Below are positions 1 to 64,000 of a stretch of 64,000 nucleotides of DNA, piece after piece. The first letter of the stretch is position 1, and each line of letters opens with the position of its first letter. A program made the position numbers and the translations under genes. The DNA is taken from NCBI GenBank assembly GCA_951406725.2, contig OX597815.1, positions 138,632,001 through 138,696,000 on the forward strand, written 5' to 3'. The notes under the pieces are model-generated. The model had not been told where the DNA came from and searched no databases. It saw only the letters and a list, made by a program, of their open reading frames with translations. Source of the DNA: Octopus vulgaris. Lineage: Eukaryota.

Positions 1-210
1 AAGTAAAAAAACCTGAAAAATAATCCAGAATCTTTTCCGGTACCAGAACAATCCCCAAATATAATCAGTTTGTGCCAGACACGAGGCCAAACATCCCTGC
101 AAGTTTCATTCGAATCCATCCAGCGGTTCTTGAGATATCTTGACCACGGACAAACAAACAAACACGACTGAAACAATACCCCCGCCTTCACTAAAGCAGG
201 GGAAATAATA
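1..210 (+). mobile_element. 3' part of a non-autonomous Helitron-like interspersed repeat (cut by window edge)
   Basis: Short (CAAA)n core at ~150-163, then a terminal GC hairpin (cccc-gc...gc-agggg, 179-202) and an A-rich flank. This layout is typical of invertebrate Helitron-N/HINE-type repeats. Confidence 0.45.
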
Positions 211-789
211 AAGCATAATGGATAGTCCAAGTAGCGAATTACACCTAAAATGCTGTGAATAAGAAGGGTTTTGCCATAATAAAAGCAATTACTTGAAAAC
301 AGTTGTGAAAAAAAAAAAAAAACGGGTAAGTAGAATGTTGCTTACCAGATCTTTTCCATAATTACTGGCAGAATGAGGTTACAAGTCTTCATGAATCTTT
401 AGTTATATAACTTGATATGTATATATCAAATGAATATATAATACTGTAGTTAACTGAAGGGAGGGTTTGCATGATATTGAAAACTAAACCGAAACAAACC
501 TTTGCTTCAAATTTGCGCGCGTACTATTTACGCAGAAACATCTAGGTGGGAAAATTCTAGAAAATATACTAACATGTATGAGAGACGTTTAATGTTTGAT
601 TATTATAGAAGATATCGGAAAGATGTGGAAATGAACGTAACATCAATTGATAATTTATAAATTGGTCATGAACTGCAAAATATAAGAACAAATTTATGTA
701 AAGCTTAAATCAATTATTGAAAGTACGTGATTCAATGTCACCTAAAGCTCACTCAGGTCTCGAAAAAAACTAGATGACTGTTAAAAATA

Positions 790-1200
790 GAAAGCGACGT
801 TGGAGTGTATAGTTAGCATCAGAAGGAGACATTTTAACAGATAGACTGATTAGAAGAAGAATCTTTGAAGGGAGCTGCCCTTCTCTTCTATACTGTTTGT
901 AATAGCATGATATCTTTGTCAGCTATAAAAAACAAACCAGAAGTATGATATTAATTGGGAACGAACAGGAGTAAAGAGAATCATAAGTTTATGGGTTATT
1001 TAAAACATCGTGATAAAGACAAGTATTAACTGGATTCTGTGGTGTTAAGTGTAAGAATATTTAACTTTGAGACGACATTAAGAATGTAAAAAGCACCATG
1101 CAGGCGACGAAGCACGGAAAACATCATAAAATAAACTGGAATGGATCTACTTGATGGTAAAAATATAAAATCCTTAAGTGTAGAAGAGTAAAAGCAAGCA
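790..1200 (+). pseudogene. Highly decayed R4/Dong-like non-LTR RT fragment
   Basis: agaagaagaatctttgaaggg...ctgtttgtaatagcatgatatctttgtc...aatcataagtttatgggttatttaaaac reads as an eroded RGIFQGDSLSPLLFVIAMIPLS...NHLLFMDDLK, with many indels. Confidence 0.45.
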
Positions 1201-2069
1201 TTATAAAACCTAAAATAAACTGAAAGTAGTTAAGTTACAGTTACTTTTCAATTTAGGGATATCTCCCTGCTAGTTTAATGTCAGCATGTTGCTTTATGTG
1301 ATAATTACACGGAATCACATGCATCACCTGGTGAATGATTGCAGATGCCTGGAAGCAAGACGCAGTCGCTTAATATAGATATCAATGGAGGTTATTCATC
1401 TGTTTTGCCTGTTAGTCGTTGGTAAGTACGCAATTAACGTAGATAATCAAGCATGAAGATAACACAAGAACACAGAGATAACACAGCTAAAGACCAAAAA
1501 ATATATATATTTATAAAGAATTGATGCATACTAAAATTATATACATATAATAAGAATATCTACGTATATAAAAACATCTTCTTTATGTTTAAAATATACA
1601 AAGCCTTCTAGCGAATGATATACTTAGGATGTCATAAATTCTTGACTGTATAGCTCAGGTGTCGAACATATTGCAGATTTGGTTATTTTAAAGAATTGAT
1701 ATAACTTGACCTCGATATTGTGAAGAAGACGTTACAAATACGTTGGCGATAGACATTAGTTCACAAGGGGTAATGACATATTGCAAATTGTAAGGATTAC
1801 CACCGTTATACAAATGTATGCCAATACTTATAGATAATTTTACTTTAGCGTCCGCCAGTAGTATTCCTTAGGTGGCTATTTTATTATGTAGTCACAATGG
1901 AGAAGTGGTGTGCTTACAGCTATTGTAGCAAAACATTTCATACTAATGTGAGATTTATCTTGATCATAATGCAGTGAATTCAGTTTCAGAAACTTTTATG
2001 TAGGTGGCATACACACACGCGCGCGGACGCATGCACACATATATTCACACTTTTACACACATATGAATG

Positions 2070-2890
2070 AGTGGACAAAGTAAAGATTGTTGTACTTAAC
2101 ACATTTGATTCATGTTAAATTATACTAGTAACAGTTTGATTGAGTTCTACATTACTTAAAATTTCGTAGACACGTAGGGTGCATCCACATCGTCAGATGT
2201 TTGGAAAGACTAGAAAGTTTGGTGTTTGGGCTCGTACTGGTCAGTTGCTATCTTGTGGCTGTAATGGTTTAAAAGCTACTATTTTCTTTAATTTTTTGCG
2301 GACAGAATGTTTGTTGGATACTGACGCCATTTCATGGCAAGCTACAATTTGGTATAATCAGCAACATAATTTTCTTGTTCTGCCTATGAACGTGGTAAGT
2401 TAGGTTATATAAGATAGTCTGTGGAGTTTGATTACGTTATTTTGCCCATTGATGGATATTGCAAGTTAGTGGAATGTATGTGTTTCTCAAGGACACAGAT
2501 TTGGCAATTAAGGTGAATAAGGAGGAGCCCTATCAAAGATACTCCATTCGATGTTGGGGATGCCATGTCAATTGGTCTGAAGTCGCCAGATGAAGCGGGA
2601 CAGAGATAGAATTTTAACGATCCTTCTAACAGAAGCAACGCATGTGTTTTGTATATCTTCCTTTAAATTCTTTGCCTGTCATTCTCGTGTAATTGTTTGC
2701 GTTGCCATCAGATGGGGTGAAATAGCTCTTTAGATTACAGCTATTGATAACCAAGGTCCCTCATTAGGTAGCAAGTAAAATGTCAGTAGTTACAGACTAG
2801 GGTACGGCCTGTGTTGATGTCTGCTTGCGTATGCTGTAGCGTGCAATACTTGAAGCGATATTATGTTAACACGAGTATCTAAACTTGAAG
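2070..2890 (-). mobile_element. Decayed 3' end of a Penelope-like element (GIY-YIG remnant plus 3' terminal region)
   Basis: Minus-strand remnants NYTRMTGKEFKGRYTKH, LSRFIW, IEWSIFDRAPPY and CQICVLEK match PLE GIY-YIG motifs. An HHR follows, and (TA)n flanks it at ~2893. Confidence 0.6.
2149..2200 (-). ncRNA. Minimal type-I hammerhead ribozyme motif
   Basis: ACAU-CUGACGA-U-GUGGAUGC(acccuac)GUGUCUAC-GAAA-UUUUAAG-UA-AUGU: stem I ACAU/AUGU, 8-bp stem II with G-U pairs, short stem III, GUA cleavage triplet. Confidence 0.75.
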
Positions 2891-4597
2891 TTATATATAT
2901 ATATATAGGTTTAGGAGACATAATAAAAATGAATAAAATATAAATAAAATGGCATATAAATAAAATTAACTAAACATGTAAAATTTAGCCTATTCTCATC
3001 ATACATTGATTTCCGGCTTCTATTTTTTATCACTTACTTCCCTTACACGGTAAATATATAAAATAGTAAATACATATTAAGAACTCTTAAATGTTAATAA
3101 GAATTATCTCTTCTATACCTGGGCTCTCAAGATTGGATTATACGTTGGAAGCCATGAATGATTCGCGAAGAGGGAAATTCAAAAAAGATAAGTCAATATT
3201 TCTATTTCGTTTTCTTATTTTTCTAATTTTTATTATTATTATTATTTTTTATTCCTCAGTTTTGTTCTTCATCTAGTAATAAAAAATTATTTCGACGATT
3301 TCTAGTTGTATAATTTTGATTGTCATGTCTTTATAGATGATGTAAATAGCAAAATAGTTTTATATAATCCAGACCTGAAGATTGGCAGAATAGTCGGATT
3401 GATATGGTATTGAAGTTCAGAGGAAGCAAAAACAATAAAAGTGGAATATACACCGTTTATAGATTCATGGTATAATAATGAGTGTAGGTTTACTGCCTAA
3501 AAAAGAGTGTACGCAAATGTCGTTGCTAAGTTTCATAGCAGAAGTATTATCTGCCTCTAAAAAAGCTAATCTATTCTTTGAAATGAAAGTTTGAGCTATT
3601 GAATTGGTGTGCTGAAATCATAAAAGGTCACCAGTAAGGCAAAAATTAAAAATTATTGACGGTTTTATTTTATATAATATATCAAGATTAAGAAAGAGTT
3701 TTGCATATGTGGTTCTTTCGTATGATATAATTCGTTAGTAGCAAGTCTTTGAGGCATTCTTCATGCAGCTACACGTCCATTGACCTAAAACTGAAAGATT
3801 AAACACACACGCGCGCACAAATACACACACACTTATGCATACATGCGCAAATGTAGACATAGGTTCTTAGATTCTAAACTGCAGTATAGGTGATCTATCG
3901 TTGTGTTAATCTACGATGTTATTTTGAAGCATTCATGAACATTTGATCATATTTATAGAAGCTTGGTAGAGTCTACTAGATTTAGTCTCAGAAAAGAAAT
4001 AGTGAAAATAAACACAGTAAATCATTTAGTCCGGCATTCTACTGTCTCAGCTTGTTTTTACAATATAAAAACTATCAAAGAACAACATTTCATGTTACTT
4101 AAAAGCATCCAGGGAGTAATTGTGTGAATTAGATTTTTCAGATGACAATTTCACATATAAAAACTTAAATATAAATTTTACATCAGACAAAAAATATAAT
4201 GTATCATGTGAAAAAATAAATGTGATAAATCTAATTAAACAATCAAAATCGTGATGAAATATCGGATAAAACTAAAGACAAGGTTAGTAGTATTAAAAAC
4301 ACACCAGAGACAAATTTTCAAATGAAAAGTGGTTTAAACTTCATACATTAATATAAATAAAATAGTGAAACAACTATTGATTTATTTTTTGATGAAACAC
4401 AGAGACACTATTCTTTTTGGGAGATAGGTGTGCTTTACTTATTTATCTATCTATTCTAAGTATATAACACAATGCTGATGGTGATGATTATTACGACAAC
4501 TATGGCGGTAATGATAATAATGATGGTGGTAACGTCTACATACTTATTAAAGAAATAGCTGTATCTGAAAGACTGGCACGAATATATTTCAGACCTC

Positions 4598-4810
4598 AAT
4601 AGTTACTAACCCTATACAAAGCTTACGTGAGACTCGCAAGGGAATAATGCTCACACATCTGGAGCAGTGCTATCAAGACACAAAAACACTCCAGATAGGA
4701 TACCTACCAAAGCCACCTGTCTGATAGGCATGAATTTGTACAACAATCCACTCCTGTCTCTGGTCAACAGATATGGTCTTTTTACTTTGCTTATTCTAAG
4801 TCTACTACAT
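4598..4810 (+). pseudogene. Decayed LINE RT C-terminal fragment (CR1/L2/Jockey group)
   Basis: LLTLYKAYVRL..E*CSHIWS..DRI..KA.CLIG resembles the LYKxxVRPxxEYCSxIW thumb motif. Confidence 0.5.
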
Positions 4811-5156
4811 TAGCAACCTTCAAAAGAGTAACCTTATCTTGTGTCACTATCATTTAAACATTCATCCTTTTGCTTTCTGTCACTCATACTTTGCTTATAT
4901 GAATGACACACACCAATCACGTTAACCACATTTTCTTTTCTCTCCCATGTAATTCCATGACATCAACCTCAGTTTTTTCCCTAGCATTAAAGGTTCTCCG
5001 AAAGCCACAAATCCTAGATCTCCCTGAGAGCAAACGAAGCAAAAACAAAAAAAAAAGAGCACATTCCTCATGTGAAATCTAGTGAAGATTCCTCTCCAAT
5101 AAAGATGTAGAACAAGAGTCAAGTAATTACCGAATATAACGCTATATTTATTAATG

Positions 5157-5360
5157 GTCGGCGAGGTGGCAGAATCGTTACTGCGCCGGACGAAATGCTT
5201 AGCGATATTTCGTCTACCGAGGTCGACTTTGCCCTTCATCCTTTCGGGGTCGATTAAATAAGTACCAGTTACGCACTGGGATGGATGCAATCCACTTAAT
5301 CCCTTTGTCTGTCTTTGTTTGTCCCCTCTATGCTTCGCCCCCTTTGGACAATAAAGAAAT
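5157..5360 (+). mobile_element. SINE family A (ggcgagctggcagaatcgttag...gaggtcgactttgcctttcatcctttcggggtcgat)
   Basis: More than 12 homologous copies in the window; tRNA-like 5' head. Confidence 0.8.
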
Positions 5361-7422
5361 ATATGTATTTATCAATGGAATATGCTATTTCCATGCAATT
5401 ATTAGTAGTTCCGATCTTTGATTCCAATTTATAAGGCAACGTAGTGGAACATGTTAATTATATGTTTTTACTCAGAAGAATGCAATGGAATATGTAAGCC
5501 AATCCTGACACAGATTGTACACTATCATACCAGCTCTGACATATGTTTCATAAAAGCACAGAAGACGGTTGAAAGACTGAAAAAACCCATTTATAGATCA
5601 AACAGGATTAATAACATACTGTGTGCGCGCGACACTTCTTAGTATTGTCGTTGAAGACAAAAACCTTGCAAAATACCAGGGTTTATATTTTCGCTGTAAT
5701 ATTATATTTTACTGAAATATTGCGGCCAACATCAGATAATCCTGCCACAATTTTCATTGCTTATAAAAGCAATAATAAGTATCATTATAATCAACAGGAT
5801 GGCAAATAGCTGGAAACCAGGATGATTGCATGGATGGTAATAAATTTATAAGGTGGGTAATATTTGTAAACGGATGATATTCCAGGTAACAGCAGATAGA
5901 GAAACAACGACGTTACAGAAGTGATACTTTCTATTTACTCCGATGGTCAGTGTCACTAATGGCGTCATGTATTTGCCAAACCTATTATCATACAGAATTA
6001 ACTTTGCAAGCAAAATCTCCAATGCTCTCGAGAATGATGGAGAAAGAAAGAAAAAGAGAGAGAGAGAGAGATTGTGAGAGACAAACAAAGGGAGAAAAAC
6101 ATAGAGTGAAAGGAGAGATAGATGGAAAGAAATTACAGAAAGACAGAAAGAAAAATGGTGATAGAAAAAGAGAGAGAGAGAAAGAAAGAAAGAGTGAGAA
6201 AACGAAAGAGAGAGAGAGAGAGAGAGAGAGATAATGGAGTTAAATGTAACGAATAAAATGTAACATTAATGGCTTTTATAGGAAGATTTAAAACGGGCGG
6301 AAAACAAAAAAAAGAATCAGTTTTTCAATTTTATTGTGTGATCTTAGGAGGATTGTTTTCTATTCCCCAGAAATGACGCAATGGATTCTAACCACGTGAA
6401 CATAGTTCCTTTTATCCTTCACAATCGCAGTAGTTAGAATTCATTTTAAATGCATTATTGTTATATTTCCGTCTTTAGAAAATTATAAGATTTCGAAGAT
6501 TAGTTCCTTGAAAGATTACTGACAAATGTTGCCAATGCTGAACCTAAATCCCAAGAGAAATGAGTAGGCTTTTGTTAGATCAATGTCGGTATAGCCATTT
6601 GCCTTCCATTTTAGATCCGGATTAACAACAATCGATATAATGATTTCTGATTTAAAGCAACAAACGTTGATCAGTTCACTTTTCATTTCAAAGTCATCAG
6701 CGATTTCACCAAAATTTTCTTCGAGATTTTAATATATCGATTTTATTTTCAAATTCAAATAATATACTTGGCATTCACTTGTTCTAAATTTGTAAGCCTC
6801 CCAGAGCGAACCTGAACTATATTTTAAATTTATGCTTTGTCATGATTATTGATTTCTTGAGATTAGACTTATGATCAACTTTGGAAGGAGAAACGGTATT
6901 GCTGATTGAATCATCGATCATAATATAATAGTGCTTATTTAATCGACTGCAGCTGAACGCAAGCCATCTCTGCAACTTATATTTATAATGTAAAGAGGAC
7001 AATATGAAATATTGTAAGACGTTCTAATGTTTTTGCCTAATTACAATTTCTCAGATTTATCATAATTACTGATTTAGTTCCTCAAGAGAAAAGGCCGATA
7101 TCTTCAGGGATGAACAGTTCTTTTAATTGAGCATAATATCTCATTTCTACTTATTAATGTCCCTTGATATTATGATTATCATTCAAGGTAACAAACGCGT
7201 ATTTGGCGATATGGTGGGTGTATTAGAATGTTCTTAAAATATTTAATATCATACGATTAATTTAAATTCTAGATTATTTTGAAGGTAACAATTCATTTCA
7301 TTTAGATAGAGTTGATTAAGTAATTACCAGTCTGATACAGTTATTGATTCAATCGGTTATACTCTTATACCTATAAAGGCTTCAGATAGTTAAGGAGCAA
7401 TGTTCATTTTCCACAAGAATTA

Positions 7423-7550
7423 CAGGGTGATTCAAAAGTCACCATACATAAGAAAAATTTATTTTTATAAGAAACAGTTAAATAAAAAAAAACTGTCTTT
7501 TATATAAAAAAAAAATTCTTCTTATGTATGGCGACTTTTGAATCATCCTA
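7423..7550. mobile_element. Tc1/mariner-type MITE (128 bp)
   Basis: 32-bp TIRs cagggtgattcaaaagtcaccatacataagaa / ttcttatgtatggcgacttttgaatcatccta (3 mismatches), TA on the left flank. Confidence 0.8.
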
Positions 7551-8939
7551 CATATCTCGGAATAGTGGGGTTAAACTCATTGTCGCATAATGTATTCAGC
7601 TGTGTCTATTATATATTTATATTTCGCGTAAGATAAAACGTTCGACTATATAACTAATATTGCTAAACACTTAGATGTTTAGGGTCGGTTTGTATTGAGT
7701 TATTTTCATGTTTATTTGTATCTTGGGTAAATATGATTTCATAAAAATAAATTATATCTATAAATTGATTAAATAATTGAAAAAAAATATGGCTTTGTCC
7801 TTAAAACTATTGTGAATAATTTTCCTCTATTTTATTTTCGTTCTTTTTGGTGCTGATATTCTTGTTTTACTTCTTTGTGAGCTGAACGATTTTAAATTCT
7901 CTCTGTATACTCATATGGTCACATTAGCTTGCTATCACCTACAAATCTGAAATGAATTACTTGGCTCTTTTCTCCGAGATTATCCTGACCATTATCTCGA
8001 AATACAAATTCATCAAAAGCTAATCCTTCGCTTCATGACCATTCTAACATCGAGCAGCTTCCAAGGTATTCCATGAAAGCCATGGTAGCTGGTCCTTCAG
8101 GTGTAAACTAAAGCTACTATTCCAAATATACATCCTTACGTGATATGGCCTGTGTTCGTTAAACCCTTAAAATAATATTGCGGAAGATGCACACAAATGT
8201 TATTATCATGCACCTATCACATAATCCTTCAAGTAAATATATTTCTTACTTGCTTATTTTACAATTTGGTCACGTTTATCTTGTTTTCTGTCATACATTA
8301 ACGATGAAGTAGGTTTCAATCAATTCACATAAATGCATTATCTTTATCATTTTATTTATTGCTCTCGCCGTTATCGTTAGTATCAACATTCTCACCACTG
8401 ACAAGGCTGTCACCACTATCACCACTGTGTCAGACAATAACTACACATGTCCCGATTACTATTAACAGTGTTTCTCTTTAGTAATAGTAATATTTATAGT
8501 ACTGATTTTATTGTTTCTAATCGCGAAGATGCGCGATGAAAGGCGTTCAGGTCGTAACAATCTTTTCTTTTCAGGGATACTCGAGACTTTAATAATCAAT
8601 GTTGAGTGATCACAAGGATATACCCTCGCTGGCCCGTCTTCGTCTTTTTTCGTCTGAGTATGTTTGATAAGCTTTGAACCCCTTATCTTATCAGTTGGCC
8701 TTGCTTAGTCCAAGCGTGCATATGGTCAAGTCAGCTACCAATCACCAACAAGAAATAAAGAGCAGAGCGTTCATAGGAAGACCTCTAGGCGCTTGTAAAA
8801 CTCCACTCGCTTCGCTCTTGTTAGGGCATAGACAGTTACTACTATAAAGCTATAACCTCCGTAAAGAGACTTTTCTTCCTCCGGCTAGTTGTGAACGTTC
8901 CCACAAGTCGTTTTTATATTGTTTTAGGAGAGGGTGTTA

Positions 8940-9850
8940 GTCTATTACTTCTACACAGTACATGAACAGTACTGTATCTTATCGACCCGGGATGAATGTA
9001 AGTCAAAGTAGACCGTGGTGTGATATGAACGCAGAACATAAAGATTTGGAACAACTTCGGGGGTGGTGGTAAGTCGATTACATCGATCCCAGTCCTCAAC
9101 TGGTACTTATTTTATCGACCCCGAAGAGATAAAATTCAAAGTAGGCCTTGGAATTTCTACTTAAAACGTAAAGACGGTCAAAATGCCGCCTTTGATATTG
9201 AAAACGGTTTCTAACTCAAGTATAAGTCCCGCAATTTTGAGGGGTTTAAACAAATTCATAGACTCCAGTTCGTGACTGGTACCTCATTTTATCGACCTCA
9301 AATTGATGAAAAGCAGAACTAACCTGACCGTGATTTCGTAACAAAATAGCCAGGACAAGCAGTACATGACAACTTGTCAGACAGTCTAATGATTATCTCA
9401 ACCCACCATCCTAATAATTGCATATGATTTAGTTCAACACCAGGAATTTTGACGGGCGAGGTTAGTTCATTGCATCAAATGAAGTGAAAAATAATATTGG
9501 CCTTGGCTGGATTTTGATTTATCATGTAAGGAATCGAAAGACTTACGGCAAAGAAATTTTCAGACACTCTTACGATTTTGCCAGTCAACTGCCTATCCAT
9601 TGTCCTTCTGATAATAATGAATGTTTCTAATTAAATCATTAGGCCAGCATCTTTATTGAATGACGGGATGAGGATAGATTAGCGGATACCATGGACGCCA
9701 GCACTTGAGTGGAATGTTATTTTATTGTTCTCGGAGGGATGAAAAATAATATTTACTTCAGTACGATTTGAACTCAGAATATAAAGAGCAGGAACAAATA
9801 CCGTGAAAACTTTTGTCTGATGTTGTAACGAATGTGCTAACCAATCGCTC
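8940..9850 (-). repeat. Head-to-tail array of about 4-5 decayed SINE family A copies
   Basis: Recurrent ctggtacttattttatcgacc...gaactcagaa-like blocks near 9100, 9277, 9500 and 9710. Confidence 0.6.
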
Positions 9851-9904
9851 TAACGTAAAAATGATAATAATGCTGAGTAGAAGAGGAAGAAAGGGAAGAA
9901 ATAA

Positions 9905-10272
9905 CAATAGCAGTAGTAGTAGTAATAGTGGTGGTGGTGGTGGTGGTGGTGGTGATGGTGGTGGTGGTTGTTGTTGTGGTGGTGGTAGTAGTAGGAGTGG
10001 TGGTGATGGTAGTAATAGTCCTAGAAGTGGTGATGTTGGTGATTGTGGTAGTAGTAGTAGCTGTTGTTGCAGCAGCAACTGTAGTAGCAGTAGTAGTGGC
10101 AGCAACAGCAGCAGCAGCGGCAGCAGTAGTACTGGTAGTAGTAGTAGTAGTAGAAGAAGAAGAAGAAGAAGAAGAAGAAGAAGAAGAAGAAGAAGAAGAA
10201 GAAGAAGAAAGAAGAAGAAGAAAAGAAGAAGAAGAAGAAGGAGAAGAAGAAGAAGAAGAAGAAAAAGAAGAA
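9905..10272. repeat. Compound trinucleotide microsatellite (AGT/GGT/AGC then GAA)
   Basis: Directly visible; explains four overlapping homopolymeric ORFs. Confidence 0.95.
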
Positions 10273-10988
10273 GGCACAAGTGGCTGAAAGCTAATTTGAA
10301 GGAAATGTGTTAAGGTATGTGAGATAAAAGAAGTATAAATTAAGTAGATGAGTATGGAAATTGAGAAAGTAAATTGTGAGCTAAGGATACGTGTAGAGGC
10401 ATCGATCGATACAAACCAGAAGTGTATTTTTGTCTATTCGTAATGTACTATTTATTTCATTATATATCTTAATTCAGAAAACGCAGTTTAGTACAGCGGA
10501 ATTGTGTAGAATATATATTTTGTTTTAGGGCAACGCTATTGTTTTATATTCAGCTCATATATGATTGTGAATAACATCTGAAGAAATTTTCCATTGAAAA
10601 AAAACAACACAGTGTTTATTGTAAAGTTCTTATTAGTTCAGTCAATAATAAACGCAGCAATGAGATTTTATTTCCAATAACGGAAAACGACATATACTGA
10701 AATCAGTAATAAGACTAATTTTCGAGTAGAAAGAACTAATTTACAAATAATTCCCACAACAAACAACAAAAATTAAATTTAATTTACATATTGATCATAA
10801 AAACACTATGCAAAGTTCGTATTTCCTATATATATATATATAAATGAGAGCTAGAGTGATATCTACTACTCAAGCATTTTGCCTATGTATCCTATGTATC
10901 CAACATCTGCTTTTCGCTCCATCTTTTTCATTGACTCTCTACCTTTTTCTCTCTAGCAAAATATATAAATCCATTATATATATAATGG

Positions 10989-11610
<622 letters not shown>

Positions 11611-11664
11611 TATATATATATATATATATATACATATATACATATATATACATATATACATATA

Positions 11665-11781
11665 TGTAGAAGAGCGTAGGCTCGAAACGTAGAAGACTTT
11701 CTATTCCTGAGCGTTATACTAATACATCTGTTTGTTATGTACACCACCTGTCTTCGTCTTTTGTTTTTTTGCGAACTCTTC

Positions 11782-11782
<1 letters not shown>
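11665..11782 (+). mobile_element. PLE terminal-repeat fragment with 5'-truncated HHR-like motif (GAGC-GUAG-GCUC family)
   Basis: ugUAGA-A-GAGCguagGCUC-GAAA-CG-UA, homologous to 38108-38313 and 57444-57933, flanked by (TA)n. Confidence 0.65.
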
Positions 11783-11818
<36 letters not shown>

Positions 11819-11819
11819 C

Positions 11820-11866
<47 letters not shown>

Positions 11867-11869
11867 TAA

Positions 11870-12281
11870 TAAATATTAGGGAATAAATCCAAACTTACAG
11901 GGAAAAATCAGATTTAGGATTGAATCCAATTTTATAGTAAAATATAATATTATATTAAATTAGAGACAAAACCATTATTATGCAAATCAAACAAAGAAAG
12001 ACTTAAGCCAAAACATAAATTAATTTATATAATTTAGAAATCTAACAATTATTAATATCCACTACGATCGTTTCATGTCTTCTTTCATCAAATCTTTGTG
12101 TAGTAGACATTCATCAGGTGGTTGAATGTCTACTACACAAAGATTTAATGAAAGAAGATATGAAACGATCGTAGTGGATATTAATAATTGTTACATTTCT
12201 AAATTATATAAATTAATTTATGTATTGGCTTAAGTCTTTCTTTGTTTGATTTGCATAATAGTGGTTTTGTCTCTAATTTAA

Positions 12282-12285
<4 letters not shown>
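11870..12285. mobile_element. Palindromic PLE terminal-repeat insertion (160-bp arms 11954-12113 / 12123-12282)
   Basis: Near-perfect inverted repeat (about 5 mismatches) with a 9-nt spacer, between (TA)n tracts, containing an HHR. Confidence 0.8.
12059..12121 (-). ncRNA. Minimal type-I hammerhead ribozyme motif
   Basis: CCAC-CUGAUGA-AUGUCU(long loop)AGACAU-GAAA-CGAUCG-UA-GUGG: canonical core, palindromic stem III ACGAUCGU, GUA triplet. Confidence 0.85.
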
Positions 12286-12333
<48 letters not shown>

Positions 12334-13099
12334 CGCGTGTTATATGTATGTGAGTGTGCTCAACCCAGTGTGCATTAAAAATGCGATATAAGACTAAAAA
12401 CAGCTAAACTATATTTTATATGTTTGTGTGTTGGATATATAATATAATGAAACGGGGGAGAAAGAAGGTACTTACACGACGTTATACGATTACTATTACA
12501 CGAGACTCAACGCTCTCAATCACGGCTCACAGTGAACCGCTTACCTACCTGAACTGCTCACAATTCTTTAATTTATAACAATGAGTCAGTTCAATTTTAG
12601 TCACTCGGGGAGTGGTCGGAATACTTCTACAGCATCTTCCTATTTTAAAATGAGTTCCCTCTCACTTCTCCCCTTTTGAGCATTGAACTCCGCTCAGAGT
12701 TTTACTATCTCTTACGTGTTTCCATTCTTTTCCGTTCTCTGGTACTAGAACGTGTAGTTTCAAGTTGTTTGGGTGTTGGTACGTCAAACATGTCGTACAA
12801 TACTTTAATGGGGATTTCATTTCTCGTGGCCGTGTTTTCTGTGAATCTTTTCTTAAATTAATTGATATGTGTTTTATGTTCAACATTTTCTCCTTTTACT
12901 AGGAATAACATTTTTTCCAATTTGTTTACTGATAACACCGTTCTTCTAGCTTTCTTTCTCATATCTATACGTTTAAGAAAAAAACTTTGTCATCTAACTT
13001 TTGAAGTATTTGTGTTCGCCTTTTTTATATTTTCACTCGGTATCAGCTTATCAAAGACGGGTCTGATCTTTCTAGCAAACATCAATTCTGCGGGTGATA

Positions 13100-13366
13100 T
13101 TCCGGACGATTATGCGAATGAGGAGTCCAACGTAGGTCATTTATCAGCATGTGTATATATAAAACAAATTCAGAATGAGATAAAAATCCAAGTTTGTGAA
13201 AGATTTTAGAACATTTATAAATAGGTCTTACATCAGTTTCCGGGATATTTTATATATCCCTTCATCGGAGACGCTGTGAGAAAATGGTTAGGCAATAGTT
13301 ATTGCAGATAAGATATGAAATAGATATTTATAAATGTTCTAAAATCTTTCATAACCTTGTATTTTT

Positions 13367-13369
<3 letters not shown>
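13100..13369 (-). mobile_element. PLE terminal-repeat fragment with short 5' inversion
   Basis: 13179-13223 is inverted at 13325-13369 next to (TA)n, and an HHR lies between the arms. Confidence 0.6.
13225..13272 (-). ncRNA. Hammerhead ribozyme motif, U4C core variant
   Basis: GUCU-CCGAUGA-A-GGGAUAU(auaaa)AUAUCCC-G-GAAA-CUGAUG-UA-AGAC. Confidence 0.7.
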
Positions 13370-13444
<75 letters not shown>

Positions 13445-13507
13445 TGGGGATCGTCATTTTTTTTGCCAATTAACCATACGTACTATATACTCATTCTTTA
13501 CTTCAGC

Positions 13508-13567
<60 letters not shown>

Positions 13568-13574
13568 TTAGTGT

Positions 13575-14315
13575 CCATTGTAGGAATCTCAGGCTTTTTG
13601 AGAGGATATTGAAGAACTGTGAGCTATTGAAGCCGAAGCTGCTGTAGTTTCTGTTCCTATATCTTGATGGCGATGTTGAAAATTTGCCGCTATGCAGTGA
13701 CGCCCAGTTCTGCTTTTTATGTAACTTTTAATGCCAAAGTTTGTTATAAGTCCTATCAGGGATTTTCAGACGTATACGACTGCATATCTTTCTCGTCTTC
13801 TTCCTAGGGTGTAAAATTTTAAGTTGTTCAACATTTCTCAGTAGCTGACATGTCGCATTGAGACGATCGGCTTTGTGCAGTTTCGCTGGACAGCTTGGAG
13901 TTGTGCCGGTAATTTAACATAGCGTGGTGACCATAGTTAAGAGGATTAGTCTAAACGCCTGAAGGCACAGGTCCTTAAAAGCTCTAACGATCTGCCTGGG
14001 CAGTCGTTTGCTTGCCAACTTAGTAATATGCACCTGGAAAGATGCCCCATTATTCATGTTGATACCCTGCTTACGCTCTGATTTTGATTCAATGATTATA
14101 ATCCCTCTTGGGCCAGTGTATCGTGTCTACGTTTCACTCAGCTTCTTTTGTTTCTTGCGCAGGCCTTGGAATTTTACAGCATTAAACTGCGTGTCATTGT
14201 CCTCATCCCACTTGTGTAATCCGTCCAACTCTTGCTGCAGCTGGCAAACATCTTCACGGTTCAGTATCGTCTGAGAGGCTTTTGTGTCGACTGCTGATTG
14301 CGTATCTGAGAGCGT
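13575..14315 (-). pseudogene. CR1-clade LINE RT fragment
   Basis: AVDTKASQTI..EDVCQLQQELDGLHKW..DNDTQFNAVKFQ (eroded FADDTK...LQxDL...W...FN.KF), then LGRREDM (SLERRRER-like). Confidence 0.7.
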
Positions 14316-14902
14316 CACTAAGAATATAACATTTATATGTAAATAAATGCACACACAGTGACTGAGGAAAAACAAAAATAAAATTGAAATTGTTTGTACA
14401 TATTGAAATAAATATAACTCGTTTTCTTTCTAGCAGCTACAGATTTAAAATGAAAATCGTGACTTATTATTAACGAATGATAAAAAGTGAGAATCGTAAG
14501 AAAGGTATTCCTAGTGGTATACAGATCGACAAAGAGAAAAAAACAAAAATCAATCGAGATTTATACGAACGGAATTGCAATGCCGGTAAAAGTTTAACGA
14601 CTTTTCTCTCTGTAGCAGACACATTACTTAAATCTAAGAAATATATTCCAAATATGTTTTTGAATTAAACATAGAGAAATAGATTGTAATATCAATAACA
14701 GAAGTACATAGTTCATAACTATAATGAAAATATGAATTTGCTTAAAGCATATTAACAGAGGGATAGATAATCATGAAAATGTATTCATAGCAAGAGTTCT
14801 ATGTAATACATTGAAATAAACAGTTGGTGTAACTAGTACGAAGCTAGTGATTTCTGAGGAGTAGCGACTTTTGTTGTAGTGATGTACAAAAGAGATAGAG
14901 AG

Positions 14903-14933
<31 letters not shown>

Positions 14934-16721
14934 ATTTCTTTATTCAACATAAGGTTGAGAAAAAGAGGGGACAGACAAAACAAACGTTGGGGGTCAGGGT
15001 ATCGAATGAGACGAAACGTATGAATAAACAAACAATTATAATATATACAATTAAATGAGAATGAGTGATTAACAAAAAATGAAGCGGAGGTCGCGGTTGA
15101 CCCCACAAACCACATACTCACACTGAAGACATGCTTTCTCCTTTTTTACATTCTCGATTAAACAGGTTCTTTCACTCGCAACATACTAGCTAAGAGAGAC
15201 AGAGAGACACAGAGACAGAGTGACATACAGACAGAGAACGAAAGATACAATGAGATAGCATATTTGTTAATAAGGCGGATGGCTTTCGTTTTTCAAGGAT
15301 CCTTTTTGTGCATAACGTAAGTACCAGATTGGGCAAACAGAACACTCTTGCGTGCTTTGTAGGAAGTTATCAATTCAGCAAAACTTAGATATTGACTGTA
15401 CGAACCAGAAAAGGCTACAGCTTGAGATGAAGTTTCAACTATTTATGCATGGTAGTTACAAAAGTTATTCAGAAATTGTGAGTTGTAGCATTCCTAGAAA
15501 ATTTGCATGATTTAAAGGGCTGTTGTGCAAAACTAGAGGAAATAGAGTTTATATCATTTCCTTGATATTAATAATGATCGTATAGTTTTCGAGTGGATTG
15601 AGACCGCATTACCATGATTATACCAAATAGAATCTTTGGCATGACATGGGCGTTGTATTCGTATGAATTGAGGAGTAGATAAGAGTGGTTTCATCTGTAT
15701 AGGATTGGATATTGATAATATGACAGTATACGTGACTTTAATGTATAAACGGATGAATATTATGGGGGAGATAATTGAAACCAGGAACAACCATATTTGA
15801 CTGTACAGGTCAGAATGATTGCCGTTAAGGCCCACTACAAACTTGTAATGAAAGGCTGAGAGAAAGGTGGGCCATTTTAACTGAAAGATTATTAAGTTTC
15901 GAAATTAATAGATCTGAATAATCCTCAGACAACAAACAACATGTCTGCGGGAATACGGGACAGGTATAATGAATTGTTATTGAATGGCTGTCATGTCAAT
16001 AGATATTACAAGCCTAGAATAAATCGCTATAAATGGTAAAATTCATTATATGTTAATATTGATTAGTTGGAGTAAATACTTTCCTTTAGGCTGACTAAAG
16101 TGATAATATTCAACAACATATTGAAACATACTGGCCAGCGTTTTATTAGAATATCGATATATAGTAAGATTATAGTCATGAAAATATAAAGTTAAAGAGA
16201 ACAGGTATGGCATATCATTTAATGAATATGGTGAAGATCTTCATCATGAAGCATTTCAATTCACTGTGAATGTCGTGGACATTGATTTCTTCGTGTAAAT
16301 AACTAATATTTTTTACACTAACTTCCAATACCTAGTCGATGTATATGATAACATTATATAATGAAACATACACAATGATATATTGCAACACAGCATTTAG
16401 TTTTATAATAAAAAAATATAGTGGGAAACATGGCTTTATACAACTGTACAAACTATGTATAGTATATACTCAATGTAATTAATTCTATACAAACAAACTA
16501 GGAGAGATGATATAGTCAAACGATTGCATTGAAAGACATATTCTATATCAATGAGATTATTAACGCAGATCCTTGGACTTCTCTGGCATAGAACATTGCA
16601 GTTAACAGTGTAGAATCGAAGGTTTGGGAGTTCTAATTTTTAAAATTTGACATGCACCATTAATATGTAAGATACTATGACAGTGTTCTTGGTAATACAC
16701 GCAAACACACACACACAGCAG

Positions 16722-17097
16722 ACATCTTTCGGTTTCCATTCACAGGGTTTTGGTCGCCCTGAGGCTATGGTAGCAGAAACTTTTGGTGCTACGATGTGGG
16801 ACTGAACCTAGGACCATGTGATTGGAAAGCAAGCTTCTTAATTCTTTATTGCCCACAAGGGGCTAAACATTGAGGGAACAAACAAGGACAGACAAACGGA
16901 TTAAGTCGATTACATCGACCCCAGTTGTATGTAACTGGTACTTAATTTATCGACCCCGAAAGGATGAAAGGCAAAGTCGATCTCGGTGGAACTTGAACTT
17001 AAAATTTAACGGCAGACGAAATACCGTTAGCACTTCGCCCGGCAAGTTAACGTTTCTGCCACCTCGCCGCCTTCGTAAGCTTCTTACCACACAGCCG
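16722..17097 (-). mobile_element. SINE family C (ggctgtgtggtaagaagcttgct...ggttcagtcccac) split by a family A insertion
   Basis: Homologous to 25480-25851; the halves rejoin across the TSD aagcttctta. Confidence 0.7.
16841..17076 (-). mobile_element. SINE family A nested in SINE C, 10-bp TSD
   Basis: TSD aagcttctta at 16831-16840 and 17077-17086. Confidence 0.85.
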
Positions 17098-17443
17098 GTG
17101 TTTGTGTGTATGATTATACGAGGAGAAATAAATACACAAATTTCAGGATATCAAATTGTAAAATTTCCAGTGTCACGTTTAAAACTGGGTGATTCCTGTT
17201 GATTCCTTGAATTAATATTTTCCAAATCGTTCAATTCCCTTTGAATTCTGTCGTAAATTTGCTTACATTCAAAATCTCTTATGAGTGTCGAATTGGTTTT
17301 TATTACCATAAATAATCTGTATGATGCATTGGGTAATCAAAACTTCATTGTTTCTAAACTACAGCAAATTTAGCTAATATATTTAACGAAATATATCTCA
17401 GTTATAGGAAAATATATGGAATACCAATATTGGGTGCCATTTA

Positions 17444-17880
17444 GACAGTGAGTTAGCTGAATCGTTAGCAAGCCGGGCAAAATGCTTAGCGTTATTTTGT
17501 CCGTAATTATATTCTAAGTTCAAAATTTCCCGAGGTCGATTTTGCTTTTCATTCTTGGGAATCGATGAAATAAATACCAGTTGCATACTGGGGTCGATGT
17601 AATCGACTTATAATCCCTTCCCTCAAAATTACTGGCCTTGTGCAAAAATTTGAAATTATCATTGAAGACAGCGAAATGGCAGAATCGTTAGCACATCGGG
17701 CAAAATGCTTCGCGGCATTTAGTCGGTCTTTACATTCTGAGTTCAAATTCCGCCGATGTCAGCTTGGTCTTTTATCATTTCGGGATCAATAAAATAAGTA
17801 CTAGTAGTATACTGGGGGTGGATGTAATCGACTTACTCCTCCCCAAAACTTGCTGACCTTGTGCCAAAAATTGAAACCAA
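17444..17880 (+). mobile_element. Two head-to-tail SINE family A copies
   Basis: Units start at ~17444 and ~17667, and each ends in ccttgtgc(a/c)aaaa(a)ttgaaa. Confidence 0.8.
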
Positions 17881-20321
17881 TATTAAATGCCATTCTAAAT
17901 ATTCATAGCAGTTCTTTTCCTAGCCAGTACACGAACACTTCAGCAGCTCGAAATCGCAAGACATCCAAGCATCTTTAAAAAAGAGAAGGACACAAGACAT
18001 AATGTAATTTTCACAAAATCTTGAAAATATGTTTTGTTTATTACTAGAATAGTCTTTCTTATATCATAGGTCTTCTTTATAGCATTGCTTCTTTGCGGAC
18101 CCTAGTTAATATCTCTCTCGAATTTCATTTTTTAACCATATCTGTATAGTTGTTGCAGAGCTGTTACTAAGTTTGTATTCCGATTCTGGCGGTATATTGA
18201 TAATCCAAACGCCTGTACCACCATTGATTTAGTACAGCCATAGCCAATGTAGATTTTACTTTTTTTTAGGATATTGTTTTTCTACTATCTCTCCTACGAT
18301 CAGTCATAAGTATTTTTAGCAATAACCGTCAGATTCATCAATATCTGCAAGACTAAAGTTTTCTTTATCTCTTAAATTGCTAGTTTGTACTAACTACGTA
18401 TTGGATCTGTAATCTAACTGTTTTCCGGAGTTAGACCCTTTATTTTAGTGAGAAAATTCCTTGTAATGCCTAAGTGACTATAGATGAAAAACTTAATTAA
18501 CTAGAGTCCAATACTCTATAGATACTTAATAGACTTCAAAAAGATGGAAGGGAAAGTCATATACCACAGGAATTGAACGTAGAGTGTCGGTAAATTTTAA
18601 CTAAATATCGCAAGGACTGCTGCTATACCAGGATTTCCGAAACGCTGAACAGTACTATGGATAATGTCACGCGTATTCTATAGCTGTTAAATGTGTAATT
18701 AATTGTCACCTTCCTATCTTTAAATACTATATTAAGTCAAACAAATATCTTCATTTTTCACTCTACAGATTACATTCAGTTACGACCCATAGATTACAGC
18801 TAAATTATATAGTTGAACAATAGCTTTTTGGTGACATCTATCAACTGAAAGGTCATGACAGAAAATATTTAATAAATATTTAACTAAAATTGAAAAAAAT
18901 ACTATAAAATTAAAACAAATAGTCAAAATTTAACAAGAGACACTTTATACTCATACTTTTATTTTTGAAAAAAATTGATTAATGAACTACTGACTTTTGT
19001 CCATAAATCTTTTTTTTTTTTTTTGATGAGTTAATTTTAAAGAATTCTGCAATAAAAAAATCAACAGTATTAAATTCACAATGACTTGATAACAAAACAC
19101 ACCATCAAGATTTACAACATAACATATTTAAAATGAAAAGTTTTGCAACTTCACTATTATTAACAAACTAATGACCTTACATTTTAGTATTTCTAAAGTG
19201 AGAAATTATTAAACAAGTTATTAGTGACCAGAATATTAGCCTTATCTTGTATGTTTATGTTTTTTTTTATTGTTGTTTGATCGGTAAAATCTCATTTTGA
19301 CAACAATTATCGTAGATTTTGCTGGAAGCTAACGGCATTTATATTTCTACTCTCAACTATTCATATCGTTCCTCTCCAGTATTTTTCTTCGTTCTCTCGT
19401 ATGGTTTCTATAAATTTCACAAACCTATGGCTTCTAACTTCATAAAACGTGACAAATAAACACTCTCTCATACACTGTCAATTTAATAAATTACCAATTT
19501 TCTAATGAAAAGCGATGGACAGTCGACACATTATTCAGTTGTTAGGGGTTAGAGGATCAAACTGAATTCAGTACTTAGCTGATACTTTATTGACCCTAGA
19601 AAGAGTGAAGGCAAAATTGGCCTCAGGAGAATTGAAACGTAGAAGACAAAGAAATGTCACTAAGTACCATAAAACATTGTCACACTCTAAACTTACCGCT
19701 GATCTCTGGTTGGCAGAATGTAAAAACAAACCTCACTGCTTTCATTCTTCATCTTATAACAATAAACGTTTAGTATTGTTCAGACATATCTTCTCTGATA
19801 GTTATTGTTTAATTAAACTGGAATACAATCTAGAAAGTGCCATTTCCATTTGATGTTTCCTGGATGACACCGTATATATATGAGCTCACAGTTGATCGGT
19901 CAGAGCAAACATGAAGGTCTACTAACATATTAAATAAATGTTATCAATGCAAAATTAAATAAGTCTAATACAGCACTTTGCATGCATTATCTCTATTCTC
20001 TGAAACGAAACAATTAATAAAGTGAGCAATAACATTTAATGTAGTAAGCCAAGAAATTTTAATGATGTGATTCTTTAGTTAATCACCATATTTCGAACGG
20101 TTTGCCTCATTCGCAATATGCTGTTTTTCTTTATCGGAACAATCACGCATAGTTAACCTATAGATAAATATTTACATTTTGCTAAAAGAACAATTTTTCT
20201 TCCTACCCTTTAAGGCTTATGTATAGTTACGTTGATGGAGAACAATATACAAGATATTGTTGTCATCCACATGGCATCACCAAGTTCAAATTCTGTTCAA
20301 CAGTGCTGCGGTGATATTGGA

Positions 20322-20521
20322 TTAAAATTTTGGCACAAGTTCGGGTGAGGGGTGAGTTGATTGCATCGCTCTCAGTGCTCAACTGGTATTTATTTCATCG
20401 ACTCCGAAAGGAGGAAAGGCAAAGTTGACCTCGACGGAATATGGACTCCGAGCGTAGAGATGGGCGAAGACCCGCTAAGTATTTTGCGCAACGCGAAAAC
20501 GATTCTGCCAGCTCGCCGCCT
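20322..20521 (-). mobile_element. SINE family A
   Basis: Ends in ctgccagctcgccgcc; homologous to the other copies. Confidence 0.8.
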
Positions 20522-23500
20522 AATGCGGGTGTGAGATTGATAACACATAACTTATCTAGATCTTAAGAAGATTAAATTTATGCACGCAATATATACTTGA
20601 GTGTGTTAATAATGATAAACTGATCAATCATTAAAAGGAATTATTGATGTAGAAGTTAATTTCAAGTTAAAATTTTCTGTTGAGTCAAATCTTTGAATTT
20701 CATATCACTTGATCCACCTCAGCTCGCACCATTTCTTAAGAATAGTAAGATAGACATTTAGCTTTGAATAGTTTATATGATTTTAAATATACCCATAATG
20801 AATTTAGAGAATACATCATAGCAATCAACTAAAATTTAATTCTGACTTGCATAAATGTAATGTCTCCTTGAAATTTATCAGAGTATTTTATGTATGTGAT
20901 ACAATGAATATAAATATACTTATCAATATTTGTGACAATATATTTGCATTTCAACCATCATAAGTCTCATGAGTTGATTCTGTAATATTTTAAGATTTAA
21001 AATGTAAGCAAAATATATCAGCTAAAGACATAACCGAGATAGATTTCCTATGAAATTGAAAATACAGAGAATTATTTTGAGATAGTGTATCAGTAATTGT
21101 GTTAATATCACTCTGCGAGTATTATTGTAAAGAAATATGATTAATAAAACTTTAATGAAGCATTGAGCTGATTTATTGAAATATACTAATCGGTTATATT
21201 ATTGCTAAGATTTTATGAAATTGTCACATTTATATGCGTTTAAAATTACTGTAACAGTAAAAAGAAATATGCCTATGCTTATGTAAACCTAAATGATATT
21301 CTTGAGATATGAATGTGAACCCAAGGTAGATATTTATGAAGTAAAATTTTTTTTCCCAGAGTTTTCACTCACATCGAAACATAGTTGCTAAGCAGCCAAG
21401 GGAAGACGCAATATTTAACTGCATGCTTTGTTGATGAACCTAAAGAGACGTATATTCTTGCAAAACACCTTTGCATAGACCTGTTTCTCTATTTTAGATA
21501 TTCCTCTTGTTTCCTTAAAGCTTCACTCTTTAGTACGAAACGTTGGATTCCACTAACGATGCTACGTTTTTCAGCATTTAAGTATGTATGAATGAATTAT
21601 AATAATTCAAACATTTTTAGCTTTATAAAGGCAAAAAAAATTGAAGTTTCAAATATTTGAGCTGATTTATATCCTAAAATTTCTAATAAAGGATGACAAT
21701 AAAGAGAAATTTACTGATATCGTTCATCGTTTATATATTAAATGTTATGAGATTGCCTTTAATGTTATTAAAGCTTTAATGTTTTCTGAAAAACTGATAG
21801 ATTTGTTAATGATGTTGCAATTAAATATTTATCTAGAACTGTGCTGTTCTATGCAACCAAGTTTTGAGTTACAACAAGATCGATGTTTTGCATATACATT
21901 CAAATATAGTATGTTATAGCAGGAGATAGTGGAAGCAATGTCTCTCTTTTCACGCCCTTTCTCTGTTTCTTTGTCTTTCGTTTTAATGAATTTTATATTT
22001 TATACTCTTTTTGTATACTTTCAATAAGGGTAGAGTTGAACTTAAGGTTACTATTGATCAGATATGGATTTTTCCTACTATATACATACTATTGTTTCGA
22101 AATGTTTTTCCATTGTATATATCTTTGTTTAGGTTTATAGTTCAAATTGAAATTTAAAACATTTAAGAATATATAAGATGTTTAATGTTTTTTCATTATT
22201 CTCTTCGATTGATTGAACATTTGAGTTATTGGAAGGAGCAAATCTTTTGATCTATCGTGTTATGAAACTTATAAAAATGTTTTCCTTGTTTTATGAAAGT
22301 TTATATGAGTTTTGTAATAGAAAAAATGTTCAGTAATAATACAATAAAGACCAAAGAGAATGATTTAGGTGAAAGATTAAAACTTTATATTGATCTTCAA
22401 TTCTTAAAAGATTAAAGCTATTCACTGAAGGTTGAGTTGTTCTTCCCGAAGAATTTGTGTTTTTTTTCTTTACTGCTGTGACCACTGGTCATCGAGGTCG
22501 ACTGTACACAATCAGCTTCCGCAAGCAGTTGTCTCATACAAGCGTGAAGCAATATAAGAGAGAGAAAAGAGAGAGATGGAGAGAGAGAGGAAAGGGAGAG
22601 GAGGAGAGAGAGGAAAGAAAGAGGGGAGAGAGAGAAAGAGAACGAGAATGTGTGTGTATGACAGATAAGATGAAGTGATATATAGTTTGATTTTACTAAC
22701 TTTTATCTGAACAACAGCGTTATACAATTTAATCAGTGAAAAAAAAATCATTTTCCATCGTCACCAGACTCAGTTGTGTATGGCACCACTTGCACGAGAT
22801 TAAACTAGATACCAACGTAGCCGTGTATACCAATGATTCGTAACAAGGATTTCAGAAATCGAAGGAAAAATATTTTGATGGGACAACTGAGCTGAAGGTT
22901 GAATTTTATATGAACTTAGTCGATACAACTGGGAGTGTATATGCTGTAAAATTAAAGAATTTGCCATATAATCTCTTCAGTTAAGTGGATAATAACTTAG
23001 AGGGTATGAACTATTTTTAATTATAGACAGTCTAACGTTCATATAGAAGTAATTTTTAGTTATCCATAAATGGAGAAACTCTGAAATATGTTTAACAGAA
23101 TTTGAACACTTTATGACGACTCTATAAGTCACATAAATGCTGTTGTAGTTATTGTTTTGTGCAAGTATTGGATTATCTCTTTTACGCAAAATAATATGGC
23201 CATGCGTATATATATATTTTACAAGTTCACTGTAACTCACAAACTTGCTTGCAACAAACCCAATAATTATGATGCCACTAAAATCCTAATGTACTGTGTC
23301 TAATAAAATTTTCCATTTAGATTCAATTAAATACAAAATCATAAAAACTTGAACATAAAATGATGTAACAAAATATATAATAAAAGTAGATTCCTCCCAT
23401 TGCAGGTTATAGGTGAATCTAAAAATAGCAGGAAACATCGAAATGAATATACAAACAACTACGTAAACTTCATCATAAAACATTAAATCTAAAAGTACAT

Positions 23501-24036
23501 AGGTTATCATATTTTCGACACCTAGTAGTGCCAAACACTTCCCAGGTATTAGAAGGCATAAAAACTTCGATACATGAGAGAACGGAGCCCACAACACATA
23601 ACAAATGCTCCATTCCATAAGAACAACGACATAGAATGCTAAAAATGTATAGTCTGCATAGAACAAGGAAGATACTGCCAAACATTCTCATTATGACGAC
23701 TGAAATGTATAAAAAGGTGTAACAAACATCAGACTAATGTTTTAGAAACAAAAGTATATAAAAGGAATAAACAAAATATAGCTAACTGATCTTCAGTGTT
23801 TATCAGTATAAGCCACAAGAAATAGCACATTATACAAATGTCAGTAAACAACGGGTTAAAATACAAGTAACATTAAAGAAGCTTAAGAACTAAATTACAC
23901 CTACTTGCTAACACGTATTCCATTTACCAACCAGGCTCGCATAGGAAACGTATTTATCGTATCTGGAAAAAGATTAGCACCTAAAATTCACTATCATAAT
24001 AGAAACAAACACACATGAGCTATTGTGAGCTTATGA

Positions 24037-24418
24037 GTGGAGGCGCAATGGCCCAGTGGTTAGGGCAGCGGACTCGAGGTCGTAGGATCGCGATTTCGAT
24101 TCCCAGACCGGGCGTTGTGAGTGTTTATTGAGCGAAAACACCTAAAGGTCCACGAGGCTCCGGCAGGGATGGTGGTGATCCCTGCTGTACTCTTTCACCA
24201 CAACTTTCTCTCAATCTTACTTCGTGTTTCTTTTGTATCTGTATTTCAAAGGGCCGGCCTTGTCACTCTATGTGTCACGCTGAATATCCCCGAGAACTAC
24301 GTTAATGGTACACGTGTCTGTGGAGTGCTCAGCCACTTACACGTTAATTTCACGAGCAGGCTGTTCCGTTGATCGGATCAACCGGAACCCTCGTCGTCGT
24401 AACCGACGGAGTGCTTCC
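24037..24418 (+). mobile_element. tRNA-derived SINE family B (tail type Y)
   Basis: A-box tggcccagtgg and B-box gatttcgattccc. Probable 13-bp TSD cacatgagctatt at 24012-24024 and 24419-24431. Confidence 0.85.
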
Positions 24419-24884
24419 CACATGAGCTATTATACTTTGAACGTCTGTCTTAACGAGTACGGAACAGAATTAAATGAAACATTATTCTAGTGTTAATTAA
24501 ACAATGATGCAAATGAAATTTTAAAGAACGCAAAGAAAAAAACTACGAGCCATAAACACACATGTTGCATGCAACTGTGAAACATTCTTAAAAATCGATC
24601 GTTCATTTTAACAACCACGATAAGAAAGGTCAAAATCAGTAATAGCGTGAGACAAACAACCCCCAAATAGGTAAGAGATTACTGCTGTAAACGCAAGACG
24701 TAAAACATTCATCAATGGCTAAAAGTTACTAAATACTGATAGGAATTTTATATTAAATTGTAAGGCTTAATATAGCACAAAAAATTGAATGAATGCTTAT
24801 GTCTACCAAGATACGAATTAGAATTTTTAATCAACAGTTTATAACATGATATAATATAATATGCCATAATAATAATAATATAAT

Positions 24885-24918
<34 letters not shown>

Positions 24919-24957
24919 GCATATATGTATATGTATACATACATACACATATTTGAT

Positions 24958-25440
24958 AAACTCGCCTAACTCGGGGAGTTAGGTGGCCAAATGTTAGGGG
25001 TGATGTGGTCGCAGAAATTGTCTGACGGGATTTCCTGCTTGTTTGGTATGGTGCAGAGTCTTGTTGCAAGATATACGATCTTCCAGCATCCACCCTCTTG
25101 ACCCAGAGTACCACTACCCCCTCTAGGCACTTGATGTAGGCCTCCGTGTTGGTTTTGAGGCTGTGTGGGAAGATGAATAGAGGCATAAAGTCACCATCAC
25201 TAGTGATCACTCCAAACACCATGTTGTTCACTGGATGCTTGATTTTTATCTCTGTCGGTATATGTTTTGGGGACACAGCAAGGCAGCTGTTGTTCTGTGT
25301 GTTCACCATCTGTTCGTATTGGAGCTTCCGGTACGAATGTCAAGCTGTACAGCATGTCGTTTACAAATTTTTGGCAGAGTAAATTGCCACATCATGCAAT
25401 TCTCACAGAATTCTCACAGACGGTGCCCAACTGACCCTAC
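24958..25440 (-). pseudogene. Internally deleted Tc1/mariner-superfamily (DD37D-like) transposase fragment
   Basis: MVFGVITSDG..PLFIF...NTEAYIKCLE..V..W...QQDSAP, then frameshifted FCDHITPNIWPPNSP. Confidence 0.8.
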
Positions 25441-25479
25441 ACACACACACACGTACATATATATAATTATTTTATTCTT

Positions 25480-25851
25480 TTATTCTTTTACTTTTTCAGT
25501 CATTTGACTGCGGCCATGATGGTACACCGCCTTGAGTCGAAAAAATCAACTTCAGAACTTATTCTTTGTAAGTCTAGTACGATCTCTTTTGCCGAACTGC
25601 TGTGTTACGTAGACGTGAACACACCAACATCAGTTGTCAAGCGATGGGTGGGGTGGGGCAAATACAGACACACAAACATATACACACATATATACAACTG
25701 GCTTCTTTCAGTTTCCGTCTACCAAATCCATTCACAAGGCTTTGATCGACCCGACGCTATAGAAGAAGACATCTACCTAAGGTGCCACACAGTGTGACTG
25801 AACCCGGAAGAATGTGGTTGGTAAGCACGCTACTTACCACACAGCCGCTCC
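25480..25851 (-). mobile_element. SINE family C
   Basis: Head ggagcggctgtgtggtaagtag...ccgggttcagtc. The internal block is shared with 37940-38070 and 16722-17097. Confidence 0.75.
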
Positions 25852-25877
25852 TAAAATGCAGAAAACATTTTATACCT

Positions 25878-26301
25878 ATTTCTTTACTACCCACAAGGGG
25901 CTAAGCTAAACACAGATGGAACAAACAAGGACAGACAAACGGATTAAGTCGATTATATCGACGCCAGTGCGTAACTGGTACTTATTTAATCGACCCCGAA
26001 AGGATGAAAGGCAAAGTCGACCTCAGCGGAATTTGAACTCAGAACGTAAAGACAGACAAACTACCTATTTCTTTACTACCCACAAGGGGCCAAACACAGA
26101 GAGAACAAAGAAGGACAGACACACGGATTAAGTCGATTATATCGACCCCAGTGCGTAACTGGTACTTATTTAATCGACCCCGAAAGGATGAAAGGCAAAG
26201 TCAACCTCGGCGGAATTTGAACACAGAACGTAACGGCGGACGAAATACGGCTACGCATTTCGCCCGGCGTGCTAACGTTTCTGCCAGCTCGCCGCCTTAT
26301 T
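25878..26301 (-). mobile_element. SINE family A partial dimer bounded by one 13-bp TSD
   Basis: TSD acattttatacct at 25865-25877 and 26302-26314; full unit ~26065-26297 plus a 5'-truncated unit ~25878-26060. Confidence 0.8.
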
Positions 26302-26453
26302 ACATTTTATACCTTATAAAACATACACGTCATTCGACTAATTATTGCCAGAATTATATAGCTACTTGTTAAATAATTATATTACATTTTTTTAAAAATA
26401 ATCTCTTCGGTATTTAGCAAAAAAAAAAAAAAAAAATAATGGTTGGAGTTAAA

Positions 26454-26868
26454 GGATCTTTTCGGTTTGAACGGTAGTTTTTAACATAATTTCTAGGTAA
26501 CTAAAAAATTTTAAACTTCGTATACTGGTTGAATGTGTTTATAAAACATCTTTTTCTCTTGGCTTTATTGACAAAATTCTATAGTTTGTAAGATATTTGT
26601 TTTTTTCTTCAATTTCTACAATTTCAACCAATCAATGATGTCCATTGAGGTAAACAACATTCTGGGCCGTATGAATTTGTCCCTCGTTTAAGAAACAGAT
26701 TGGGTTTATTTACATTTGTGAAGAAAAAAAAGATACCCTTCCCCCCCCCCCTAACCCTAACCCTAAAACAGATTGAAATGCAATAGATCGATACTAGGGT
26801 CATAATTATGGGTGACAATTTTCATATGACACCGCTAGAAAAAACTGCCGTTCAAACCGAAAAGATCC
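26454..26868. mobile_element. MITE with GG-terminal ~29-bp TIRs and 8-bp TSD (Merlin/hAT-like)
   Basis: TIRs ggatcttttcggtttgaacggtagttttt / aaaaactgccgttcaaaccgaaaagatcc, flanks gagttaaa / cagttaaa, internal (CCCTAA)3. Confidence 0.8.
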
Positions 26869-27344
26869 CAGTTAAATTCTCATGCCGTTATGAAAGTTAT
26901 CAACGAAATCTTCAAGTGCAAGGGCATAGTAAGAGATACAGAAACAGATCACAGAAGTTCGAGACCAAGCCAGTCTATGTGAGAACGACCATGACACTTG
27001 TGTTAATAGCAACGATGATAACAATACCCATCTGCTGGCATAATGGGAACAGTGGTAGCGTTCCGAGAATAAAATACGATATAGTCTGTTAATTGTCATG
27101 TTTATAGTAATTGACACAGACTGTCTGTTTTCTGGCACAGAAAGGGAGCATGGATACGAACTTTCGTTGTACACCCCCTCACCCATCCTTTCACTCGTAC
27201 TCATTAACATTTTCCACACATTTGGGCTCACACATGTATATATAAATGCGTTCATACACACACACACATACCGTCAGTGTATCATATATCAGGAAAAAAG
27301 AAGCACGCTCTAAAGCGTATAGCAGTAATGTATTTATATGCAGT

Positions 27345-28000
27345 TAAGTATATGTCCGGTCATAGAGTGACCAATGGTTTCGCATCCATGAAAGGCTTAG
27401 CCCGATAGACGACTCGTCAAACTCAAAACCGAAGGCCATATAGTTCTTCACACCTAGGAGGCAGTAATCCGTTACGGTTAGCAACTAAAAAATATATAGA
27501 GATATAGTCAGCGAGGACGGGTTACCTCTCTTAGACCAGTCCATGAGTGTCAAAAAGGGGAACGAGGAACTCCGTCCTTAGGTCGCTTTTAGCTCGTAAG
27601 GAACATATTGGGTCTAATCGACACCTGGACACCTTATATATATATGGTGGCTGCCCCCTCGTTATCGAGTATGGCCATTGCACGAAGCTTAATCAATGTT
27701 TTTATCGTGCAAAGTCTGTGCAAGAAGATTTTTTTTGTGAGGAAAGGCTGTGCACTGAGTCAATCCCACTCACTAAGCAACAGCAGCCATAATCCGAAAA
27801 GAAGAACAAGTCAACATCATCGGTAATCACTGAGCCGCAGGTCTTATGTCAGAGTTATCCCAGTTACCTGAGCTACATTCTCCTAACAAAGGATGCCCTA
27901 ACAAAGGATGCCCTAACAAAGGCTAGGAGTCCTTCACTCCCAATGGTTTAACCGCGCGATCGGGTATTCACTCCGATTATTTCTATGTCCCCGCGCATGA
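27345..28000. repeat. Unclassified GC-richer interspersed-repeat-like segment
   Basis: Compositional island with hairpin ttgcacga...tcgtgcaa and a 15-bp tandem (cctaacaaaggatgc) x ~2.7 at 27882-27922; no recognisable protein. Confidence 0.35.
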
Positions 28001-28914
28001 TACATACATGCATACACATATATATTGTGTACTTTGGTGGATGTCAGCAATCCGTTAGACTGCAGGGTATAAAACGGCGTATCGGTTCTGCAGCGAAGAC
28101 AATTAAATGCATAATGATTATAATTACAACATACATAGTGTTATTTCTGTATTTTCAAATTGTAACTTATAGATCTGTTCCTTTTATTGTGGTATAACAA
28201 TTCTAAATTTTATATGACATTTATGATCAACAAATATTGATATTTACATCAGATCATATGTTGAGGGGGAAAAAATTACAGTTCAAGCGACATATGGAAA
28301 CAGTTCTTCATATATTAATTATGAAATACTACCAGTGCAAGTTTAAATAAGTGTTGTGTGTGTGTGTGAGGGAGAGAGATAGATAGATAGAGAGAGAGAG
28401 GGATGGAGGGAGAGAGCAGAGTTTTATATCTGGAAATTAATACTAGATCATTTTGTATATCACGTGCATTGAGAAAATTCGTTTGTTTCCGAGTGTGTGC
28501 AGCTAAATGCTAATATCCGACGAATGGTGTGCAATCACATAAGCCGCCATTGGTTACAAAACTATTCTACAATAGTTCGTAGAGTACCACTACAATGTAT
28601 CGTGACTCTGATTTTAGCTGTGGTGGCTCGTGAAAGTAAATTGTAATAACCGTTCATATTTTCAATGACTATGGAAAGATCAAAATCGCTTAGTTCTCGC
28701 AAGTTAAACGTAAACGAGTTGTGTAGGTTCAAAGACACTGCAGTATTGTAATCTGCATGATCGTTCTAAATAGCTATGGTAAATTACTTTGCTCCACTGG
28801 TAACATTACTTCGGGCAGGTCAGTGTACAGAGGAGTAAAAAGACGCTACTCTGTAGAAAAAACCCAAAACTGCCAATGCAAGGCTCTGAGGAGACAATCA
28901 AAAGAAAAACAAAA

Positions 28915-29237
28915 TGGCACTCTGTCCGTTACAAAGACGTGGGTTCCATTTGAACCGGCCGACTGAACAGCTTTCTCGTAACATTAATGTGCAAGTGGCT
29001 GAGCACTCCACACACATGCGTACTCATAATGTAGTTCTGAGAGACTTCAGCATCGCACAGAATGTTACAAGGCTGACCATTTGAAATACAGGTACTACTT
29101 ATTTTCATCAACTAAGTAGACTGGCGCAACGTAAAATAAAGTGTCACAATAAAAGACACAACACGTTGGTAGGTACCGAACTCACAACCCATACGATCGT
29201 GAGCCGAATGCCCGAACCACGTAGCCACGCACCTTCA
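28915..29237 (-). mobile_element. tRNA-derived SINE family D (different head, tail type Y)
   Basis: Head gaaggtgcgtggctacgtggttcgggcattcggctcacgatcgt...gagttcggtacc. The 3' half (gtatttcaaa...ggagtgctcagccacttgcac...gtaacggacagagtgc) matches 24236-24415. Confidence 0.75.
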
Positions 29238-30754
29238 ACTGAAGAAATAAATTAGTTTGCAAAAAAGAGAAGAGCGAAGAGTCACTTTCTTTCATCATAT
29301 TATTCACTGAGAATAGCCTATTATCTGAGCCAGTTCATTGTTTGCATAATGATATTTTCGAAGCAGAATATTCAAATGCGGACCTGATAGTTTCGAATCC
29401 GCGTCATGAAATATTTTTGACAAGCGATATTAATTTACAAGATAATGATAGCCTTTTTAATGTGATAGAGAAAGAATTTCGCAATGTTATCAAGCGTTTG
29501 ATCTAATGCTGTATTTGCCAAATATGTCGATGGGAATTCGTATCGTCAGCAGGTCGTGAATGATGTATTTTCCCCTTTAATATAAGCGATTTTCTGCACG
29601 TCTAGCGAAGTGTTAGATAACCGCCACCCACCAACACCAAAATAAGCCCCAGAAAATTCGGTAATACAGAAGAAACGAATCAAAGAGACAAATCGACGTT
29701 AACATTGCTGATCAAAAAACAGAGTGCGTAAACAATGCATTTCAATTAGTAAATACAAAATATCACAGATTTACAAGTTAAAAAGTTGATCTATGATTAA
29801 AAAAGAAACCAACGAAGCGTTAAAAATGGTCGACACTCTAAACGAAATCAAACTATAGTTATAAGAAATTATCTTAGTAAATAACGAACCTGTTATTTCG
29901 CTGGCAACGAATTCAAGAATATTACCTTTACATGGAGGATACATTAGGCAAATTATTCCCGTGCAATCTTACTTTGTTCAAGCTCTATGTAAAGATAGAT
30001 TTTAAACTAATGTAAAGAAATAAAATACTCGTTAATAATGGAGAAAATAATTTATTCTAGTGAAAACATTAATTTTTTCAGATCATGCAATTTATAACTA
30101 GCCATTATCATCTGACATTGCTGCCCTTATTTACATGAAAGTCATAAATGAATACTACTTAGAAACAGACTCACTTATACACAAATACATATACATAAGT
30201 GCGCGCGTGTACGAGTATATAGTAGTACATTTAAATGTGTGTGTATGTGTGTGCGTGTGTACACACGTGTGCGTATGACTGTGTGTGTGTGTGTATTTAA
30301 GTTTGTCCAATATTATATTTTAGAAGTTTAGTATTTTTACGTAAGAATTCGAATTTATTCCTTACTAAATATATAAACTTGCTTTCCAGCTGCGATACAA
30401 TATGCATTTATAAATATAATTAAAATTAAATCATTTAAGTCAGATATTTTGAATGTAATTGTGAAAATTATTTGTAGTAATACCTTTAAATCGTTACCCT
30501 GATTTCCACTTTCCTCTCTCTGCATATATAAAGACATATTCACTCCATATTGTAATTTAAAAGTATATATGCATGTGCATATGAATGTAAATTTGTATAC
30601 ATGTATGTACCTACATATGTATGTCATTATTAAGTTTACTTCAAGATTTCTTGCCAAAAGAGAAATAACCTTTTCAAGGTTCCTTCATTGGTATTTCAAC
30701 ATCAACAACATGGTATTATGCATGTGTGTGTGTGAGTATGTGTATGTATGTATG

Positions 30755-30785
<31 letters not shown>

Positions 30786-30869
30786 GTGCAGATTTGTATG
30801 TTTTATGTATGTATTCACATGCATATAGTTCCATATCTAGACATGATCATATATAATATAATGATAAAC

Positions 30870-31672
30870 TGGATTTACAGATTTTACAGTGCCAGTGATG
30901 GATTGTATCTGTAGTCTTCGAATTAGTTTTCATCTTTCTAGTTCCGAGAAGCTTAATTATCAATATTGGTATTTAGGTAGTGTGTTACATATCCCAGGGC
31001 CCCAATAATTACAGATATAAACCGAATCTTGTAATCTGGATAGAGAGACTTCAGATTTCTCAATAGTTCAGCGTAGGTGTTCTCTTTTTCACTGATCCTT
31101 AGCTTTATGTTAACATCTGCTGGGCAGCTAATTTCTACAACAGTGCACAATTTCTCTTCTCTATCCCAAATCTTTATATCAGGTCTGTTGTGTTTTGATT
31201 TTATTGAAGTCTTCACTGGTACATTCCACCAGTATACCTTTTTATCTTGAGTGGCTATGGCTTGTACCATATTATACGTTCTTATTTCGTTGTCCTCAGG
31301 ATTATATTTCCGACGGATTTCATTATAGAATGTCCTAGCTACAACATCATGTCTCATCGGTTGATAAACCGTGATGACATTTTCGGACAACTGCTTATGG
31401 TGTGGGTGATATCTTCAGTGTGAACTCCACAAAGTGCATCAGTTGTCACATTTTACCACTTTTCCTGACTATTTATCCCTTTTGTGCATCAGGTACTTGG
31501 TTGACATTTCCTATTCCTGGATTGTTAACGATACCTTTCAAAGAAGAAGGTAGTAATCCGGCTATTCGTCCATGATAAACTGCTTTGATGATTGATGTTA
31601 CTGTCATTACGGAGCTTTCTACCGACATATCCATGCATAGTCTTCTGCTCATATAGGCTCATCCTTTTAATC
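30870..31672 (-). pseudogene. R4/Dong-clade non-LTR retrotransposon 3' fragment (CCHC plus restriction-like endonuclease)
   Basis: KTMHG..SLSW, then C..CGVHTEDITHTISSC, RHDVVAR, HNRPDIKIWD..CTVVEISCP..KENTY..IIGALG (PD-(D/E)xK). Confidence 0.85.
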
Positions 31673-31735
31673 TGATGATACGTTGTGGTGATGATACGTT
31701 GTATGTATGAATGCAGGTATGCCCCTATCTATCTG

Positions 31736-31836
<101 letters not shown>

Positions 31837-32049
31837 GTGTATGCAAACACATACGGACAATGATCCCTCTTGATTCCAATTTCAGTCAATCAGAAAAGTC
31901 CCTAACTTACAAACATACTTTCAAAAACTAAGGAAAAGGAGAATTAGTAAAATAAATCTGAGAGTTGAAAAGCTATTTGAGCATATTCACTTATATATAG
32001 TACCTTTTCTTTGTAAGTAGTTCTCATATGGAAGTCAGGCTGATTCCAC

Positions 32050-32560
32050 CGCCATTGTAATCACCTTTTAATTGACCAATTCCATGAGTTAAGCTTCTGG
32101 TGAAGGATGAAGTTCGAAATCGGTGTCCTCTTTTGATATTGGTTCATGTAGGATCATGGATAGTAAAATGTCAAGTTGCTTCTTGAAAACATCTACTCCC
32201 ACTCCAAGGAGATTCCTCAGATGTTTTGGCAAGGAGTTAGATAGCTGTGGGCCCTTGAATCCCAAGCTATTGCAATACATGGTCCTCGCCATAGATGAGA
32301 CAGCTGGGACTTTTGGAACAGTGCAGTGACGTCCATTTCGAGGTCTGGTGTAACACTCAACTCCAAAGTTTAGTACCAGCCCCTGCAGTATCTTTTATAC
32401 ATATATCACGCGTACCTCTCCCGTCTTCGCTCCAGGGAGTAGAATCGTACTTCTTTCAGTCTCTCCCAGTAGTTCAGTTGTTACATTGATGCAATCTTCC
32501 TCGTGTAGTATCTCTGACCGCCTCACATTCTGCTATTAATCCTACAGTGTCGGATGACCA
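32050..32560 (-). pseudogene. CR1-clade LINE 3' fragment
   Basis: NYWERLKEVRFYSLERRRERY...NSLGFKGPQLSNSLPKHLRN...VDVFKKQLD. Confidence 0.8.
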
Positions 32561-32593
32561 TAGTGTGCGTATATATATATATATATATATATA

Positions 32594-33411
32594 TACGTTT
32601 AAATATTTGTTGTGCAAGATTTTTTATGTGAAGTCGTGTGTTGAAACAGATATTGTTATATTTCGGAATGGTCATATTGCCAGTTTAGCCAATAAAAACA
32701 CACGCACTATATATTTGGTGTTATTTTGCTTCAGTGATATTTATTTTTTACATTAATCTTAATCTTATTTCGGCCAAAGTTCTTTCGTCACACTCCTGTG
32801 ACCGCATCAGTGGTCCTTTGTTTTCTTCTCACTTACTTGTGTCTCTCCTTACTAACCGTCAGCCATTTTGTATTTCTATTGTATGTCTTCATTTGCGCAT
32901 GCTTATATCTCTATGTGCGTCTATGTTTATTTAGTGTGTGGGGGGATGTCTGTAATATTTGTATCTTCTGGTTATATACATTCTTGTAATTTGTATTTTG
33001 TTTTTGTTGTTGTTGCTTTTGTTCTAATTTTGTTCATGTGTTTACATCCACCCATTATTTTCATTACATATGCTAGTATGTATGTATAACAACAATATTA
33101 GTAATAATAATAATAAATCTAATCGAGAAAAAAAAAAAAAAAAAAAAAAAGAATATACATATACATATATATATATATATATATACATACACATACATAT
33201 ACATATATATATACATATATACACACATATATACACATATACATATACATATATATACACATATACATACACATAGATATTCATTTCTATTTCTTTAATT
33301 ACCTGTGTATTTATTATGTTTGCAGGATCCACTATTGTCATATGTTGTGGTGTGCGCTATTGCTCCATTCTAGTTTTCTATTCAGGCTAGGTTTATTTTC
33401 TATTATATGTG
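32594..33411 (-). repeat. PLE pseudo-LTR copy 1 (ORF end, 3' UTR, ORF start)
   Basis: Differs from 35365-36190 only in homopolymer/microsatellite lengths as far as I can see. Confidence 0.92.
32774..32813 (-). ncRNA. HHR-like motif in pLTR (CUGAUGC core variant); second copy at 35545-35584
   Basis: CCA-CUGAUGC-G-GUCAC(aggagu)GUGAC-GAAA-GAAC-UU-UGG. Confidence 0.6.
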
Positions 33412-35446
33412 CCGGGATATCATTGTTCCAGGCTTGGAAATTCTTTGCAGTACGTTTCTGAGGTCCCAGAACCATTGTCCACATCATCATGTGGGCATTG
33501 AGGACCTTTTCTCTCTCCTCATGCGCCTGTACAGTTGTTACTTTTGTATTGGCGATATGAGGTTGCATTGCCTGGATGTAGTTCGGTAAGCTGTCTATTG
33601 ACATCCTGCCTGACTTATCCGTGGGAAGGCATATCACCTCTCCGTTCCTCGTGCGCTGAATGAGCTTCTGTAGGCCACATGCAGGTTTAATCCCTAGTTG
33701 TTGGGCATCTGTCTTATTCTGTCTCTGTCTCTTAATGTATAAACCTAAAATCTGTCTAAGTTTGGTCCTAGCTATAGTGAACTGTGCTTCCATGTGGTCA
33801 TTAGTACGTCTTGGGATGTATACCCTTTTGTTGAAGGGTAATGTTGTTGGATAAATTCGGTTCATGCAGTAAGTTTTGTCGCATACGTTGAAGAATTGAG
33901 TGTCAAAGGGATGGGTATACATGTCAATGGTCTCTCTAGGGTTATCTTCATTATCGTTACTGTTTCCAACATCAGCCTTCCTATTATTATTATCACCATT
34001 ACCACTACTACTACTACTACTAGTATTCCTATTACCACCACAACTATCACTACTATCCTCATTACTACTTCTACTGTTACCATCACCACTACTACTACCA
34101 CTATTATTGTTATTACCTTTATTCCTACCATTGCCATTATTACTATCATCGCTAGTGATATATTCATTGTTCCTGTTTCTGGTGTATGTGTTGTTTATAT
34201 TAGTGTTGGGTTTTATGTCTGTCTGTTGGTCCCTGTCAATCCCCTTGTTGCGGTCGTTATTTTTGTTCCTATGAATATTGTTATCTGTTTCAAGTCCGCT
34301 GACTCCCTGTCCAAGGATCCTGTTGCATTCAACTTTATTCTCCATCGTGACCCCTATGACACAACTTTTATTCGTGTTTTTGTGACTATGGCTATCTGTG
34401 TGTGTGTTTGTGTGTCGGTTCTCCCTATAATTGTTGTTGTTGTTGCTGTTGTATACGATTTTTCTCTCTCTGTTTGTGTTTTTGTTTTTGTATCTATTGT
34501 TTGTGTCTATGCATACATTTTTTCTATTGTTATTGTTGTTGTCGCTGTTAGGGTTCGTGTTGTTGTTGTTGTTGCCGCTGTTAGGGTTCGTGTTGCTTTT
34601 GTTGCTACGGTTGTTATTGTTGCGGTCATTATTGTTTGTGTTGTTGTTGCTGCGGTTAGTGTTTTTCGCGTTGTTGTTGTTGTCGCAAGTGTTGTTGTCA
34701 TAGTATCTATTTAAATTCCAACGTATTTTTGTGAACGACTTTTCAATCTCGGACAGGCATTTGATGGTATTCACTTTACTATACACTGCATACTTTGGTG
34801 GTAGTTGAAGTATCGATATTTCATCTGGGTCCGTTGTTACTCCCCCATAGATGTTCGCTTCATTGTCTTTATTGAACTCTTCTGGTAGTAGCACATCTTC
34901 CATAATAATTCCATTTATTGTATCTGGATACTTCTGCTTTTCTTCCTTTGCGAGCTCATATTGACGTTTCTGTTTCAACCACGATAACTTCCTCTTAAAA
35001 TGGATATTGCATTGGTGTATTACATGTCTGTTTTCTTCATATATTATATCCATTATTAAGGTTTTCTCCTTTCGTGTGGTGATACTTTTAATTTCTTTTA
35101 AAAATATACGTTTACGCTTCTCTTGTTCGCTCAGCTCTCTGTATATTCTATTTCTAATATTTACCATTAGCGTCCTTTTTAGTCTTTCCGCTTGTCCGTT
35201 AGTGAGGTCAAGCCGTTTAACGTTGGCTGTGACCTTGTTGATACATATCCTGGACGAGACACATTGTTTTATAAAACGAAGCTGTTGCGTTGTCACAGTT
35301 TTCTTTAGGCAACAAAATATAGTGTTCTTCAGCATCTTGCAAGCCTGGCTGTGGCTCACGTTAGTACGTTTAAATATTTGTTGTGCAAGATTTTTTATGT
35401 GAAGTCGTGTGTTGAAACAGATATTGTTATATTTCGGAATGGTCAT
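33338..35446 (-). CDS. PLE ORF N-terminal half (702 aa) fused in frame to the last ~23 aa of the GIY-YIG domain
   Basis: PLE N-terminal motifs ([18 protein letters not shown]), a long Asn/Ser-rich insert, and a C-terminus [23 protein letters not shown] identical to that of 36117-37175. Confidence 0.8.
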
Positions 35447-36190
35447 ATTGCCAGTTTAGCCAATAAAAACACACGCACTATATATTTGGTGTTATTTTGC
35501 TTCAGTGATATTTATTTTTTACATTAATCTTAATCTTATTTCGGCCAAAGTTCTTTCGTCACACTCCTGTGACCGCATCAGTGGTCCTTTGTTTTCTTCT
35601 CACTTACTTGTGTCTCTCCTTACTAACCGTCAGCCATTTTGTATTTCTATTGTATGTCTTCATTTGCGCATGCTTATATCTCTATGTGCGTCTATGTTTA
35701 TTTAGTGTGTGGGGGGGGATGTCTGTAATATTTGTATCTTCTGGTTATATACATTCTTGTAATTTGTATTTTGTTTTTGTTGTTGTTGCTTTTGTTCTAA
35801 TTTTGTTCATGTGTTTACATCCACCCATTATTTTCATTACATATGCTAGTATGTATGTATAACAACAATATTAGTAATAATAATAATAAATCTAATCGAG
35901 AAAAAAAAAAAAAAAAAAAAAAAAAAAGAATATACATATACATATATATATATATATATATACATACACATACATATACATATATATATATACATATATA
36001 CACACATATATACACATATACATATACATATATATACACATATACATACACATAGATATTCATTTCTATTTCTTTAATTACCTGTGTATTTATTATGTTT
36101 GCAGGATCCACTATTGTCATATGTTGTGGTGTGCGCTATTGCTCCATTCTAGTTTTCTATTCAGGCTAGGTTTATTTTCTATTATATGTG
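35365..36190 (-). repeat. PLE pseudo-LTR copy 2
   Basis: Direct repeat of 32594-33411; contains the ATG at 35446. Confidence 0.92.
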
Positions 36191-37538
36191 TAGCTTCTGT
36201 AATTTGTCTAATTGTTGCATCTGTTCTATGTGTGGACAATATCTTAATCTCTATGTTATTGATTGATCCCCCGTGTTCTTGTTCGGCGTGTTGGTACAGA
36301 ATCGATGAGCTTTTACCTTCCTTGAGTTGTCTCCAATGTTCATTCACCCGCTCACCAATGCTTCTTGCAGTTTCCCCTACGTATGTTACTGTCTTGTTAC
36401 TGCATCGTCCCTCTATACATCTTATACTATAGACCACATTTCTGGCTTTACAGTTCGTTTGTGGGCTAAATCTACATACAGTGCAATAGTTATCCGTACA
36501 GAGAGTTCTACTAAAAGGATAGGTTCTACCAATTATAGATCTGATAGGGTTGCCTGGCTTTTCAACAACCTTAATTCTTAGTTTAAGTTTATCTAGGGTC
36601 CTTCTAAAGCGGTACGCTAGTTCACCTCCAGGGGTGGTGTCAACGAACATGACACTCTGGTATTTATGGCTATCATACCAAGAGTTGGCCTTCCTTATTT
36701 TCTTTTTTGTCCTTTCTATAGTGTTCCATGACTTGTTCCTATAGAGTGGGCAAATCCCATTCCTATCATTACATAATATATTATCAAATTTCTTCATGGC
36801 TCCTTTGTATACTCTGATCCTTTCTTTATGGCTGTAACCTGAGAACTGCATGCGGTGAATGAAATACTGTATGTGTCTCTTTAATTCTGTAGGCTCGCAC
36901 ATGCGTGACACATTTCTCATTATTCTGACGAGGTCTGCCATCAAAATATTGAATTTGGCATTGCCCGCAATGGCTGAGTTCCGGTGGATCAGGTATTTTG
37001 AGGCCATAGGTTTTGCATAGTATGAATGAAGGATTTGGGTTTTATTTTTCACAATTTCTAGCCAGAGTTCAGTGTCTAGTACTGGTAGTCTATGGTTGGG
37101 GTGTTTAGTGGGGTAGTCTATTGTGACCTTAATACTCTGGTGGATGGAGTTAGCTATTTGCTGGATGCTCTCCATAGTATTAGTTTCTATTACTATATCA
37201 ACCGTACTCTCTTGTGGGGTGCCTTTACTACTATATTGATATCATCAACATAGCGAGAGTACATGTTTACGAGTATGGATTTCTGCAGTAGGCATTCTTT
37301 AAGCCTTCTGTCCCACCATACCATGAAGAGGTTGGCCACATCACCAGCGATACTAACACCGATGGCTGCCCCCTCGTCCTGGGCATATATTTTATTATTA
37401 AATTTAAATGTGTGGCCTTTTAGGGTAACTCTTATACTAGCTCCTAGTGCATGTGCGATCATTTTCTTTACCTGATGGACATTTGCGGGGCTCCGTATGG
37501 CTCTGGTCCATCCGCGCCATCTTTCTATATGTGTCTTC
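36117..37538 (-). CDS. PLE reverse transcriptase (palm/thumb) plus GIY-YIG endonuclease, 5'-truncated, one frameshift near 37216-37219
   Basis: [10 protein letters not shown]...YSRYVDD; [13 protein letters not shown]; C..C..C linker; NVVYSIRC...C...[16 protein letters not shown]...H...E...PSLN. Confidence 0.9.
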
Positions 37539-37569
37539 CTAAACTGGCAATATGACCATTCCGAAATAT

Positions 37570-37609
<40 letters not shown>

Positions 37610-37612
<3 letters not shown>

Positions 37613-37839
37613 CGAGTTACGTGGACCGTGCATCTACTATCTCTTCCCACACCCACCCCGCCGTTACCCGTGTTCCGTTTTCCTCACCTACGACCCCTTC
37701 ACCCTCCAATGCACCATTCTCCGAGCCTTCCGGTGACTCCAGTCCGACCCTTCCACTTCGCCCATCTTCTTCAGCCTACCTCTCCCCTCCTTCAAACGAG
37801 CGCACAACATACATGACTTCCTAATCCCACCTGGTTCGT
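37610..37839 (+). pseudogene. Neptune-like PLE RT-EN linker fragment
   Basis: RVPF.LTYDP....ILRAFR*LQSDPSTSPIF..LPLPSFKRAHNIHDFL resembles the PLxLTYHP...LQxDP...F..PP..FRRxxNLRDxL linker. Abuts (TA)n and the gap. Confidence 0.65.
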
Positions 37840-37939
37840 NNNNNNNNNNNNNNNNNNNNNNNNNNNNNNNNNNNNNNNNNNNNNNNNNNNNNNNNNNNNN
37901 NNNNNNNNNNNNNNNNNNNNNNNNNNNNNNNNNNNNNNN
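37840..37939. other. Assembly gap (100 N)
   Basis: Run of N. Confidence 1.
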
Positions 37940-38070
37940 TAGTCGAAGAAATGGACCTCAGGACTTATTCTTTGTAAGCCTGGCACTTATTCTATAGGTT
38001 TCTTTTGCCAAACCGTTAACTTACCTAAACACAGCAACATCGGTTGTCAAGCGATGGGGGGAGGGGCACA
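37940..38070 (-). mobile_element. SINE family C internal/3' fragment
   Basis: Homologous to 25535-25660 (agtcgaa...acttattctttgtaag...gttgtcaagcgatgg). Confidence 0.65.
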
Positions 38071-38107
38071 GACACATACACACACACACATATATATATA
38101 TGTATAT

Positions 38108-38313
38108 AGGGAGAGTTCACGAAAAGAAAAATACAAAAGACGAAGACAGGTGGTGTAGAAAACAAACAGATTTATTAGTATAACGCTCAGGAATTGATAA
38201 AGTCTTTTACGTTTCGAGCCTACGCTCTTCTAAAGAAAGAAGCACAGAAAGAAACAATGAGCGAAACAAGTAGAGAAAAAATGTGTGTAGTGGCTACCGA
38301 CCCATCATAGCGA
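38108..38313 (-). mobile_element. PLE terminal-repeat fragment with HHR-like motif at 38203-38240
   Basis: UCUUU-CUUUAGA-A-GAGCguagGCUC-GAAA-CG-UA-AAAGA, between (TA)n tracts. Confidence 0.65.
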
Positions 38314-38615
38314 CATATATATATATATATATAAAAAAAATATATATATATATATGCATGTATATGTACACTACTTCTATTTATTCAATTACTATGTCGT
38401 AGTTATTAAATTCTTTCTACTAGACCTACTACCCATATAAACTTAGGTTCCTGCCTGCCGAAGCTGACACTTCGGAACCACTCCTAACATTTTCCTTGTT
38501 AAATAGAGATATAGAACTCCATCTATACGTAGTGTGTGCTATTGAGTTTATATTTGATCTAGTTTATTCATAATTATGCGTAAAACACGCACATAATTTT
38601 ATACAGTTGTATACC

Positions 38616-38687
<72 letters not shown>

Positions 38688-38815
38688 CGTGTATATATAT
38701 ATATATATATTCATATATATATATATATAATATATGTGTTTGTGTGTGTCTATGTACAAACACACACAGATATATATATATATATATATAAAATACATAC
38801 AGATATATTCCTATA

Positions 38816-38924
<109 letters not shown>

Positions 38925-39868
38925 ATATGTATATATATATATATATATATATACGCGTGTGTGTGTATATACATTGTATATACATGCACAAATACACACG
39001 CACACACACACTCATATACACAAATACAGGGCCAGAAATGGATAAATAATTTATCAATAATGTTGTTATCAATGTATTTTGCTGTATTTGTTATTGACCA
39101 TTTCATTTGAAAATATATATTTTTTTCTTTTGAACTTTTCCAAATAGTCCCTATTGGTAAAGGTAAGTTAGAAACGACTTTTGTAGGCGAATAATATTTT
39201 CTATTCAGTAAATATTTGAAAATAAGTTTCTTTTTTTTACTCATTTTCTTTCATGTTAGATTTTTCATAGTTGCGGTCTCTGTAATATTAGTATCAAAAG
39301 ATGTTTCTTGTATCTCTTAATAAGATATAAACTTAGTAATATTTTCTCAAAAATTCTCTATAAAATATCGTTGTTAATGCTTGTTTCTTTACATTATTCA
39401 TCTACTACCGCAGAATGTATTTCTTCAAACGTTAACAAGTATTCTCTGTTGTTGCACTTGTGGGAAATTTTCTAACTATAAGCGCTTTTTTTTCATAACT
39501 TACAATTGATATATTTATGGACGGTATTAAAGAAAAGCTGCGATAGATTTTTCCCAGATTCATATTTATAGACGTTCTCAAGATTTAAGTTCAAATAACA
39601 TTTCTTTCGGGTAATTGTACTGCTAAATAAATTTTCTCGGCGGGGACGCTATGTTGCAACAAACAGAATTTTATCATGTAGTTATTACAGTAGGAATCAT
39701 TCGTAGCCAATCCTAAACTGACATCCAAGTGTTATGACTTACATTATTTCCTTGTATATTACTCTGGCTATAATTCGAGTTCAAGTTCCGGCGAACGGGG
39801 CTTTGTCTACTATCAATCTGATTTCAATAAAACATAGGAGTCGATGTAACATGGCCACAGTATAAGAA

Positions 39869-39940
<72 letters not shown>

Positions 39941-39942
<2 letters not shown>

Positions 39943-40233
39943 TCGTCGTCGTTGTTCAACGTCCGCTTTCCATGCTAGCATGGGGTTGGACGATTTGACT
40001 GAGGACTGGCGAACCAGATGGCTGTACCAGGCTCCAATTTAATCTGGTTTCTATAGTTTCTACAGCTGGATACCCTTCCCAACGCCAACCGCTCCGAGAG
40101 TATAGTGGGTGCTTTTACATGCCACCGGCATGAGGGCCGGTCAGGCGGTACTGGCAACAGCCACGTTCAAGTGGTGTTTTTTACGTCCCACTTGCACAGG
40201 AACTAGTCCAGCGGCACTGGCAACGACGTCGCT
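39941..40233 (-). mobile_element. SINE/RTE-tail-like interspersed repeat fragment
   Basis: ggatacccttcccaacgccaacc and aacgtccgctttccatgctagcatgg next to a degenerate (CAT/CGT)n tail, with an internal duplicated ttttac.tgccac..gcactggcaac block. Confidence 0.55.
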
Positions 40234-40295
40234 TATATATATACACACATATATATATAATATATGTATATATATATATATATATAAGTATGATT

Positions 40296-41676
40296 GATTC
40301 AGACTTTGGAAAGACAGCATAGACAGTAAACAAATCCCTTTTCTTGACATCTTGATTAAAATAGTTAACAACCACATAGAAACAGATATCTTTTATAAAC
40401 CCACAGGTTCTAAACAATACCTATTATTTAACTCTTGCCACCTCAAACACATAAAAGTTAATTTACCTTTTAATCTAGCGAAAATAATCTGTACCATAGT
40501 TTCGGATGCTTATACTCGTGAAAAAAGACTCCTTTGACTTAGATCAACACTAATTAAAATACATTACCCATTCTCATTAATACATGATTGCATTAAACGA
40601 GCTAAGGAAATAGATATACAAACATTAAGGGAAGTCAGCCGAAATACTAAACCAGACTTAAAAATAATCCCGTACATTTCCACACATAACCCTAGAAATA
40701 TCAAAGCCTTCAACATTATCACCCAAAATCTTCCCATCCTCACAGGAGACAAAACAATGTACTAAATTTTAAGCTCATACAAAATTATAAAAAGCAAAAT
40801 GCAACCGAAGTCATTGAAAAAATATTAATCAGCGCAAGATTATATCTACTAACAACAGAGCCAAAAGTGAACAAAGGTGGTCGTCCTAACTGTGAAACAT
40901 GCCCCCACATTTTGGAGGGATCAGAATTCCACTTCAGACAAGTTGGAATATTTAAAATCAAATCAAAGTTCACCTGCGCCTCGGAAAATCTAATCTATAT
41001 TAGACAAACAGGATTTTCACTCCGTCGAAGAACCACCATCCACAAAGAACAAATCCGCCACCCACAACACAGACAGTTACAAGTTAGTGAACACATAGAA
41101 AGGTGTGCTAGGAATCTTAATACTAATTTCCAAAATTTCCCCTACTATCAATGTTCACAGAACACCTCAATGCAACAAAGATTGAATAAAGATCCAATTT
41201 TCATCAATAAATATCTTCCCCAACTAAATATGAACACATAACATAATACAGAACACTACTAACCCTTCAATTAATACCACTAACCCCCATACATCCTTTA
41301 CACCATTCACATTACAATTCTATATCTAACCTAACTGCACAAAATCCAGAACTGCTTACCTCCCTTACAAATAATCTTTTTACTCGGGAACTATTAGACC
41401 TGACACCGTTCATTAACCGGTGTTCATTCAAAGCAATGAATAGTCTAACGAAACCGCGGTATGCTGTTTGAATCTCTTCAATAATCTCATAATAATGACT
41501 TTTGTGACTTTTATTACTTTTATTACTTCCTCAGTTCATCTAATTGTATATATCTGTCGTTCCCTTTTATAAAAAGCCTTTTCTTTATTTATTTACAATG
41601 TGCAGTTTCGTTGATTTTCTTAATTTACACTTACATATCCACGCGTAGTTTCTATTCTCTTTTTGTAACATATTTC

Positions 41677-41680
<4 letters not shown>
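40296..41680 (+). mobile_element. Decayed 5'-truncated Neptune/Poseidon-type PLE (RT thumb, GIY-YIG, 3' terminal region)
   Basis: IPFLDILI..TDIFYKPT..QYLLFNSCH..IKVNLPF; GRPNCETCPHI..FTCASENLIY..QTG..LRRR..H..VSEH..C; flanked by (TA)n; HHR relic at 41426-41473. Confidence 0.85.
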
Positions 41681-41734
<54 letters not shown>

Positions 41735-41879
41735 CCACATACACACCCATACATACATGCAAGATCTTTTACAGTCTCAGAATAGGAGAAAGAATGAAAA
41801 GTAAAATAACAGTAGGCGTTGGTGAGGAGCAATTCATATATAGGGCTAACAGAAGTACAAGAGATGACATACACTGCTC

Positions 41880-42700
41880 CAACATTCTAGCACAAATGCA
41901 AAGGGAAGTATAAAACGGTCAAGTTGCTAGCTTCATAGTTTAAGATAAGGCGTTTGACCACGAACATTACAGAGGGATCAACACCTCTTTAGAAAAAGAT
42001 GCCTTAGAAATAAAGAGTATTATAGTTATTGGTTATACTAGAGACAAAATTCAGCCATCAAAATAGATCAGGAATTGTCGGAACCACTTAATGGTACGAA
42101 CGTAAACAATATATTCTTATGAACACCGTTATTGTTAGACAACAATGAGAAATTAGATGAAAATGCTGATATTGTAAAAGACCAGAAAGGCCTAATATGA
42201 ATGTAAAAAAGTAATAAGGACCACATATGGATATAAAAAAGACAAAGGCACTAGTTAGTAGTAAGGAAGAACGAAAGGAAACAAATATAGAGGTAGACAG
42301 AGGCAGCTTTAAGAAATGAAAAAATCTTGGACAAATAATAAACCAGTAAAGTCGCTATGTAGAAGTTATTCAAAGAATAAATAAAGCTAAATTCACATTT
42401 AAAGAAGTTAAAAAGAACTCGCCTGAATTGACATAATGCTGCATCCAAAACTGTGGTTAGTAAACTTAACAATATGCTAATTGTCTTGTATGGTGCAGAA
42501 TCTGTGAAATTGATCACACGTATGGAGTAAGGGACAGAAACATTTGAGATGCAGATCGTTCATAAATGGGTCACGAAAAGTTGGAAAGACAAGGTAACAA
42601 ATGATGCAGTACGAGTAAAGCTGATAGGTCAAAGATAGCTATTGTCGAGAGACAAGTCCCCAAAGCTACCATATATTGAACCTATATATTCCATGTGTCG
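41880..42700 (+). pseudogene. Decayed RTE-clade LINE fragment
   Basis: Remnants DKAFD, VLYGAES, FEM and SWKDKVTNDAV. Confidence 0.6.
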
Positions 42701-44399
42701 GGTGGAAAAGAAGAAAAGACTGACGAAGAAGTTTCTGGATTGAAGGCATCAAAGAATGGACTGGAAACAAGATATTGGCTGTTTGCATACATGCAACACA
42801 ACACGGAGTTGATTGGAAAGCCTCTGTTGGCCGCAAACCTAGATACAGCAAAGAACGGCCGGCTAATGATACACGTGCGCACACACTCACACACACATAC
42901 ACCCCCCACACACCACGCACATAAATTTATTTTTCATCTATGTAATGACACATGTGCTTTTCTTGGATTATTCTTTACCTCCTTTTCAGACTTGCCCTTT
43001 TCCCTCTTCCTCATTCTGACAAGGACCTTTGCTCTTAAAATTTTTTCTGACCATCAATCGCATACATTCACTGTGTATGTCATTTGAGCTTTGTTTGTTT
43101 TCCTGTTTGTGTCTATATTGTTGATTTTCCAACACACATACATGCATACATACATACATACATACATACATACATACATACATACATACATACACACATA
43201 CATACATACATACACATATACATACATACATACATACATACATACATACATACATACATACATACATACATACAAATATACTTTGTTGATGTTGTAATTC
43301 CAACGAAGAAGCCTTGGATCTAGGTTAGAAACTGGCCCTTTCGCTATTGGCAAGAAATCTTGAAATAAAACTGAATAATGACCTACAGACATACATACAT
43401 AGACATTACACACACATACACATACACAAAGTCACCCGAACATATATATATATAAGCAAGTTGTTTTCTCACTCTCTAGTATATAATTCAAAGAAATTGG
43501 CATGCTGATTAATTTTGTACACGAAATATGTTATCATTGTTTCTCTAATTATTTGTAAAAATGAATTAATTTGATATTATACATTATGATTTATTTGTCT
43601 CTGCTTTCTATTTCTTGTTACAGACAGCGTTAGTTTCTTTATGTTTGAATTTCTTCCAAAATATGTGCATTATTTTAGGTTACCTTGCCGCCTCTTTTCT
43701 TCCCTTTTATGTTATTTCTCTATTGTATTTTCAGAAATCACATTAAGATTTGGCTTCAATTTAAAGAACAATTATACTCTCGGTTTGTTTCTTTGAAATA
43801 TCGTCTACTACTAATACATTTGAAGCATACTAATGATCTAATCAGTCCAGCCGATCTGCAGCCGTACATATGTAACTGAATATTGAATGAGGTAGAACAA
43901 ATATCCTAAACAAATTTTCTGTACGCTAGAGAATTGTCATTGTTTTCAAAATAGAAATTTTTAATAGAAATACTTTTCTACAATAAAGACTAACAAAATA
44001 TCTAAAATGTTTATTGGTAAGAGATACATGAGTTATTGATAATAACAAAGAATCGAGAAAAAACACCACATTTTTCTATTTAACAAATTTTTAGGTGGAG
44101 AGTAGCCGGATGTTACTGAACGAAAGTCATAAATAATAGTATGTCTCCAGCTGTAGAAATATAAAAGTAAACCTGTTGTAATATATTTCCTTGCAATGTT
44201 TGCACTGTTTTTTTTAAATTATACATTTTCAAAAATCCCTGAATAAAAAGCTTGCGTTAACGATATTCAAACAAAATTTTTAAAATTCATTATTCGAGAA
44301 AGTTTACTTTAATGCCATAGAAATTAAAGTATTTATATTTCTACTACATCACCAGTATACAGAAGAGAATTTAAGAAAACATTGACTTAATATTCGTCT

Positions 44400-44840
44400 C
44401 AAATTCTGGCACAAGGCTAACAATTTCGTGGGAGGGGTAATGTGATTACATCGACCCAATTGCTTGACTGCTATTTATTTTATCGACCTCGATAGGGCAA
44501 ACGGCAAAAATCGACCTCAGCAGAATTTGAACTTAGATCATAAAGAGGACAAAATGTCACTAAGCATTTTGTCCGGCATGCTAACGATTCTGCCCGCTCG
44601 CCGCCTTAACCTAGGAACTAATACTGATTTCAAATTTTGTCGCATGGCCATCAAGTACGGGGGAGTGGGTAAGTCGATTACATCGGCCAGTGCTCAAATG
44701 GCACTTACTTTATCGACCTGGAAAGGATGAAAGTCAAAAAGTCGAACTTGTCGGTATTTGAACTCAGAACTTAAAGACTGACGAAAAACTGCTAAGCATT
44801 TTGCTCAGCGTGCTCACGATTCTGTCAGCTCGCTGCCTTA
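44400..44840 (-). mobile_element. Two head-to-tail SINE family A copies
   Basis: Units ~44400-44607 and ~44625-44838, each ending in ctcgc(c/t)gcctta. Confidence 0.75.
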
Positions 44841-45954
44841 AACTCGAATTAATATTGACAGTACATATTAATCGACCGTTTTATTGCGTAAAACGGTTGA
44901 TATATCTTTTACCTATCTAGGGTTGCGAAATTAAGACTCACAATATACTCGAGTTGATTCAATTGTTAATAACCTATTTGTATAAATATGTGGTCTGCTA
45001 TCAATGGGGAAGAAAATCAATATTTAATATCTATAGAATATTTCGTCATTATCAGTGTCCCATTGTGTCACATAAAACACCGTTTTTCATAGAGAATATG
45101 AAATTTCGTTGTTGTAGATATACCCAGATAGATATCGATCATTAAAATCCCTATTCTAGAGTTGCATCACCAATAAAGTTCAAGAGTCACAATAGTTGAA
45201 TTGTGCAAATATATGAAGAGAAGAAAGAAGAAATATGTCAAGAACTTGTTATTCAATATCAACATTAAATAGAATTGTTCAGTGTGACATCTTGTCACCT
45301 TTAAAAAGCATGATTCATTGTATTCTGACACGATACGTATTCTCTGAGATTTCCAAATCCTGACATGGTTTTGAAAATAGATATAGCTCATATTTCATGT
45401 CAAATCATCCACTGAAGTTTATATTCCATGGAGATTCATCTGCTTTCATCCCTTTTAGTTACAAACATCTAAGAAATCCCTAAGCACCACACTGGCAAAA
45501 TCAAAACTACAATGAATTCTAACATCTTTTCATGTGCATTTTTATTGACGACTCTTATTATGGGTTATGGCAGTGGCTGTTAAATTGGGAATGTGACAAA
45601 GAAAAATACCTCTTAGAAGTTTACGTTACGTGTTCAAGTCTCGCCGGGGTGTAATATTCTTTCCACCTTTAGAGCAAAATGAAATACAGTTCAAGTCACA
45701 CGCTGCGTCTCGATATTGTTCCCACCGCAGAAGACAGAGTTCTTGTCCCAACGTGAAGGTACCTTCTATTATTATCGTATTATTAGCGCACTAACTAGTG
45801 CATTATGGAATTCCAAACCAGAGTAAATATTTGTCTACAAACATTACATATTGCAGTGCGTTTACACCACACAAATGTGCTTTTATCTGAAAACCACAAA
45901 TATTCTACATATTTGGCAATTATTCTCAGGATCTTGTTGTTTCAATAATGTAAA

Positions 45955-46150
45955 AGACGGCGAGCTGGCAGAATCGTTAGTACGATGGACGAAATGCTTA
46001 GCGGTGTTTTGCTCGTCGCTACGTTCTGAGTTCAAATTTCGCCGAGGTGAATTTTACCGTCTATCTTTTCGGGGTCTATAAATTAAATACTAGTGACGTC
46101 AATGTAATCGACTAGTCCCATCCCTCAGAATTTTAAGCTTTGTGCCTTTA
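45955..46150 (+). mobile_element. SINE family A
   Basis: gacggcgagctggcagaatcgttag...gttctgagttcaaat. Confidence 0.8.
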
Positions 46151-48687
46151 ATTGAAAAATTATTTTAATGGTGTGAATTGGTATGTATATTTGGAGATAG
46201 CTTTTTAGAGGCCCCTGTATTAGTGCATATCTTTAGGATTTCCTCCTCGTCTTTCTGTATACATCAATATATTCTGTTTTTGATGTCATATTAAGTTTAA
46301 TATTCTTTCTATACACTAGAAACATGCTGCTGGGCACTCCCGTTGATAATACATGTTATAGAATGCTTCGCTTGACTGAGTAGAGAAATGCACGAAATAA
46401 TATGAAATCTAAGTTTGGGACCAAATATAATCTCCTTCGTCTAAGATATTCAATAAAAACTCATCATGGAAATATTCCATTCTCATTAATACAATATGAA
46501 TTCTATTATCTACGAGTGCATGTGAGTAAAATTTATGTAAAATACTAGAAATACTCAAGCACTTGCGTTAGAGGTACAAATTTAGAGCAAAGTAGATTGG
46601 AATCTGTTAATATAGAAGTATATTTATTATTAATGTAACCAACAAAATTTTGAAGCTCCCCAGTTTCTGTAAATGCAGATATAAACTTAACTTCTATAAA
46701 TCTGCCAATCATATCTAGTTTCTATCAATTGAATTCGAATCAATAATAACAAGAAAACATGCTGTTGTAGAGTAAAAGCTGTTGTTAAAATAAAATAAAA
46801 GTAATGGCTGAATAATACAGAATCCTAATATATATAATAGAATGCCTTCAAATCAATATAGTTTGTGTTTTAATGGTTTCTGATTGTGTTAAGAGATACG
46901 TAGAATTATTATGGATCGATGTGGTTCTAAACCTATCTGGCGTACCGAATTAAAAAAAAATAATATTGCTTTATCTTGATCACACACGCAATTGAAACTA
47001 TGAATAAGCCATTGTTTTCACATTTTGGCATTTCCTTATTTTATTCGAACAGTTGTCCCATTAATTTATAACACGAGAAAAAAAAGACCAGTTTCAATGT
47101 ATAGTGTATGAACTTAAATACCATATACATTAACGGCTTCGAATCATACAATTTATTTTTGTAGAGTTCAGGTATTATCATACAGTCACCGGATTCTCGA
47201 TGTTACAACTATAGTCCAGACATATTTTGTTACACATGTGCTGTTTTTGTTGGTAAAATCAAAGCAAAGATACAATACACTTTGTTGTTAGAGTTTATCG
47301 TGATTATATCAGAATAAATCTGAAATGGGGATCATAGTAAAAAGCGAGTTTAGCTTTTGAGATTTAACATTATATCTTCTCAAATGTTCAATGAGGAAAG
47401 TATTCAGAACAGAAATATGATTCTGCCTTTCTTGTCAACTTGACTATTCTAATTCAGATCCAATATCAGGCAACGGCGTTGTTTACGAAGCGAGCGAACA
47501 GAAACTAACCCAAGCTGAACTGAACACTTCAGCTATGGATGTAAGTCTATCCGAGAATTCCATAGAGCTTCTAAGTGATCTCTATAAGAGAACAAATAAT
47601 TGGTATTCGGTATAACCTTGGTTTGGTAAAGAAAGTGCAAGAAAGTTATTGAATCATACTTTGCAAAAGAGTATGTCTGAATATTTTGAAAAGACATTTC
47701 AGGATTGGTGTGTGCAAGCCAGGCATCGAAAACCGAACAAATAACTGAAGGTCGCTTATTGATTTTTCTATGTCGTGAAGGAGTGTTACTTGTTGAAAAG
47801 AAACTTATAATTTTAAAAAAAAATCTGCTAAAAATAAATATAGAGATTTGATTGTCACTTGCCTAGCAATCAGAGCAGACCGAAAAGCTTTATATGTTAT
47901 GAGAATACAATTGGGTCTCAGAAAGAATCCTGATTCGAAGGACATTTTATATGACCAACTAAGTAGAATCAAAATGTTTATACTATCATTGCATATCATA
48001 TTGATTTGCTAAAGTGATATGTAAAAGCAGCGAACATTGATGATATGGGTTTCATTTATTTACATAACAGGTATCCACTAGGAGATAAAGGGGAGTGTTT
48101 CTTTATAGGGCTGTGATAAGAAGATTACGGTTAGATGAATATCTCACAAATTTCAAAAGTAAAAAAAAAATGTTTAATAGAAACAAAGTGTAGGGTTTCA
48201 TTTTGGGGATAGTATGAAATTCTTGTGAGAAATTTTTCAGTGTCTTGCGATATATTACGAAAGGGAATGTTGACTCCTTATTTTCACATACACACCAATC
48301 CTTCGACAATTTATTGTAAAAATAAAAGGAGAAAATTTCTTCCACAATATATCAAAATTACGGATATACGATACTGTAGCCTATGTCACTATTACAAGAG
48401 GAAAATAATTCTAGTGTTTGTTATGAGATCTGCCTAATGTACAAGGTAAGAACTCATTTCCCAAGAATGGATTTGTATTAATGTATAGATAACTTCATTT
48501 TCCCAATATCAATCCTTAAGTTGTGAGGTATACTTGCCATCTCAATATGGCTAACCACTAAGGGTGGGTGTTACTGTAGCTTGTAGACCCAGGAGAACAT
48601 CGTCTCCAGCTGGCTTTAGGCACACTTTCTGTGCCCTTATGGTATTTGCAAAGGGAAGTCATCCTTCCCTCGTCAACCTAAGTGATA

Positions 48688-48732
48688 CGCACGGACTGCA
48701 GTTTCTAGGTATTAACCTGTCCTCAGCGTACG
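48688..48732 (-). ncRNA. Minimal type-I hammerhead ribozyme
   Basis: CGUACG-CUGAGGA-C-AGGU(uaau)ACCU-A-GAAA-CUGCAG-UC-CGUGCG: 6-bp stem I, canonical core, palindromic stem III ACUGCAGU, GUC triplet. Confidence 0.88.
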
Positions 48733-48917
48733 ACTAACACCGGTTTTCGATTAATTCTTTATTACGATTATAAAATCAGTACATAGAAGAACAATACAGG
48801 ACATACATACAAAAATAGTTAAGTGGTTCGTTTAAAAATTTAAATTGTCCTTTGCATTGACTAATATAACATTACATTAGATTGAAATCTTACCGATATA
48901 TTTTAAACCCCGGCAAC

Positions 48918-51900
48918 CTATAAGGCCCCGCAGCTTTCCTTTCCTCTTCTCCATGCATAGTTAAACTGGGTTTCTGACACCCACCTTTTTCGCCACTTCC
49001 TTCCATCTTTTTCATACACATCTCGTGGTAAGGTCTTCTTTTCCAGCCCCATTTTGCTCTTCAGATGATATCTGAAGTAAGTGAGCAAGCCGGGGCCTGA
49101 GACAAAGGATCCTATTGCGACTCCTTCCATTCTTGTACGCCACATGCATTCTTTTACTACTGAAACCGTGCAGTGAAAGCATGCCTCACCTTCCTTCGAG
49201 AGTCCAGTTGGCGGTATCATCTTAATCATAGGCTCAGCCGACAGCTGTACTCATCCCAGATGCGATAACACGTGTTCTGCGTAACTTATCAAGTCTGACA
49301 ACTGCCGACAGTGTACAAAAGCATGCTGGACGGTTTCATCGTCCAACCCGCATCTTGGACATGTCGGTGTTACTGAAATTCCGTGCCGCGATAACTTCTC
49401 GCGAACAGGTAAAGCATTCCTATAACACTGCCAGGCCAGGGATCTTTGGAAATTATCCAAATACCCCGTCCTGAAAGTCTTTTTAAACAGGTTGGTAAGC
49501 TGGTCCTCATCGAACCCCAGAGCCCCTCCTAGGACGTCGTCGTTCTTTGCCTCTACCAGCCTGCTATAAAAATACCGAGGTGGTATTTCCGCAGCCGGCC
49601 TTGCCCGCCTTGTGGATCAGCGTGAGTGCCTGTCGGCACTCATTTTGCCATAAAGTCAGATTCCGTCTTTTGATGCAACCGGGTTTAAAATTCACTAAAG
49701 AAGCCGGTCTCGGGAAAAATTCCCCTGCCAGCGGACTCCACACCTTATCACCCTCCAGGTGGTGCCAGAGATGCTTCAGCCTCAACGCATGTCTGCGCAT
49801 CATCAACCAAGGCATTCCTAACCCACCCTTTAACGGTTCCTGGCAGCAAACGGAGCGCCTCACAAGTGGCTTTCCTCCCTTCCACAAAAAGCGGAAAAGG
49901 ATTCGCTCCAACTTGCTAAGCCATGAATTGGGGCAAGGGACAACGGTCAGGCGGTAAGTGATTACAGATGCAATGAACATCTGTACCACCTCTGCTCTTC
50001 CTTTCAAGGACAGAAACCTTCCGGACCAGGTCCGTACTATGGCCTCCATCTTGTCCGTCACCTCACTCCAATTCCTCTCTGTTTGGGAGTCTGGCCCAAA
50101 CCAGACTCCTAGCAACTTAACAGGACCATCTGTCCAGTGTCCCACGGCACTGGACGATATCAACTTGCTCCTCCAGGAGCCGAGGCGTAAGCCAATCGAC
50201 TTGTCCTTGTTAACTTTTGCTACTGCCACCACCTTGTATCCTCTGATAGCATCTTCTACACAAGGTAGCTGAGCCTCATTGGACACGATGAGGATGACGT
50301 CATCCGCATAAGCAGAAACCGTCCTCCCGCCTCCGATCTGATCCGGGTTACTTCCCAGCCTCTCCAACTTTCGCAGCAATGGCTCGAAAGCCAACACGTA
50401 CAAAAGTATGCTTTCCCTACAAGTTTCTCCACGACAGTCGTCAACCTTTTTGCCAACACCTTGGCCAAAATCTTTAACTCTACATTAAGTAGAGTTATGG
50501 GCCTGTAATTACTAATGTTATCCCCCTTGCTCGGGTCTTTCTGGATTAGCGTCACCACTCCCCGGCTTACAGAACTGGGAATTCTCCCGTTCTGCTGCCA
50601 GTTCGCGTAGACGCCTGCCAGTATTCCCCCGAACAAGTCCGGCATACTTTGATAAAATTCGTAGGGCAGACCATCCAACCCCGGCGACTTCTCCCCGGCG
50701 CATCCGGTCAGTACCCCCTCTATCTCAGCGGGAGTGATCGCTCCTTCACAGCACTCCACCTCACGCCCCGAGAGCCGCGGTCCGCCGGCTAGGAAGTCCT
50801 TTAAGGCCCTCCCCCGCTGCAGCGACCCCCCCCCCGAACGCGCGGGCGAAATGCTGGTGAAGAAACTTTTGCATCTCCTCCTGTCCATAGATCTTGTGTC
50901 CCTGTTCGTCAGTTAAAGACTTGATTGAAGCTTTGTTACCTCTCTGACTCTCCACTCGACGGGCCCATCCGGCAACGTTAATACCTTCTCGTTTCCCTGC
51001 GCGTAGCTTAGCTTTAACTCTGCAACCTTCGTGTTTGGAGTTAAGGTGACGGTACAATACCGTCCTTGCCGCCATCACTCCGGATGCAGAGCCAGATTCC
51101 ATTGCCTCGTTTAGATTCTTAACTAAATCGTCCTCTATCCTAGACCTATCTAACCTTAGCTGATTGCTAAATCTAATGGACTCTGAACGAATGGCTCTTT
51201 TGATGGAGTGCCACCATCTATTGTTAATGATGGTGCCACATAATGCCCTCTGTACTAACACCTTAATCCGGGTACGGAAGTCTTCAGAATTCAAAATAGA
51301 CTTGTTCAGCTTCCAGTACCCGGGTCCCTGTCTATGGCACTTATCTAATTGCACCCTACAAGTCACGAATTTGTGATCCGTGTAAGGCACAATGTGAAAC
51401 TGTGGACAACTAAACGTATCTTTATATCTTTTCCTAACGAATATCCTATCTATATACGATCTGCGTGAGCCGTCGTTGTTACTCCAAGTCCACTGTGGAA
51501 CGCTCGGCTCATCCAGTCGATAACGGTCTACTAGATTAAAGCTCTATAGTAGACCCTTGAGGCTAGGGTTCCCCTTCCTATTGGTTGGGCCAACACTGTC
51601 GACCCGCGCTTCGAGGACAGTGTTAAAGTCCCCTACTAAGACTACCGTTTTCGACGTGAGTAAAAAGTGCTCCAGATTCCGAAAAAAACCCGACTGCCTA
51701 CATTCATTCGGAGCGTAGACAGCTACCAACCTGAATGACTGTTTACTAACGTGGGTCACATCCAGAACGACCAGCCTGCCTTCTGGGTCCAGAAAGACAG
51801 TACTTACCTGCAAGTCCAAGCTCTTCCTGATAAGGACTGCCACGCCCCTTCCTCCTCCTCGGCTAGGAGAAATAAATTTCTCGAAACCATTTAGAAGAGG

Positions 51901-52041
51901 CGAGAACGCTTGGGACCCGTTCATCTTGGACTCGGTTACAATAGCTACGTCCACTCCGTGTGTCGTGAGGTCGTTCAGGAGACAAATTTGTTTCCATTTC
52001 GACCCCATTCCACGCACATTCACACAACCCAGCTTTGCCAT
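48918..52041 (-). pseudogene. LINE ORF2 (AP endonuclease, reverse transcriptase, C-terminal Zn finger), disrupted
   Basis: NVRG, TES, GDFN, SYIDRIF, TDH (APE); WKLN; KSPGLDG, YRPITLLN, YVLAFEPL, YADD (RT); CPRC..ETVQHAFVHC. Has stops/frameshifts and an internal RT deletion near 50405-50412. Confidence 0.92.
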
Positions 52042-52087
52042 TGTCGGAGAGAGAGAAAAAAAACTTACGGTTGGGACAAGGAGCATG

Positions 52088-53498
52088 ACAGTTTAAATCT
52101 GCATGCTTCCCCTTCTTCCTGCCTTGTGGTCGTAGCTGCAGAGCTCTTAACCGGCGTTGCCATCGGGCTCTGGGTAGGTGTGGTTGCCGGGGTTATAGTT
52201 AGTTTGCCCTCCAGTATTTCGTTAGTTACGTCTCTGATAAGGTTATTTTTAAAATGTTCTTGGAGTGTTTTTTCCTACCACTCGTCTTCCTTTATTTTTG
52301 CAAAACGAGTTGTCGACTTAGTGTCTGCAGACTTACTGAATAATTTCAGTTTTGAAAATTTAAAATACTTAAACACTCTATCGTTCCTCTCGTCGAATGC
52401 TACAATCTTTTCATTTTTTTAATCAATTTTTTCCAATCTTGTTTGATGGGGAGGGGCTTGGCGAACTGTGTTCCAATGAATACAGTGCCGTGGGGGTAGG
52501 GCTGGGGAATTTGTTTTGTATGTATCTCTGCGGTGTTTGCTGATTTTTTCTTTGTTTGGGGAGGGGAGTCCAGGGTATTTTCTTTTTTCTTTTGTGTGTC
52601 ACCTGTGTAAATTCCATTTGTTCATTTTTATCTTCCGTTTCGATTCCCTTCCTTGTCGCAGTCTTGGGGTCTTTTTCGCCTTTTCTTTTTCTGTATTTGA
52701 AGCACTTTGAGGAGGGGCTTCGCTGTTTTTCTTTTTTTTTATGCAGTTCGAGCGGACGTGACCCTTTACACCTCATTTGAAACACCTAGGTCTGCGCCCC
52801 TCCACTGACACTCTCATTGTAATTCCCTCCTCAATAAATACCCTATCAGGTAAGTTTTCTAGCACATTATTTTCTGCTTAAACGAGGAGTTCGAGCGCTT
52901 GTCCCTTCCAGTTTACCTCCTCTTTCCTTTTCATCTGCAGAATTGAGACTTTCTGCTCTACGTCGTGCAGAACCGCCGCTGCTACCCACATTATATCATA
53001 TCCTCTTGGTATGTCTTCCACATATAGTTTCGCAGTTCTTTTGCCCATATAGGTAGGTAGTAACATGATGTCCTCACTTTTTAAGGTCATCAATGAAATC
53101 TCTCTTGCCACATCAGCCGAGTCGAAATATGCTTCAACGGTAGCGCTGCGGGTACCTCGACCGACGTAGCGAATTTTGCTCCACACCGGGGACAAGCACT
53201 TCCCTACTATTTCGTTCTTCACGTCCATTATTTTCTTCTCTTTGTTACTGTAAACCTTGTACACGACTGTCTTGGCCTTTATTTCCTGTAATATCGCTTG
53301 CGGCGGTACCAGTTTTATTTCGTTGCCTTCCTTTTTGACCAAGTTCCGGTATTCGAACAACTGTTCTATTTTGAATTCCACTTCCGTTACGGTTCCGCCC
53401 ACTGCGGCCGAAAAAGACTGTTTTCTAACCTCGATATCCTTCTGTTCGCCTTTTCCCATCACGGGAAAGTCGCTCCTCGACGCCAAGTCGAACTCCAT
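52088..53498 (-). pseudogene. LINE ORF1 (gag-like, CCHC zinc knuckle), disrupted
   Basis: The 206-aa ORF continues past the TAA at 52878 into VEGRRPRCFK*GVKGHVRSNC (CX2CX4HX4C with one Cys mutated to TGA) and a Lys/Pro-rich tail. The 3' boundary is approximate. Confidence 0.8.
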
Positions 53499-54406
53499 TT
53501 CTCAAATTATGAGAACCAATTTTTCAAAAAAAAAAAAATTACCCCGAAGGTAATAACAATGTTTATACACAGAATTTTCTGCCCCGTAGGGCGAAAATTA
53601 CTGTCACACAACGGACAACTGTTCAATTCACGAGCAAACACAAACAACGACGAACAAAAAACGAACTCACTCAACAAAATAGGCAGATGAAAGAGGGGTC
53701 CCTAGACGAGTCAAAACACCGGTTTTCGATGAAAGGAGTCCCAATGCAAATACTTATATCGTTTTTCCAGTAACTTTTCGTCACTGATCTCGAAAAACTG
53801 TATGCAAGCAATAATAAATCTCTGAACGAGGTATAAACAGTAACTGCACGACAATGTGAGGTATACTTGCCATCTCAATATGGCTAACCACTAAGGGTGG
53901 GTGTTACTGTAGCCCCAGGAGAACATCGTCTCCAGCTGGCTTTAGGCACACTTATACCTCGTTCAGAGATTTATTAATCCTTCAGTTATATGTGCGTTTC
54001 TGAAACTAAAGGGAATAAATTGTTTCTGTCTTTTTCTTTCTATGCTTAGAAATATCTCACACATAGATATAATACCAGTCATCTCCTATTTTCAATAGTC
54101 ATAATGAATTTAAAGCAGTTACATTTGACTCAGTACACATCGTCCAGCATATCATTTGTCCTGCTTTAATTATCAGACGAATTTGTTAAGGATATACAGA
54201 ACAGTAGAAAACTAGAGGAATCCCAATCAGGCAAAAGTACGTATCTGGCTATACCACTCTGTCTAGAGAAAAACTGCTATTGATATATTGGGTGGGGTAT
54301 TATATACTACGTCAGGAGGAATACCACAGTATCTGACTTTTCGTTATGTATCTGAACTAAATAAGATACACAGATTTACATACAGAAAACACACACACAT
54401 ACACAC

Positions 54407-54455
<49 letters not shown>

Positions 54456-54630
54456 AGTACGTGTGTTTGAAACGGTTAAATGACGAAAGCGCTCACGCAG
54501 TAGGAAAAACTTCTTCCCCCAAAAGGTTAGTAACATCCTAATAAAAAAATTTCATAACATTGTTTAAAAAATATTTTTAAAGTTTCATCTTTACACTTGA
54601 AAGCTGTATTAAGTAATTAAACTTTCAAAC

Positions 54631-54687
<57 letters not shown>

Positions 54688-54737
54688 TATATAGAAGGAG
54701 CTTTACAGGACTAAACGTTTCATTCGAAATCTTCATA

Positions 54738-54813
<76 letters not shown>

Positions 54814-54817
<4 letters not shown>

Positions 54818-55292
54818 CAAAATGGGACAAGAACTCAAAACATCCGGACAACAAGGTGATACAAAAAGGGACAACAAAATATCCAGATAGACGATACAAA
54901 AAAAAAACAAGAACGGGTCATTTGAAGCTTTCTATACTCAGTCATGAACCAGATCATTCGGCTGATTAATTTTGAGATTGTTCCAATCTGGCCAGCCCCA
55001 AGGAAAAACTAACCTAAGAGCATTAGATTCCTTGGAAGAAAGCATCGAATGTAAACAAATACAAGAACGAAAAAACAGACAATGTTACACAAATATTAAT
55101 ACAATAAAAATAATAATAAAAACAGGACATAACAACAGTGGGAGTCTAATGGAATCTAATGCTCTTAGCTTAGTTTTTCCTTGGGGCTGGCCAGATTGGG
55201 GCAATCTCAGGATTAATCAGCCGAAATTGCGAGGACGATCTGGTTCTTGACTGAGGATAGAAAGCTAATAGAAAGCTTCCAATGACCCGTCC
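54814..55292. mobile_element. Inverted-repeat element in (TA)n, probably a PLE terminal-repeat pair
   Basis: Arms 54913-55031 and 55151-55290 are reverse complements with small indels. Confidence 0.65.
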
Positions 55293-55355
55293 TATATATA
55301 TATAGCGGTGTGGTACACTTTGTTCTCATATATATATATATATATTGAAAATACA

Positions 55356-55394
<39 letters not shown>

Positions 55395-55396
55395 AT

Positions 55397-55484
<88 letters not shown>

Positions 55485-57336
55485 CATTAAAAGTGAAATT
55501 GGATCTTGTTTGTTTGCTTGCAATGTTACCCAGCTAAACTGGCACATAAGGAGAAACTTTTATGAATTAAGTTTTCCCTGAAATGTGAATACGAACATAA
55601 TAAAACATATACGCGTAAATCAGACAACTGGTTTTTGAGACAGTAGGTATTTTCGGGATAAAATACCCAAAACGGTGCATAATAGGAAGATTCTCCGAAA
55701 ATAACTTAATCCTGAAAGGGAAGAAATTCTTACCTATCGATTATAAACAGTGACTTGACAATGAAAAAATATGATTTGTTTTTTACAGTAAACGTTTCTA
55801 TTTTCTCTTTTGTGAAACAATATTTTAATCATTTCAAAATATTTTTAAGTGAACGTAATTTAATATATGTAAGTTGTTTGTACAGCATTTATATTTTAAC
55901 TTTCTTTAATCAGACAATATTTTAATGTTTTTAAAAATTATTTTCAAGTGAGTACCAGTACAAATTTTTTTATGCATATTTAAAAAATATTTTAAAGGGC
56001 AAATGACTTTAAAATACGGTAAATATTTGTAAAAGACCCGTTCTTAACCTCAGTGTAAAATAATTGTTTTCATAGGTCTTTTCAAGTGCATTCAATGTAT
56101 CTCACCTCCAAAGATTTGGCTACTATTTCTAGCACGCCCTGCTAATTAATAATAGCTATTTGCTATGAAGGACCCAAAATACCTATTACATGGTAGCAGG
56201 GCTTGCAAGAAATAGTAGTCAAATCTTTCCTTTTCTGGGGAAAGGAGCCGTTTGCGCATGATCTCGATTTCACATTCATTGAAAGCATGCGAAGTAACCG
56301 GGAAAAGAAAAAACACAAAAGAATATATATGTATATATACTTCATATTATGCAATCAGGAAATATTATGTTTACCTCTTTATCTCTCTCTCTCTCTCTGT
56401 TTGTCTATTCATCTGGCTGTCTGCCAGTCTGTCTATCTGTCTGTGTAATTCTTTTTTGTTATGTCCATTTTCTCTTTCCTTTTAAGCATCTATTGTCTCA
56501 TGCAATAGGTTCCAACGACGAAGGTATTAAAATTGCAAATGGTTCAGATAAGTCTAAACACAACAGGTATCAATTTGTATACGTGAATCATATTAATATA
56601 ATATTGATCGTATAAAACAAACTTTCATCTGGTCTATCAGCAATTATATATGTTTATGTATATGTATTTATCTCTCACCAGATGTTTGTTGGTTTTTCTA
56701 TCACGGAACAGTACATTATATATATGTGTGTGTGTATTCTGTGTTCGCGCGTGCGCGTGTTTGTATTATTTCTACCTTTCTTTCTTTCTATCTATTTATT
56801 TATCTATCTACCTATCTGTCTGTCTATCTATCTTAGAGAAGCATAGGTTCACCATTTTCACAGAATGTGCTGGATAACTATTAAATTCACTCCTGTATCT
56901 CACTGGTAATTATTGCAGTGACCTAGAATTGTGTGAATTAAAGAGAATTTTAATATTTCTGATTTGACAAAAAATAAGCAAGCCCCCACTTCGCGCAAAC
57001 TACCCGGGCAAGGAAAACAATATCAATTGAAAGCTATCTTAGAAACAGTTGCTGCAAGAGTAACAAAAACAGAGATTATCAACAGATAAAGATTCATAAA
57101 AATACACTATACATTACAAATAGACCCAACAAGACGAAATAAAACATCACAAAATTGGGTCGAAAAATTGAAAGAAAGCAGCGACAGTAAAATATAACTT
57201 CATCTATGGATATTTCCGTTCCATCAACAAGTAAATATACATATGTCTGTAGGCAGCTGTCCTTCCTTCCAGATACATATACACAAGTACGCATGAATGT
57301 GTATACACATACATGAGTGTGCAGCTATGTGGTGAC

Positions 57337-57367
<31 letters not shown>

Positions 57368-57443
57368 TGTATGTATGTATGTATGTATGTATGTATGTAT
57401 GTATGTATGTATGTATGCATGCATGTATATATATATATATATA

Positions 57444-57932
57444 ACGGGAAGCTTTATGAAAATAGACAAAAGACGAAGGTAGGTTTACGGAAATAAACAA
57501 AAGATGAAGGCAGGTGGAATACAAACAAACAATTGTATTAGTATGGCGCTCAGGAAATATAAATAAAACAAGTCTTTAACGTTTCGAGCCTACGCTCTTC
57601 AACAGAAAGATACACAGAGAAAAAACACAGAAAGAAGGAGAGAAAAAATGCGTGCAGAGGCTAGCGAATCAACATGGCGATCTGATTTCGGCCAGAAGTC
57701 AAAGATCAAACGTGAGACGCAAGAGCGCAATTAGGGGAGATAATAAGGTTGATTGATCGCCATGATTGATTGCTAGCCACTAAGCCTTTTTTTATTTTCT
57801 GTGCTATTTTCCGTTGAAAAGCGTAGGCTCGAAACGTGAAAGACTTTCTCACTTCCCGAGCGTTAAACTAATGCATCTGTTTGTTGTTCACACGTCCGCC
57901 TTCGTCTTCAGTTTCTTTCTGTAGATTTCCAA

Positions 57933-57933
<1 letters not shown>
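57444..57933. mobile_element. Divergent inverted pair of PLE terminal repeats with HHR-like motifs (57573-57610 minus; 57806-57844 plus)
   Basis: ggctagcgaatcaacatggcgatc / gatcgccatgattgattgctagcc. Minus arm reads UCUUU-CUGUUGA-A-GAGCguagGCUC-GAAA-CG-UU-AAAGA. Microsatellite flanks. Confidence 0.7.
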
Positions 57934-58002
<69 letters not shown>

Positions 58003-58387
58003 GAGCTGTATAATCAATATATAGCTGATATATAGTGTGTGGGGCAACCGTGTCAGGCAGGTTCAAGGTTTTGGTTGTCGCCGTGTATCTCCTTCAATTA
58101 TTGGTTATATCTCATAATAGAAACTGCATACGTCATAGTTCGTATATGAAAGTAGCGTAGTTGCTGTTTTTTTTTTACACGAGAGGGGACTATTGCTTGA
58201 ATTTGAACTCACCCAGCATGAAAATTGTTTGCAATTTGTCATATTTGTTGCTGGATAAGACACATTTCTGGTATTCTTAAGGTTGATAAAATATGGATAT
58301 AACAATTAGTACTATGATTTTATCGGAATCAGAATGTAGTTGCTATTTTAAATGTATCTATTTTAAATAGATCTATTATATATATAT

Positions 58388-58569
58388 GGTGAGTTTTTCC
58401 TCCTTCTTTCCCTCATTGGATCTTTCCTTTTCCTATGTTTCTGACGAAGAGATCCGCACGAAACATTAAATCCTCCTTCTTTCTTTCCTTTCCTGAGCGT
58501 CCAATAGCACTATACTAGTTCCACGTCCTCGTGCTGTTGTGTTTTCTCTTTTTGCTTTCATGTTTGGAT

Positions 58570-58573
<4 letters not shown>
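58388..58573 (+). mobile_element. PLE terminal-repeat fragment with decayed HHR (58437-58471)
   Basis: GUUU-CUGACGA-A-GAGAuccGCAC-GAAA-CA-UU-AAAU. Downstream ttcctgagcg is shared with the GAGC-GUAG-GCUC family; (TA)n flanks. Confidence 0.55.
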
Positions 58574-58651
<78 letters not shown>

Positions 58652-61600
58652 ATTTCTTGTTCTTGCTTGTTTTCGTTTTAATATATGTATAACAAAAATA
58701 ATGCACATGTAAGTTATTCAAATATATATCTTAACGATGAAAAAAACTGAAGATGAATGAATGTTTCACACTAAAACTTCGAGAAAGGAATAGACCTTGT
58801 CGTTAATTCATGAATCTGGCACAAATACCAATTTATTTTTAAGTAAACAAACGATATATAAATTATTCAGAAATAATCATCAGATGCTGTACATAAAAAT
58901 ATGCCTTTATACTTCTTTTCTTAGTGTAATAAATTTGATGGCAAATGAAGATGATTATTGAATGAAAAGTTGTATTGACGAAATATCGTTTGAAGTTATT
59001 TGAAATATCAGATAGGTGCAGCAACACAGAAAACTGAATATGTTTTAAGAATAACATTCTGGTAGATTATGATATGGTCGATTAAATAGATTACGGCTAT
59101 TATCTTCTCAGCAAGAGGATTCAGTGTACATAAGTTTTAATATTAAAAGACGCTGCCTTGTGATATGCAATAAATCAAACTAATGCATATCAGTGAAGCA
59201 CCCCTGCCACTGAACGTGGTTTGTATTAAATATTATCAAGACTATACTATCAGACAAAGCGTGTGGTTATTACAAGCCTAATATTAAATCGAAATGTGTC
59301 TTATATATTTGATAACGTGTTTCCCTTTATTTATTCAATATCTTGTTCAGTGCCTCCATACGTTCCTATATGCCTCTGTTTTGCAGAATGATATTAAAAC
59401 AAGATTATAGTATAACATTCCTTGATTTGGGATTACATGTGACAGAATACTCATAGATGCTGAGTAATAGTTTTTCTCTTATTAATCCTTTATAAGAAGC
59501 TTACATTGCATGTCTTTCTATATGTTGATTGCTATATAATTCTTTTTTAAAACCCTACCGTAGGAAGAAATAATCAGTTAAGAATGTAAGTATCAAATTC
59601 ATCAGTATATGCTGATATTAATCTATAGCCAGAGGAATTTTGGTGAAACATATTTAATAGTTTAAATATTCTCAAACCTTGAAATATTTATATAGCAATT
59701 TAGTTTTCATTGTTTTATTTTTTCATTTAATACGTTAAGTAGTGCGGGACAAAATAGCTATTTTATCTCAAAGCAGTTGATATTTCACGTGCATGTAATT
59801 TGCCAACGGAATATGGCAAACTAGGCTATACAGCTGTTTCAGAAGGAATAGTTACTGAAAGGTTTTGTAAAAAGCAGAGAGCAATGAAACGAACGCCCGT
59901 TGGCTCTGTTTAGGAGGTTTACTCTTACAAAGAAATATTATCTATGTATCTAATGCTGCGGGAATCAAAAGTAGAGACGTTAATCATCAAGCAAATGCAT
60001 TTTAAGTGTAAGTTTTTGTCACTCTTCACTAAGTGTGAAGCAACCAGCAACAAAACAGTCCTTAAGCAACCACTTAGTATGTTGCGAACTATACACACAA
60101 AAACACACACATACATACACACACACACACACAAAGAAATAAAATCTAGTGCAATAGGAATGATCAACTTTAGATTTGAATGAATTAGCATCTTATTAAT
60201 CTCGGAAACAAGACGGAGAGAAATTAGTAAATAGCAGTTCTTCCTATCGAAGGGACAGCTATAGCGAAAGGATGACAATTTGCAGTAAATTGAGGCATTC
60301 AATTAGTAATCTTAAGCGGTTGTACAAACAGAACAGTGGGTATGACGTTATTTTTATAATAGCAAAAGGAATGTCTCACCCATAGGAGATTGAAGTTTGA
60401 CTGTCATTTACCCAACATTATAGTGAGAAGCTCACCTAAACCAACCGAGGCACCGGTACACGTGGACAATAGTATTTCACACAAGTTAAAAGTGGAACTT
60501 ATGGGAAAAAAACCGCTACAACACATTCAGACGAAAGATAATTACTGGATCGATATACAAAATCGCCTTCCTACATTTGCTTTACAGAGAATCAGGAATA
60601 CGATTAGATTTTCTGAAACGACGAATAAAACGACGTCTAGATTTGGTGGATTTGAAAGCAATAAATCACTGAGCCCCCACTAATTTGTCATAAAATGCAA
60701 GTTCAAGAGAACTAGCAATTTGCACTTGATCAAACGAATAGAACTCCTCGTACAAACAGGAATACAAAGAAGTTTCAGCGGCAAAGATTGCAATCTAAGA
60801 TATGATATCGTCTGGTTTATTATTAGTAAAACCTAAAACCGTGAACACCAGGTAATATGAACTAGATGAATGAATAATGGTTATTTAAAATAACATGTAA
60901 TTATGTTCATCCAGAAAACATATTCAACAATGCTAAGCATCTTTTCAGAAGTTTTACATAAACTTGTAGAGGAGACTACTATGGTAAAACCTGTGAAATG
61001 CTTTCAGTATGTTAAAGACAAGAATACTCTCCTAATCCCAACTGCCAGGGAAAATCTTTTCATTTATGACAGACAGAAGATCGGCAGTGGAGTGCGAGAT
61101 ACAGAAACCGTATAGTTTTTCGGGAAACAGAGCGAATAATACAAGTGGCGAGGCATTAGTACTTTGCTTATTATATAAAGATTGTGATTAGTTACACTAT
61201 CTAGAGTTTTGTGTTTTGAAAGTAGGCTAACATGGGTCTATTTCCAACAGGCTGGGAAGGATGAGTCAGCTAAGTATTTGACGAGTTTTAGAAATATCAG
61301 AAAAAATTCAGATCATTTGCAAAGCAATAGCAGTAATAATATAAGGACCAAGCAGTATAAGTGTTAAAGGACGCAGTTGCCTTCCCTACTGAATTTGATG
61401 TGGTTCGGTACCTCAGAAAGGGGCCCGTCATATTAAGAAGAAACCACACGACTAGAGGAATAATAGATAAATTATTAGTAAACAGCTGAGAAAGAAATTG
61501 TGCTCAGTGTTAAGAAATGAATACTTCATAACATCTGAAGGGATTTCCGAAAGTCCTGAGAGTATATATTCTGAGAAGTAATATAGAATTTGGTCCGCGC

Positions 61601-62700
61601 CACAGGCCGTGGCTTAGCGTCTGCGAGAGCATTTCTCCTGCACTTCCAATCCAGTAAAAATAGATGCTTATTTCCCAATATACTGATTTGACTATGAATA
61701 TGGCATAGTGGGTTTCTATGAGAAATAACAAAAGTAGAAGCAGTGGAAAACGGCAACAATGTGTTTTAATTAAATATCACCGATTATGAATGAAGGCAGC
61801 AATACCAGATTAACCCTCACAACATTACTTGGTGGTACAATCATTAGTGCTAAGAAGAAAGAATTTATCTTCCGTGTGCTTCAGGAATATATATCTCGAA
61901 ATGTGTCTCATTCACGTCATTGATACTGACAAGAGTCAGGATAGAATATATAGTATCATGACCAGAATTACTATGTGGAACATGAATAGACGGAGCAAAT
62001 GTTAAGACCAGACACATGGTATTAAGAAGGAAGTGGTCGTGGTTATGGTAATGTTAACTCTATGATAAGTAACTGAGACAGTGAAATAATAACATGGGGT
62101 CCAGCAGATTCTGGGATTTTAGAACTGAATAGATTAAAAGTAGGAACATAGCAATCACCAAAGACTAGTATATATTTAGTAGGATAATTTTGCCCCACAC
62201 ACTATCAATGAGAACGCAGCACTGAGAGAATGGGGATGGATAAAGAGATAAAAATGAGTAGTAGAATGAAAGAAATGTATGATTATTCAGACGTAGATAC
62301 AGAAGCAACTAAAAAAAGATTACGATTTTAGATACAAAGATTTTTCATATAATCGATTTATGGTGAAGAAGAAGACAATCATTGGCAAATACGTCCAAAC
62401 TAGAAATACTTAAGCTGAAGAGGTTGGTAGAGTTTTGAATTCTGAAATATTGAACGAAAAGACAATTGTATCGAAGACTTCGAATAGAGTTTCTAATAAC
62501 TGGATATTCCTCCTAGATGTGTCCCAGAAGTGTACTTTTATTGGCAAATTCCAATAAGGGTGTAATCTGAGCAAACCTAAATTTTAAGAACATTTTAAGG
62601 TTAATGCATTAAGAACTGAATCAACAGATATCAACAGAAGTGCCGATGCAAGATTTCATTTTATCTGTTAGGACAAACATCATGAGAATGACTAATTAAG

Positions 62701-64000
62701 CACTTCCGGGTGACATGGTCGGGTTCAGAGATGTACAGCGATAATCTGCCCAATTTTCAAGAAAGGGAGCCGCGAAGACCCGCTTAACTACCGACCGGTT
62801 TCCCTTACATCAATAATCAGCAAGATGTTCGAAGCCATCCTTAAGAAAAGTATGATGCTCCACCTCCAAAACACAGCCTCTATCTCTGATTCCCAACACG
62901 GCTTCGTGCCGAAGAGATCATGCTTGACCAACTTACTGGTAATGGAAGAATTGGTGACGCGTATCCTCGATGATAGTGATGTTGTTGACATCGTTTTATT
63001 GGACTTTGCCAAAGCTTTTGACTCGGTAAACCACCGCCTATTACTTGTCAAGCTTCAAGCATATAGTTTCCATCCGGATATTGTACGATGGGTTGGTGCC
63101 TTCCTCTCAGATCGCTCTTTCCAAGTCCAACTTAATGGTTCGCGGTCCGACGTCTCCAGTGCGAGCAGTGGCATGCCTCAAGGTTCAGTGCTTGGGCCCT
63201 TATTGTTCTTAGTCTTCATAAATGACTTGCCCGACGACCTCACGCAACACACCCTTCTATTTGCCGACGATGTCAAACTGGTCGCTCCTCGCGGTGATAT
63301 AGAGGATCTTCGTCGATGTCTCCACCAAATTTAGAAATGGTCTAACAAATGGGACCTGTGTCTGAACGTGTCAAAGTGTTGTCATCTGTCTGTTGGCTCT
63401 CCTCCTGCAACTCAACTTGATTTCGAGCCGGGTCGTCTGCTGCTGGAGAGGACCGATCAGGTAAATGACCTGGGTATCTTGGTGGATTCCTCCTTTTCGC
63501 CTTCGGCCCAGTGCGTCCATGCTGCCAACAAGGCATGCGAAATTCTGTTCTTGATTCGACGGTCATTCGGAATGCTCTGAGCAGCCATATTCCTACCGCT
63601 CTATGTCACGCTGGTGAGACCCATATTGGAGTACGGGATTCAAGCCTCTTCTCCTTATCTCCTCAAAGACATACAGCATCTCGAAAGAGTCCAGAAGCTG
63701 GCTACCCGCATGGTTCTTGGTCTCAAGAATTTGTCTTATGAAGAAAGGCTGAAGACGCTGGACCTTTATTCTCTAGAAAAACGACGACGCCGTGGAGATC
63801 TCATTCTTACTCACAACATCATAAGCGGAAAGTGTAACCTCTCGAAAGAGCTGTTCTTCACTCCTGCTTCAGAGCGTCGGCTGCGGAGTCATTCCGAAAA
63901 GCTCTATCTGCGACGATTTCATCTCAATCGAAGGAGAGGGGCATTCTCTGTTCGGGTTGCGGATCCGTGGACTAAGCTGCCAGAAGAGATGGTGAAGATG
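62701..64000 (+). pseudogene. CR1-clade LINE RT region, 5'-truncated, runs off the window
   Basis: PIFKKG..NYRPVSLTS..QHGF..RSCLTNL..DFAKAFDSV..PQGSVLGPLLF..INDL..FADDVK..DLGI..LVRPILEY..SYEERL..SLEKRRRRGDLI; in-frame stops at 63332 and 63578. Confidence 0.92.

Follow-up and report, generated by a model that had tools for sequence, protein, structure and literature searches.

R2 carries a ribozyme of its own at the 5' end, and R1Bm gives rise to read-through RNA. Both elements depend on a host promoter and on target-derived RNA flanks, as in the scheme proposed below for an octopus LINE; there, unlike in R2, the ribozyme is part of the host repeat and stands 3' of the LINE. Co-transcription with the host is reported for R2, and co-transcription from a flank has been discussed for SINEU (PMC4494074). 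APE-type LINEs specific for other mobile elements include Tx1L, which inserts into Tx1D in Xenopus, and the crocodilian Tx1-Mar, Tx1-8_Crp, Tx1-4_AMi and Tx1-9_AMi (PMC4494074). This group shares tandem insertion at the duplicated site with the octopus family, but its targets are DNA or LTR transposons, whereas the octopus target is a hammerhead retroelement, entered at a predicted snRNA-type start. Keno and Utopia are specific for U2 snRNA genes, like a sister subfamily of the octopus LINE, but their 3' flank begins at U2 nucleotide 39 (PMC4640811), whereas the octopus sister joins at nucleotide 1 and keeps the whole of U2; identity with Keno was rejected on this ground and because the family in the window is not at U2.

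On the host side, non-LTR retrozymes are tandem and dispersed units of 170-400 nt with a type I hammerhead, for which a Penelope origin has been proposed (PMC7229834; 10.64898/2026.07.22.740005), and an snRNA-type promoter is reported for the hammerhead repeat newt satellite 2 (PMC2220036). The available portions of these accounts mention no targeting LINE, and the available text of a survey of L1-Tx1 families does not mention ribozymes (PMC13282606). Our own search, which lay outside subscription journals, Repbase entries and supplements, found no description of a LINE targeting a retrozyme. We describe here a LINE family that inserts at one exact site of a hammerhead repeat, likely an snRNA-type transcription start, and probably borrows the promoter of the repeat (we put this reading at roughly 70%). 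The family adds ribozyme retroelements to the target classes of site-specific LINEs, together with a likely strategy in which the element inserts at +1, borrows the promoter and leaves the host unit whole downstream.

A decayed LINE inside a hammerhead repeat

The window, a 64,000-nt stretch of the Octopus vulgaris genome (contig OX597815.1, positions 138,632,001 to 138,696,000), contains a family-A LINE copy lying co-oriented inside a host repeat between 16-nt direct repeats (Table 1), as the preliminary description had it. The order that it gave for the 3' end is also confirmed in the letters: AATAAA (48763-48758), GAATTA, the 16-nt repeat, AGT and hammerhead stem I at 48732, with no poly(A). 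The 16-bp target site duplication claimed there holds for this copy only, the family-wide core being 14 nt; the last TT of the window's repeat is local because the LINE itself begins with a T-run. The palindrome ACCGGT is absent from other targets and thus dispensable.

Table 1. Features of the LINE copy and its host repeat, in window coordinates.
Feature	Positions	Strand	Remarks
Host repeat, upstream part	53731..53953	minus	upstream hammerhead absent in window copy
ATCAGTG, predicted proximal promoter element	53782..53788	minus	58 nt upstream of target; same distance in U1 and U2 genes
5' target duplication	53715..53730	minus	16 nt; family core 53717-53730; predicted first bases of LINE transcript
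Family-A LINE copy	48752..53714	minus	4,963 nt; both ends present, decayed
ORF1 remnant	52060..53498	minus	lower bound approximate
ORF2 remnant	48961..52041	minus	APE endonuclease, RT pieces, zf-RVT
AATAAA	48758..48763	minus	6 nt upstream of LINE end; no poly(A) tail
3' target duplication	48736..48751	minus	16 nt; family core 48738-48751
Host repeat, downstream part	48522..48735	minus	
Minimal type I hammerhead motif, palindromic stem III	48688..48732	minus	motif and covariation

The element has the parts of an L1/Tx1-type LINE, namely an ORF1 and an ORF2 with APE endonuclease, RT and C-terminal zinc domain, and likely belongs to the Tx1 clade. The ORF2 remnant matches PF03372 (6e-10) and PF13966 (7e-11), with pieces of PF00078 below the cut-off, and its best match among solved structures is human L1 ORF2p (E 2e-63); a CCHC zinc knuckle is present in another copy's version of ORF1 (L136). 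A 61-row tree, which holds a single automatically named Tx1-like protein (P0008) and no curated Tx1 or L1 references, does not group the element with it with support. The window copy is dead, with a 308-bp deletion in the RT (near 50409), stops and frameshifts, and lacks ~43 bp of the 3' UTR; the full-length element measures ~5.3 kb. No intact ORF2 was found among 54 family-A loci (the longest pieces are 961 and 1,032 aa), and the decay of all family-A copies seen limits direct assays.

Positions 48522-48627 of the host repeat recur at 53855-53953 (93%), and the host copy is therefore a ~1.3-mer of a ~350-bp unit. Its hammerhead core starts at 48726, with GAAA at 48705, and the predicted cleavage site follows 48694, at 58 nt from the end of the LINE, in agreement with the preliminary description. 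The claim that the ribozyme is intact needs narrowing: the motif is complete and covaries, but in the window's repeat subfamily stem II begins with a non-canonical C.A at its base, so that intact here means motif-intact only. Rfam gives no match to the window hammerhead, whether at gathering score or with E<=10, and the 61-mer has a minimum-energy fold other than the hammerhead (z -1.39). Among 70 distinct copies examined, 55 could be parsed, and the 3-8 pair is U-A in 28, C-G in 23, U-G in 4 and C-A in none, these being counts of copies and not of events. Most variants have a palindromic stem III.

With a unit of ~355 bp, a type I hammerhead, one array of 10 units and 289 exact empty sites, the host repeat has the features by which non-LTR retrozymes are recognised; its 3,668 exact motif matches amount to ~0.05% of the genome as a lower bound. 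No accumulation of repeat-copy ends is seen at the cleavage site: the 3' ends form clusters at unit positions 231-236 and 273-282, 5' ends are scattered along the unit, and inverted 5' pieces are common. The Penelope tier of a proposed three-tier system (Penelope element, retrozyme, LINE) was not found. The 31 ORFs near repeats include a single RT plus GIY-YIG ORF. Its Penelope family, the one examined, is very young and has no relation to the host repeat; the 30 loci of this family, read to 1.5 kb past the ORF, show no shared terminal repeat.

Specificity and independence of the insertions

Genome-wide, all 37 exact family-A 3' ends fall at a single site in ~355-bp repeats that bear a hammerhead, which bears out the suggestion that the family targets a hammerhead retroelement: 32 are directly upstream of a window-type repeat, 2 are in a second hammerhead repeat family and the other 3 form tandems at this site in its duplicated copy. 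At all 46 distinct 3' ends the target begins with ATCG or a one-letter variant, and none is off target. An inverted duplicate (L131, kept only in the 37) and two overlaps (L142, L144) were dropped before these counts, as were L126, L136, L137, L139, L140 and L143, which have no intact family-A 3' end. By the criterion of Kojima (PMC4494074), under which a target-specific LINE has one repeat type in >20% of its flanks, both family A (37/37 ends) and family B (13/14 ends) qualify.

These insertions are site-specific, co-oriented and independent, with a 14-nt duplication. A single insertion copied along with the repeat, whether through segmental duplication or through the enzyme that mobilises the repeat, could account for two loci 80 kb apart which share upstream structure (L092/L136) and for an inverted-duplicate 3' piece (L117/L131), but as an account of the family it is refuted. 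LINE 3' ends are a median 97% alike whereas their flanks are 80% alike, and the two are uncorrelated (Mantel r 0.02, p 0.39, n=40), which argues for independent insertion; in the same comparison no near-identical outer flanks were found, so that the repeat recurs downstream amid otherwise different surroundings, a pattern that the preliminary description had named as support for targeting. Variants of the duplication agree locus by locus (identical 14-mers in 23/38), break points differ among 5'-truncated copies, and a second repeat family is also used as target.

Contigs from four putative RNA runs cover the repeat and the LINE 3' end; none of those listed spans the junction, and RNA ends cannot be read from contigs. 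In DNA contigs from four further runs, one for each of organisms A-D, the element is covered in all 30 bins, and among those listed none crosses a junction with 31 nt on each side.

The target site as a likely transcription start

The ATCAGT motif lies 56-62 nt upstream of 23/25 U1 genes, 23/30 U2 genes and 24/30 empty repeats, against 51 of 20,000 random anchors, and at this distance it is also found in 14/22 copies of the second repeat family and in 41/43 family-A 5' flanks, both misses being inner copies of tandems. The target repeat thus has a candidate proximal element at the U1/U2 distance, as expected of an snRNA-type promoter; the shared motif is 6-7 nt long and its predicted role is drawn from its position. 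Its excess at occupied over empty sites, the latter chosen by a pattern, gives p=0.004 without two tandems and p=0.058 with them. Two 5'-truncated copies (L104, L132) have no motif upstream.

Transcription likely starts at the target site, and the LINE therefore probably borrows the promoter of the repeat rather than needing its ribozyme. In this way the insertion site also indicates a candidate promoter for a mollusc-type retrozyme. Two tandems, read after the fact, speak for this reading: in L101/L144 and L130/L227 the junction letters show that the later insertion took the promoter-side copy, behind which no hammerhead follows, while a third (L143/L091) is informative by parsimony only and the remainder are uninformative. 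Likewise after the fact, the 5' duplication is changed toward the commonest leader at 3 clear and 2 ambiguous loci of 19 informative ones, with no change further upstream. Gene conversion could produce the same pattern of leader changes.

We propose that the endonuclease would nick at about +1 and +14, aided by the upstream promoter context (sequence or a bound factor). The host promoter would yield an RNA beginning with the 14-nt duplication and continuing into the LINE, and this leader would anneal to the target overhang and complete the 5' junction. The RNA would extend some way into the 3' duplication, ending where AATAAA directs its processing or, if this fails, at the hammerhead, which would be a by-product of promoter choice and not required. 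An internal LINE promoter may be an alternative source of the transcript.

Ribozyme, endonuclease and the U2 sister subfamily

Trimming of read-through RNA by the hammerhead is possible. That the cut RNA is the productive template, its 58 target-homologous bases annealing to the nicked target, appears unlikely. Poly(A) and untemplated letters are absent from all 46 3' ends, as annealing of read-through RNA predicts, and a recognisable motif lies behind 32/41 family-A ends, but cores are no better kept there than at empty sites (27/30), and AATAAA lies near the LINE end, upstream of the cleavage site, in each family seen. At 5 of the 46 ends the target joins an unchanged LINE end from a point 2-3 nt further upstream, which is unexpected under in-register annealing, and at one of the five (L102) in-register pairing was available. 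At L189/L330, one of ten such loci, a family-B end is followed by the duplication, the hammerhead up to its exact cleavage triplet and then another element. A cleaved RNA end could give this junction, but it is single and the far end of the composite was not found in 39 kb.

The sister subfamily, at 95-96% identity to family B, which targets the repeat, also argues against a need for the ribozyme: its copies join U2 at nucleotide 1 (Rfam model position 1), with the whole U2 coding sequence and no hammerhead behind. Relatives of family A are thus found both at the repeat site that A itself uses and at U2 nucleotide 1. All four U2-inserted copies carry an extra 14-nt ATCG...GGTG leader which looks like a captured earlier target. 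No family-A copy was found among 30 U2 and 25 U1 loci; of the 14 family-B ends, one (L190) lies off target.

It is improbable, in our estimate, that ordinary endonuclease specificity for a short ATCG-N4-YY-GG-like site, T-rich upstream, explains the pattern with promoter and ribozyme as bystanders. ATCG is common to the three targets, mostly together with GG at +11/+12, nick offsets depend on the family (14 nt in A, 17-18 nt in B), and the Tx1L endonuclease nicks its own target almost exclusively in vitro (PMC1950540). However, the short motif has 2 non-target matches in 177 kb, which extrapolates to tens of thousands genome-wide, against 0/46 family-A ends off target, and the upstream 55 nt of the three targets have little in common beyond the -58 motif. 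The endonucleases of B and the U2 sister are almost identical, which also speaks against this account; a difference at one residue of the predicted hairpin loop, as presumably placed, would speak for it.

More tentatively, and with doubt on our part, the lineage could be one of snRNA-type start sites whose RNA is framed by the host, the promoter setting the 14-nt leader and the hammerhead the 3' end, so that RNA flanks more than the endonuclease would set the target and jumps between repeat and U2 would need almost no protein change. Two subfamilies so alike with different targets open to test an old question, how a site-specific LINE picks and switches its target, the candidate determinants being the endonuclease, a promoter-bound factor and the RNA flank.

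Target specificity of the LINE

An exact 29-nt pattern of the family-A 3' end, applied blind to the flanks, gave 37 genome matches, all at the same site: 32 directly in the host repeat, 2 in the second hammerhead repeat family and 3 in another LINE via the same duplication. Pooled with copies from similarity searches (40 candidates scored per search), these gave 46 distinct 3' ends. None carries poly(A), and the sequence after the LINE end begins with ATCG or a one-letter variant in all 46; the junction offset is 0 in 41 and 2–3 nt upstream in 5, where the letters agree with the locus's own 5' flank. The two copies of the duplication are identical at 23 of 38 loci, and its variants mostly agree within a locus. 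The median likeness of LINE ends is 97% against 80% for flanks, without correlation (Mantel r 0.02, p 0.39), and ORF2 blocks are ~96% alike, so the insertions are independent and do not stem from segmental duplication of a single one. Family B, whose ORF2 is ~84% alike to that of family A, is inserted at this site too: 13 of 14 ends lie there, with duplications of 17–18 nt. From these comparisons we regard the specificity for a ribozyme retroelement, proposed in the preliminary description, as real. Target-specific Tx1 families inside other transposons are reported to work in the same way (PMC4494074), and our literature search, which lay outside Repbase, subscription journals and supplements, found no published report of a LINE targeting a retrozyme.

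The window copy is dead (308-bp RT deletion, stops and frameshifts) and sits in a ~1.3-mer of the ~350-bp host unit. The first description holds for the 3' end of this copy, for the 3-nt spacer and hammerhead motif that follow, and for the 58 nt to the predicted cleavage site; the 16-nt repeat pair is also present, although the duplication core across family A is 14 nt. The domains are APE, RT and zf-RVT, a zinc knuckle is present in ORF1 of another copy (L136), and human L1 ORF2p is the best solved relative. Architecture and one named match make Tx1 membership likely; on our own tree the single named Tx1-like protein did not group with the family with support.

Features of the window
Feature	Position	Strand	Remarks
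LINE of family A	53714-48752	minus	flanked by two copies of a 16-nt repeat
ATCAGT motif	starts 53788		58 nt upstream of target
Dispersed SINE-like family	8937-9151, 16905-16986, 20353-20434, 25945-26210, 44438-44519		presumably octopus-type; taken with the (TA)n-rich DNA, may point to an octopus-like genome
Inverted repeat, 181 nt	11933-12303		92% complementary, 9-nt spacer

The host repeat and its hammerhead motif

For the host repeat, motif matches number at least 3,668 (multiplied out, ~0.05% of the genome); there are also 289 exact empty sites and a 355-bp array. Its hammerhead was not recognised by Rfam. Across 55 parsable copies of 70 distinct ones examined, the 3-8 pair alternates between C-G and U-A and stem III is mostly palindromic, as would be expected of a selected minimal hammerhead. 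In dispersed copies (L145-L174 and the occupied loci) the 3' ends cluster at two A/T-rich positions, 5' ends are scattered and inverted 5' pieces are frequent, a pattern that could fit priming on circular or multimeric RNA. In the second hammerhead repeat family (L175, L192-L211; 2,512 first-look candidates) the core is of the CCGA type; this family shares the upstream motif, and other LINE-like 3' ends occupy its matching site.

Of the three-tier system first proposed (PLE, retrozyme, LINE), the specificity of the LINE stands, but no Penelope partner was found among repeat-neighbouring ORFs and the Penelope family examined; published work makes such a partner likely (PMC7229834; 10.64898/2026.07.22.740005). 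A very young Penelope family (L135:148-1665, minus; L296-L325), in which 33 of the 40 copies scored are identical over 753 nt, lacks a hammerhead motif in the 3' part that its copies share.

A probable snRNA-type start at the target site

The first letter of ATCAGT lies between -56 and -62 relative to U1 in 23/25 loci and relative to U2 in 23/30 seen (of 56 matches); array neighbours are common among these, and the distinct-only counts are 21/23 and 17/23. The motif has the same spacing at 24 of 30 empty host repeats seen (of 289), 41/43 family-A 5' junctions and 14/22 copies of the second hammerhead repeat, against 51 of 20,000 random anchors. Newt satellite 2 has been reported with an snRNA-type promoter (PMC2220036). 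We consider it likely, at roughly 0.7, that the LINE borrows the predicted snRNA-type promoter of its target.

The U2 sister, 95–96% identical to family B, joins U2 at model position 1, duplicates 14 nt of target and has an extra, repeat-like 14-nt leader. Among the loci L283, L284, L288 and L291-L295, all four U2-inserted copies matched by the leader pattern have this second leader, placed after the U2 duplication and ahead of the LINE itself; at L290 these 14 letters recur in what may be a diverged repeat. Family B and the sister have almost identical endonucleases; the predicted hairpin loop differs at one residue, and this loop is reported to shape nicking in L1 and Tx1L (PMC1950540). The family is not Keno, which is reported to insert before U2 nucleotide 39 (PMC4640811).

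It had also been proposed that the hammerhead trims read-through RNA to give the template. Family-A 3' ends are precise and tail-less, a hammerhead motif lies 58 nt downstream and one junction falls exactly on the cleavage triplet; yet a need for the ribozyme is contradicted by several observations: the near-identical sister of family B targets U2, with no hammerhead behind it, AATAAA occurs in every LINE family seen, offset junctions coexist with an unchanged LINE end, and the hammerhead core is no better kept at occupied (32/41) than at empty sites (27/30). We consider this mechanism unlikely, and ribozyme use by the LINE is unproven. Release of the 5' end by a ribozyme is not general, since ~5/41 occupied loci extend back to an upstream hammerhead. 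A short target-like RNA can reportedly set initiation in SART1Bm (PMC7265360).

Under promoter borrowing the LINE would, like R2, lean on a host promoter. Among 19 informative family-A loci, the 5' copy of the duplication is altered toward the commonest leader clearly in L091, L095 and L124 and ambiguously in L109 and L138, which fits an RNA whose first bases are the donor leader; conversion could mimic this. Two tandems, L101/L144 and L130/L227, show the order of insertion: the original target is matched by the three letters that follow family B, which makes family A the later arrival. It took the promoter-side copy, which has a LINE behind it and no hammerhead.

Other elements at the site

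Family D, a ~1.6-kb element without an ORF2 match (L213, L218, L215, L285, L286, L287, L327-L336), shares this insertion site in the two hammerhead repeats and also sits at U2 nucleotide 1 and at other targets; it is likely a non-autonomous, ORF1-only partner. At L189/L222/L330 (G000:C16, ~20.78 Mb) a hammerhead sequence stops precisely at its cleavage triplet and abuts a family-D-like element; this junction, unique among 10 related loci, may be the fossil of an RNA end left by cleavage. The reverse strand of L144 (6700-9800) holds a more distant LINE relative (67%), whose 3' end lies outside any hammerhead repeat.
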